64,000 nt of DNA from contig NC_133620.1 in the NCBI RefSeq assembly GCF_048593235.1, forward strand, positions 453,993,261-454,057,260, in the 5' to 3' direction. This stretch comes from Sminthopsis crassicaudata (lineage: Eukaryota). Positions 1 to 64,000 of the stretch are shown here, in pieces; the first letter of the stretch is position 1; every line of letters starts with the position of its first letter. Below the pieces are notes generated by a model that saw nothing but the letters and a program-made list of their open reading frames with translations, did no database searches and was not told where the DNA came from. A program made the position numbers and the translations under genes.

Positions 1-13338: not shown

Positions 13339-14178
13339 TTTTTTTTTTTTTTTTTTTAATTTAGAATTTTTTTTCACAGTATATATGCATGAGTAATTTT
13401 TTTATAACATTATCCCTTGTATTCATTTTTCCAAATTTTCCCCTCCCTCCCTCTACTCCCTCCCCTAGATGACAGGCAATCCCATACATTTTACATGTGT
13501 TACAGTATAACTCAGATACAATATGTGTGTGTAAATCCAATTTTCTTGTTGCACATTAAGTATTAGCTTCCGAAGGTATAAGTAACCTGGGCAGACAGAT
13601 ATTAGTGCTAACAGTTTACACTCATTTCCCAGAGTTCCTTCTCTGGGTGTAGCTACCTCTGTCCATCATTGATCAACTGGAAGTGAGTTGGATCTTCTCT
13701 ATGTTGAAGATATCCACTTCCATCAGAATACATCCTCGTACAGTATCACTGTTGAAGTGTATAATGATCCCCTAGTTCTGCTCGTTTCACTCAGCATCAG
13801 TTGATTTAAGTCTCTCCAGGCCTCTCTGTATTTCTCCTGCTGGTCATTTCTTACAGAGCAATAATATTCCATAACCTTCATATACCACAATTTACCCAAC
13901 CATTCTCCAACTGATGGGCATCCATTCATCTTCCAGCTTCTAGCCACTACGAAAAGGGCTGCCACAATTTGGCACATACAGGTCGCTTTCCCCTCCTCAG
14001 TATTTCTCAATAGCAGCTCAATAGCTCAATGCTGGGTCAAAGGGTATGCACAGTTTGATAACTTTTTGGGCATAGTTCCAGATTGCTCTCCAGAATGGCT
14101 AGATTCTTTCACAACTCCACCAACAATGCATCAGTGTCCCAGTTTTCCCACATCCCCTCCAACATTCATCATTATTTG
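13339..14178 (-). mobile_element. Young, 5'-truncated L1 with poly-A tail and a 16-bp TSD
   Basis: Poly-T at about 13337-13358; minus ORF 13723-14010 CQIVAALFVVARSWKMNGCPSVGEWLGKLWYMKVMEYYCSVRND; TSD aagaacgcctattctt (13323-13338) and aagaacacctattctt (14179-14194). Confidence 0.93.
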
Positions 14179-14470
14179 AAGAACACCTATTCTTAATCTG
14201 GGTATATCAATCCTTTGTTCTTCTATTAGGCAGTAATCGCGTGAGATCTGGGCTTTCTTGGCCATCATTTTTGGATCTGGCGGGCGCTGAGGACTTCTGA
14301 GATCCTTGGACGTCTGTATCTCTCTTCAGCAGTTAGCACAGCACAGAAGGCTGGCAGGCAGGGGCTCCACAAGCATTTATTAAGTGCTTACTATGTGCTC
14401 AGCACTGCACTAAGCTCTCAGCCAAACAAAACAGAACAGCCCCAGCTTTCAAGGAACTCACTTGCAAGCG

Positions 14471-14512
14471 AATGAATGAATGAATGAATGAATGAATGAA
14501 TGAATGAATGAA
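14471..14512. repeat. (AATG)n microsatellite
   Basis: About 10 perfect AATG units, 37 nt upstream of NXN exon 2, derived from an L2 tail. Confidence 0.9.
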
Positions 14513-14548
14513 TTTGGGGCCTGACCACTTCCTCTTGTTTTCTTTCAG

Positions 14549-14666
14549 CTTAAACTATGGAACAAATACCGAATTTCCAACATTCCATCCCTGATCTTCA
14601 TCGATGCTACCACGGGGAAGGTCGTGTGCAGAAATGGGCTGCTGGTGATCCGGGATGACCCCGAAG
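14549..14666 (+). CDS. NXN: Nucleoredoxin exon 2 (exon 1 lies outside the window, upstream)
   Basis: tttctttcag|CTTAAACTATGG...GACCCCGAAG|gtaagc; 118 bp encoding LKLWNKYRISNIPSLIFIDATTGKVVCRNGLLVIRDDPE, matching the recalled mammalian NXN sequence. Confidence 0.97.
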
Positions 14667-16896
14667 GTAAGCCTGTGGGACCCTCTTCTGTCCCTTCTCA
14701 GCCCCAAGCTGTGCAGTAAACAGAGTACAAAGCATACAATAGTAGATACGATCTAATAGACAAATGGAAATCTATTCTAAAAATAATTGGATTTACCTTG
14801 TTCTAGAAGGATTCTTTTCTTCATGACCATTACTGAATTTTCCCAGTTTTGGTCAATCTTTATTTAAAAGTAAACTGTTATGAACCAATATGGAGTAAAA
14901 GGAGCAGGACGAAGAGGAGAATAGTTTTAATAATCACAACAACAATAAAAATAATAAGGATAATAGTTAACAGCACCTTGCGTATTCCAGGCGCTAAAGT
15001 GCTCTTTACTAAAATGATCTCTTTTGATCTTCATTAGTTCTATTGTGAGCCTCATTTTACAATTGAGTAAACTGAGGCAGGCAGCAGTTCCGTGGACTGG
15101 CCAGGGTGACCCTGCTAGTCACTGTCTGAGGCTAGATTTGGACTCATAACTTCCTGTAGTTGCAACATTGCAAATGGAAAAAGCCACAAAAGCAAAACAA
15201 TCGAATGAATGCTCCCTTTTCTGGGGGCTCACTTGGCCCCCAGAAAAAACATGAGGCTGCACCCACTAAGTTTGGGCGTTCATTTTGCTGAATCTGTTTC
15301 CCTCTCTTTGTAATCCTTTGTTATGAGGGACGAATACCCGGGAAGGGAAGGAATAGGATGTCCGGGACACTTGGGAAGTCCCAGCTGAGCGCCAATGTCC
15401 CATGTCCCCCCCCCCCCCCCCCCCCCCCCCCCGGCCACAGGGCTGCTCTGCGAGAAGCCCCTCAGGCTTCCCTTTCTCCCCCTCAGATTCCAGGTAGAGG
15501 AGCAGTGGCTGTGACCCGACTGTGGGTCACAGGCAGAGAATAAGAGTCGGTGACTTTATGTCCCCAGCGCTCAGCGCAGGCTCGGGGCAGAGAAGGCCCC
15601 ACACTGGTATATTCTGATTAACTGTCAGCGGATGCTTTGATTGAGGAACTGAGTCCCGCTCCTCAAACTCTATGAGCCTCAGGGGTTGAATGCATAGAAC
15701 GGGGATAAATGGAGCAATTGCCTTACACACGTTGTCTCCGTGGGTCCCGGAGGGAGCTGCCACTCTCCCCATTTCACAGCGAGGTCCCTGGAGTCAGGGG
15801 GTGACATGTCTGGGATCACACGACCGGGCGGCACCTTTACCCCTCACGGGGCTGAAACGGCTCAGAAAGCCGTGAGGCTCCGCACACGAGGCCGAGAGGG
15901 GCTCCGGCCCAGGGCTGGCTGGGAGAGCCGTTTTGTCAACAGATGTCAGCTTTTGAAAATTATGGACTTCTGGGAATCCGCTGGCCGTGTAGTGTTTAGA
16001 AATGGCCCTCAAACAAAGCCATATATGGCGGAGACACCTATCTCAGCTCCTTTTCTGTGGCAAATCTGGCCCCTGCCGCGCATTGGGCGCTCAGAGCTGG
16101 CCGGGGGCCGCACGGAGCTTCTCAGGTGGCCTTTGTTCTCCGGCGTCACGCGTGTCCTGCTCCTGTTCTCAGGGGTGGGAGATGGGACCACAGACTCTGG
16201 CAGATTCTTCCGAGGCCCAAGGATGGCCTGACTGGCCGTTGCCTGAGGACCGGCCCAGCTCACTGGGAAAAGGCTCTCGGCCGAGCTGCCCCGGAGAGGG
16301 CTTGTTGTTGCCACAGCAGCTTTCATAACTAACTTGGTCACTAGAAATCTGAGTTAGACCCTTCCTCTAACCTTCCTACCTGTCTCACCTTACACAAGTG
16401 CCTCGGTTTCCCCGAGATCCCTCCCCACTCTACATCTGTGGTCCCAATAAAAACTACCTCCCACATGCATCTCGTCTCGGTAAAGGGATTGCCCGTGTTG
16501 GCAAGGCTGGCACAGGCCTCCGCCCTGCTCCGACCGGGAGGTATGGAAGTTCGCTGGCCGGAAGCGCGGGTGGGGTCTGCGCCCTGGGCTCTATTGGAAG
16601 TTCTGAACCTCGGTCACCGAGGATGCCATCGATGCTGGTGCTAAGTATTCCCGGCCGCTTTCCTCCCAGCAGCCCCCGGGAAGTTCGTAGGGGGGTTACT
16701 GTTATTCCCACTTTGCAGATGAGGAGACAAGCTCAGAGTCTGAGGGCTTGCTCGTGAGCCTGTAGCCAGGAAGCACCAAGGTGGGATTTGGATGCGGAGC
16801 TCCCCCTTCCGGGTGCCGCGGCCTTCCTGGGACGCCAGTCTCTGTACCAAGCGTGCACCCCCGGGCCAGAGTCTGACGCTGCTTCCCCTGTTTCAG

Positions 16897-17030
16897 GTTT
16901 GGAGTTCCCTTGGGGGCCCAAGCCCTTCAGTGAAGTCATTGCCGGCTCCTTGCTGAGAAATAACGGCCAGTCCCTGGACAGCAGCTGCCTGGAGGGGTCT
17001 CACGTGGGCGTTTACTTCTCCGCCCACTGG
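16897..17030 (+). CDS. NXN: Nucleoredoxin exon 3
   Basis: tttcag|GTTTGGAG...GCCCACTGG|gtgagt; 134 bp, (G)LEFPWGPKPFSEVIAGSLLRNNGQSLDSSCLEGSHVGVYFSAHW. Confidence 0.97.
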
Positions 17031-17621
17031 GTGAGTACTTGCCCCACACCCTGCCCCGTGGCTGGCCGCCAAGCGTCCCTGGCGTGGGCAGGGGCTTCCC
17101 AGGCAGGCCAGTGGGGGCGCCCTCCCAGCCTCGGGTTGTTGGCCCAGGCAGGCCCAAAACCACAATGGGCAGAGAGGCCGCATCCTTGGTCACTAGATAT
17201 TCCTCCTTGGCCCTTCTGAGCCAGGGCCCGAGGGGGGCCAGCAGAGGCTGAGTGTGCCCTTAAGGCGGGCAGAACACTCAGGGCAGAGCCCACATCCTGT
17301 CACCCCTGCCTGACCGAGGTCTGGGACGAGCCCCGGGCAGGGAAGGGCTCGGCCCCCAGCCTGCCCGTTCTCTCGTGCAGTCTTTTCTGTTTGGGGGGAG
17401 GCGCTCGCCAGGAGGTGTCGGAGGTGGGATTTGAACCCGCACCCTCCTGACCTCAGGGCTAGTGCCCTAGCCCCTGGCCCCTTCGGAGGAGTTCTAAGGG
17501 CGCAGGACGTTCGCCCAGATGTCCGACCCTTTCACCGACCAGCTTGTCTGCCAGGGCCCGGCCTGGAAACGAAAGGTGTTTCAGGCATCTCTAAAGCTGC
17601 GGCGTTTCTTCTCGTTGTCAG

Positions 17622-17722
17622 TGTCCGCCTTGCCGAAGTCTCACCCGCGTCCTGGTGGAGTCTTACCGGAAGATCAAGGAGTCGGGACAGAAATTTGAGA
17701 TTATTTTCGTTAGCGCCGACAG
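17622..17722 (+). CDS. NXN: Nucleoredoxin exon 4, carrying the CPPC of the WCPPC active site
   Basis: gttgtcag|TGTCCGCCTTGC...GCCGACAG|gtaata; 101 bp, CPPCRSLTRVLVESYRKIKESGQKFEIIFVSADR. Confidence 0.97.
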
Positions 17723-18146
17723 GTAATATTTGCCGTGAAACCTGAGGGGGTCCCATAGCTCTCCGCTGTTGGGCAGGGGCGTTCAGCATCCCAAATGTGC
17801 CACTTGTCCCTAAAACGGGGCTCCCTGGCGGGCGTCCAAGCAAGAAAGGCCCCAGGGAGGTCAGTGTGGCACAGAGGGTCAGATTTCCCTGTTAGATTGG
17901 GCAGAGAGGGATGAGCTGGAGAAGGGGGCACAGAGCAGTCTCCACAGCATTGGGAACCAGCGCTTGACCCCAGCCCTTCATTTGCCCAAAGGTGAAGAAG
18001 TCTTCTTGGTTGGGGAGTTGCCAGGGTATCCAAGGGGGAAATAATAAAAGGTGGTCTTTGCCCCGGGGCAGTGCTTGGGAAACCTGGTGGCGGGCCCAGG
18101 ATGGGGGGGGGCCGAGGCCATTCTCATGGTACCCTCTTCCCCACAG

Positions 18147-18253
18147 GTCCGAGGACTCCTTCAAACAGTATTTCAGTGAGATGCCCTGGCTCGCCGTGCC
18201 GTACACTGATGAAGCCCGGAGGTCACGTCTCAACCGGCTTTACGGGATCCAAG
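18147..18253 (+). CDS. NXN: Nucleoredoxin exon 5
   Basis: ccccacag|GTCCGAGGAC...ATCCAAG|gtagga; 107 bp, SEDSFKQYFSEMPWLAVPYTDEARRSRLNRLYGIQ. Confidence 0.97.
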
Positions 18254-21200
18254 GTAGGACACGGAGCCTGTTCGGAGGGCCGGCCCCCCACGTGCTCCGC
18301 GCGCTTCACTTCTGAATCCAGAGGTTTGCGGGCTTATAAGGGATGAGCGTCTTGCATGTGTCCTTGGCTGGGTGAGCTCTGGGCCCCGCTGCCGGCCAGC
18401 TCCTTCTGCGCAGAGGAGACGAGGGTGCACATCCTGCAGCAGAATCGAACTCGGGCCCAGGGTCAGCCTGCTCCCACCTCCAGGGCTTCTACGCAGGGCA
18501 GTCTGGCTGCCATCTTGGTGCGGCGGGTACCAGGTGGGCAGACCGATGCCACGTGGGCACGTGTTTCTGGAAGAAGTAGGTAGAGGCAACTCCTTGATCA
18601 GAAAGTTTTCTTGGTGTGAAATTAAGCAATCCATTAAAGGAATGAAGCGTCCCTGCTCCCTTCACTCCATCCTACGGATAGCCAGTGTGACCTTAGGAGG
18701 TACATTTGGGCTGCGGATTCTTTTCCCCTTTTTACCGATGGGAAAACCAAGGCAGAAAGGGGCCTTCAATTCAGCAGACATTATTAAGCACCTGATGAAT
18801 GCAAAACTGGGCTAGAGCCCAGGAATGCAGGGAGAAAAATGAAATCCTCCTTGCTTTAAAGGAATGCTCTTTGTATTTGGGTGGAAACATAAACAGAAAT
18901 ATTTATGAAATATCAGCTAAGGAATACAAAATCCTACTCAAGAGGCAGAGCAGTAACAACTCGGGAACCGGGAGGGCTCTCGCCCAGGAAGTGCCTCCGA
19001 GTGGGAACAGACAGAGAGGCTGCCAGGCTGGCTTGGAGGCGCTGGGCCCAAGAACAGGAACCGAGGCTGGAAAAGGGCGAGAAACCAGGGGCTTTTCGGG
19101 GCCGGGATTCGACTGACTCTCCTTCAGATGCCCCAGAAAGCTGAACAAGTGAGCAGCTGGTCGGAGAGGAGTTCTAGGAGCACTGTTTGAAATCATAAAA
19201 AGGCAGAGCTGGAAGGGACTGTAGCCATCAGGCAGGTCCCATTTTATGGGGGAGCACGCAGCCGAAGCCTGGAGAGGGGAGGTCACCGACTGTCCCAGGG
19301 CCACGCACGGGCCTATCTGTGTGTCTGGCCTGCTGGCCCAGGGTGTGGTGGAAGAGCTAAGCCTCCTGCATCCGCGTGACCCTGGGATGAGGGCTGATGG
19401 AGGCAGCCTGGGAAAGCCGCGTCCCCCAAAAGGAGCCTCCAAAGCCCTGGACCGGGCTCGGCTGCCTCGGTCACAGCAGATGAGATTTCGGGTCCCGTTC
19501 ACTGGCTCTCGTCCCTTTTCTCCGTCTCGTCCCCTCACAGAATAAGGGGCGTTCTGAAAACCCCTCAGTGAAGGGTATGAATAGTGCTCCACACCCCCTC
19601 CTCCTCCAGTCACTAGGACTGATCCGGAGGCCCCGGAGGCCACTTCTCTTGCACATCTTACCGTCTTCCATTGGCCTCTTCCCTTTTTCCTAAAAGTGGA
19701 AGTTTCCTTGGACTTCCAAAGCAATTCCTCGGGCTTCTTCCTGCAACCATCAACCTGTCTCTCTGCTTTCCACGGCCAGCACTGGCATGAGCATTCCACG
19801 TTTTATATTTGACATCTGCGCTTCTTTGTCATTAATGTTGGTGAATGAAAAAGCAGCATTGCCATATTTACTTTGAAAAGAGCCCTGATCGGTACTCCTG
19901 CATGTTCCGGCTCTTTCCTCTTTCTTGAGTTCTTCTGATGAGAACACAAATGTATACGCACCTTAGTGACTCTGGGGGTGTAGTTCCAAACTGCTTTCTA
20001 GAATAATAATGATGATGATGATGATGATGTGCCAGGTGCCATGCCGATTGTTGGGCTCCACGTAAAAGGCAGAAGCCCCCGTTCTCGAGCACCTTGGAGT
20101 GGGGAGAGAGCACGTCCAGGAGTGACAAGTCCGAGTAACGGGCCCCGGGCCTGAGGACGCAGCAGCAGAGCAGATGGTCCGGCCTCTTCTTTCATGTTTC
20201 TGTTGGCAGGACCCCGTCCATTTCAGCTGCTGAACATTTCGGCAGCGCCGGAGAATTGAAGGGGGAAGACTGTTTTCTGGGTCCCCGTGAGTTCGGGTTC
20301 CTGATGAAGGTGGGTGCTGAACTCACAGCCCCCCCCGAGAGTGCCCCCGGCCAGTATCTGGGGGCCAGGCCGGCCAGCGGGGTGCGGGGTGCTGCTGTTT
20401 TCGGGCCCTTGGTGGCCCTCGGTCAGGAGTCGGAGGTCCGCAGAGAGCTTTCTGAACATGGTCTCCTTTGTGGCTCACGGCAGCCCCGGGAGGTATGCGG
20501 TAGAGGTACGGTCATTCTTGTTCGACAGAGGAGGAAGCAGATTCAGGGAGAGCAGGATCACACACCTTAACCCCTCCTCAGCCCGACCCTGACTTGCACC
20601 TGTCAACCAGGAGCCTTGAGAAGGTAGTTTCTGTGGGTGTCTGCCCCGTCAGCCAATCCCATGGCTCCCCCCCTTCCCGCGTCGTCCTGTCAGACCCATT
20701 TCGGGCGCTGAAGGTGGTTGACCCGCTGCCTGTTGCTTGAAGGCCTTCACTTGATTACCGGCGTCTCTCCTTTCTAATCAGCTACCTGACCTGGGACACG
20801 TCGGTCCGTTTTCCTCCTCAGTGACAGAAAAGGCCAAGTGGGCCCTGGCCAGAGGGGCCGGGCAGGGCCAGGCGGGACTCCGAGAAGGACTCTCCGAGAA
20901 TAACCTCGAAAACTTGATCCGGCCTGAAACGTGAGGTCTGAGGTTCTGTAAGACCTGAAATTATCTGTAGTCAGACAGAATTTAAGACCAAAGCTGGGAC
21001 CCTGTGCCCAGCAGCGAGGCTTTTGGGCAAGCTCGGCCGAGACAAGAGCAGGGCTGGAGAGACTGGGCAGCGCGGACCACAGGCCTCCTCCCGGCCCGAC
21101 CCAGACCCTGTGCGTCGCTCCTGCCCTCGGCCATCCTCCTCACGCCTTCCCGCCACTCCTAGGAGCCACGTAAGGTGAGCGTGGGACTCCCTGGGACTCC

Positions 21201-21906
21201 CCTCCCCACCTTGCGGCTCCTTGTCCGGAGCCCCCGAGGAGAGCAGAAGCTCCTAAGGGCAGGGACTGGCTTGGTTCTGGTTTGCGAGTAACTTGGTGAA
21301 CAGGGATCCTCCCTGTCATCCTTCCTTCCTGGAGATTAACGAGAAAGCTGTTCCCTTCTTCTGAAAATTATGGAGAGTGAGACAGTCCTAATCAACAGAA
21401 AAAATACCCGCGTGTATACAATCACAAGATTTTCCGTGGGCCACTTAGGTGCTGTGGAAGAACTTTGTTACTTGAGCATCTGAGGGGCATCAGAGAGACG
21501 GCTTACTTCCCTCCTTCGCTGGGCAGAAGAGGACACACCGGCTCCGACAGTGGGCAGGGGGTATAGAGCCCCCCTCCTTCTCCTCATTGCAGAAAGGGGG
21601 GCGGCCGCAGAGCCTGCACCGTGGAGGCTGCCGGCGGCAGGAAGCTCCCCCTCTGGTCCTGAAGATTTCCCCATGTGTCTCCAGGCCCGGTCAGCCCTGC
21701 TAGGCCGGGGACCCCCCCATGGCAGTACTGGGGAGGCCCGAGTTGAGGCACGGCCCACGGAAGGAGGCAGGCTCTGGGGCCTCCACAGAGAGCCGGGATA
21801 TGGGGCAGCTGTGGGGAGCTGCGGCCCCCCATGGACGGGCTCGGACACGCCCCTCACTGGGACAGCCCCTTCCCTCCCCGAGGATGCTCGCGGTCCCTCT
21901 CCTGGT

Positions 21907-22109
21907 NNNNNNNNNNNNNNNNNNNNNNNNNNNNNNNNNNNNNNNNNNNNNNNNNNNNNNNNNNNNNNNNNNNNNNNNNNNNNNNNNNNNNNNNNNNNNN
22001 NNNNNNNNNNNNNNNNNNNNNNNNNNNNNNNNNNNNNNNNNNNNNNNNNNNNNNNNNNNNNNNNNNNNNNNNNNNNNNNNNNNNNNNNNNNNNNNNNNNN
22101 NNNNNNNNN
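21907..22109. other. Assembly gap (203 N) in NXN intron 5
   Basis: Run of n characters. Confidence 0.99.
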
Positions 22110-24179
22110 GGTCTGTGGGAGTTGCCCCCGCCCCCGGGAGCTTCCCTTCAGCTGAGGAGGGTTTGGGCTCTGCCCGTGGCCCAGTCTGCGGCTTGTGTTT
22201 GCACTTAGCGGGTTCCCAGGACCGAAGCCGGTGCTGAGGATCCGAAGAGGAAGGGAAGCGCCCCCCCCCCCCCCCAGTGAGCATGAGTTTGGTGCCCCCG
22301 GGCTAGGCCGGGAGGTGCCAGGGCGGAGGGCAGCCTCGCCCTCTCCTGAGGAGCTTTTCCCCTAAGTCAGATCTGTGGGGGGCCGATGGCCGCCAGTGCG
22401 GGGCTGAAGGACACTGAGGCGCGGGGAGCTCGGGCGTCCTGCCCGGGCCTGGAACCAGAGGCAGGATTTGAACCCAGCGACGACGCGGACCTCCTGATTT
22501 TATGGGGAGGAAACGGAGGGTAGAAGACTTGGGGAAGGCCCCGAACGCCCTGAGACCCCAATCCTCGGTGCCCGAGCAGCCTCCGCCCTGGCAGCAGGTC
22601 CCCCTGTCTTGGGGTCCCGCCCCCTCCCCGCTGCCCCGAGGAAGCGAGCCGGGGGCCTCCACCTCTGGCCCTCCTCCCTCCCCCTCGGGGGCTCCCGCCC
22701 GCTCCTCCTCCTTCAGTGTTTTGATGCTGCCCTCTGGTGCTCAGAGCCTCCATTACCAGGCCCCACCCAGGGCTCCTTGTCCTCTGGCTCCGCGGCTCCC
22801 AGAGTCTGTGGGCTCGCCCGGCAGGCAGCGGGGTCCTGCTTCCCCAAAGTGCCGGCTCTTGGGGAGTAGGGATCGGGCAGCCCCTCTGGCACCGAGCGCC
22901 TCACGGGATGCCGAGGGAGCTGAAGAAAGCGCACGCATCCCTCCGCCCCGGCCCGGCGCTGCCATCTCTGTGCCCTCTCCTGGGCGCCCGTTCTTAGCCT
23001 GCTTGGGGTCTGCCTTCTCCCAAGCAGCGGGCCGGCCCCCAGGACACAGGGCGGGGCTCTCGGCCGCCCCCTCGCTGGGGAGGCCCCTCTTTTGAGCGGA
23101 AGAGCTCTCCTTCTAGAAGTCTTTGCCAACCAAGAGCTTTCGGGCTCCTCCTTCATCGGTCCGCTGTTTAATGAGTCTCTGATTAGTAAGAGGGTTCTTG
23201 GGGCGTGCGCAGCCAGTCGTGGAGCCGATGCTGAGCCAGGGGGGGAGAGGAGTGTTTGCGGCCCGCGCCTCTGCCACAGACGGGAGGACCGTGGGGAGGC
23301 GAGGAGGAGGACGTTGGGAATTCGCTCCGAGCCTCCCGGGAGGGAGGAGGGCTTCCTTGACCCTGCCATGGGGGGTCAGACCAAGAGCCAAAGGTCTGGG
23401 ACCGGAGTTACTTGGGAAGAAGGCCTGGAGGCCTGTTGGTGGGGGTGGGCTCGGCGCCCCGGACCGCGGGAAAGGCCCGTCCCCTCTCCCGGGAGCCAGC
23501 GGGCAGCTGGTCTGCCACTTGGGAGCTGCCGGCAGGATCCCTGGGGAGGGGGAGGAGGGGTCCCGTGGCAGGTCTGAGTTCAGTTTTCGAGAAGGACCCC
23601 CCAGCGCCATGGGCGGGCCCCAGGGACCCTGTCCCCTCCCCCATCCCAAGCCAGGGTCCCAGACACCACAGAGGGAAGAGGATGCCCTGTATCGGCCCTG
23701 ACGGGGACCAGGGGAGGGCACTAACCCCCTTCCCGGCCACATTTCGCGCTGGAGCCTTTGCCCATGGCCGGCCGTTAGCCCCAGGCTTGCCCTGGGCCGG
23801 GGAAGGAGCCAGAAGCTTCAGGCCTTTACCCCAGGTCTGCCGCGGCCTTGGGTGGTGGGGGGACGGCCTCTGCCTTGGGGAGCCCGTTTGTAGCCGGGGT
23901 CGTGTGCACGTGGATGTGAACTACAGAGCGCCGGGCCGAGGGTCAGTCCGAGCCTGTGGAGACCCGGCCGTCGGGCGGCCTCAGGCCAGCCTCCTCGCCT
24001 CCCCGGGCGCGAATCTGTAGTACGGGCACAGGGGGCACCGCGCTGACGGGGAGGACGGCCCGAGGCCGGGACGCCCGCCATCCTCCTTGCTCTGCTCCGC
24101 GTCCTGCTCCGCCCCTCTCGGGGGCCAGGCCAGAGACCCACACGGACAGCGGGCGAGCCAGTCTGTGTTTTCTCCCCAG

Positions 24180-24359
24180 GCATCCCCACGCTCATCGTGC
24201 TGGACCCCAAGGGGGAGATGATCACGCGCCAGGGCCGGGTGGAGGTCCTGAACGACGAGGACTGCCGAGAGTTCCCCTGGCACCCCAAGCCTGTGCTGGA
24301 GCTCTCCGACTCCAACGCCGTGCAGCTCAACGAGGGCCCCTGTCTGGTTCTCTTTGTGG
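24180..24359 (+). CDS. NXN: Nucleoredoxin exon 6
   Basis: tctccccag|GCATCCCC...TTTGTGG|gtacgg; 180 bp, IPTLIVLDPKGEMITRQGRVEVLNDEDCREFPWHPKPVLELSDSNAVQLNEGPCLVLFV. Confidence 0.97.
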
Positions 24360-25020
24360 GTACGGAGCCGGGCGGGGGAGGGCCGCGTCCTGGCACTCGG
24401 GTGGCCCCCAGACGGGGGGCTGGGGACAGGTCCCTCCCCACAGCCTCTTTCTGTCCTTGCCGAGGCGGGACCTGGGGCCTTTGTCCCCTCTGCCAAGCGT
24501 TGCTTTGGGCCCAGAGGTTTACCCCCGCCTCTCCTCTGGGCCGGAACCCCTCCTGGCCCCCCTGCCAAGCTGTTGGCTTCTGGCTGGGAGCCGGCCCGGC
24601 CGGGCCGAGGATCTCCCTTGTGTCCGGACTCCACCGGGGGCCTTGGAGGCAGCTTCCCCGCCCCCCTCAGCTGAGGGGATGTGCCTGAGGGGGCGGGACT
24701 GGGGCTCCCTCCTGTGGACCTTGGAATCACTGCAACGTCCCCCATGTCTGTCCCCTGGACCCCGGGTCACTCTGGGGTGGGGGTGGGGGCGGTCTGGGAG
24801 CAGTTGTGAGGAGGTTCTGACACGGCCCGAGATCTAGAGGCCGAAGGTGGCCATTCTACAGATGGGTAAGTTGGGCTGCGAAGGGAGATTCAAGCCCCGG
24901 CGCTGGACTCCGACCGGCCTCTCGGGTGACCACAGACGGGGTCCGTGTCCTAAAGCGGGGTCAGAGGGGGCCGGGGGACCTCGGCGGGTCACAGGGCGCG
25001 TCCTCGTCTCCCCCCCGCAG

Positions 25021-25145
25021 ATTCCGAGGACGACGGCGAGTCCGACGCAGCCAAGCAGCTCATCCGGCCGATCGCCGAGAAGATCATCGCCAAGTACAAG
25101 GCCAAGGAGGAGGAGGCCCCGCTCCTGTTCTTCGTGGCGGGAGAG
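25021..25145 (+). CDS. NXN: Nucleoredoxin exon 7
   Basis: ccccgcag|ATTCCGAG...GGAGAG|gtgagc; 125 bp, SEDDGESDAAKQLIRPIAEKIIAKYKAKEEEAPLLFFVAGE. Confidence 0.97.
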
Positions 25146-26784
25146 GTGAGCGGGCGGCGCGGCTCGCAGGGGAGGGGGCCTCCCGGCGCTCGGCTGGGCC
25201 CGGAGCCGCTGAGGGAGATGGCCGCCGGCCCCCCGAGGGGAAAGCCTCCGGGGCTGCGTCTTCTCACCCTCCGGTCCGGAGCCCCGCCGCTCCCTGAGCC
25301 TCCGGAGGCCGATTGTCCCAGCGCTCCTTCCACTGCAGGCGCTCCTCTCTCTGGGGGAGATAGAGATGGAAGGATCCACAGCATCGTAGTGGTTACAGAC
25401 TGGAGCGGGCCCATCTGGCAGAGGGGGAGACTGAGGCTGAGCCAGGGAAAGGGCCAGCAGCAGAGCCGGGCGCTCCCTCACGGCCCGGGCCTCCTCTGTC
25501 CGGGGCCGCTCCCAGGGAAGTCCCCCCCAGCTCTCGGACACCGAGCCTGCCTGGGCACTTCCCTTGGCCCGGCTCGCCTGTGGCGGAGGGCACGGTCGCA
25601 CCCCCTCACAAGGAGGGGAGAGGTTGGAGAGCCCTTTGTTCTAGGGGCGGCCAGGGCGAGTCGGGGCGAGCGGGAGCCCTCTAGGGGCCTCCCTCGGGTC
25701 CCACGGCCCGGGCGGGAGGAGCCTCCTTAGCTCGCCTTTGCACAGCGCCCTGTCCCGGGAGGGTCACTCCCCGACTGGCCGACACAACGACTCCCTATAG
25801 GAGGGGGCGAGCGCCTTTACCCAAGGCCCGTGAAAATGCCACGTTATAAATAAGTCACGGTGCTCCCTGGGAGCCTCTCCCTGCCGCCCTGTCACACTCG
25901 GCCGGCCAGGCGGCCAGCTGCCCCTTGCTAGGGAGGACGGGGCTCCATCCTCAGAGATGGCGAATCTCCTCGCAAGATGGCCGCCGTGGCGCAGGAGCTC
26001 TCCGCCCCTCCCCCAGCGCGTCCTGTCAGGCGCTCCCCCGCCTTTCCCAAGACAGCGCATCCCTAAGCCTCTTATGGGGAAGCAGAGATTTTGACAAGTG
26101 TCCCCTTCAGCGGCGCCGCGCCCTGGCCACAGCTGGAGCTCTGCCACGTCCTCATTTCACGCTGAGCTTGGTCCCAGGCGGCGGGGCAGCAGGAAAGAAT
26201 GGCTGAACACCCTGAATCACCCATTCATCGCCTCCTCAATAGGCTCCGGGGCTAAGCCCGTCTGGGCCCCTTCGGCAGGCCGGGCCCCCCTGTGAGCCGG
26301 AGGTTGCGGGAAACAAAGCGGTTCGAAAGGGCCTTGGGCCTTGGGCCCCCCACACAAAGAGCCCGGGGGGCCGGCTCCAACGGATTAAACTCATACCCTT
26401 TATCTAGTGGTAGTTGGGAATAAAGGATGGCAGCGGGGCGGGAGGACAGGGCCTGAGGCCCAGCAGGAGGCATGAATGCGCGCTCCGGGGTCCCCTTCCA
26501 CCACCCGGCTTTCCTGGACGCTCCGCGGTTTCCAGAAAGGAAAATCAGGTTTTCTCCTGGAAAGTGATGTCCTTTCTTAGCCCGTGCGTCCTGACGTGGA
26601 GCTTAGAGCACGTGGTCGCAGGGCCCGGGAGACCCTGGGCAGGGGGCAAAGGAAGGGGCCAGCCAAGCTCCGGAGCCCCGAGGTGAGCGGCCGGAATGGG
26701 CCGGAGAGTCCAGTGGTCTGAGCCTCCTGTGTGCGGGGCACCGGGACCAAAGACAGACTGAAATAGCCCCTCACCCTCCAGGGA

Positions 26785-26902
26785 GGATGGAGGAAGCTCA
26801 CTGAGGAGGGGAAATAAAGAGGAAGAGGAGGAAAAGGAGGAGGAGGAGGAGAAGAAAAATAAAGGAGGAAGAAAAGGAGGAGGAGGAAGAGGAGAAGAGG
26901 AG
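26785..26902. repeat. GAG/GAA-rich low-complexity tract
   Basis: gaggaggaaaaggaggaggaggaggagaag... Confidence 0.75.
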
Positions 26903-27816
26903 GGTCCACCTGAAGCAGTCCCAGCCCAGGGCACTGGGAGGACAGGCAGGGCACTAGGAAGGGCCTCCGATGTTGGGGTTTGGGCGCCGGGGCTGGCACA
27001 GAAGCCCGAGGTGGGAGATGGAACAGAAAGGTCCAGGCTGGCCAAAGGGGGCGTGCAGGAAGGGAGCCAGCATGGCTGCAAAGACAGATCAGAGCCAGGT
27101 AGCAAAGGACCGGGGGCTGCCTTATCTCGGAGGGGATGGGAGCCCCTGGGATTGAGGCAGTAGGAGAGTGGCAGCCCAGCCACTCTGAGGCTGAGGGAAA
27201 CTGAGGCACAGGGAAGCGAGGATCCTGCTATGGCCAACCCCATGATCAACTACCCAGGCCTGGGCATCCTAGGACCCGCGTTCAAATCCTGTTTCTAATG
27301 TTATTCCCTATGTGACCTTGGCCGAGACACTTCCTTGGGTCTCTGCTCCTTGCGAACGTGATGAGGGGTTGACGATCCTTTTGGCTCTAACTCTGTGATC
27401 TTGATCGGGAGAGGGCGACAGAAGGATCCCCACATCCGCTCCCAGAGCCCGGCCTCGGCCCGGGAGGAGACTCTCCCCCGGACAACCAGGCGCCCCGTTG
27501 CTTCTTAGACCGACCCGGAGCCGGCTCCGGCTGCTGAGGGACCCGCCTTCCCTGAGGGCCGGAGAGACAGCGAGGGCTCTGCATCCAGAGGGCCCTGAAC
27601 AGAGAGGGAGGCGTAGTGGGCCCCACGGTCCCAGGGTGGCTGCGCCCACTTAAGAGCCGGCTGTCCAACAGACTGGACGTGCGGACCAGACGAGGCTGTC
27701 ATGAGTGGCCTCTCTTAGCGGTATCCAGAGTCCCAGGGGAAGAGACCACTCGCCCCAGGGCACGAAAGTGCCCCCAGGGGCTCAGCTGGGCTAGGCCGAG
27801 AAGGCCAGCCATGTTA

Positions 27817-29516
27817 CCCACTGGGCTGGGGGCTCCATCCTCCATCCCCAAACCGGGTCCCCCCTGGGCCTTCCCCACTGGGCTGGGGCTCCCTGTCTGA
27901 CATCCTGGGCCAGGTCCCCCGGGCCTTCCCCACTGGGCTGGGGGCTCCTTGTCTGACATCCTGGGCCAGGTCCCCCGGGCCTTCCCCACTGGGCTGGGGC
28001 TCCCTGTCTGACATCCTGGGCCAGGTCCCCCGGGCCTTCCCCACTGGGCTGGGGGCTCCATCCTCCATCCCCAGGCCGGGTCCCCTGGGCTATCCCCACT
28101 GGGCTGGGGCTCCCTGTCTGACATCCTGGGCTGGGTCCCCCCCTGGGCCTTCCCCACTGGGCTGGGGCTCCATCCTCCATCCCCAGGCCGGGTCCCCTGG
28201 GCTATCCCCACTGGGCTGGGGCTCCCTGTCTGACATCCTGGGCCAGGTCCCCCGGGCCTTCCCCACTGGGCTGGGGGCTCCATCCTCCATCCCCAGGCCG
28301 GGTCCCCTGGGCTATCCCCACTGGGCTGGGGCTCCCTGTCTGACATCCTGGGCTGGGTCCCCCCCTGGGCCTTCCCCACTGGGCTGGGGCTCCATCCTCC
28401 ATCCCCAGGCCGGGTCCCCTGGGCTATCCCCACTGGGCTGGGGCTCCCTGTCTGACATCCTGGGCCAGGTCCCCCGGGCCTTCCCCACTGGGCTGGGGGC
28501 TCCATCCTCCATCCCCAAACCGGGTCCCCCCTGGGCCTTCCCCACTGGGCTGGGGCTCCCTGTCTGACATCCTGGGCTGGGTCCCCCCCTGGGCTATCCC
28601 CACTGGGCTGGGGCTCCTTGTCTGACATCCTGGGCCGGGTCCCCCCTGGGCCTTCCCCACTGGGCTGGGGCTCCATCCTCCATCCCCAGGCCGGGTCCCC
28701 TGGGCTATCCCCACTGGGCTGGGGCTCCCTGTCTGACATCCTGGGCCAGGTCCCCCGGGCCTTCCCCACTGGGCTGGGGGCTCCATCCTCCATCCCCAAA
28801 CCGGGTCCCCCGGGCCTTCCCCACTGGGCTGGGGCTCCCTGTCTGACATCCTGGGCCAGGTCCCCCGGGGCCTTCCCCACTGGGCTGGGGGCTCCATCCT
28901 CCATCCCCAAACCGGGTCCCCCCTGGGCCTTCCCCACTGGGCTGGGGCTCCCTGTCTGACATCCTGGGCCAGGTCCCCCGGGCCTTCCCCACTGGGCTGG
29001 GGGCTCCATCCTCCATCCCCAAACCGGGTCCCCCCTGGGCCTTCCCCACTGGGCTGGGGCTCCCTGTCTGACATCCTGGGCCAGGTCCCCCTGGGCCTTC
29101 CCCACTGGGCTGGGGCTCCCTGTCTGACATCCTGGGCCGGGTCCCCCCGGGCCTTCCCCACTGGGCTGGGGCTCCCTGTCTGACATCCTGGGCCGGGTCC
29201 CCCTGGGCCTTCCCCACTGGGCTGGGGCTCCTTGTCTGACATCCTGGGCCGGGTCCCCTGGATTATCCCCACTAGGCTGGGGGCTCCTTGTCTGACATCC
29301 TGGGCCGGGTCCCCCCCTGGGCCTTCCCCACTGGGCTGGGGGCTCCATCCTCCATCCCCAGGCCGGGTCCCCTGGGCCTTCCCCACTGGGCTGGGGCTCC
29401 CTGTCTGACATCCTGGGCCAGGTCCCCTCTGGGTTATCCCTACTGGGCTGGGGGCTCCCTGTCTGACATCCTGGGCCAGGTCCCCCGGGCCTTCCCCACT
29501 GGGCTGGGGGCTCCAT
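27817..29516. repeat. Minisatellite (VNTR) of about 56-bp units, about 30 copies, two interspersed variants, in NXN intron 7
   Basis: Shared core ttccccactgggctggggctcc followed by variant A (ctgtctgacatcctgggccaggtcccccgggcc) or variant B (atcctccatccccaggccgggtcccctgggc). Confidence 0.97.
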
Positions 29517-29568
29517 GCCTTGTTCTACTCCAACTGCTGGTTTTGTCTCCTTCTGCCGGCTCCTGCAG

Positions 29569-29751
29569 GACGACATGACGGACTCCCTGAGGGATTACAC
29601 CAACCTGCCTGAGGCCGCGCCCCTGCTCACCATCCTGGACATGTCGGCCCGGGCCAAGTACGTGATGGACGTGGAGGAGATCACGCCGGTCATCGTGGAG
29701 GCCTTTGTGAACGACTTCCTAGCAGAGAAGCTCAAGCCAGAGCCCATCTAA
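29569..29751 (+). CDS. NXN: Nucleoredoxin exon 8 (terminal coding exon)
   Basis: tcctgcag|GACGACATG...CCCATCTAA; 183 bp, DDMTDSLRDYTNLPEAAPLLTILDMSARAKYVMDVEEITPVIVEAFVNDFLAEKLKPEPI*. Confidence 0.97.
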   Translation, partial: DDMTDSLRDYTNLPEAAPLLTILDMSARAKYVMDVEEITPVIVEAFVNDFLAEKLKPEPI

Positions 29752-30859
29752 GGGGACCGGGGCCTCCTTGGACACTATTTAAGACTCGGCCGCCTCCTCT
29801 CCCTTTACGCCCTTGGACTTTTCAGCTGTTTCTGACGCGCTCCTTCGCCCTCGTGTGTGAGCTCCTGGTGGTGCCTTTTTAAAGTTCTGAAGGGGGCGCC
29901 TCCTTCTCAGGGGCAAGGGTCCGTGTCTCGGGGACGGCTCCTGCTCCGCGCTGATTTACTGGGCCAGAACGGGGATTTTTACAGGGAAATCCTGGCCAGG
30001 GTGCTCCTCCCCTAGGTTAGGCAGCAAGCAGGCGGGTAATTTGGCCACAGACTCCTGAGCACACACCCAGACTCTCCGGAAGGCTGGCGGTGGTGGTGCT
30101 GGGTGTTAGGCTGGGTCTTGGCTCAGGGAAGGGAGGTCACGGCTTCCTCAGGTCCTTCGGGTGCCGTCCTGAGCCAAGAGGGAACTCAGAGCCCCTCTCT
30201 TCTTCTCTGCCCCCCCCACTTTTAGGGCCCACCTTCTCCCAGGAACACTCCCGCTGCCTTTAGTCACACTCATGGCTGTCCTGGTTCCTCAACCGAGGAC
30301 TTATACCTTCTGTCCTCAGAGGGGCCCAGGACCCCGGCTAAGGTGGCGCTGGAGAGCCTCTCCAGGGGGTCCACTGGGACCCTTGGCGCCCCCAAGATGA
30401 AAAGCACAAGACGGCTCCCTTCCCAGAGGTGGTCTAGTATAGCCCCCTCCTTACAGAGGGGGAAACTGAGGCCCATCTAGGCAGACTGACTTGCCAGAGC
30501 TCCCACAGGTAATAAGCGGCAGAGCCAGAATTTGAACCCAGGCTCCCAGACTCTGAACCCAGCGTGATTTCCCCCGCATCTTACAACCTCCCTCCCACAC
30601 CAAAAGGCATCCAAAGGAACAGTGTTCTCTGAAGCCAGGAGTCCGGGCGGAGCTGTGCCAGGCCTTCCCTGAAGTGGGCACAGACCGGCCTCTGGGAAAG
30701 GGCCCCAGCCCCTTGGGGTGACTGCTCGCAGGAAGACCCAGCTCCCTAAAGGAAGCTATTGACTTTGCTCACCCTTGCTGTGTTGTTTTGTTCTTGTAGT
30801 TCAAAGGGTAGGAAGTTAGTCGTTAATGATGGCCCAGGTCTGAAATGCAGTCACTTAAA

Positions 30860-30865
30860 AATAAA
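30860..30865 (+). terminator. Candidate NXN polyadenylation signal
   Basis: AATAAA about 1.1 kb after the stop codon, followed by a U/GU-rich stretch (tttgggtttttc). Confidence 0.5.
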
Positions 30866-33800
30866 CCAGGCACCTTTGGGTTTTTCACTGGCGTGTAGAG
30901 TTCCTTTGTGAAGGGAGCTGTCGGCTACTTGTCCCCCCTCCCCGCTTCCACCCCCAAGAAGCGCCGTGTTGGTGCTGTTTGCGCAAGGCTGCTGTGTCCT
31001 GGGAGAGGAGAGAACAATTCTTATTTCTCACCGGCATTTAGGACCCGTCTGGATCGACACTCCCGGCCACGTGAATCCCTTCCCTGTGATCTCCACAAGG
31101 GGCATCAGCCCTCCGTGGGTTGCCCACAGACGCCCCCGCCCAGAGCCCTGACCCCCTTGTCTCAGTTCTCTGGGTATCGGGTGTTGGACTGGGCTTCGAA
31201 TTACCCACGGGAGGCCCTTCCTTATTGGAGATTCAGGAGAAGGGCAAGAACTCAGGGGCAGTAATGACTGAGAAGCTCAGCCGAGAGGGTGCGATCCTGT
31301 GGTTTCCCTGAGAACTAGTAGATGAGGAAGGACCCGCAGCCACATCTCGCTGCTCCCTGACCACTGTCCAGGCCGTTAGCCATAGGCTAAAACCACAGTC
31401 TGGCACCAAGAAGGTAAGGTCCCTGCGGGAGAAGGGAGCCCACCGGTGCAGCTAAGGAGGGTCAAACCGGCCTAGTTTGGAAAGAGTAAGTGGAGGCTCC
31501 TGTGGTGATGGGCCATCGATGGGGCTGGGAGCAGCTGCTGCACTTCCAGCCTGGACGAGGCAGGGAGATCCGGCTCTAGTTTAAAAAATAAAAGATACAG
31601 CCGTGGTTGGAAGCCCCCAAACCTGACCTTGGCCTAAAGCTCACCTGGTCTTGGAACATAAGAGTTGTGGCTCGCACGCTGGTGCGCCAAGTTTCAATCT
31701 GAAACGCGTCTCGGGGTGAGTTGAGGCCGGCTGATTGTTTCCATTGGGGCGGAAAGAGAAGAGAAAGGGGAGGCGGAGGGGGCCTCCACCTGCATCTTTC
31801 CTGCAAGCCGGCAGAGGATCCTGTGTCCCACTGAGCAGCTGCGTGTCCTCTGAAGCAGAAGGAACGAGACTCCTGCCAGGCGGCCCCTGCAGGAGCTGTA
31901 AGTGGACACCGGGCTAGCTCCGGGCCTCTGCTGGCATTTCCAGTGCCGGCTCTGGTGGGCCCGACAGCTACGTCAGCTGGAATCCGCCCGAGGAGCGTAA
32001 ATTGTTTGAAGGGAAGCATAAGTTACTCTGCAACATGGCCGAAGGCCGACTCTCTTCCCCCTCGTGCACATGTTCCTTGTCGTGGTTACACTGGGATAAA
32101 GAAATTAAAGATATAATACCACCAAGAGCAGAACAGGGCCTGGCCCTTGCCCAAGAGAGACAGATGTTGGTGCAAACAAAGTGGGTGGTAGGAGCACTTC
32201 CCCAGAGCGGCCCAGGAATACCTTAACATTCTTGTCACTAATTAGAAGCAGGTTAAAGCATCCCCTGCGCCCTCTGTACAGGCTCCCGGCAGCGGGAGAA
32301 ACTGCGCCCCCTATGTACAAGTCGGGGAGGCGGCTGAAACTGCCACCCCAAGGGTCCCCATTTGTTTTCTCCACAATGACTTCCGGATCAGGTCTCACCT
32401 ATTTACTAGACAAAGATTTTCCCAACTGTCCCCGGCATCGAGGGTCTGGGAGCCGACAGCAATGGTGGGAGCTGGTGCGGGGAGGACAGAAATCGCCGCG
32501 GGGACCCCTGGAACTGGACGGTTTAATTTTCCATTTCGGCGCCATCCGTGGCTCCCCTTCCCCAAACGCCAGCGGCTCATGCCGACTCCGGGGCACCATC
32601 TTCGCTTAGCGCAGGCTTTATTGTTTCCCTCTTGTCTAAAGACTCAAAGGCTTTCCCTCCGTCCCTCCACCCCTTCCTTCACACAGCCAGGTCCAGGCCC
32701 ACGCTGGTGCCAGTAGAAAGATTCCCAAAGCACCAGATTGGCACCATAAGGCCCGGGGAAACGGGCCAGGACAGATCAGCCCGACCGCGCGGCCCAGACC
32801 AGCACTCTCAAGTTGTTTCTGTTGCTTGGCTTAGGAAGAAAACACGTCTGCCGTCACATGTGTTTGTTACACACACGCACACAACCCCGTGTGTGTGCTA
32901 GCAGCGCCAGCGCCCCCCTCCCCAGGGGGAGCAAGGCCATCCCCCCCCCCATTCTAGACTACCCCAGAGCTGCAAGCGGTGGGTGCGAGCAGACAAAACT
33001 CCTTCAGGATGTTCGTCTTCAGCCTTGCCCCGGGAAGGGGGGTAGTTCCTGTGGGGTCTGCCAGCCCAGGGAGCTGCAGGTTCCCAAGGTGCCTCCGGCC
33101 TTCCCTTTGAAGGCTGTAATTTAAGGGAGGATTGGTTTTTTCCTTTGCTTCCTCCATGAACCACTTTATTGACCTGGACAAGGACAAAAAAAAGGGGGGG
33201 TGGGGGGGAGAGAAGAGGGCGGCATTCCAGCTTTCCCTGGAGCAGTCTGGTGAGTGAAAACTGCTGTCTTTAGGGCCAAATGGCAGCTGTTTATTAGCCC
33301 CGTTATTAGGGTTAATGGGGCATATGCGCATGCGTGGAGGGTAAAACCTAGTATTTTCCAGGAAACAAAAGGTTTGTTGTTTTGTTTTCGGAGCATTTTA
33401 TGTGGAAAACATCATACTGGGTAAATTTCTTTCATGGCTATTTTGGTTGGAATTTTACCCTAAGGGGGGCCGATATTACATGGGAGTGGGGGAGGGGGGC
33501 CTGGAAAGCGGGATCGCCTCCAAGTTTTTCTCAAAAATCAGGGAGCTAGAATAGACTGCCTCCTGAACCAACTCCCAAGCTCTCATGTTCCCGATGTTTG
33601 AGCATGAAGAAGCCCCAGCTATGTATGTGCCCTCTCCACACTTGCTATGGAATGCACCCCATACTAAAAACGCCCCCCTCGATTTAGACCGGGGCCTGCT
33701 CTTAAGGGCCTCTAGATTTCCAATTCAATTTCAGTGATGTTGGGAAAGGAAAAGAAAAAGTCTTTCCAGCCGTGTGGACAAATATACAGCCCAAGGCAGG

Positions 33801-36800
33801 TGACGGCAGAATCTAATTTAGCTGACAAGCGCCTTCCTGGGCTTCTCCCAAGAGGCAGTGTGGCTGATGAGCTGCTAAGCTGGGGCCCAGCAGGTCATCC
33901 TTATTTTTCAGGCATAATATGATACAAAAGACAAAGGCTTCCCTGACACCTGAAGTTGTGGTTTTATTTTTTTTTGTTTTAAATTCTTTTTCAGTACCAG
34001 AAGGTGTAAATAAATCAGGAATCCCCAGCAATGTGTAGAACTCATTTATATAAAAAAGTGTTTCTCTTCATAATAACCTTGAGAAGTAGGGCAAGTATGA
34101 GCATCACTTTACAGATTAGGAAACTGAGTCCGAAAAGTTGTCTTGTCCAGCCCACGTTGCTAGTTTAGAATTAGATTGACTCTCAAGAGCCATTCACTCA
34201 GCAAGCATTTATTAAGCGCTGTTATGTGCCAAACACTCTGCTAGGTGCTGGGGTATGAATAATAAACAAACAGTCCCTGGACTCGGGAAGCCTATCATTT
34301 CAGAGACATGTACATATACATTCAAACAATAAGCACTTGTTAAGAGTCGACGTTTTTGGTAGGCAGTGCCAAGGGAAGGCTGGGGCAGGTCCCTTTGCGC
34401 CATGATTTTGTATTCGGATTTAAGATGTACCAGAAAGTGCTATTCGGTCTCCGAGGACATATTTGTGTGTTGTCACTCCCATCAGTGTGAGCTTCCTGGA
34501 AACAGGGACTGTCTATCCTAGCTATTTGGACAGTACCTGGCATATGGGGGGCACTTAAAAGATATTTATTGGCTTGCCATGATTTGGGAAAGCGCCTCAA
34601 AAGGGAGATTATTGTGATTCTGAAGACAAGTGCAAAATTCTTTCCACTAAAACAGGATACCTCTTGGTTTACCAGGGATTGTCAGGGACTAGGCAGGAGT
34701 TGCATTTCAAAAACACGGAGTATCAGTTGCATCCAGAATAGTAAGGGGGCACCTGGAAGCCATGACATGAGGCAGTATGGGAGAGGGAGGAGGGTCCAAG
34801 GCCTCCCAAAAAGGAAGGCTCAGAAAAGTGACTGACCAAGGTCACCTCAGTAGAAAATGGAGGATGGGACCCAAAGCCACCTTTCAGATCAAGCCCCCTG
34901 AGCCTCCTGGGTCCCTAGACCGGGATGGGAATCTTGGCTTTTCTTTGGTCCTTGTGTCACCTGGAGCAGAGACTATATTTTTCCAAACCTCAGTTTCCTC
35001 ATCTGTAAAGTGAGGGAGTTGGGCAAGAAGCTCCTTTGAATTTCTTCCAACTTTCTAAGTGATAAAGCTACTTTTAAATCTTTGAAGAATTAGTGTCTCC
35101 AAAGGGCAGAAAACGATTAGAAGCTATTTGTGGACAGATTTGAGGACTCTGGATCTTTCCAGTGAGGTAAGAAGTTCTTGGTGACTGCAAGCGTATGCAG
35201 GAAGAGGAGCTTTTTTCAAAGTTCCTATAAAGGAATTCATGCTTTGCTAGGTTTTAGACAGATGATTTCTGGGGTTCCCTTCACTTCCACACTTGGGAGG
35301 AGGCCGAGGTATATGGGCAGGACCTGCAGCATGGCGGCTCCCGACATTCGGCCGCTTGGACCCGTGCTGGAGTTAACAACAGCTGAGCAACTGCTGCTGT
35401 GGCTCTCTTTCACGTATCCAGTTTCCTTGCCACGGAGCAGATGAGGAGCTGCTGCTTCTCCGTTTTCCATGGTTATTGTTCTTCCCGGTTGTTCGGCGAG
35501 CGTGGATTTCCCGAGCAAAGCCCCATTTTGAATCGTTCAGAGCCATGGGCTCGCCGCTCTCGTAGCTCTCCGGCATCACCTCGGATGCACTGAGCAGGTA
35601 ACGTCGGGGTGCTAGTTCCCCCGCTGGGAAGAGAGCAGCTCTGGTGGGCCGGGGGCCCGCGGACGGACGGCTGTGCCTCATGGCCTCGCACGCCCAGGGC
35701 CCCAAAGTGAGTCCGAGGCCTTCACCAGGAAGACAGCTCCAAGTTCAGGATAAGCACACGAGGAAGGCCGGGTTTGCTCGCCCTGGCGAGCTGGCTGTGG
35801 TCAGGAAGCCTGGGAGCAGGTTGGTCCCCTGCATACCAGCTGCCCACTAGTCGACACTCCCCCTCCCCCGTAACCCCTGCTGGGAGAAGGCCCCTTTCTA
35901 AACATACACAGGGAGGATGACTAACGCTGGGATCACAGTGCCCAGATATTGGGGGGGTAGGGCAGCAGGTGACCCATGGCAGTCCTCCCTCCCCCGCCGA
36001 ACCCAAATCCTGGCAAGCAGCCTGCCCTTCTCCACCCCGGGACAAACATCTGCCGTTTTCCATTGAGCCCGAGCCCTGGGCCATGGCTGTTCCTGGTGGC
36101 TCAGATTAAATATACATGAGTCCTCCCCAGTGGGAGGAGGGTTGGCCAAAGGCAGGCTGTGGGAATGAATCTCCTTCCTTGTCTGGGGGTGGAAATCTGT
36201 GCGACACTGGTGTGTGCCATCCCCCACCATCGGGGCCTCCTGCTTCCCTTGCGTGTCAGGGATCTGTGCTCTCCGGGGTCCCCTGCATGGGCAGAATCCT
36301 CCGCTCACTCCCCACAAGCAGACACTGCTCCGGCCCCAGGGACAGGGCCCTGACACCTGGCCATCCCCATTTGTAGACTGTCCTTGAGGGGGACCCTCCT
36401 CTACCCCACCCTGGGCAAGGGAACCATGGCTTCCTTCACTCAAGGACAGCAGGAACCGGGATTGCAGCTAGAAAGGGGAACACGCAAGGACCAAGCGGTT
36501 CCTGAGCAGGGCAGAGATGGCACAGGTTGCAAAGGGGCAACTTAAGACTTGCTACCAGAGGCCGGATGCCCATCGGTCAAGTGCACTCCTCTTGGGGGGA
36601 GAGGGGACAGATAAGAGACCCGGAGATTGCCCCCTAACTCTGAGACCACCTCCCACCCCCACCTTTTCAGGATCTTCACCACCCCACCATCTTTGGCCTT
36701 GGCCAGATCCCCCCTCCCCTGGGGGAAGGGAGGAGGGGACATGGAGCCTGTCGGTAGTAATCCGAGTCCCTGGCATATTCTCGGGTTGCCTAATTTTGCT

Positions 36801-37619
36801 CCTGTGGAGGACAGAAGGTTATAAGTATTACTGGCTCAAGTCGTTGCAAATTAAGGAGAAACTCCTGCTTTCCTGAGTACAACCCCCAAGGGAGCTGGCT
36901 GTCTGCGGGGCAAGGAACCCAGGCCACCCCCAGCTGAAGCCCCTCCAGAAGTGGGCTCTGCAGGGGGCCGCGGGGGGAGGGGACGGCACCCCGGCAGCAG
37001 ACACATTCCCAACATACCAGGCGAGCGCGAGGGCCCAGGCTGCTGCAGTCACTTATCCAGAAGGAGGCCTTCTCCTCAGGCCTCAGGTCCCACCTGGCTG
37101 CTGCTGAGCCCGTCCATGGGGACAGCTGGCAGCGAGGCCAGCCGCCCCGGCCCCAGCCCACACCAGGTCAGAGGTGAGACCTCGGCCCCCTAATAAAACC
37201 CACTGCCTTGGTGAGCAGCGGCTGGAGGGGCCCTGCCTTCCTGGGCCCCCGGCCCAGCCCACAGGAGCTCTGGGACCACCTGCTCCACCGTCTAACTTTC
37301 TTATAAGGGATCCCCAAGGTCACTCCTCGGACCCATGCCTCCAGAAGGCATCTGGATCAATGGCCCTCCCCGCGCCCCCTCCCCCTCCAGGCTTCAGAAC
37401 GGCAGCCGCAGGGATCTCCTGCTTAATCACTGATGCTCTTCCTTTCCCGGCCATTGTTGCTGCTGCCCCCTGCTGGCTTTTTGCAGGGGAGGCAGGCTGG
37501 GGAAGCCACCCAGGGCCCTCCCCGATTTTCTCCAGAAAAGCATGAGCACCAGAGACACCGCGGCTTCTAAGAAAAAATATAATCAGAAATTGGGACCAGG
37601 TGACTGTCGCATGGCCCCC

Positions 37620-38230
37620 CTAGCTCCTCAAGCGTGAAAACTTCGCCCGGAGAGCACCGAGGTCCCGAGCAGTGGGGGGGCCCTCGCTGCCACCCATCAG
37701 CCTGGCCTGGTGCCCCCCGCCTCCCAGCTGCCTTCTCCCCTCAAAGAGCAGGATGCTGGCCGCCATGGCTGAATTCAGGCTGTCCACGCCCGGCACAACG
37801 GGGATCAGCAGTCTCTTCCCTCCGGTGCTCTCGGCCAGCTGGAGGGACTCCACGCTGACCCCGTGGGTCTCCCCCCCTATCACTATGGCCGCCGGCGCCT
37901 CTGTCCAAGCCGTGTCATAGCTCTGGACCTCAAGGTCCGGGAGCCAGCTGCGGGCCGGCACCGCCTCCTCCCGCAGCTCCTCCTCCTCCTCCTCCTCCTC
38001 GTACTTGAGGTGTTTCTGAAAGCGCCGGTCACACACCCAGCCCTGGTCACTGGCTCTGCCAGACTGCAGGGCCCGGGCGTGCAGGCCGCAGTTGTCGGCC
38101 ACGTGGACTCTGGCGTCTGAAGGTAAGTGGTCGGGGACGTGCTCCCACTGCAGGTTGCTGATGATGGGCACCTGGAAGTGAGCCCCCATGCCAGCCCGGA
38201 GCACTTTAGGTTCCCATGCGTCCACACAGC
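37620..38230 (-). CDS. MRM3: MRM3 exon 4 (terminal coding exon)
   Basis: tttgtag|GC TGT GTG GAC...; CVDAWEPKVLRAGMGAHF, IVIGGETHGV and VDSLNSAMAASILLFEG SPOUT motifs; the four exons total 1377 nt = 458 aa plus stop. Confidence 0.93.
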
Positions 38231-39109
38231 CTACAAAGGAAAAGGGAGAATTCAGCGATGTGGGTTCTGCCCCGGGAGGGGGGGCGGCCTCAGGGGCCAA
38301 TCCCAAAGGCCTGGGACCTAAGTGGGGGAGCCGAGGAGCGGATTCCTGATCAGCAGCCATTTCTGCTGGGCGCTCCTCCAGCGACCCCAGAACCCTCCTC
38401 CCAGGGCGGTCTCTGCCGTGGGCGGACCCTGACCCTTCAAAGCACAACGACCACAGGGACCTCAAAGCTAGCCCTGTGGTCCGATGAGCCGAGTGGGTCA
38501 AGAACACCCCTGTAACAAAGACCAAAGACCGCCGGGCGCCTTGGGAGGGGAGGGACACAGCTCTGGGGCAAAGCCCTGCCACTCAGGAGAGAAGGGCCTC
38601 ACAGGTGCACAAAGACAGGGCCCACAGCGGCCTGGCACCCAGGGCCCAGAGCCGGGTCAGGAAGGGCCGGGCCCGGGCCAGGAGGGGGCGTTTCAGGATG
38701 AGGAGCTGCTGAGGTCCCAGCAGGATGGGGACAGGAGCAAGCAAGAAGCAGAAAAGGGGCTTGGTTCCAGCTTCTGGCCCAGATTGCGCCTACACAGGGA
38801 ATCAGGGCAGGCATCTCAGACCCAGAGGAAGCCTGAGTCGCTCCTGCCGTAGCCAATCGACACGGGCAGGGTCCAGCAGCATTTACCGCTGCCTTGACCC
38901 AAACCCAGGTCAGGAACCAGCACAACTTGGACTGAGGGGCAACAATCAGACTCTGCCCCAGAATTTGGGGGCCTGGGTTTGCCTGAGAATGTGAAGAATG
39001 CAGCAACAGGACTGGGCCAGACATCCCTTGCAGGGGTTCTCGGAGCCCCAACATTGAGTCACAAGTCAGGAAGGAGGCTGGAAGAAGGAGCAGACTAACG
39101 GATCCCAGT

Positions 39110-40850
39110 TTTTAAGTTATTGAGATGACTACAAAGCCAAAAGGGAGTGACTCTGACACGGCGACACACAAAACCTCCAAGGGAAAACACAGCTGACAGA
39201 TTCAATTAAAACTCTTGACGTTTTAAAATGTTTTTGTCAATGAGATGAGAGCCCAAGAGGGGAAAAAATGGAAATGAAATGAGAGCTATGAAAGAAAGAT
39301 TTAGAAAAGGAATTAAGAGTTTGGTGTAACAAAATCTTGCCCAAGCAACAAACTAGCCCAAAATTAGAAGGGACCGAGTAAAAGTTAGTAACTCCATGAG
39401 ACAAAAAAAATGTCAGTCAAAAGCCTGAAAAAATAGAAGAAAACGTAAGGTATCTCATAACAAAAACAACTGGCCTGGAAAGCCAATCAGGGAAAAACAA
39501 TTAAAAATCCTCAGACTACCTGAATATCATGGCCATTAAAAAAAAAACAAAAAAAAAAAACTGCCCAGATGTTTTAGTATCAGAAGCCAAAACAGAAATA
39601 GAATCTAACTCCTAAAAGAAAACCCAAAATAAAAATTCTTAGAGCCAAAATTCAGTTTCCAGGTCAAAGAAAAAATACTGCAAATAGCCAGAAAAAAAAG
39701 AATTCAAATACTAACAGTCAGGATCATACATGATTTAGCATCTACCACCCATAAAGAAGCAAAGAGCTTGGAATATGACATTTCTGAAGGCAAGAGATGG
39801 GAACTTTCAGCAAACAGACTGTAAAACTATAAGGGAAAAAAAATGAGCTTTTCATAATCGACAACTTCAAAGCATTCCTTATGAAAAGACCAAAACTGCA
39901 CAGAAACTTGGAGTTCAAACATAGGAATTAAGAGAAATATAAAAAGGTATGCACAAAAGAACTAAACAAGGATAAACTCCTTGCATTCAAATATGGGGAG
40001 ATATAACTTGTGTCTCCTCTGACCTCTAAAAGGAGTCTAATTAGGCAGAAGGTCTGAAAATTGCTTTATTTTGTTTTGATGATCTTGGAAGAATAGAAAG
40101 AGAAGGAAGAGGAATATACTGAAAGAGGATGAAGGAAGGAAGGGAAAGAAAGGTTAGGAAAAATGATCTTAAATAATTAGGGAATGCAAATTTAAGTCTA
40201 AACAAAGAACTTTAAAGGAGAGAGATCAACTAACACTTGAATCTTATTCTCATTAGAAATGATCAAAGGAGAAAACAAAATACAAAAAAGTGGATACCAA
40301 AATATATTTCACTGGAAAAAGGGAAGAGGAGAAATGACAAGGGGGAACTAGAAGGAGGGATTACTCCCAAGCAAAGTGAACTCTAAAGATGTACAAAAAT
40401 AGTGACATACAATGGGAATCTTGTTCAGGAAATACCTGAATAAATTATGGTATACGGATGTAACAGAATACGACTGTATTATACAAAGTGGGGAACAGGA
40501 GGGTTTCAGAGATACTTTGAAGTACGTATGATGTAGAGGAAAGTAAGCAGAACCAGGAGAACAATCTACACAATGATCACAATATTGTAAGATAAACACT
40601 CTGAAAGACTTAGAACTCTGCCCGGTGTGGTGACCAACCACGCAATTCCAAAGGACTCAAAATGGAACCACCTCCTGAAAGAGGCAAAGGACTCGGAATG
40701 TAGAATACATTTCTTGAGGACATGGCCAAAGTGGAATTTGTTTTGATTGACTCTACATATGTTTATGATGAAGGAATGAGAAGGAATGAAAGTGGATTTT
40801 TACTGATTGAAAAAAATTACATATTTAAAAACAAAGACTAAAAGGAGTTG
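39110..40850 (+). mobile_element. L1-derived element with ORF1 remnant, spacer, ORF2 tail and 3'UTR (HAL1-like or internally deleted), in MRM3 intron 3
   Basis: IEENVRYLITKTTGLE..LKILRLPEYH (39433-39530) and QVKEKILQIARKK (about 39660-39700) are ORF1 motifs; gaataaattatggtatac at about 40438 marks the ORF2 tail. Confidence 0.75.
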
Positions 40851-41099
40851 ATTACAAGGGGGCCCATTCCTTTGTGGGGCTGACCCCACCTATTTCTGCC
40901 TCCAGGACAGGCCCTTTTCTTTGCCCTCTCCTCTCACTCCTATTCACTACCTAAAAAAAAAAAAAAAAAAAAAAAAAGTCCATTCTCCCATCCTGCCTTG
41001 ACAACTGGGAAGCAATAAAGCAGCAGGCACCTTATCCTAAGTGTATGAACTTCTACCTACTCTTCCTTAGTGGCCCACTGTGGGTGCAAGCCCAGCAAC

Positions 41100-41720
41100 A
41101 TTCTTTTTTATTCAATTGATTTTACTTTCAGACATTCCTTCTCTCCCCCCCCCTTTTTTTTAAAGAAAACAATAACAAAACCTGCTTTTAATCATAAAAT
41201 GAATTTCTGCATTGATCTTACTTTTCAAAAAGCCTCAAGCTGCCCTCTGAGCCCTTTGCCTCTGTTAGGGGGTGGGCAGCAGCATGCTTCAGAATTGTGA
41301 CTGGTCACTGTGCTGACCAGAGTTCTAAATCTTTCAAAGTTGTTTGTATCTGTGGTGTGGTTAATAGTCTAAATTGTTCCCATGGCTCCATTCGCTTCAT
41401 TTTCCCCTTCTCTGCCATCACAAGAAGCTGTTATAAATATTTTTGTTAGTATGGGCCCTTTCCCTTTTTCTTTGTTCTACCTGGGATGAGTAGCTGAAAT
41501 AGTAGCAATAGTGCTGGGTCAGCTGGAATGTGCAGCTTAATAGTTTTTTGGGCCTAGTTCCAAATCCAGAAAAGCAATCCCAGTTCACAATTCCACCAAC
41601 AGCACGTTAACATACCTGTGTTCCTACAATGCCTCCAGCACTGATCACTTTTCTGGTTTGCTGGGCCAGTCTGATGATTCTGAGGCAGTACCTCAGAGGT
41701 GGTTTATTTCCACATTCATT
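41100..41720 (-). mobile_element. Old L1 3' fragment
   Basis: ccatcacaagaagctgttataaatatttttg...gctgggtca...cacaattccaccaacagc are L1 ORF2-tail motifs in reverse orientation. Confidence 0.7.
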
Positions 41721-42698
41721 TCTGGAAAGCTTTCCATCTTAATGTCAGATGTCGAGTAGGCAAGCCAGAAAAATGGGACGGAGGGAGGAGCTGAAGCGGG
41801 TTTCCTGTCTGCCCAAGACGTGGAAGAGCAGCCAAGAGGAGATGCTCTCCAGCAGGGCCCCGTGGGGCTCCGAGTCCCATCAGAACTTCATGAGCCTCTG
41901 GAGCATCTGAAGCCTCCCAGTCCTGGGGGTCGGGGCGGGGGAAGGGACGGTAGTTAGGAGGAGCAGAAGGGAAAGAGCTGGAGAAGGGCTTAAATTCCTA
42001 ACATGATACCTGGGATTCTTGAAGATTTTGAGCTTTTCTCCTTCCAAAGAAGAAAAATTTCTCTTCCTCAAAATGACAAATAACAAAACAGGAAAAAACA
42101 AGGGGAATCTCCGAGGTGGCAGCAGGACCACAATTATAGGCTTGCTTGAAGGCCATAATTTAGCCACGTCTCAGCGACTGGCCCCAAGATCAATTTACAC
42201 CCAGTCTGAAGATAGTGTGGCTGCTTAACTACACAAGTTTCTCCCAAATGTCAACGTGTATCTCAATCCACTCATCCCCCCACCGTGGTCCAGTTTGAAA
42301 AAGGCACTGGCTCAGGAGTCGGGACACGCGTTCAAGTCCGACTTCTGACACACGGAAGGTTACTCGGCCTCTCGGAAGCCTGTTTCCTCAACTATTAAAT
42401 GAAGGAGCTTGGACTAGGTGCCACTGAGGGTCCCATGACTTGGAAGTGGTTCTGTTTAAAATCCAAGGATCTTCACCTTCCCTAGAAGAACCTGTAAAGG
42501 CTGGTTCTCATCTGGAAAATTACATATAAACCCCAGAGTTCTAGAATTCAGAGCCATAAAACAGATACAAAGTCACCCTTTACCACTGGCATTTGATCCC
42601 TTTACTGGCCACTGCTTCTAAGTGCTACTCTCCAAAGTCAGTGGCAGGCCAGCTGCTCAGCAGCCCCGTTGGAGGCTCCAGGTGAACAGGCCCCTTAC

Positions 42699-42866
42699 CT
42701 TTGGTGAGCAGCACCTTGCAGCAGCCCGCCCCGGCAGCAGATCTCAGGATGGTGCCCAAGTTTCCAGGATCTCGAAGATTGTCACAAATCAGCATCAAGG
42801 GCAGCGAATGTTGAAGCTGGGCCTCTGGATACTTCATCTTAGCATGGTCAGGTTTGGCAAAAATTC
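42699..42866 (-). CDS. MRM3: MRM3 exon 3
   Basis: ttag|GA ATT TTT...ACC AAA G|gtaag; 168 bp containing SPOUT motif 1 (ICDNLRDPGNLGTILRSA). Confidence 0.96.
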
Positions 42867-43529
42867 CTAAAGGGACAAAGCAGGAGTTCACACTGAACAC
42901 CGGGACGCTCCCTGATCAGCTCCTGGCCCAACCAACCACGAGCCGCCCGAGGCGTCCCCTACCGGCCGGCGCGGACGGCAGAACGCCAGGCAGCTCCCCC
43001 AGCTTTGCCCTTTATGCAGGCCCAATGGTGAGCATTCTCCCGCCACACAGAGCTACGTTTTCTCATACCCACGTGACGCTCCCTCTTCAAACCCCCACTT
43101 ATTGAAGACCTCAAGGGTCCTGCCTCCTAGAGGTGCCTCAGATACCGCCTGCAGATCCGAGTCACCTCGGGGGGCGCGCTCCGGCCTGCGTTCTCGGAGA
43201 TTCTGACCCCCAGCCCCGCTCAGTGTTCTCAGGGAGATAACAAGCTGAGGGGCCTCGCGCTCTGCGGGCAGGGATCGGAAAGAGCCTGTTTGGTAAAGTT
43301 CTTCCACTGCCGCGCCGGTCTCGGAGCCAGGTCCTGACCACTTCACGGGGCCTTTAGTGAATAACTGATGATTATGAGACGAAAGGCAGCCTGAGGTGAC
43401 TGGGAAGCCAGAACCAATTAGACTGAGTTCGGATCCCGCCTGCCACCTGTTCCGGGGCACCCTCCTCCGGAGGCCCCCACAAGTGAGGCTGAGGCGACGG
43501 CGGGCTGACGGCCACGCAGAGCCACTGAC

Positions 43530-43774
43530 CCATTATTCCTTGCGGCGCCACGAGGTCGGACCATTCCTTGATTTCCTCGAACTTCACCTTGACGAGGCTG
43601 GCCCCTCTGAGCGTCTCCACGGGCAGCTCCTTCACGTACTCCAGCCGGCTGAAGAAGACGGTCTGGGGCGCGGCGCCGGCTCTCAGGGCGTCAGCAATCA
43701 GCCGCCGGCCCTCCAGCAAGATCTTCCCCTTCTTCTCTCGGAAGGTCCGAGACTTGACGATCGTCATCACCTTG
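43530..43774 (-). CDS. MRM3: MRM3 exon 2
   Basis: ccgtag|C AAG GTG ATG...ATA ATG G|gtcagt; 245 bp, KVMTIVKSRTFREKKGKILLEGRRLIADAL...WSDLVAPQGIM. Confidence 0.96.
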
Positions 43775-43949
43775 CTACGGGGAGAAGAAAAACACGGGCC
43801 GAGACCCGCCCGTGAGGCCGGACGCGAGGGTGCCCTGTGGCGCCAGAGGGAGGGGACCGGCCCCACACCCCAGCTCTGCCCACGACACGGGCAGTGAGAT
43901 GAGGGGCGTCAGGCGGCTGCCAGAACCCCGAGAGCCCCTCGCTCTCTCC

Positions 43950-44040
43950 CCCTGAGGCTGGGGGACTTGCCCAGGGTCACACAGCCAGGACATGTTAAGT
44001 GTCTGAGCTAGATTTGAACTCGGGTCCTCCTGACTTCATG
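43950..44040 (-). mobile_element. Marsupial CORE-SINE fragment (same family as 5868-5994)
   Basis: gacttgcccagggtcacacagccagga..ttaagtgtctgagctagatttgaactcgggtcctcctgacttca. Confidence 0.8.
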
Positions 44041-44680
44041 TTTGTTAATGAGGGAATCCCTAAGAACCGGATGTAACGCTGCTCACAGCAGACAGAGGTT
44101 AGGAGCCCCAGGTCGGGAATCAGGAAGATCGGAGTTCAAGTCCTGCCCCAGACACTCCTAGCTGGGGATCCTGGGCATGTGACGTCACCCAGCCCCTCTG
44201 TCCCCATCTGTAAAATGCGCGGGAGAAGGAATGGCCAACCGCACCAAGTTCTCTGCCATGAAAACCGGCCGGGCCAATGAAGGCCCAACAAGGGCACTCC
44301 CTGCTTCTGTCCCAGCAGAACTGGCGGCGGGACCTGCCTTGAAGGGGGTGGGGTGGGGGAACATCACGAAAGAGCCAGGGCCCCAAAAGCCGGGAGGGGC
44401 AGGAGGGCTCCGGGGAGCGGGACGGGCAGCGGCGGCCAAGGGCCGCTCCCGGGTGAGGGGGCGGCGGGGAAGGGACGGCGTGGCTAGGAGGGCAGATGGG
44501 GGGGGGGGGGGAAGGGGGGGAGGGACACGACACAGCAGGAACGGGAGCACCACAGACGGAGGGGAGCACCCAGCGGTGGAACCACGGAAGAAAGGGAGGA
44601 GTCCCCAAGGGGATGCGGAGAGAGCAGGTGGCGGGCTGCAGGGGAGGGGGAGGAAGAGGAGAAGACGGCAGGGGGCTCAC

Positions 44681-45033
44681 CTCAGCCTCCGGTCCCCCGG
44701 AAGGGCCCGCTCGTAGCGCAGCCCCAACTCCTCCCACGCTCCGGAGCTTGCCCGCGGCTCCGGCTTCAGCTCCCGGCCCGAGCCTGGGCCCTCTCTCCTC
44801 CGCGGCTCCGGCTCCGGCTTCAGCTCCCGGCCCGAGCCTGGGCCCTCCCTCCTCCGCGGCTCCGGCTCCGGCTTCGCCACCGTCCCCGCCGGTCCCTGGT
44901 TGGGGCTCAGCACCCTCACCGGCCTCCGCCTCAAGGCCCGTACCCCGCGCCGCGTACCCCCGCCCCAGACCGGTCTCGTAGCAAGCAGCAGCGCTCGAAG
45001 TCCCGAGCCACGGGACAGCCCGAGAGCCGCCAT
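44681..45033 (-). CDS. MRM3: rRNA methyltransferase 3, mitochondrial (RNMTL1), exon 1
   Basis: ATG at 45033, then MAALGLSRGSGLRALLLATRPVWGGGTRRGVRALRRRPVRVL...WEELGLRYERALPGDRRL, ending AG|gtgag; Arg-rich presequence-like N-terminus; 353 bp. Confidence 0.93.
44752..44875 (-). repeat. 54-bp in-frame coding tandem repeat (about 2.3 copies) in MRM3 exon 1
   Basis: KPEPEPRRREGPGSGREL twice, then KPEPR; the two copies differ at one base. Confidence 0.93.
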
Positions 45034-45154
45034 CTTTGCGCTGACGTCACTGGCGCGCCCACGTGGGTGACGTCCCCGTCATCAGCGCGCGCCGGAATAA
45101 GGCACGACCATTGCTCAGGAAGGAGGCACGACCACCGCTCCAGAAGTCCCTGGG
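45034..45154. promoter_or_regulatory. Bidirectional CpG-island promoter and 5'UTRs shared by MRM3 and GLOD4
   Basis: 121 bp between divergent ATGs; TGACGTCA (45042-45049), CACGTG (45060-45065), TGACGTCC (45068-45075), CCGGAA (45092-45097); YY1 consensus AAGATGGCGGC on the minus strand at 45026-45036. Confidence 0.85.
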
Positions 45155-45265
45155 ATGGCGGAGGCGGCGGTGGCGACGGCCTCGCGCCGCGCGCTACATT
45201 TCGTATTCAAAGTGGGCAACCGCTTCCAGACGACACGCTTCTACCGGGACCTGCTGGGAATGAAG
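45155..45265 (+). CDS. GLOD4: Glyoxalase domain-containing protein 4, exon 1
   Basis: gggATGGCG...ATGAAG|gtgacg; [37 protein letters not shown]. Confidence 0.93.
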
Positions 45266-47734
45266 GTGACGGCGGGGGGAGGCCTTCGGGGCAAGTAGTC
45301 CGCGGGCAGACCCGCCCTCGGGTCCCTGGTGCACTGGGGGGGACCCCTCCCCACCAGCCTCAACCCCTTCATTTTGCAGATAGGGAAACTGAGGCTCGGG
45401 GAAAATTAGGTGACCTCTAACCCAACCTCTGCTAGGGACCGCTTAGGCCAAGCAGCCACAGCCCGTGATCTTACGGAAAAGGAAACTGAGAACGGGTTAG
45501 AGAAGCGGATTAAGCCGGGTCTGGGGCCGGGCACCGCCGGGAGTCGGGGAGGGGCGCCCAGGCCCCCGGAGCCGAGGGCCCAGACCTAGAGCTGAAAGAT
45601 CCAGAGCACAAGTCCTCCCCTACCCCTTTTACCCCGCGGCTTCCGTGGCTTGCCGGCCCACACCCCGCGGGCATAAGTCCCAGGTTTGGTTTGACTGCGT
45701 GACCTTAGCCAAGTCAGGAGACCCCGAAAAAAGGACAAGCGGGGTGAGGGTCGCGCTCTGCGGATCGCACGGGGCTCCAGGGGGCGCTGCTGCCCTGTCA
45801 CCGCCCCGGCCGCCCGTGATTACAGAGAATAACCGCGGTGGCGAGGGTCCTGGAAGGTGGGGGGGGGTTGGAGGGCTTGCCGTGGGGGCGCTTCAGGACC
45901 CGATAAAGGGCGGAGACAGGGGAGCCCTGGGGGCCGCGCCCGGAAAGGGGGGTCCGGCCAGGGCGGGTCTCACAGGCAGGGGGTGTGATGGGTGTTCAGA
46001 GGAAGGGGGGGCAGGCCGGCAGCTGTGGGCAAACTGGCCCGGGAGGCAGCGCCCCACGGAAGGAAGGGTTACAGGCGCCTCCGAGAGCCCCAGGCTGCTT
46101 TACCAGGGTGGGGGGAGCCTGTGCCCTCTGACCCTGGGCATCTGGGGGAGGGGCGTTAGGCTGAAGAGCCTCCGTCTAGGACAGATTCATTCAGGAAAGA
46201 CTCCTGCAGGCCGAGAGTCCAGCTTGGAAGTCAGCTACCGGGAGGGGAAACTGCATCAGCCCCAGGCCGAAGAGGAGGCCCGGGAACATCCCGAGGGGTC
46301 GTCCAGAAAGGGAGATGGGGGGGCAGGCGGGAAAGATGGGGACTGAGAAAGCTCTGGAACTTAGTGTCACCTCAGGGAGGACCACTCAGAGCGGGTCGGA
46401 CCGCTGTGGGGCGGGCGGGCATGAGCACCCACAAGCGGCGTGGTCAGTCCTCGCAGCTTCCTGGGAGTGGAGAGGAGCTGCTGGGCCCCCATTGTGGGGT
46501 CAGGAGTAGGGGGGCCCTGCCCCCGGGCTACAGCGAGAGCCCGGAGAAGGGGGGGCGGGCCTGGGTGAGAACCAGCTCCCACCCCTCAGCCGGGGGCAGA
46601 GGAGGGACGCCCGGCCTTGGCGTGTGGCCTAGAGGTGGACAGACTCTGCAGTCTGGGGTGAGGGTGGGGCTTGTGCACGGGTTACCTTATGCTAGGCGTA
46701 GACAAGGGGCTAGGGAGGGTCACTCACCGGACACTGGGTCTCCCCCTGCCCCCGCCCGGATCTGAGAGGCCGAGGAGCGTGATCAAAGGCGGGTGGTGAA
46801 AGTCAGGCAGGACCAGAGAGAGCACCCCCCTCCTCCTGAAGCTTCCCTCCCACCATCCCCTGCTTTCCACTTCCAAGGTCACTGTGGTACCCAAAAGGCC
46901 CAAGTCCTCTTCCCCGGGACTCAGCCCCCTCACGGGCCCTGCCCCGCCCCCAACGGGTCCTTCTCTGAGCCCAGTGAGCTCCTTAGCCCAGGGTGAGGAG
47001 CACTGGGGAGCCGGTAGCCCCTCCTCCTCCCGGAGGCCTCTCCACGCTGCGGGCCCCAGAGGGCCGTGGGATCTTGGCACTTGCCTGGTGCTGCCCGCCC
47101 CTGAGCAGGACCTCCCTCGGGCCTCAGGAGTGCAGCGTCGCCTTCTGCCACACGAGGCCGGCAGAGGACAGGGAGCCTCATCTCTTGTTCCCAGGCACCC
47201 TGCAGTCTCCAGGTCCAGGCTGGCCCTGCCCCCAAGGTGTCCCCTAAGGCAGCAGAGGGAGTGCCCTCCCCCCTGAGCTCTCCACGCTCCCTGTCCTCAC
47301 ACTAACTGGCATTAGGCCAGTGCCCTTCCCACCTACCCCCTGATGGCACCTGGCACAAGGCCTTCTACATCCCAGGTTCTCGGAACACAAGGGGATGGCA
47401 CAGAAGGTTGGCATGGAGGACTTTTGGGGGGCAAGAACATTGCAAGCAGTTAGTGTGGCAAGATTGAGAGCCGGGGAAAGGCTGGCCCCATGTCTCCTGC
47501 AGGGGGGGGGGTGTGCACACCAGTGAGCACTTATCCAGAGAACCCACCCACTTTTCCCCTCCCCACTCTGGCCCCCCTTGAATCTGCATCATCTCCGGTG
47601 CCCTTGGGCCACCATCCAAGCAAGAAGAGTTCAGTTTGGCAGAGGGGACCCTGCTTTGGGACTGAGACAGAAGGAAGGTTCTGGTGACGGTGGTCGGGGT
47701 GGACCTTTGGCAGCTGACACTGACTTCCTTACAG

Positions 47735-47784
47735 ATCCTGCGGCACGAGGAATTCGAGGAAGGCTGCAAGGCTTCCTGTAATGG
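47735..47784 (+). CDS. GLOD4: GLOD4 exon 2
   Basis: ttacag|ATCCTG...AATGG|gtaggt; 50 bp, ILRHEEFEEGCKASCNG. Confidence 0.96.
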
Positions 47785-48034
47785 GTAGGTGACTTTTCTG
47801 GATGTTTGTATTTCCCTGTATGCCCTTCCCCCTTCTGGAGATCCCTTCCCGGTTACAGAAGCAAGAAGGAAATAGTTTGGCAAAAAGAAGCAGCTCACCA
47901 ACCAAGTCTGACATTGTATGCAGCATTCACTCCACACCCATAGTCCTCCACCTCAGGGGTCCTGTTGTTTCTTAATGATGTCACTTCCTGTTCAGAAGTT
48001 TTTAGTGGTTTTGATGAGGTCTCGATAAGGGATA

Positions 48035-48620
48035 CCTAAATAAAATGAGGGTTAATTGAGGTCTAGTGGCAGGTTTGGGGCACAGGGAGTCAAATAGAGC
48101 TCCCCTGCAACCCCTGTGGATTTGGCACAAGGATACAGAGTTAAATGCGTTCTAGTGGCGGCGCAAGAGTCCCCTGTAAAGGAGTTTACAGGCCCAAAGA
48201 CCTAGATTAGTAAAAGAGGTTTATTGTGGGGTTTGGAAGTAAAGTTAAAGTCTGGTTAGTAAAAGGTATTAGAGAAAGGAATACACCATAAGTGGTGGAC
48301 AGAGAGTCTGATGCAAAGCATGGTGCTTGCGTGTTTCAACCTCTGCCGAGAGATGATTCCAGCGTGGCTCTGTTATTTGGTAAAAGGGGCATGGGTGGAA
48401 TCCCAAATTGGTTACTTGTTGAACCTGGCAAGGGCCGGAACCCGCCAGGTGGGGGTTGGGAAACCTGAGCAGATCATTAGAATGGGGCAGCCCAAGTTAG
48501 CTCAGATCCGCATATCTCCCTTTGGAATACAAAAGGGTGGTTTTGACCAGGTCTTGTAAATCAAAGGTCAGTCATGGGGGTTGAGAATTGGAAGGGAATC
48601 TTAAAGGGGCCACAGCCCAC
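48035..48620 (-). mobile_element. ERV solo LTR (left boundary approximate) in GLOD4 intron 2
   Basis: About 580 bp; begins TG on the minus strand at 48620; AATAAA on the minus strand at 48220-48225; internal direct repeat (gttaa..g.gg/ttctagtggc at 48051 and 48140); resembles recalled marsupial LTRs. Confidence 0.65.
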
Positions 48621-48635
48621 ATCCGTTTCTTATGA

Positions 48636-48815
48636 CAAGGATTCTTCACCTTTTTTGGGTTTTAGACCCCTCTGTTAGCAGCCTGATGAAGCCTAGAGAC
48701 CCTTTTCCTCATCCTGGCTTTAAATGCATGAAATAAAATATATGGGGTTACAGAAGAAATCCATTTTATTGAAACAGTTATGAAGATTTTTAGAGACAGG
48801 AGTTAGGAATCCCTG
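48636..48815. mobile_element. hAT/Charlie-like MITE
   Basis: Imperfect terminal inverted repeats caaggattcttcac and gttaggaatccctg; internal atgaagccta..gacccctt..taaatgcatgaaataaaata motif; no TSD recognisable. Confidence 0.65.
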
Positions 48816-50133
48816 TTCAGTCATCTCAAGGATCAAATATAAGCATCAGACACTAAGCATTTGAAATCCATTGAAGTTTTGCTCCTGCTGATGCCCCCAG
48901 ATGTTTTTCATGTCTGTCCCCGTTGATCCATGCTGCTGTGTTTGAGCTGAGCTGTGATGGGAATTTGGCACTTAGAGTGTGCTGTGGTCTATGCAGGGAA
49001 GCTGTCCTTGCCCTCACAGTCTGGCGGGGGCCGGGGGGGGGGGGGGAGTGTGTGCGCATGGGCACAAAACACATACAAGATGAGTTGGGGACGGCACTAA
49101 CCACTGAGAGCTTGTTAAGGGGGTACTGTCCCCTCCCCCCAAGCTTTGAGGGAAAGCAGGGAGTCTGAGTCAGTGAAAGAAGGCGGACATTTTGGACTGT
49201 TGTAGTGAGGAGCAGAATGGGACCAGAGAGTGTGGAACATGACTTTGGGGTGAGTTGTGAAGATGTAGAAAGATCCCTGTATTTGAGGACCAAGGACCTT
49301 AAGCTTGGCAGACCCGGCTCTGCTACATATTCCTTGGGTCACTGTGGGCCTCCATTTCTCCATCTATAAAGTGAGGGTCTTGACTAGATAACCCCACCAA
49401 AAGCCTCCCTTCTCTTTGTAGGTGGGGATCTCATCTCTTTGCTTTTCCACAAGCCACTCCTCCCCCATACATGGAACCTGCTCCATCCTCATTCTCAGCT
49501 CTGAGATCCTCTGCCTTCTCAAGCCCAGCTCCGGAACCTTAGCTTCATGTTCAGAACTCTATGTGTGTCCTAGTGATTAGTGTTCTCAGTCCCCTCACAT
49601 TGCTGGAAGCTCCTTGAGAGCTGGGGACTGGTTTTCCAGTGTTTGCTTTTGTGTCCCAAATACACAGTGTTTTGCATACAGTAGGTGTTGACTAAGCTTT
49701 TATTGACTCAATTAACTCTTGGCTCCCTTGAGTTCTGAGTCTTTACAAGGTCAAAACTTGAGTGAACAGATAGAAAACACTCTTCTCAGAGTGACCAGTT
49801 TTTATGGAAATGTACAAGTAAGCCCTTACTGGACCCAGTGCTGACCACTGAGCATCTTTTGGATCTGGGTAACAAGCCAGTGGCTCAATGCTACATTTTA
49901 AGATTTCTGTCCCAAACAGTGGTCACAGCTTTAAAAGGCAAAATCTTCAAGTTGTGCTGGAGGCGTACTTACCGTGTTAGAAACCCAGCACTTTTAAAAT
50001 CAGGTGCTTTTCCTGGATCCATGGGGTTCACATTTAGGCCTTCCCAGGAGCCCTTTTTGTGTCAAAGCTGCTTGCTTCCTGGAGGCTGGAGGAAGATTTT
50101 CCTGTTGTCACTGTTCTTTGGCTTTGCTTCCAG

Positions 50134-50254
50134 GCCTTATGATGGGAAGTGGAGTAAAACCATGGTGGGCTTTGGGCCCGAAGACAGTCACTTTGTTGCG
50201 GAGCTGACCTACAATTATGGCATTGGCGACTACCGGCTCGGCAACGACTTCCTA
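50134..50254 (+). CDS. GLOD4: GLOD4 exon 3
   Basis: ttccag|GCCTTAT...TTCCTA|gtaagg; 121 bp, [40 protein letters not shown]. Confidence 0.97.
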
Positions 50255-52799
50255 GTAAGGATCATGAACTTCCCCTGTGGTTTTTCCCATAGCCTCTCTG
50301 GAGGACAAAGGGCCTGGGTCAGTGGCTCTGCCCCCGGCTCAGGAGGAGGGGGAAAGAGACACAAGGGTACTGCACAGAGGCCTGGAGACTGGCTGTTGTG
50401 GGGGGAGCCCTCCATAATGCTTATATAGTTACAATGCACACCTGTGTGTTACCTGTACTATTCCCCAGAGATCCCAAGCCCTTTTCCTGCTGCAGCTCTT
50501 CTCTCCATCTCGCTACCCCCTCTGTAGTCAGTCAGCAAGCTTCAGGTAAATGTCTGCCACAAAGGCTCTAGCAACCCAGGGGAATCAGGAGAGCTTCAGA
50601 GAGTAAAGATGGCACCCACACGGAGTCTTAAAGGAACAGGTGCCCAGGGGTGAACAGGAAGGCCTTTCAGGCCTGGGGCATAGCTACGGGTACTGTGGGG
50701 AGAGTCGGACTGTAGGGGCAAGAAGGCAGCCAGGATCCCCACCCCCCCTTCCTGAAACTGGGCAGCATGGAAGGGATAACAGCTTGGGACATTTCACAGA
50801 CTCAGAGTTGTCTGGCCCTAGCTGCCATTTAGTCCTCCCCATCCCCCAGAGGGAGCCCCCACTGCTTTGTATCCAGGCTCTACAGTAAAATTTTTGGGTT
50901 TGAGGGCAGGAAGGGGTCTCCAGGGTCTCCCCAGGCAGCAGGGCGCACTCTTGGACAGCCCCTGGTTGACCAGCATGCTTCCCGCAGTGAGTACTCCCTC
51001 AAAGGCCTCTGCTCCAGGCCCAGTAGGCAGTACATGGAGTAAAGGAAGCATCGGGTCATCGGGTCCTGATTATAATCATAAAAGTATGTACTTGTAAGGA
51101 AGGAGGGAGGCAGTCATCAAGGTGCTCTTCATCTCTCTGTGCCACTGGCTTCCTCCGGGAGCCCTCATTACACCTGCTCAGAGGTCTGTCCTGGGCAGGG
51201 GGAGGGGCCTTGAGAGAGCACCCCACCCCCTCGGTCCCAAGCTGGGGGACCTTTGGTGTGATGATTCTTCTCAGAGCCCCCGGCCGTTTTCTCCTCTGGT
51301 CTTCATTGATCCGGCCTCACTAGGTGTGGGCATTTATGAAGCATCTACTGTGTGACTCTGGCCGCCAGGCAAGGTGGTTTTGGCAAGAGAGGCTCCTCTG
51401 GAGTCAGGCATGGCTTTTGTTTCCCCATCTGTAAAATGGTGGACTAGAAGGCCTGTGAGCCCCCTTTCAGCTCTAGCTATGTAGCCCAGCCACACAGCTC
51501 CCTTAGTCAGACAGAACCATCCCACCACTTTGACATGGTGCAGCTTGGTTTGATTTAAGGCAAGGATATACAAAAGCCCCAGGGCGGTCATCTGAGGGCC
51601 GCACATGACACAGCTGCGGCCCTGGGCGCGTCCCCACGGAGCAGGGGCCCCTCTCTGAATGAGAGTTTGGTTGGCAGGTGCCTCTCAATTAGTTGAAACT
51701 TCAGAGAAATTCAGAAATGTTACAGTCCTTAGGACCCAGATCACTCAGGCTTTCTCCATGGGCACTAGCAGTGTCCTCTTCAGTCTGATCCTTCCTGTCA
51801 GCTCCCTGGCAAACCCGGGTCCGGCTTTCGTAAAGTGGGACAAGTGATCATCCGGGCTCAGAGAGGGGCTGGGACCCTGTAGACATTACCCAAGCTGAGG
51901 CTTGGGCTGCCTGAACAAGAATTACACAAACACCAGGAGTCCCAGGTCGTCTTTTGTTTTAGCTGAGGGAACTTGTGGCAAAGAATCCATCACGGTGCCC
52001 TGACTTAGTGAGCCTCCGTTTGCTTAGTGCAAGGAGCTTGTATTCTAACGGGGACCCCGGTGGGAGAGACAAAATACCGGGTCATCTGGGAGGGAGGGGG
52101 AGGTGCCCCAGACAACCCCAGGATACAGCCTGGGCCCTGAGGGCACCTTTTCAGATGACAGAACTTTAGAGGGTTTGGGGGTGGGAACAAGTTCCTGTGT
52201 AGCCTGAGTGCCAGCATACGGGAGGAGCTAGCGCCCAGCATCATCCCCACCCACTCACGGTGACTCTGGGGCGGCCCACAGTATCACCAGGGGAAGAGTA
52301 AGGGCCCAGGAGAAAGCCTGGGGAGAGGGAGGGGAATAAGAGGCCAGGGAGGGCCAGTGAAGACCACCTCTGCTAGTGTCCTAGGGAACTGCCCACGGCC
52401 CTGAGTGGCAGCCAAATTGTCAGGGACACACAGGGCTGTCCGAGGCAGGGATTCCTGACTTGTGACCCCGCCAGACACCTCCGGAGGGGTCTGCTTCCAG
52501 GGTCAGAGGGGAACTGACTATGCAAAGTGGTAGGACCATTTCTCAGGGAGTTAGAGGATATTGCCGAGGGACAGCTTACTTTGCATTTTGGTGGGGAGAT
52601 GCCCTGACTTCTCTGGGTCTCTTCCCTAGGATTGACCAGAACTTATCTTCTAGAAAATTCCCCCAGCTGCTGCTGATCTGAAGGGGAACTGAACTCTGAA
52701 GAAGTCACGGGGTTGGGCCTTATCTTGCTCTGGAGGTGAAATGAGCCTCTTATCAGCCTGGCCATCAGGTGGAGTCACTCTGGTATGCTTTTGTCCCAG

Positions 52800-52944
52800 G
52801 GCCTCACCCTGGTCTCCAGTCAGGCAGTCTCCAAGGCCAAGGAGGCCGAGTGGCCGCTGCGGGAGATCTCCGAGGGAGTTTTTGAAACTGAAGCCCCCGG
52901 AGGATATAAGTTCTATTTAAAGAACCACAGTCAGCCCTCATCAG
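52800..52944 (+). CDS. GLOD4: GLOD4 exon 4
   Basis: gtcccag|GGCCTC...TCATCAG|gtactt; 145 bp, [48 protein letters not shown]. Confidence 0.96.
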
Positions 52945-53599
52945 GTACTTACTGGGCAGCGCCCTCCTGCCTCACGAGGGCCAAGCGCAAAGGGAAGGCG
53001 GCCTCAGAGCAGGTTGGGCACGGGAGGTGGTTTCTGCCCCCTGGCTCCTCTCCTCTGGAGCCGAGCTGTCTCCAAGTGTCTAAGGAGACACTTCTGCCCC
53101 TGCTCGGCCTTGTCACCTCCAAGCTCTTGAGCCTGGAACGAAGCTAGAATCTGGGGCGCTGGGAGGGTTTGGGTGCCCACCTGCCCTGTCAGCTGTCTAT
53201 CGCCTTGTGGGTAGAGCTGATTAGTACCAGTCTACCAAGTTAAACATCTGCAAAAGAGCCGGAGTCCTCAAGGATCTGTCGCAAAGTTAGATTGCAACTC
53301 CTTTCACAGGGTCAGATGGAAGGGGCACCCTGAGCTCTGGCCTCTCTTCCCCATCCCTTCCTCCAATACTGCATCCCCCATTGTTGGTTTGGTGGTGGTC
53401 TTCCCTTGGGGAGCCCGGGGAGAACAGGAAGAGGAGCAAGCAGGGATGTGGGGGATGGGCCCCTGCTCAGGGTCCTGTTGCTCACATGGTCAGTGTACAC
53501 GTTCCCACAAACCCTTGAGACAATGAATGTGGGTGATTAGGCAGGGGCTTAATCAGCAAGGCATGAATGCGCGAGTGGCATTGTGTTTCTGACCCCCAG

Positions 53600-53736
53600 A
53601 CCCCGTGCTGAAAGTGACCTTGGCCGTGTCCGACCTGGGCACATCTCTGCACTACTGGTCAGACCTGCTGGGCATGAAGGTGTACGAGAAGGATGAGGAG
53701 CAGCAGCGGGCTCTGCTGGGCTATGCAGATAGCCAG
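53600..53736 (+). CDS. GLOD4: GLOD4 exon 5
   Basis: ccccag|ACCCCGTG...AGCCAG|gtgagt; 137 bp, [45 protein letters not shown]. Confidence 0.96.
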
Positions 53737-53823
53737 GTGAGTGCCATGCGCCGGGCTGGGCCCCTTGCGGACTGGGGAGGCTTGGACCGCCCCCTGAATT
53801 GGACGCCTCTGGGTTCTTTTCAG

Positions 53824-53910
53824 TGCAAGCTGGAGCTACAGGGCATCAAGGGAGCCGTGGATCATGGGACAGCTTTTGGGAGGATTGCCTTTTCCTGCCC
53901 CAAGAGAGAG
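53824..53910 (+). CDS. GLOD4: GLOD4 exon 6
   Basis: ttttcag|TGCAAG...AGAGAG|gtagtg; 87 bp, [29 protein letters not shown]. Confidence 0.96.
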
Positions 53911-54279
53911 GTAGTGCTTTATCTGCCAGTTCTCATCAGCTTTGCCTGGTTCCAGGCCTCCATAACCCTATTGGCCATCTCTAACTAGGCCCTCGCCCCT
54001 GCTCTTCCCCTCTCCCCCTGAGTGACTGGGTGGTTCTGGCTCATTCCTCCTATTTAGTCTTTGGTGGAGAGCAGTTGCCCTGAGCCCTGCCACGCCCCAA
54101 AGTCCCACTTTCCGGAGGGGCTGCTGAGAGCACCCCTTCTTGGCCACCCCTCCCAGCTGAGATACGGAAAAAAAAAAAGGGAATCAAGGTTCTCTCCCTC
54201 TGACATTTTGTCTGCCCTAACTGACAGAGGCTGGTAGGGAGCAGCTCCTGACCCCAAGGCGCTGTATCTGTTTCTTAAG

Positions 54280-54393
54280 TTACCAGACATAGAAGCACTG
54301 ATGAAAAAGGAGAACCAAAAGATTCTGACCCCCCTCGTTAGTCTGGATACACCCGGGAAAGCAACGGTCCAGGTGGTCATTCTAGCCGACCCG
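54280..54393 (+). CDS. GLOD4: GLOD4 exon 7
   Basis: ttcttaag|TTACCA...GACCCG|gtaagg; 114 bp, [38 protein letters not shown]. Confidence 0.96.
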
Positions 54394-54473
54394 GTAAGGA
54401 GGAGCCTGTGGGCGGGGCCAGGCCAGCAAGCCACCCTTAGGCCGGAACTCTGACCCTTTGTTTTCCTGTTTAG

Positions 54474-54560
54474 GATGGACATGAAATTTGTTTCGTGGGC
54501 GATGAAGCATTTCGAGAACTTTCTAAGACGGATCCAAATGGGAACAAGTTGTTGGATGAT
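54474..54560 (+). CDS. GLOD4: GLOD4 exon 8
   Basis: gtttag|GATGGA...GATGAT|gtaagt; 87 bp, [29 protein letters not shown]. Confidence 0.96.
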
Positions 54561-55552
54561 GTAAGTCTTGTTTATTTTCTGAATAAGTGTCCCTTTTTGC
54601 TCCTTGTCCTGGAATGCCTTGGATTGGGATGGAGTGACTCATGCTAGGGTGCCCTGATTCTGACTTGGAAAACCATGCCTTCGGTTTTGGGGGTCAGAGA
54701 CAGCCAGGTCTGTTGCTTTATTGAGGTGACAGCAAACTACCAATGTGGAAGATGCCAACAAGGGTTTTTTCCCAGACCTGGTCCATATTGCAGAAAGTTT
54801 TTCATTATTGAGCCTGAAAGCCATTTTCTCTCAGTGTCCCCCAAGCCTACCTTGCTCTTTCCTTTCTGCCTCCTGATTTCCTTTTAAGCCCTAGCTCAGA
54901 TCCTTTGTCCTGGAAGCCCTAACCAGTTTCCTTCCCTAGAGCATCTTGACCTTCCTCTGTTGATTATGTCCAGTTTATCCTATCCAGAGCTTGGATAAGC
55001 TGCTGTCTGCTGTCCTCTTGAAGACAGCAGGAATTGTCTTTTGCCTTTCTTTGTATTTCCAGCTCTTACACAATGCTTGGCATATAGTAAATGTCTAATT
55101 GTTGACTTGATTTAAGGGAGGAGAACATGAGGTTGAGTTGGTATTCTTAATACTTATTGGCCTTTTATCTCATTCCCTTTTCCTTCTCCCCAGAGCGCCA
55201 TCTCTGAGGGAGGGAAAAATGAGTTCAACAAAGCAAACTTCTGTCAGTTGAATCTAAAGTATATTCTCCCATATCTGCAAATAAGGGAGAGAGCTGCATC
55301 TTCTCCCTGTTCTCTGAGGCCCTGTTTGGTCAAAATAATTACACAGTGGTTAGTGTCTGGTTCTTAGTTTGCTATTCTTTCCCTTATGCTTCCTGTGTCT
55401 TGGGAGCCAGTGGTGTGTGGTGACCAGTAGAGGCACTTAGCCCAGTCATCCCTGTTCTAATAGCCTCACTCCTCAGCTGGGGAGCCCTTGGTGCCAGTCC
55501 AGGTATTTTTCCCTCTTATAACCACCATCTTCCTTCTATTCTCTTTGGATAG

Positions 55553-55618
55553 GCAATGGCAGCAGACAAAAGTGATGAGTGGTTTGCTAAAAAGAAAATA
55601 CCGAAGGCTTCTGGATAA
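55553..55618 (+). CDS. GLOD4: GLOD4 exon 9 (terminal coding exon)
   Basis: ggatag|GCAATG...GGATAA; AMAADKSDEWFAKKKIPKASG*; the nine exons total 918 nt = 305 aa plus stop. Confidence 0.96.
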   Translation, partial: AMAADKSDEWFAKKKIPKASG

Positions 55619-56794
55619 TGGAAAACAGCATTGGAACAAAGACTTAAGCTATTTGTCCACACTCCCATCCAGCACTAGAGATGGAGTGTTTCCTAGGGCT
55701 CTTATTTTTTAGGGGTGCCCCAGGACATAGTCTTTGTGCCTTTTGGGGAGAAGTGTCTTAATGAAATTTCACCTCTGGATCTTTAAAGTTGTCCCTTTTC
55801 GTAGATCCACAGATCACAGATTACTTACATGGGTTTGGTGGCGGGATGAGTTCAAGCTCATGATTTGCTAAGACTTTAGAAATAGTGTCTTTTTCCCAGA
55901 ACTAGAGCAGACCCCAGTCTGGGCAGATATTGTGACTAAGGCAGAGACCCTAGAGCTCTTTACTAAAAGAACAATGTAAAATGTCAAATCAGATTCTAAG
56001 TCAATGAAGGACATGAGTTCACTATCCCAAAAGAATACCAAAGTAATGAGTTGGTGGTAAGCAGAAGATTCATGAGTGGGAGGTGAAGAAGGCATCAAGA
56101 CTTTTCTGGGCTCTCTTTCCTCTCCACTTTTCAAACTTCTAAGGGACCAAAGGAAAATGGAATGTCACTTTTTTTTAGATTTCTTGAAATTATTTAAATG
56201 GTACCAGATTTTAAATCAGGTTTCCCTGTGATTTATAAGGTTGTTTTATTTCCCTTTTTGGTATAACTGGGTATGGAGATTTTAATATTCGGTTGACTAG
56301 GGTTGAACAGCTTTGTTCTGAAATTTCAAAAAGGAGAAAATTCCCCCCAAATAGTGTACATCTGGTTCTTAGGCTCAGGAATTAAAGCAGCGATAGTTAA
56401 TTATTTTCATAAAGAGGATGGATTGGGGCTGGGAAAGCTCCAAAGAACTAATCTCAGAGCCACACATTAAAATTTAAACTGAGCTCTTACCACCTGAAGC
56501 TGGAATTTTAAGAGAAAACCCTGATTTATAATACCACCTTAAAAATGATTTGGAATATCAACCTTGAGAAGAGTTTCACTCATCCCCGTAATTCCTAATG
56601 CACATTTCAAATGATCTACAGAGCATCAGAAAGTAGTTAGAAATCAGGATTTTTCCAGAACAGATGGTACATTTTTTTTCTGTATAATGTACAAATAAGT
56701 TTAAGGTGATTTGATAGTGATATTTATTCTGCTTGATGGTTCAATTATGTTTTATGTGGAGAAAAGAATTGTTTACATAGACCTGGAATTGTCA

Positions 56795-56800
56795 AATAAA
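56795..56800 (+). terminator. Candidate GLOD4 polyadenylation signal
   Basis: AATAAA about 1.2 kb after the stop codon, followed by U-rich sequence; ATTAAA variants also occur near 56381 and 56466. Confidence 0.45.
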
Positions 56801-59479
56801 TTTCCTTCTCAGTTTTTTCAGTGATTTGTAAATTCTATTCCTTTTTTTCCAAGGCTTTTCCCCAACAGCCTTCTCCTGAACCGTTCAAACTAAAATGGAT
56901 ACACCAGTGGCAATACCCCCATGCCTTATGTACCTGGGCTTAGGGTAAGGATCCAGCACACAGGGTGCCCACACTTGGTATGCCTGTGGAATTTTAAATA
57001 TCCATTGTGAAGGTTAAGGGTGAAATATCCTGACAGTATCAGCTCTCACTAATTCATTGCCCATTTCCTTACAACCTGGGGATGTGATGACTCTCATTCT
57101 GCACAGGGCGGGTTTTAAAGTAAATCTTATTTTTTATCTAGATAGTTGAATGGTTGTTTGAGGTCCTCAGTAATTAAGTCAGAACCTATAAAACCACTTC
57201 CTATGTAAGGATAAAACTGTGGGTTGCCTACTAGATGAGAAGACCAAGTTGCTGATCAGTTCTACTCATTATTGTTCACAGAGTGGCTTTATTATTGGAT
57301 GTAAAATATAGCCCTATTTCCTAGTCATCAAGGACAGGCATAAAAGTACATGTCAAAGATAAACATCCATATGTTCACCTCTGTTGACTCAGGAGAATGT
57401 TCAGTATTCAGAATTAGATGAGATGTTTAAGAGGAATTGTAGCTGGCCCGTGCTCTGCTCTGCTCTGCCTTCCTCAGCATCTCTGAAGGGGAAAGGGCTC
57501 TGCGTTATTGAAACCCCTCAGGGGTACCTGCAAGTTCTCCCCACTTGCCTACAATGAAACCCAATTTGGATTTGTTGGTGATTTTAGAAGGAAGCAAGGG
57601 TACCCATGACTTGGGAACTTGGCAAACAGGCCAGTAAATAATAAATGTTGCAGACACTCCAACTTGGGCTATAGTAAATTTCTTAACAGAAAAGTCACAG
57701 TTTTTTGAGGTGGAAAGGCCATGGTCCTCTAGTCCAACCCATTTCCAAAAGGATTCCATGCTTTACAAATGGTTGTCTAGCTTCTTCCTTAGAAAACATC
57801 CAGCAAGGAAGGACTTCACCTCTCCAGGCAGCTCCTTCCAGCTCCTCAGATGCAAATTTGCACAGAGCCAGGAGGGATTAATAAAAAGCCCAAACTCAGT
57901 GATGGCTTCAGGCTCCAGTGTCCAACAGCATCTGGCTGGATATCGGGATAGGAACTAAACCAGCGATTTTATCTTGCTTGGGCAGATTGTCATCTCTGAG
58001 ACTGACTAAAGAGCAAACTAACAAGAAGCAGAATCGCATTAAAACGTAATTGGGTGGTGATGAACTACATCAGTGGTATTGATTTTTCTAAGTGTGTGGC
58101 CAGAAGGTGGAAACCCTGTAGGTGGAGCAGTGATCAGAGCACCAGGCTTGGAGTCAAAGGCTGCTCAAGTCCAACCTCAGGCAAATATTCACCAAACTGT
58201 GTCACTGAACTTCCGACTCGGTGTCCTCAATTTTCCCAGGTGGTTGTGAAGATTAAAGAAGTTGTTTGCGCAGGGTCTGGCACAGGTGCTGCACAGCTCA
58301 TGTGCCTGAGGTGGTCATAGTTCTGGGAGCCCAACTTTCCATGACACCAAACCACTTCTAACTCAAACGAGGAAATCAAAGCTATTCCCTGCTGACTTTA
58401 TTCCAGAGACCAAAAAGGAACTATCTTTGGTTGTTCTAGACTGTTTGGTTAATTTCACACTAATTTTTTTGTGTTTTAAAAACTTCCAACTAGTTTAAAT
58501 TTTCAAAATCATGCCTGACTTTTTCCCACACTAAAATAAACCCATGAAGTCTTATCACTGCTAAATACTTAAATGTTCCACGATCAATGTATGTGCTAAA
58601 TGTGGAATTGAGGATGGATGTTTTCCCCATCCCCAGCCCCACAAACACAGGTCAGTGGTAGTGGGCACTGGGTAAAACAAATTCCATCCAGCCCTATAAA
58701 GATGTCACATGGGAAGTTTGCTTGCATTCCTTGCAAAAGGGCCCAAATAGGCCCACCCAGCCTACTGGGAGAGGGGGGAGGCAGAGGAACAGCATTACGA
58801 TGTCCATAGGTCACAGTCCAGTCCATCTTTGGCCCCAGCAGCTTTCCTTGTGCCTATCAGATCGTAAGACCCGATGGGAGGCTTCCCTCCCTCAAAGGCA
58901 AAAGAATTCCTTTGAAAACATTCTTGCTTTTCAGGTCACATTCAGTGACAGAGATCCCAAAATTTAAAGCTACGAGGCCTCTGTTCCCAATGTCTACCTA
59001 GAAAGAGGCAGAACAGCCCCAAGTCGTTTTTGTTTCCATTTCTGGTCATAGACATTGCAGAAGGATCTTACAGCAAGGACTGTAAGGCTGGTCATGGTGG
59101 GCATCCTTCTGGGATTGCAGAAACACCTTGGCAAAAGTGGTCAAGTTTGGGAGAATGCTGCAGTCCCTAAGTTTCTACAGATCTGTTTTCCTTGTAGGGG
59201 TTTCCAAAACTTTGTAATCTTTGTCCTAGTTTAGCAGCTGGACGGGTGCATTCATGGAATGTATCACTAGTTGGAGAATTAGTGGGATTCCAAGTTGGGT
59301 ACGTTCATTTTGCTTAGATGTCGTCCCAGGGAAGATTATATTCTGGGACCAATCAGAAGTGAATATAATAAAATGATAGAAGATACTCCAACTCTTCCCC
59401 CACTTTGTGAATGTTTCAGCAGACATTTTCAGTGCATCTTTTCTGTTGTGATTTTTTTCCTCTTTAAAAAAAAAAATAC

Positions 59480-60296
59480 TGTGTTATAATACCTATACAA
59501 ATTGCTGTCTTGGCAAGGGTGAAGGTAAAAGAGAGAAGTAAGAAATTTGAAATTCAAAATCTTATAAAAATAAATGTTGAAAACTATCTTTACATGTAAT
59601 TTGAAAAATTGAAATTTAAAGTAGGCTGTTGTGTAGGATGTTTCTCTGTAAGGGGGAGGGGAAAGGATACTGGGGATAACTATAGTGTAAGAAATAGATG
59701 TCATTGAAATTCAAAGACCCCAGGTTTTGGGGATAAAAACTGCTGGGAAAATTGGCAATTAGCATGGCAGAAACTAGGCATTGACCTACATTTAACACCA
59801 TATATCAAGAAGGTCGAAATGGGTTTATGATTTAGACAGTGATATTATAAGCAAATTAGAACAAAGGATAGTTTACCTCTCAGATCTGTGGAGAAAGAAG
59901 GAATTTATGGCCAAAGAATTAGAATTCATCATTGAACAAAAAATAAATAATTTTAATTAAGTTAAAAATCTTTGTACAAACAAAAGAATCCAGACAATAG
60001 AAGGGAAGCAATAAACTGGGAAAACAATTTTTACATTCAAAGCTTCTGATAAAGGCCTCATTTCTAAAATATATAATTGACTCAAATTTTAAGAATTCAA
60101 GGCATTTTCCAGTTGATAAATGGTCAAAGTTTATGAATAGACAATTTTCAGATGAAGAAATTAAAACCATTTCTAGTCATATGAGAAGGTGCTCTAACTC
60201 ACTATTGATAAAAGAAATGCAAATTAAGACAACCTTGAGGTACCCACTACACACCTCTCAGATTGGCTAAGATGACAGACAGGAAAAGATAATGTG
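59480..60296 (+). mobile_element. L1 3'UTR remnant followed by an internal ORF2 fragment
   Basis: aatgttgaaaactatctttacatg tail at about 59575; aaactgctgggaaaattgg...ataaaggcctcatttctaaaatata...atgcaaattaagacaac ORF2 motifs at 59735-60290. Confidence 0.8.
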
Positions 60297-60784
60297 GGAA
60301 AGCTGATACTATGCTTGACTTCTAGTGGAAGCTTTAAGAACTTTGCATTTATATACAACAGCACACTTTTCTCTCCACACCCTCAAGAACTGTCATTTTC
60401 ATCTCTACTAATGTCTTTGGGGCAGGTGGAACATTTAAAAACTTGGGGGGCAATAGGGCCTAACTTTGCTCAGAGTGTTACCAGTGCTTGTCAAGGGCAA
60501 ACCAGGATTAAGACTCAGCAGTTTGCTCACTAAAATTGCCATTAACACGGTTTCTCCCTAACAAAAACGGGGCTTCCCAGAGCTACTTTACAAGCTCCAT
60601 AGACCATTGCAGAACAAAGCTGGCTCCAGACCAAACCTGGGCTGGGGCTGGCTTAGAAAGCTTAGCTTCTGAAGAGGGGGTCTCTGGGGATCAGCCCCCT
60701 TCTTGGAGCCATATCCTGCTCCTTTTTTCCTCCCGCCCCAAAAGAAGTCACAAATCCACATTTGGGATTTGCCTTTTAAAGCGA

Positions 60785-60790
60785 TTTATT
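60785..60790 (-). terminator. Candidate DBIL5 polyadenylation signal
   Basis: tttatt on + (AATAAA on -), about 100 nt after the DBIL5 stop codon. Confidence 0.65.
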
Positions 60791-60892
60791 AGTTATCATT
60801 CCTAGCTAGGTTCCTAGGGTCTCAAAGGAATTCAGTCGCCCTCCATAACAAGATTAAGTAGATTCTTCCCCTCCTGGGAAGGCTGCTCTCTT

Positions 60893-61153
60893 TTAACACT
60901 GTCTGCTCTTTAGCTCTTCCACTTTGGACACGTAGACCCTCATGGCGTCCAGCTTGGACATCCCTTTGCGGCAGTTCCAAGCTTCCCACTTGGCTTTGGC
61001 TTTGAAGTCGGTGACTTCTGGGCAGGGGATGTTGATGTCCCCAACGGTGGCCTGCTTGTAGTAGCTATACACTATCAGTTTCTCCTCGTCACTCACGGGG
61101 CCTGTCAGCTGCTTAACTGCTGCACATGCCAATTCAAATTCTACCTGGGCCAT
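60893..61153 (-). CDS. DBIL5: Diazepam-binding inhibitor-like 5 / endozepine-like peptide (acyl-CoA-binding protein family), intact, single coding exon
   Basis: 86-aa [48 protein letters not shown]...[30 protein letters not shown]. The ACBP motifs and ELP-type N-terminus (QVEFExAC, GPVSD) are present, and it lies between GLOD4 and GEMIN4 as recalled for human DBIL5P. Confidence 0.9.
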
Positions 61154-62759
61154 CAGATGCTACTGGTCGTAAAGGTGGGCTTATCTGTCGGTAGCTCTAG
61201 GGGAAAGGAAACTTGGTCTTCAAGGGCTAGAAGAGAAGAAATTGCAAGAGAACATGACTCCGGGCCGTGGGCAGAAGGGGACGATTAGTGCCGCGGACCT
61301 AAGCGGTATCGGGGAGCGCTGGAGAGTCTGAGCAAGGCTGGCCGGAGCGGCAGCGGGCCCGGATGGGGCCTGGGGCAGGGAGTCAGTGTCGAAGGCTCGG
61401 GGGTCTTGGAGAACTTGGGGATCAGTGTGTCTAAGGCAGTGAGGCATCAGAGTTCTTGGACCGCAGGGGGGCCTTTGTGGGACCCCAAAAAAGGTGAGGG
61501 CTCAGTAAAATAACGACACGTGTGGGTGTTTGCATGGACACATGCTGCTCAGCACCGAGCTTAGTGTGTGTTGAGGAGCTCCTTCGGTGTGAGATCCAGA
61601 GGTGACTTCATACTGAAAAGAGAACCTGCGAGTGCAGGAGCCAAGGCTGGGGCGCTCTCCCCCTTCCCCACTCTTTTTATTGAGATTCTCGTGATGCGGT
61701 GAACCGCGCGGGATCGCAGACGGGAAAAGCCGAGTTCAGAGGCAGCCTCCACACTCCAGCCGTGCGCCGCTCGGCCTGCCTCAGTTTCCTCAACTGCAAA
61801 ATGGGGATATGATGCTCCCGGCACCTCCTCAGATGAGATCACACATGGGGAACTCCCAGTGAGGGTGCCTGGGCTGCTCAGAGGTCCGGGAGGGATCCGG
61901 CAGGGCTTCTCAGCCACCATCCAGTGCCCGGAGAAAATGCTGCTTCTCCCGCGGAGCTTCCATCCTGCTCTCCCGGCAACAATGACCTTCCCACGGCCTA
62001 ACCGTCCTCCGCGTGTGGTCCTGCCTTAGTTAGGCCTGCACACCTCTGACCGCCCTCTGCCTGGCGGCCCTTAATGGGACAAGTCATCTCAACAGGTGAC
62101 AGTGTGTCCACAGAGGCCTGGGAACCCCCGGGAGGGGGGAGGGGCCAGGGGGGAGGAGACTCAGTTTCCTCTCTCTGGACACCTCAGCCTGGAATCCTGC
62201 CTTCTGCCCAATAACGCACGGGCGGGCCTTTCTGCTGCCCCCTGGCGTGGAGGACCAGCCACACAAAATGCACTAAAGGTCCGACCTCAGGGTTGGTCTC
62301 GGTGCGGGAAGCCCCCGTCCCCCAAGGCCAGGCCCGCCTCACTCAGGAGTAAGAGTGGGGGCGGGGCACACAAGGTTCCCAGGGCCACAACAGGAGAGGA
62401 AAGAGCTTGAGGGGTCCTTCTGTTCTCTGTGGGAGGGGCTGGGGGGGGCGTTCTCTATGGGGCTGCTGTGTCTGTGTGAAGAGGTGGTGTCCAGAGGAGC
62501 ACCCCTGTGTCTGTGGGAGGGGCGTCTAGAGGGGCACTATGTCTGTGGGAGGGGCGTCTTACAGAGGCATTTTATGTGTTTGGGTGGAAGAGTCTAGAAT
62601 GAGTGGGAGGGTGTGTCTGGATGGGAGGGGCTCTAGTGGGCCACTGAGTGGGAGGGGCGTCTAGAGGGGCGCTCTGTGTGTCTGGGTGGGAGGGGCATCT
62701 CCGTCTATGTCGCTGTGCTCAGGTCAGGTCAAGATCAGGTCAAGTCAGGGTCAGGTCGG

Positions 62760-63580
62760 GTCATGTGCGCACGAGCGCACGCCAGGCCGCCCGTTAGCCG
62801 CTACTTACTCGAAGACTCCTTGGTTGATGATCCGGGCCGGTAGGGGGCGCTGTCGGGGCGGGGAGGGGGAAGGCAAGGGAAGGGGAGGGAAAGGGGAAGG
62901 GGAGGGGAAGGGGAGGGGGAAGGGGAAGGGGGAGGGAAGCCCCTCTAGGCCGCACTGGGTCTCGTTGGCTGGATCAGGCACCGGTACAAGAGAAAAGGGG
63001 AGAAGGAGGAGGGTTTGGAGGAGCGGACACGGCCGCAGCCGAGAAGGCCGGAGGCGGAGCTGGGACTGCGGGCCGGGCTGCCGCGCGCAGGGCTTAGCGG
63101 CGCTCCCCATTGTGCGCTGGCGCCCGCGCCACAATCCTCGGGAGCGGGCCTCGGGCGGGCGCGGCGCGGGCCCGCGGTGGGGGCGGGGAGCGGGCAGCCC
63201 CGCAGGGCAGCGCTGCCGCCGGGGACCGGAGCCGCCGCCATCGCCATGGACCTAGGTGAGCGAGCCGGGCGGGATCGGGGCCCCCGCCGGGCGGCCCCCC
63301 CGCCGCGCTCCTTCGGGCGCGGGCACGGGCGAGCATGCGCGCTGAACTCCGCCGGGCTCCCGCCTCCGCCGCCGGCCCCGCTCGGTCTCCGGCCTTTCGG
63401 CGGGACACCGGCGGGAGCACCGCGGCCGAGTCGGGAGGGCCCCCCCGCGGGGAGGGAACGGCGCCCCCAGAGTAGCGAGCCGAGGGCTCAGCCCGGCCCC
63501 CACCACGTGCTGGGCTCCCGGCGCCCCAGGCGGGAACGGGGCTGGGCCTGCGACCCTCCCCCTCCCCCGCTCCCGTACGG
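62760..63580. promoter_or_regulatory. CpG island at the GEMIN4 5' end, probably shared with DBIL5
   Basis: Very high GC and CpG density with many GGGCGG boxes around the GEMIN4 ATG. Confidence 0.8.
63246..63255 (+). CDS. GEMIN4: Gem-associated protein 4, first coding exon (MDL-G; the rest lies beyond the window)
   Basis: gccgccatcgccATGGACCTAG|gtgagc: strong Kozak context, CpG island, 10-nt coding exon matching the recalled GEMIN4 start MDLG, and synteny. Confidence 0.85.
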
Positions 63581-64000
63581 ATTAAAAAAAAAAAACAAAA
63601 AAAAAACACGCTCGACCACACACACGGGGCCGCACTCGGGGCCGCAGGGACCCCTGACTCCCAGGAGTTTAGCGGGTTAGCCCGCCAGAATGTTCCACCC
63701 CTGCCCGTGGTGCAGCCTGAGCTAAGGAGACAGCCCCTGGCCGTGGGAGAGCCCCCGGGCCACGTGGGAGCTTGTGCAAAGTAAACGATGGGGGAGGGGT
63801 GACCCTAGAGAAGGCCGCGCTTGAGCTGTGGGTGAAGGAGGAGACTGGGAGTCCTGGGGACGCCTGAAATCTTGAGAGGAAAAGGTTCTGGCCTCCCCTC
63901 CCCCCCAGGCTCTTTCAAAAAGGTGTCCCCGCTCCGCTTCCTACTGATCCCTGCGCCCTCCCAAGGTGTCCCTGCCACACAAGTTAGCCAAGCTTTTCCT

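What the first reader, a model, noticed from the sequence alone, without database searches (positions are those of the whole stretch)
60893..61153. Intact DBIL5/ELP retrogene in a marsupial at the syntenic GLOD4-GEMIN4 position
Seen: an uninterrupted, intronless 86-aa ACBP-family ORF with an AATAAA about 100 nt downstream, lying tail-to-tail with GLOD4 and head-to-head with GEMIN4. Established (recalled): DBI has a multi-exon CDS; ELP/Dbil5 is a spermatid-expressed ACBP paralogue that is intact in rodents and cattle and a pseudogene (DBIL5P) in human at this locus. Inference: the retroposition predates the marsupial-eutherian split, and the gene has stayed under selection in this lineage.
Basis: partly seen in the sequence, partly recalled or inferred. 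Interest (0 to 1): 0.7.

Follow-up and report, generated by a model that had tools for sequence, protein, structure and literature searches.

The report
Marsupial DBIL5 acyl-CoA-binding gene, already annotated
This is a real, intact, well-conserved marsupial copy of the small acyl-CoA-binding gene DBIL5 (ELP/ACBD8), which is sperm-specific in rodents; public databases and a 2020 phylogeny already include it, and the gene family goes back to early amniotes rather than arising as a new retrogene in early mammals.

Summary
Window 60893-61153 (-) is an uninterrupted 86-aa ACBP-domain ORF (Pfam E=1.3e-26). AATAAA lies 102 nt past the stop. The gene is tail-to-tail with GLOD4, which tools confirmed. 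GEMIN4 is only inferred, from a CpG island and a 10-nt candidate first exon.

A tree places the protein inside marsupial DBIL5 (100/92), sister to eutherian DBIL5 (100/99) and far from marsupial DBI copies. Orthology is therefore supported. Ten full-length marsupial orthologues in the databases searched here, and an opossum one in a published supplement, are intact. Between marsupial orders they are as conserved as housekeeping DBI, so selection is supported.

It is not new. This exact protein is in NCBI and UniRef, NCBI names DBIL5 in nine other marsupials, and Islinger et al. 2020 (PMC7057175) state that ACBD8 occurs "in mammals including marsupials".

The retrogene inference is only partly right. 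Turtles, crocodilians, tuatara and two squamates have proteins in the same clade (100/98). An AU test rejects therian DBIL5 grouping with mammalian DBI (p=0.018). Turtle isoforms imply a DBI-type intron after codon 3. A lizard gene model fuses the gene to its neighbour TLCD3A. The single-exon coding sequence in therians is therefore more likely a later intron loss in an old paralogue.

The parts
60893..61153 (-). Complete single-exon coding sequence of DBIL5/ELP/ACBD8 (86 aa + TAA)
   Evidence: ORF list; Pfam ACBP E=1.3e-26; 95% identical to Tasmanian devil DBIL5; exact protein already in NCBI/UniRef; AF2 model is a four-helix bundle, mean pLDDT 81.3
60785..60790 (-). AATAAA polyadenylation signal, 102 nt after the stop codon
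   Evidence: Read directly from the sequence; use not shown, because no reads were laid
61154..61227 (-). 5' flank with three candidate splice acceptors; exon 2 would start at 61226, 61196 or 61162. The last is 9 nt before the ATG, like the rodent intron that ends just before the ATG.
   Evidence: Sequence; rodent gene structure from PMC2711954. Inference only, no transcript evidence
62721..62763 (-). Five TGACCY nuclear-receptor half-sites in 43 bp on the gene's sense strand, 1.57 kb upstream of the ATG; possible GCNF-type element or just a degenerate short repeat
   Evidence: the only such cluster among 110 sites in 64 kb; a GCNF site is reported in the rodent ELP promoter (PMC2711954, PMC2853129). 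Function not tested
63001..63600 (.). CpG island, presumed GEMIN4 promoter (possibly bidirectional), with a candidate GEMIN4 first coding exon ATGGACCTAG|gt at 63246-63255 (+)
   Evidence: GEMIN4 identity rests on recall plus the gene list in PMC6029155
55553..55615 (+). Last coding exon of GLOD4, the tail-to-tail neighbour
   Evidence: upstream GLOD4 exons confirmed

Best explanation
The ORF is the marsupial orthologue of DBIL5 (endozepine-like peptide, ELP; 'ACBD8'). It encodes a roughly 10-kDa cytosolic four-helix-bundle protein that binds acyl-CoA esters. It is a functional gene kept by purifying selection throughout marsupials. By analogy with rodents, it is most likely transcribed in late (post-meiotic) male germ cells. 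Its promoter would lie between the ORF and the GEMIN4 CpG island, probably with a short non-coding first exon and an intron ending close to the ATG. The gene lineage is an old amniote paralogue of DBI and ACBD7 that has stayed in the GLOD4 / GEMIN4 / TLCD3A neighbourhood. The single-exon coding sequence seen in therians is most likely a derived state: coding introns were lost in place, for example by recombination with a reverse-transcribed mRNA. It is not the footprint of a new DBI retrocopy landing there. Shown here: identity, orthology, intactness, conservation and fold. Inferred: acyl-CoA binding, testis expression, promoter layout and the intron-loss route.
For: Family and fold: Pfam ACBP E=1.3e-26; end-to-end match to solved ACBPs; AF2 helices 2-14, 22-37, 50-60, 67-85. 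The ligand-contact residues known from bovine ACBP (F5, Y28, Y31, K32, K54, Y73) are present as F6, Y29, Y32, K33, K55, Y74; all six are invariant or nearly invariant across 21 therian DBIL5 proteins. Orthology: 70-77% identity to eutherian DBIL5 against 51-56% to DBI and 49-52% to ACBD7. In the tree the window falls in marsupial DBIL5 (100/92*), joined to eutherian DBIL5 (100/99*), while the 7 marsupial ACBP/DBI-type proteins in the tree (two named 'ACBP-like') group together (88/91) inside the amniote DBI clade (95/91*). Position: downstream of GLOD4 and tail-to-tail with it. Selection: 10 of 10 full-length marsupial proteins are intact, and a full-length opossum protein is in a published supplement. 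Identity between marsupial orders is 86-96.5%, against 86-88.5% for DBI in the same species. The 24 variable sites are mostly conservative swaps. A neutral simulation at d=0.2 gives 64% identity and only a 7% chance of keeping the ORF (the value of d is assumed). Old origin: sauropsid proteins join the clade at 100/98*, and NCBI names them DBIL5 in turtles and Rhineura. AU test: p=0.018 against therian DBIL5 + mammalian DBI as one clade. Turtle DBIL5 isoforms and DBI isoforms all diverge at the same column, just before AEF(D/E)K. The lizard model P0408 is a TLC domain plus a complete DBIL5-like ACB domain. Rodent biology and gene structure: PMC2711954, PMC2853129, PMC6842137.
Against: There is no transcript evidence for any marsupial. 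The 18 runs that hold the stretch are of unknown type, with none on record as RNA. No paper in the library links DBIL5 with opossum. No CRE half-site occurs within 2.1 kb upstream, although CREM activation is reported for the rodent gene. The intron-loss route rests on indirect evidence: isoform divergence points and a gene-model fusion, not sauropsid DNA. Residue Q3 is shared by therian M-x-Q and ancestral M-S-Q. That fits loss of all coding introns, so a fully processed cDNA intermediate is as possible as partial loss. The tree has only 87 columns, and the branching order of DBI, ACBD7 and DBIL5 is unresolved.
Confidence: 0.88

Rival explanations
1. One reading: a fully processed DBI mRNA was reverse-transcribed and inserted between GLOD4 and GEMIN4 in a stem mammal or stem therian, creating DBIL5 as a new retrogene.
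For: The coding sequence is in one exon. DBI and turtle DBIL5 show an exon junction after codon 3. The rodent gene has no coding intron (PMC2711954). Residues M-x-Q at the start look like the spliced M-S-Q of DBI.
Against: Turtle, crocodilian, tuatara and squamate proteins join the therian DBIL5 clade at 100/98*. The AU test rejects therian DBIL5 + mammalian DBI as one clade (p=0.018). The lizard orthologue is modelled together with TLCD3A, i.e. in the same neighbourhood. No poly(A) remnant is visible downstream, although decay would be expected anyway.
Confidence: 0.08
2. An older retro-origin: the whole DBIL5/ACBD8 lineage began as a processed or partly processed copy of DBI or ACBD7 in a stem amniote or earlier, and the turtle junction after codon 3 is a retained or secondarily gained intron.
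For: The DBIL5 clade has a long stem (0.31) and unresolved relations to DBI and ACBD7. Only one coding junction is demonstrable in turtles; nothing is known of introns 2 and 3.
Against: The turtle junction sits at exactly the DBI intron-1 column, and several alternative first exons splice into it. That is the expected result of a DNA-level duplicate and an unlikely coincidence for intron gain.
Confidence: 0.2
3. A marsupial-specific DBI retrocopy that happens to lie here, or a decaying relic whose ORF is open by chance.
For: Marsupials carry extra DBI-clade copies that NCBI names 'ACBP-like' (P0293 in devil, P0338 in bilby).
Against: Those copies group with marsupial DBI and not with the window. 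The window is only 56% identical to devil DBI. The ORF is intact and 86-96.5% conserved across marsupial orders.
Confidence: 0.01

Closest known systems
Eutherian DBIL5 / endozepine-like peptide (ELP) of mouse, rat and cattle
   Same: Same clade (100/99*). 70-77% identity. Same length (86-87 aa). Shared motifs [31 protein letters not shown] and GMSK-DAM. Single-exon coding sequence. Same position next to GLOD4.
   Different: Marsupials keep NIPCP (Cys44) and end in ...SRQC or similar rather than ...KKKEAG. Marsupial-eutherian identity is lower than for DBI (72.6% against 83.2%). Testis-specific expression, the 5'-UTR intron and the GCNF/CREM control known in rodents are untested here.
Marsupial DBIL5 entries already in NCBI/UniRef (devil, antechinus, brushtail possum, sugar glider, monito del monte, koala, wombat, tammar, bilby; opossum in the PMC7057175 supplement)
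   Same: The window's own protein is an exact database entry (P0045). It is 84-95% identical to the others.
   Different: Nothing of substance. Koala and wombat carry an 18-aa acidic C-terminal extension after losing the stop codon.
Sauropsid DBIL5-like proteins ('ACBD8-related' in Islinger et al. 2020)
   Same: Same clade (100/98*). Shared NIPCP/NI(S/A)CP and GMSK motifs. The lizard copy is linked to TLCD3A.
   Different: Only about 59% identical to mammalian DBIL5, against 83% for DBI over the same split. They keep the DBI-like ...KKKYG(A) C-terminus and apparently an intron after codon 3.
DBI/ACBP (ACBD1) and ACBD7
   Same: Same Pfam domain, same fold and same ligand-contact residues.
   Different: Separate, well-supported clades. 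Multi-exon coding sequence. Housekeeping or brain expression (from the literature).

Membership tests
ACBP family (Pfam PF00887), small soluble form | ACB domain scoring above the curated threshold over its full length | tested here: met
   93 bits against a cut-off of 28.3; profile positions 3-76 of 76
ACBP family (Pfam PF00887), small soluble form | Four-helix up-down-down-up bundle | tested here: met
   AF2 model with helices 2-14, 22-37, 50-60, 67-85; mean pLDDT 81.3, pTM 0.72. No fold search was run.
ACBP family (Pfam PF00887), small soluble form | Acyl-CoA contact residues (bovine F5, Y28, Y31, K32, K54, Y73; roles taken from established ACBP structural work) | tested here: met
   F6, Y29, Y32, K33, K55 and Y74 align to them; all six are invariant or at least 90% conserved in therian DBIL5
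ACBP family (Pfam PF00887), small soluble form | Measured binding of acyl-CoA esters | not testable with these tools
   Needs recombinant protein and ITC or a similar assay
DBIL5 / ELP / ACBD8 orthologue group | Groups with DBIL5 and not with DBI or ACBD7 in a tree | tested here: met
   100/92*, 100/99* and 100/98* nested clades
DBIL5 / ELP / ACBD8 orthologue group | Position between GLOD4 and GEMIN4 | tested here: inconclusive
   The GLOD4 side is confirmed. The GEMIN4 side rests on a CpG island, a 10-nt candidate exon and recall.
DBIL5 / ELP / ACBD8 orthologue group | Coding sequence in one exon, with the sole intron ending just before the ATG (rodents, PMC2711954) | tested here: inconclusive
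   The single-exon coding sequence is met. Candidate acceptors lie 9, 43 and 73 nt upstream of the ATG, but there is no transcript evidence.
DBIL5 / ELP / ACBD8 orthologue group | Expression in late haploid male germ cells | not tested
The run types are unknown.
Retrogene (processed copy of a multi-exon parent at a new locus) | Coding sequence lacks the parent's introns | tested here: met
   Uninterrupted ORF, while DBI isoforms show a junction after codon 3
Retrogene (processed copy of a multi-exon parent at a new locus) | Poly(A) tract remnant downstream | tested here: not met
   No A-rich tract after the AATAAA. Target-site duplications were not searched for. Both marks would be expected to have decayed at this age, so this is weak evidence.
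Retrogene (processed copy of a multi-exon parent at a new locus) | No intron-bearing orthologue at the same locus in outgroups (i.e. the insertion is new) | tested here: not met
   Indirect. Sauropsid proteins fall in the same clade, turtles show a coding junction, and the lizard copy is linked to TLCD3A. Sauropsid DNA could not be fetched.

The most novel reading that the evidence does not exclude
DBIL5/ACBD8 is a DNA-level paralogue of DBI that has stayed next to TLCD3A, GEMIN4 and GLOD4 since before the mammal-sauropsid split. The therian 'retrogene look' would then come from in-place loss of its coding introns through a reverse-transcribed mRNA, in the stem of therians or of mammals. That would make it a dated example of retro-mediated intron loss being mistaken for retroposition. 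The squamate and tuatara members found here also fill a gap: the 2020 phylogeny reported that no squamate sequences could be retrieved.
Probability: 0.45. Interest if true: 0.3.

Novelty: already known. Interest (0 to 1): 0.15.

Why it matters
The practical value is small. The gene is already annotated, and its presence in marsupials is published. The useful outcome is a correction: this is not a therian-era DBI retrogene but a member of an amniote-wide third small-ACBP lineage. Marsupials have kept it as tightly conserved as housekeeping DBI, while humans and some other eutherians lost it. If sauropsid loci confirm the in-place intron-loss reading, the locus would be a neat textbook case, but it would not open a new field.

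Tried and rejected
I therefore had no orthologue DNA, no codon-level dN/dS and no direct synteny check in other marsupials, monotremes or sauropsids.

Transcript start, any 5'-UTR intron, the poly(A) site and tissue of expression remain untested.

3. The look-up of sequencing runs: 18 runs from 7 studies hold the stretch, but all are typed only as a guess and none is on record as RNA. I do not count this as expression evidence.

4. The first word search returned no DBI at all, probably because the query shares [10 protein letters not shown]-type words with ACBD7 rather than DBI. That briefly suggested an ACBD7 parent. The tree leaves the parent unresolved.

5. I considered a junction after ELKKK in DBI, based on odd C-termini (P0130, P0144, P0238), and rejected it. 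Those proteins look like stop-codon read-through into the 3' UTR in DBI copies.

6. A resemblance between the turtle DBIL5 alternative N-terminus (MWDNHL...) and a DBI alternative N-terminus (VWGDLWLL...) is too weak to use.

7. The wombat Ensembl N-terminal extension (P0052) looked by eye like a read-through of upstream DNA; I ran no check, so I drew no conclusion about an intron.

8. Literature searches found no paper that lists Dbil5 together with retrogene terms or with opossum. Burton et al. 2005 is not held.

9. P0015, P0152 and P0236 may derive from human or ape sequence. P0015 and P0152 were each displayed once. All three were left out of alignments, trees and further searches.

10. 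The GLOD4 and MRM3-like exons were searched exon by exon, by reference.

Full report
**What is in the sequence**

The ORF is exactly as described. It runs from 61153 down to 60893 on the minus strand, ATG to TAA, 86 codons, with no interruption. It scores 93 bits against Pfam ACBP (E=1.3e-26), covering almost the whole profile. It aligns end to end with solved bovine and human ACBP structures at E around 1e-26. An AlphaFold model built on 21 DBIL5 sequences gives the four ACBP helices (2-14, 22-37, 50-60, 67-85; mean pLDDT 81.3).

The residues that contact acyl-CoA in bovine ACBP are F5, Y28, Y31, K32, K54 and Y73; their roles come from established structural work, not from a test here. In this protein they are present as F6, Y29, Y32, K33, K55 and Y74. 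All six are invariant or nearly invariant in therian DBIL5. AATAAA lies at 60785-60790 (-), 102 nt past the stop.

**Neighbours**

GLOD4 is on the plus strand. Two exon-bearing ORFs match PDB GLOD4 chains at E=1.8e-21 and 2e-30, and a third matches Pfam GLOD4_N at E=5.3e-24. The last coding exon is 55553-55615. The two genes are therefore tail-to-tail.

An MRM3-like exon (Pfam E=1.9e-11) lies at 43372-43866 (-), upstream of GLOD4 on the opposite strand.

These exons were searched one at a time by reference.

GEMIN4 could not be verified, because its long coding exon would lie beyond base 64000. The window does contain a strong CpG island at 63001-63600, and inside it ATGGACCTAG followed by a gtgagc donor at 63246-63255 (+). 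That matches my recollection of GEMIN4's MDLG start. A published list of the human region reads 'FAM57A, GEMIN4, and DBIL5P' (PMC6029155).

**Identity**

The word search returned proteins that NCBI names 'diazepam-binding inhibitor-like 5': tammar 92%, koala 85%, eutherians 70-76%. ACBD7 of birds and reptiles came in at 52-57%.

The exact window protein is already in NCBI and UniRef (P0045). Its 90% cluster and the tammar cluster together hold DBIL5 from devil, antechinus, brushtail possum, sugar glider, monito del monte, koala, wombat, tammar and bilby. The window is 95% identical to the devil protein, so the species is probably a dasyuromorph.

I built a maximum-likelihood tree of 72 small ACBPs (87 columns, LG+C20):
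- The window falls inside marsupial DBIL5 (100/92*).
- That clade joins eutherian DBIL5 (100/99*).
- Both join sauropsid DBIL5-like proteins (100/98*).
- The seven marsupial ACBP/DBI-type proteins in the tree (two of them named 'ACBP-like') group together (88/91) inside a separate amniote DBI clade (95/91*).
- ACBD7 forms its own clade (100/99*).

Orthology with eutherian DBIL5 stands.

**Selection**

No orthologue DNA could be fetched, so I could not compute dN/dS. The indirect evidence is strong:
- All ten full-length marsupial proteins retrieved here are intact, and a full-length opossum protein is printed in a published supplement.
- Between marsupial orders DBIL5 is 86-96.5% identical, against 86-88.5% for housekeeping DBI in the same species.
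- The 24 variable positions are mostly I/V/L, K/R, S/T or D/E swaps.
- In a neutral simulation of this ORF at an assumed 0.2 substitutions per site, identity drops to 64% and the ORF survives only 7% of the time, even before counting indels.

Between marsupials and eutherians DBIL5 has diverged faster than DBI (72.6% against 83.2%). The gap is wider between mammals and turtles (59% against 83%).

**Novelty**

None. Besides the database entries, Islinger et al. 2020 (PMC7057175) define this lineage as 'ACBD8'. They state that it is 'found in mammals including marsupials' and that similar sequences occur in Archosauria and Testudines. Their supplement prints the devil, opossum, wombat and alligator proteins.

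The exhaustive search and a word search with a turtle protein found members of this clade in many turtles (named DBIL5 by NCBI), in crocodilians, in tuatara, in the amphisbaenian Rhineura and in the lizard Hemicordylus. The lineage is therefore at least as old as amniotes.

An AU test rejects the best tree in which therian DBIL5 and mammalian DBI form one clade (delta lnL 39.6, p=0.018).

Two indirect observations bear on the mechanism:
- **Turtle intron.** Alternative turtle DBIL5 isoforms (P0421, P0423, P0424, P0349) all leave the canonical sequence at the same alignment column, immediately before AEFEK. Alternative DBI isoforms of mammals and a turtle diverge at that same column. The turtle gene thus appears to keep the DBI-type first intron inside its coding sequence. 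A fully processed retrocopy would not have it.
- **Lizard synteny.** NCBI models the lizard protein as isoforms of TLCD3A. Isoform X1 (P0408) consists of a truncated TLC domain followed by the complete DBIL5-like ACB domain. TLCD3A (FAM57A) is the gene listed just before GEMIN4 in the published human gene list; that the two names denote one gene, and the expected strand, are from recall. The lizard gene therefore lies close to TLCD3A, downstream of it on the same strand, which is the arrangement expected for this locus.

Taken together, an old paralogue that stayed in place and lost its coding introns in the mammalian line is more parsimonious than a DBI retrocopy landing there.

This part remains inference. 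I had no sauropsid DNA. The therian M-x-Q start resembles the spliced ancestral M-S-Q, so a cDNA intermediate of some kind is still likely. The branching order of DBI, ACBD7 and DBIL5 is also unresolved.

**How it probably works**

In rodents ELP/Dbil5 is a cytoplasmic acyl-CoA-binding protein made at high level in late haploid male germ cells. Its only intron ends just before the ATG, and its promoter has a GCNF site and responds to CREM (PMC2711954, PMC2853129, PMC6842137).

In the window, three candidate acceptors lie 9, 43 and 73 nt upstream of the ATG. Five TGACCY half-sites are packed into 43 bp at 62721-62763 on the sense strand, the only such cluster among 110 sites in the window. This cluster is the scan's separate finding s1-189235. 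No CRE half-site occurs in the 2.1 kb upstream. None of this shows expression.

I worked beside those places and sent none of their letters to any search tool. The 18 runs that hold the stretch are of unknown type. Three proteins that might derive from human or ape sequence (P0015, P0152, P0236) were left out of all comparisons.

**Verdict**

It is ordinary and already known. The 'retrogene predating the marsupial-eutherian split' wording understates the gene's age and probably misnames the mechanism.

Noticed in passing
window 62721-62763 (-): Five TGACCY nuclear-receptor half-sites in 43 bp, the only such cluster among 110 sites in the window. It lies 1.57 kb upstream of the DBIL5 ATG, at the edge of the CpG island. 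It may be a GCNF-type element or a degenerate short repeat. Same as scan finding s1-189235.
   Followed up: partly
window 63001-63600, with 63246-63255 (+): Strong CpG island (GC up to 0.82, CpG o/e about 1) containing ATGGACCTAG|gtgagc, a candidate GEMIN4 first coding exon. The identification rests on recall of the MDLG start.
   Followed up: partly
window 62870-62960: A C/T-rich low-complexity tract of about 90 bp, (CCCCTT)n-like on the - strand, between the half-site array and the CpG island.
   Followed up: no
They lie in a SINE-like stretch upstream of the ORF. Nothing further was done with them.
   Followed up: no
window 60133-60270 (+): Short ORF that looks, by eye, like a LINE-1 ORF2 fragment, between GLOD4 and DBIL5. 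No search was run on it.
   Followed up: no
window 21907-22109: Run of 203 N (assembly gap or masked). Left untouched.
   Followed up: no
window 43372-43866 (-): Exon with an MRM3-like substrate-binding domain (Pfam E=1.9e-11), on the strand opposite to GLOD4, next to GC-rich sequence at 44-47 kb.
   Followed up: partly
P0002, P0051 (koala, wombat DBIL5): Both are 104 aa. The stop codon appears to have been lost, and translation runs into the former 3' UTR, adding an acidic tail (...TEDTEEED).
   Followed up: partly
P0408 / P0127 (lizard Hemicordylus capensis): NCBI's 'TLCD3A' isoforms are a fusion model: a truncated TLC domain plus a complete DBIL5-like ACB domain, or the ACB domain alone. 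The DBIL5-like gene seems to be unannotated as such in this lizard.
   Followed up: partly
P0293 (devil), P0338 (bilby): Extra DBI-clade 'ACBP-like' proteins lie on the same chromosome-scale contigs as each species' DBIL5. They may be DBI retrocopies. Their distance from DBIL5 is unknown.
   Followed up: no
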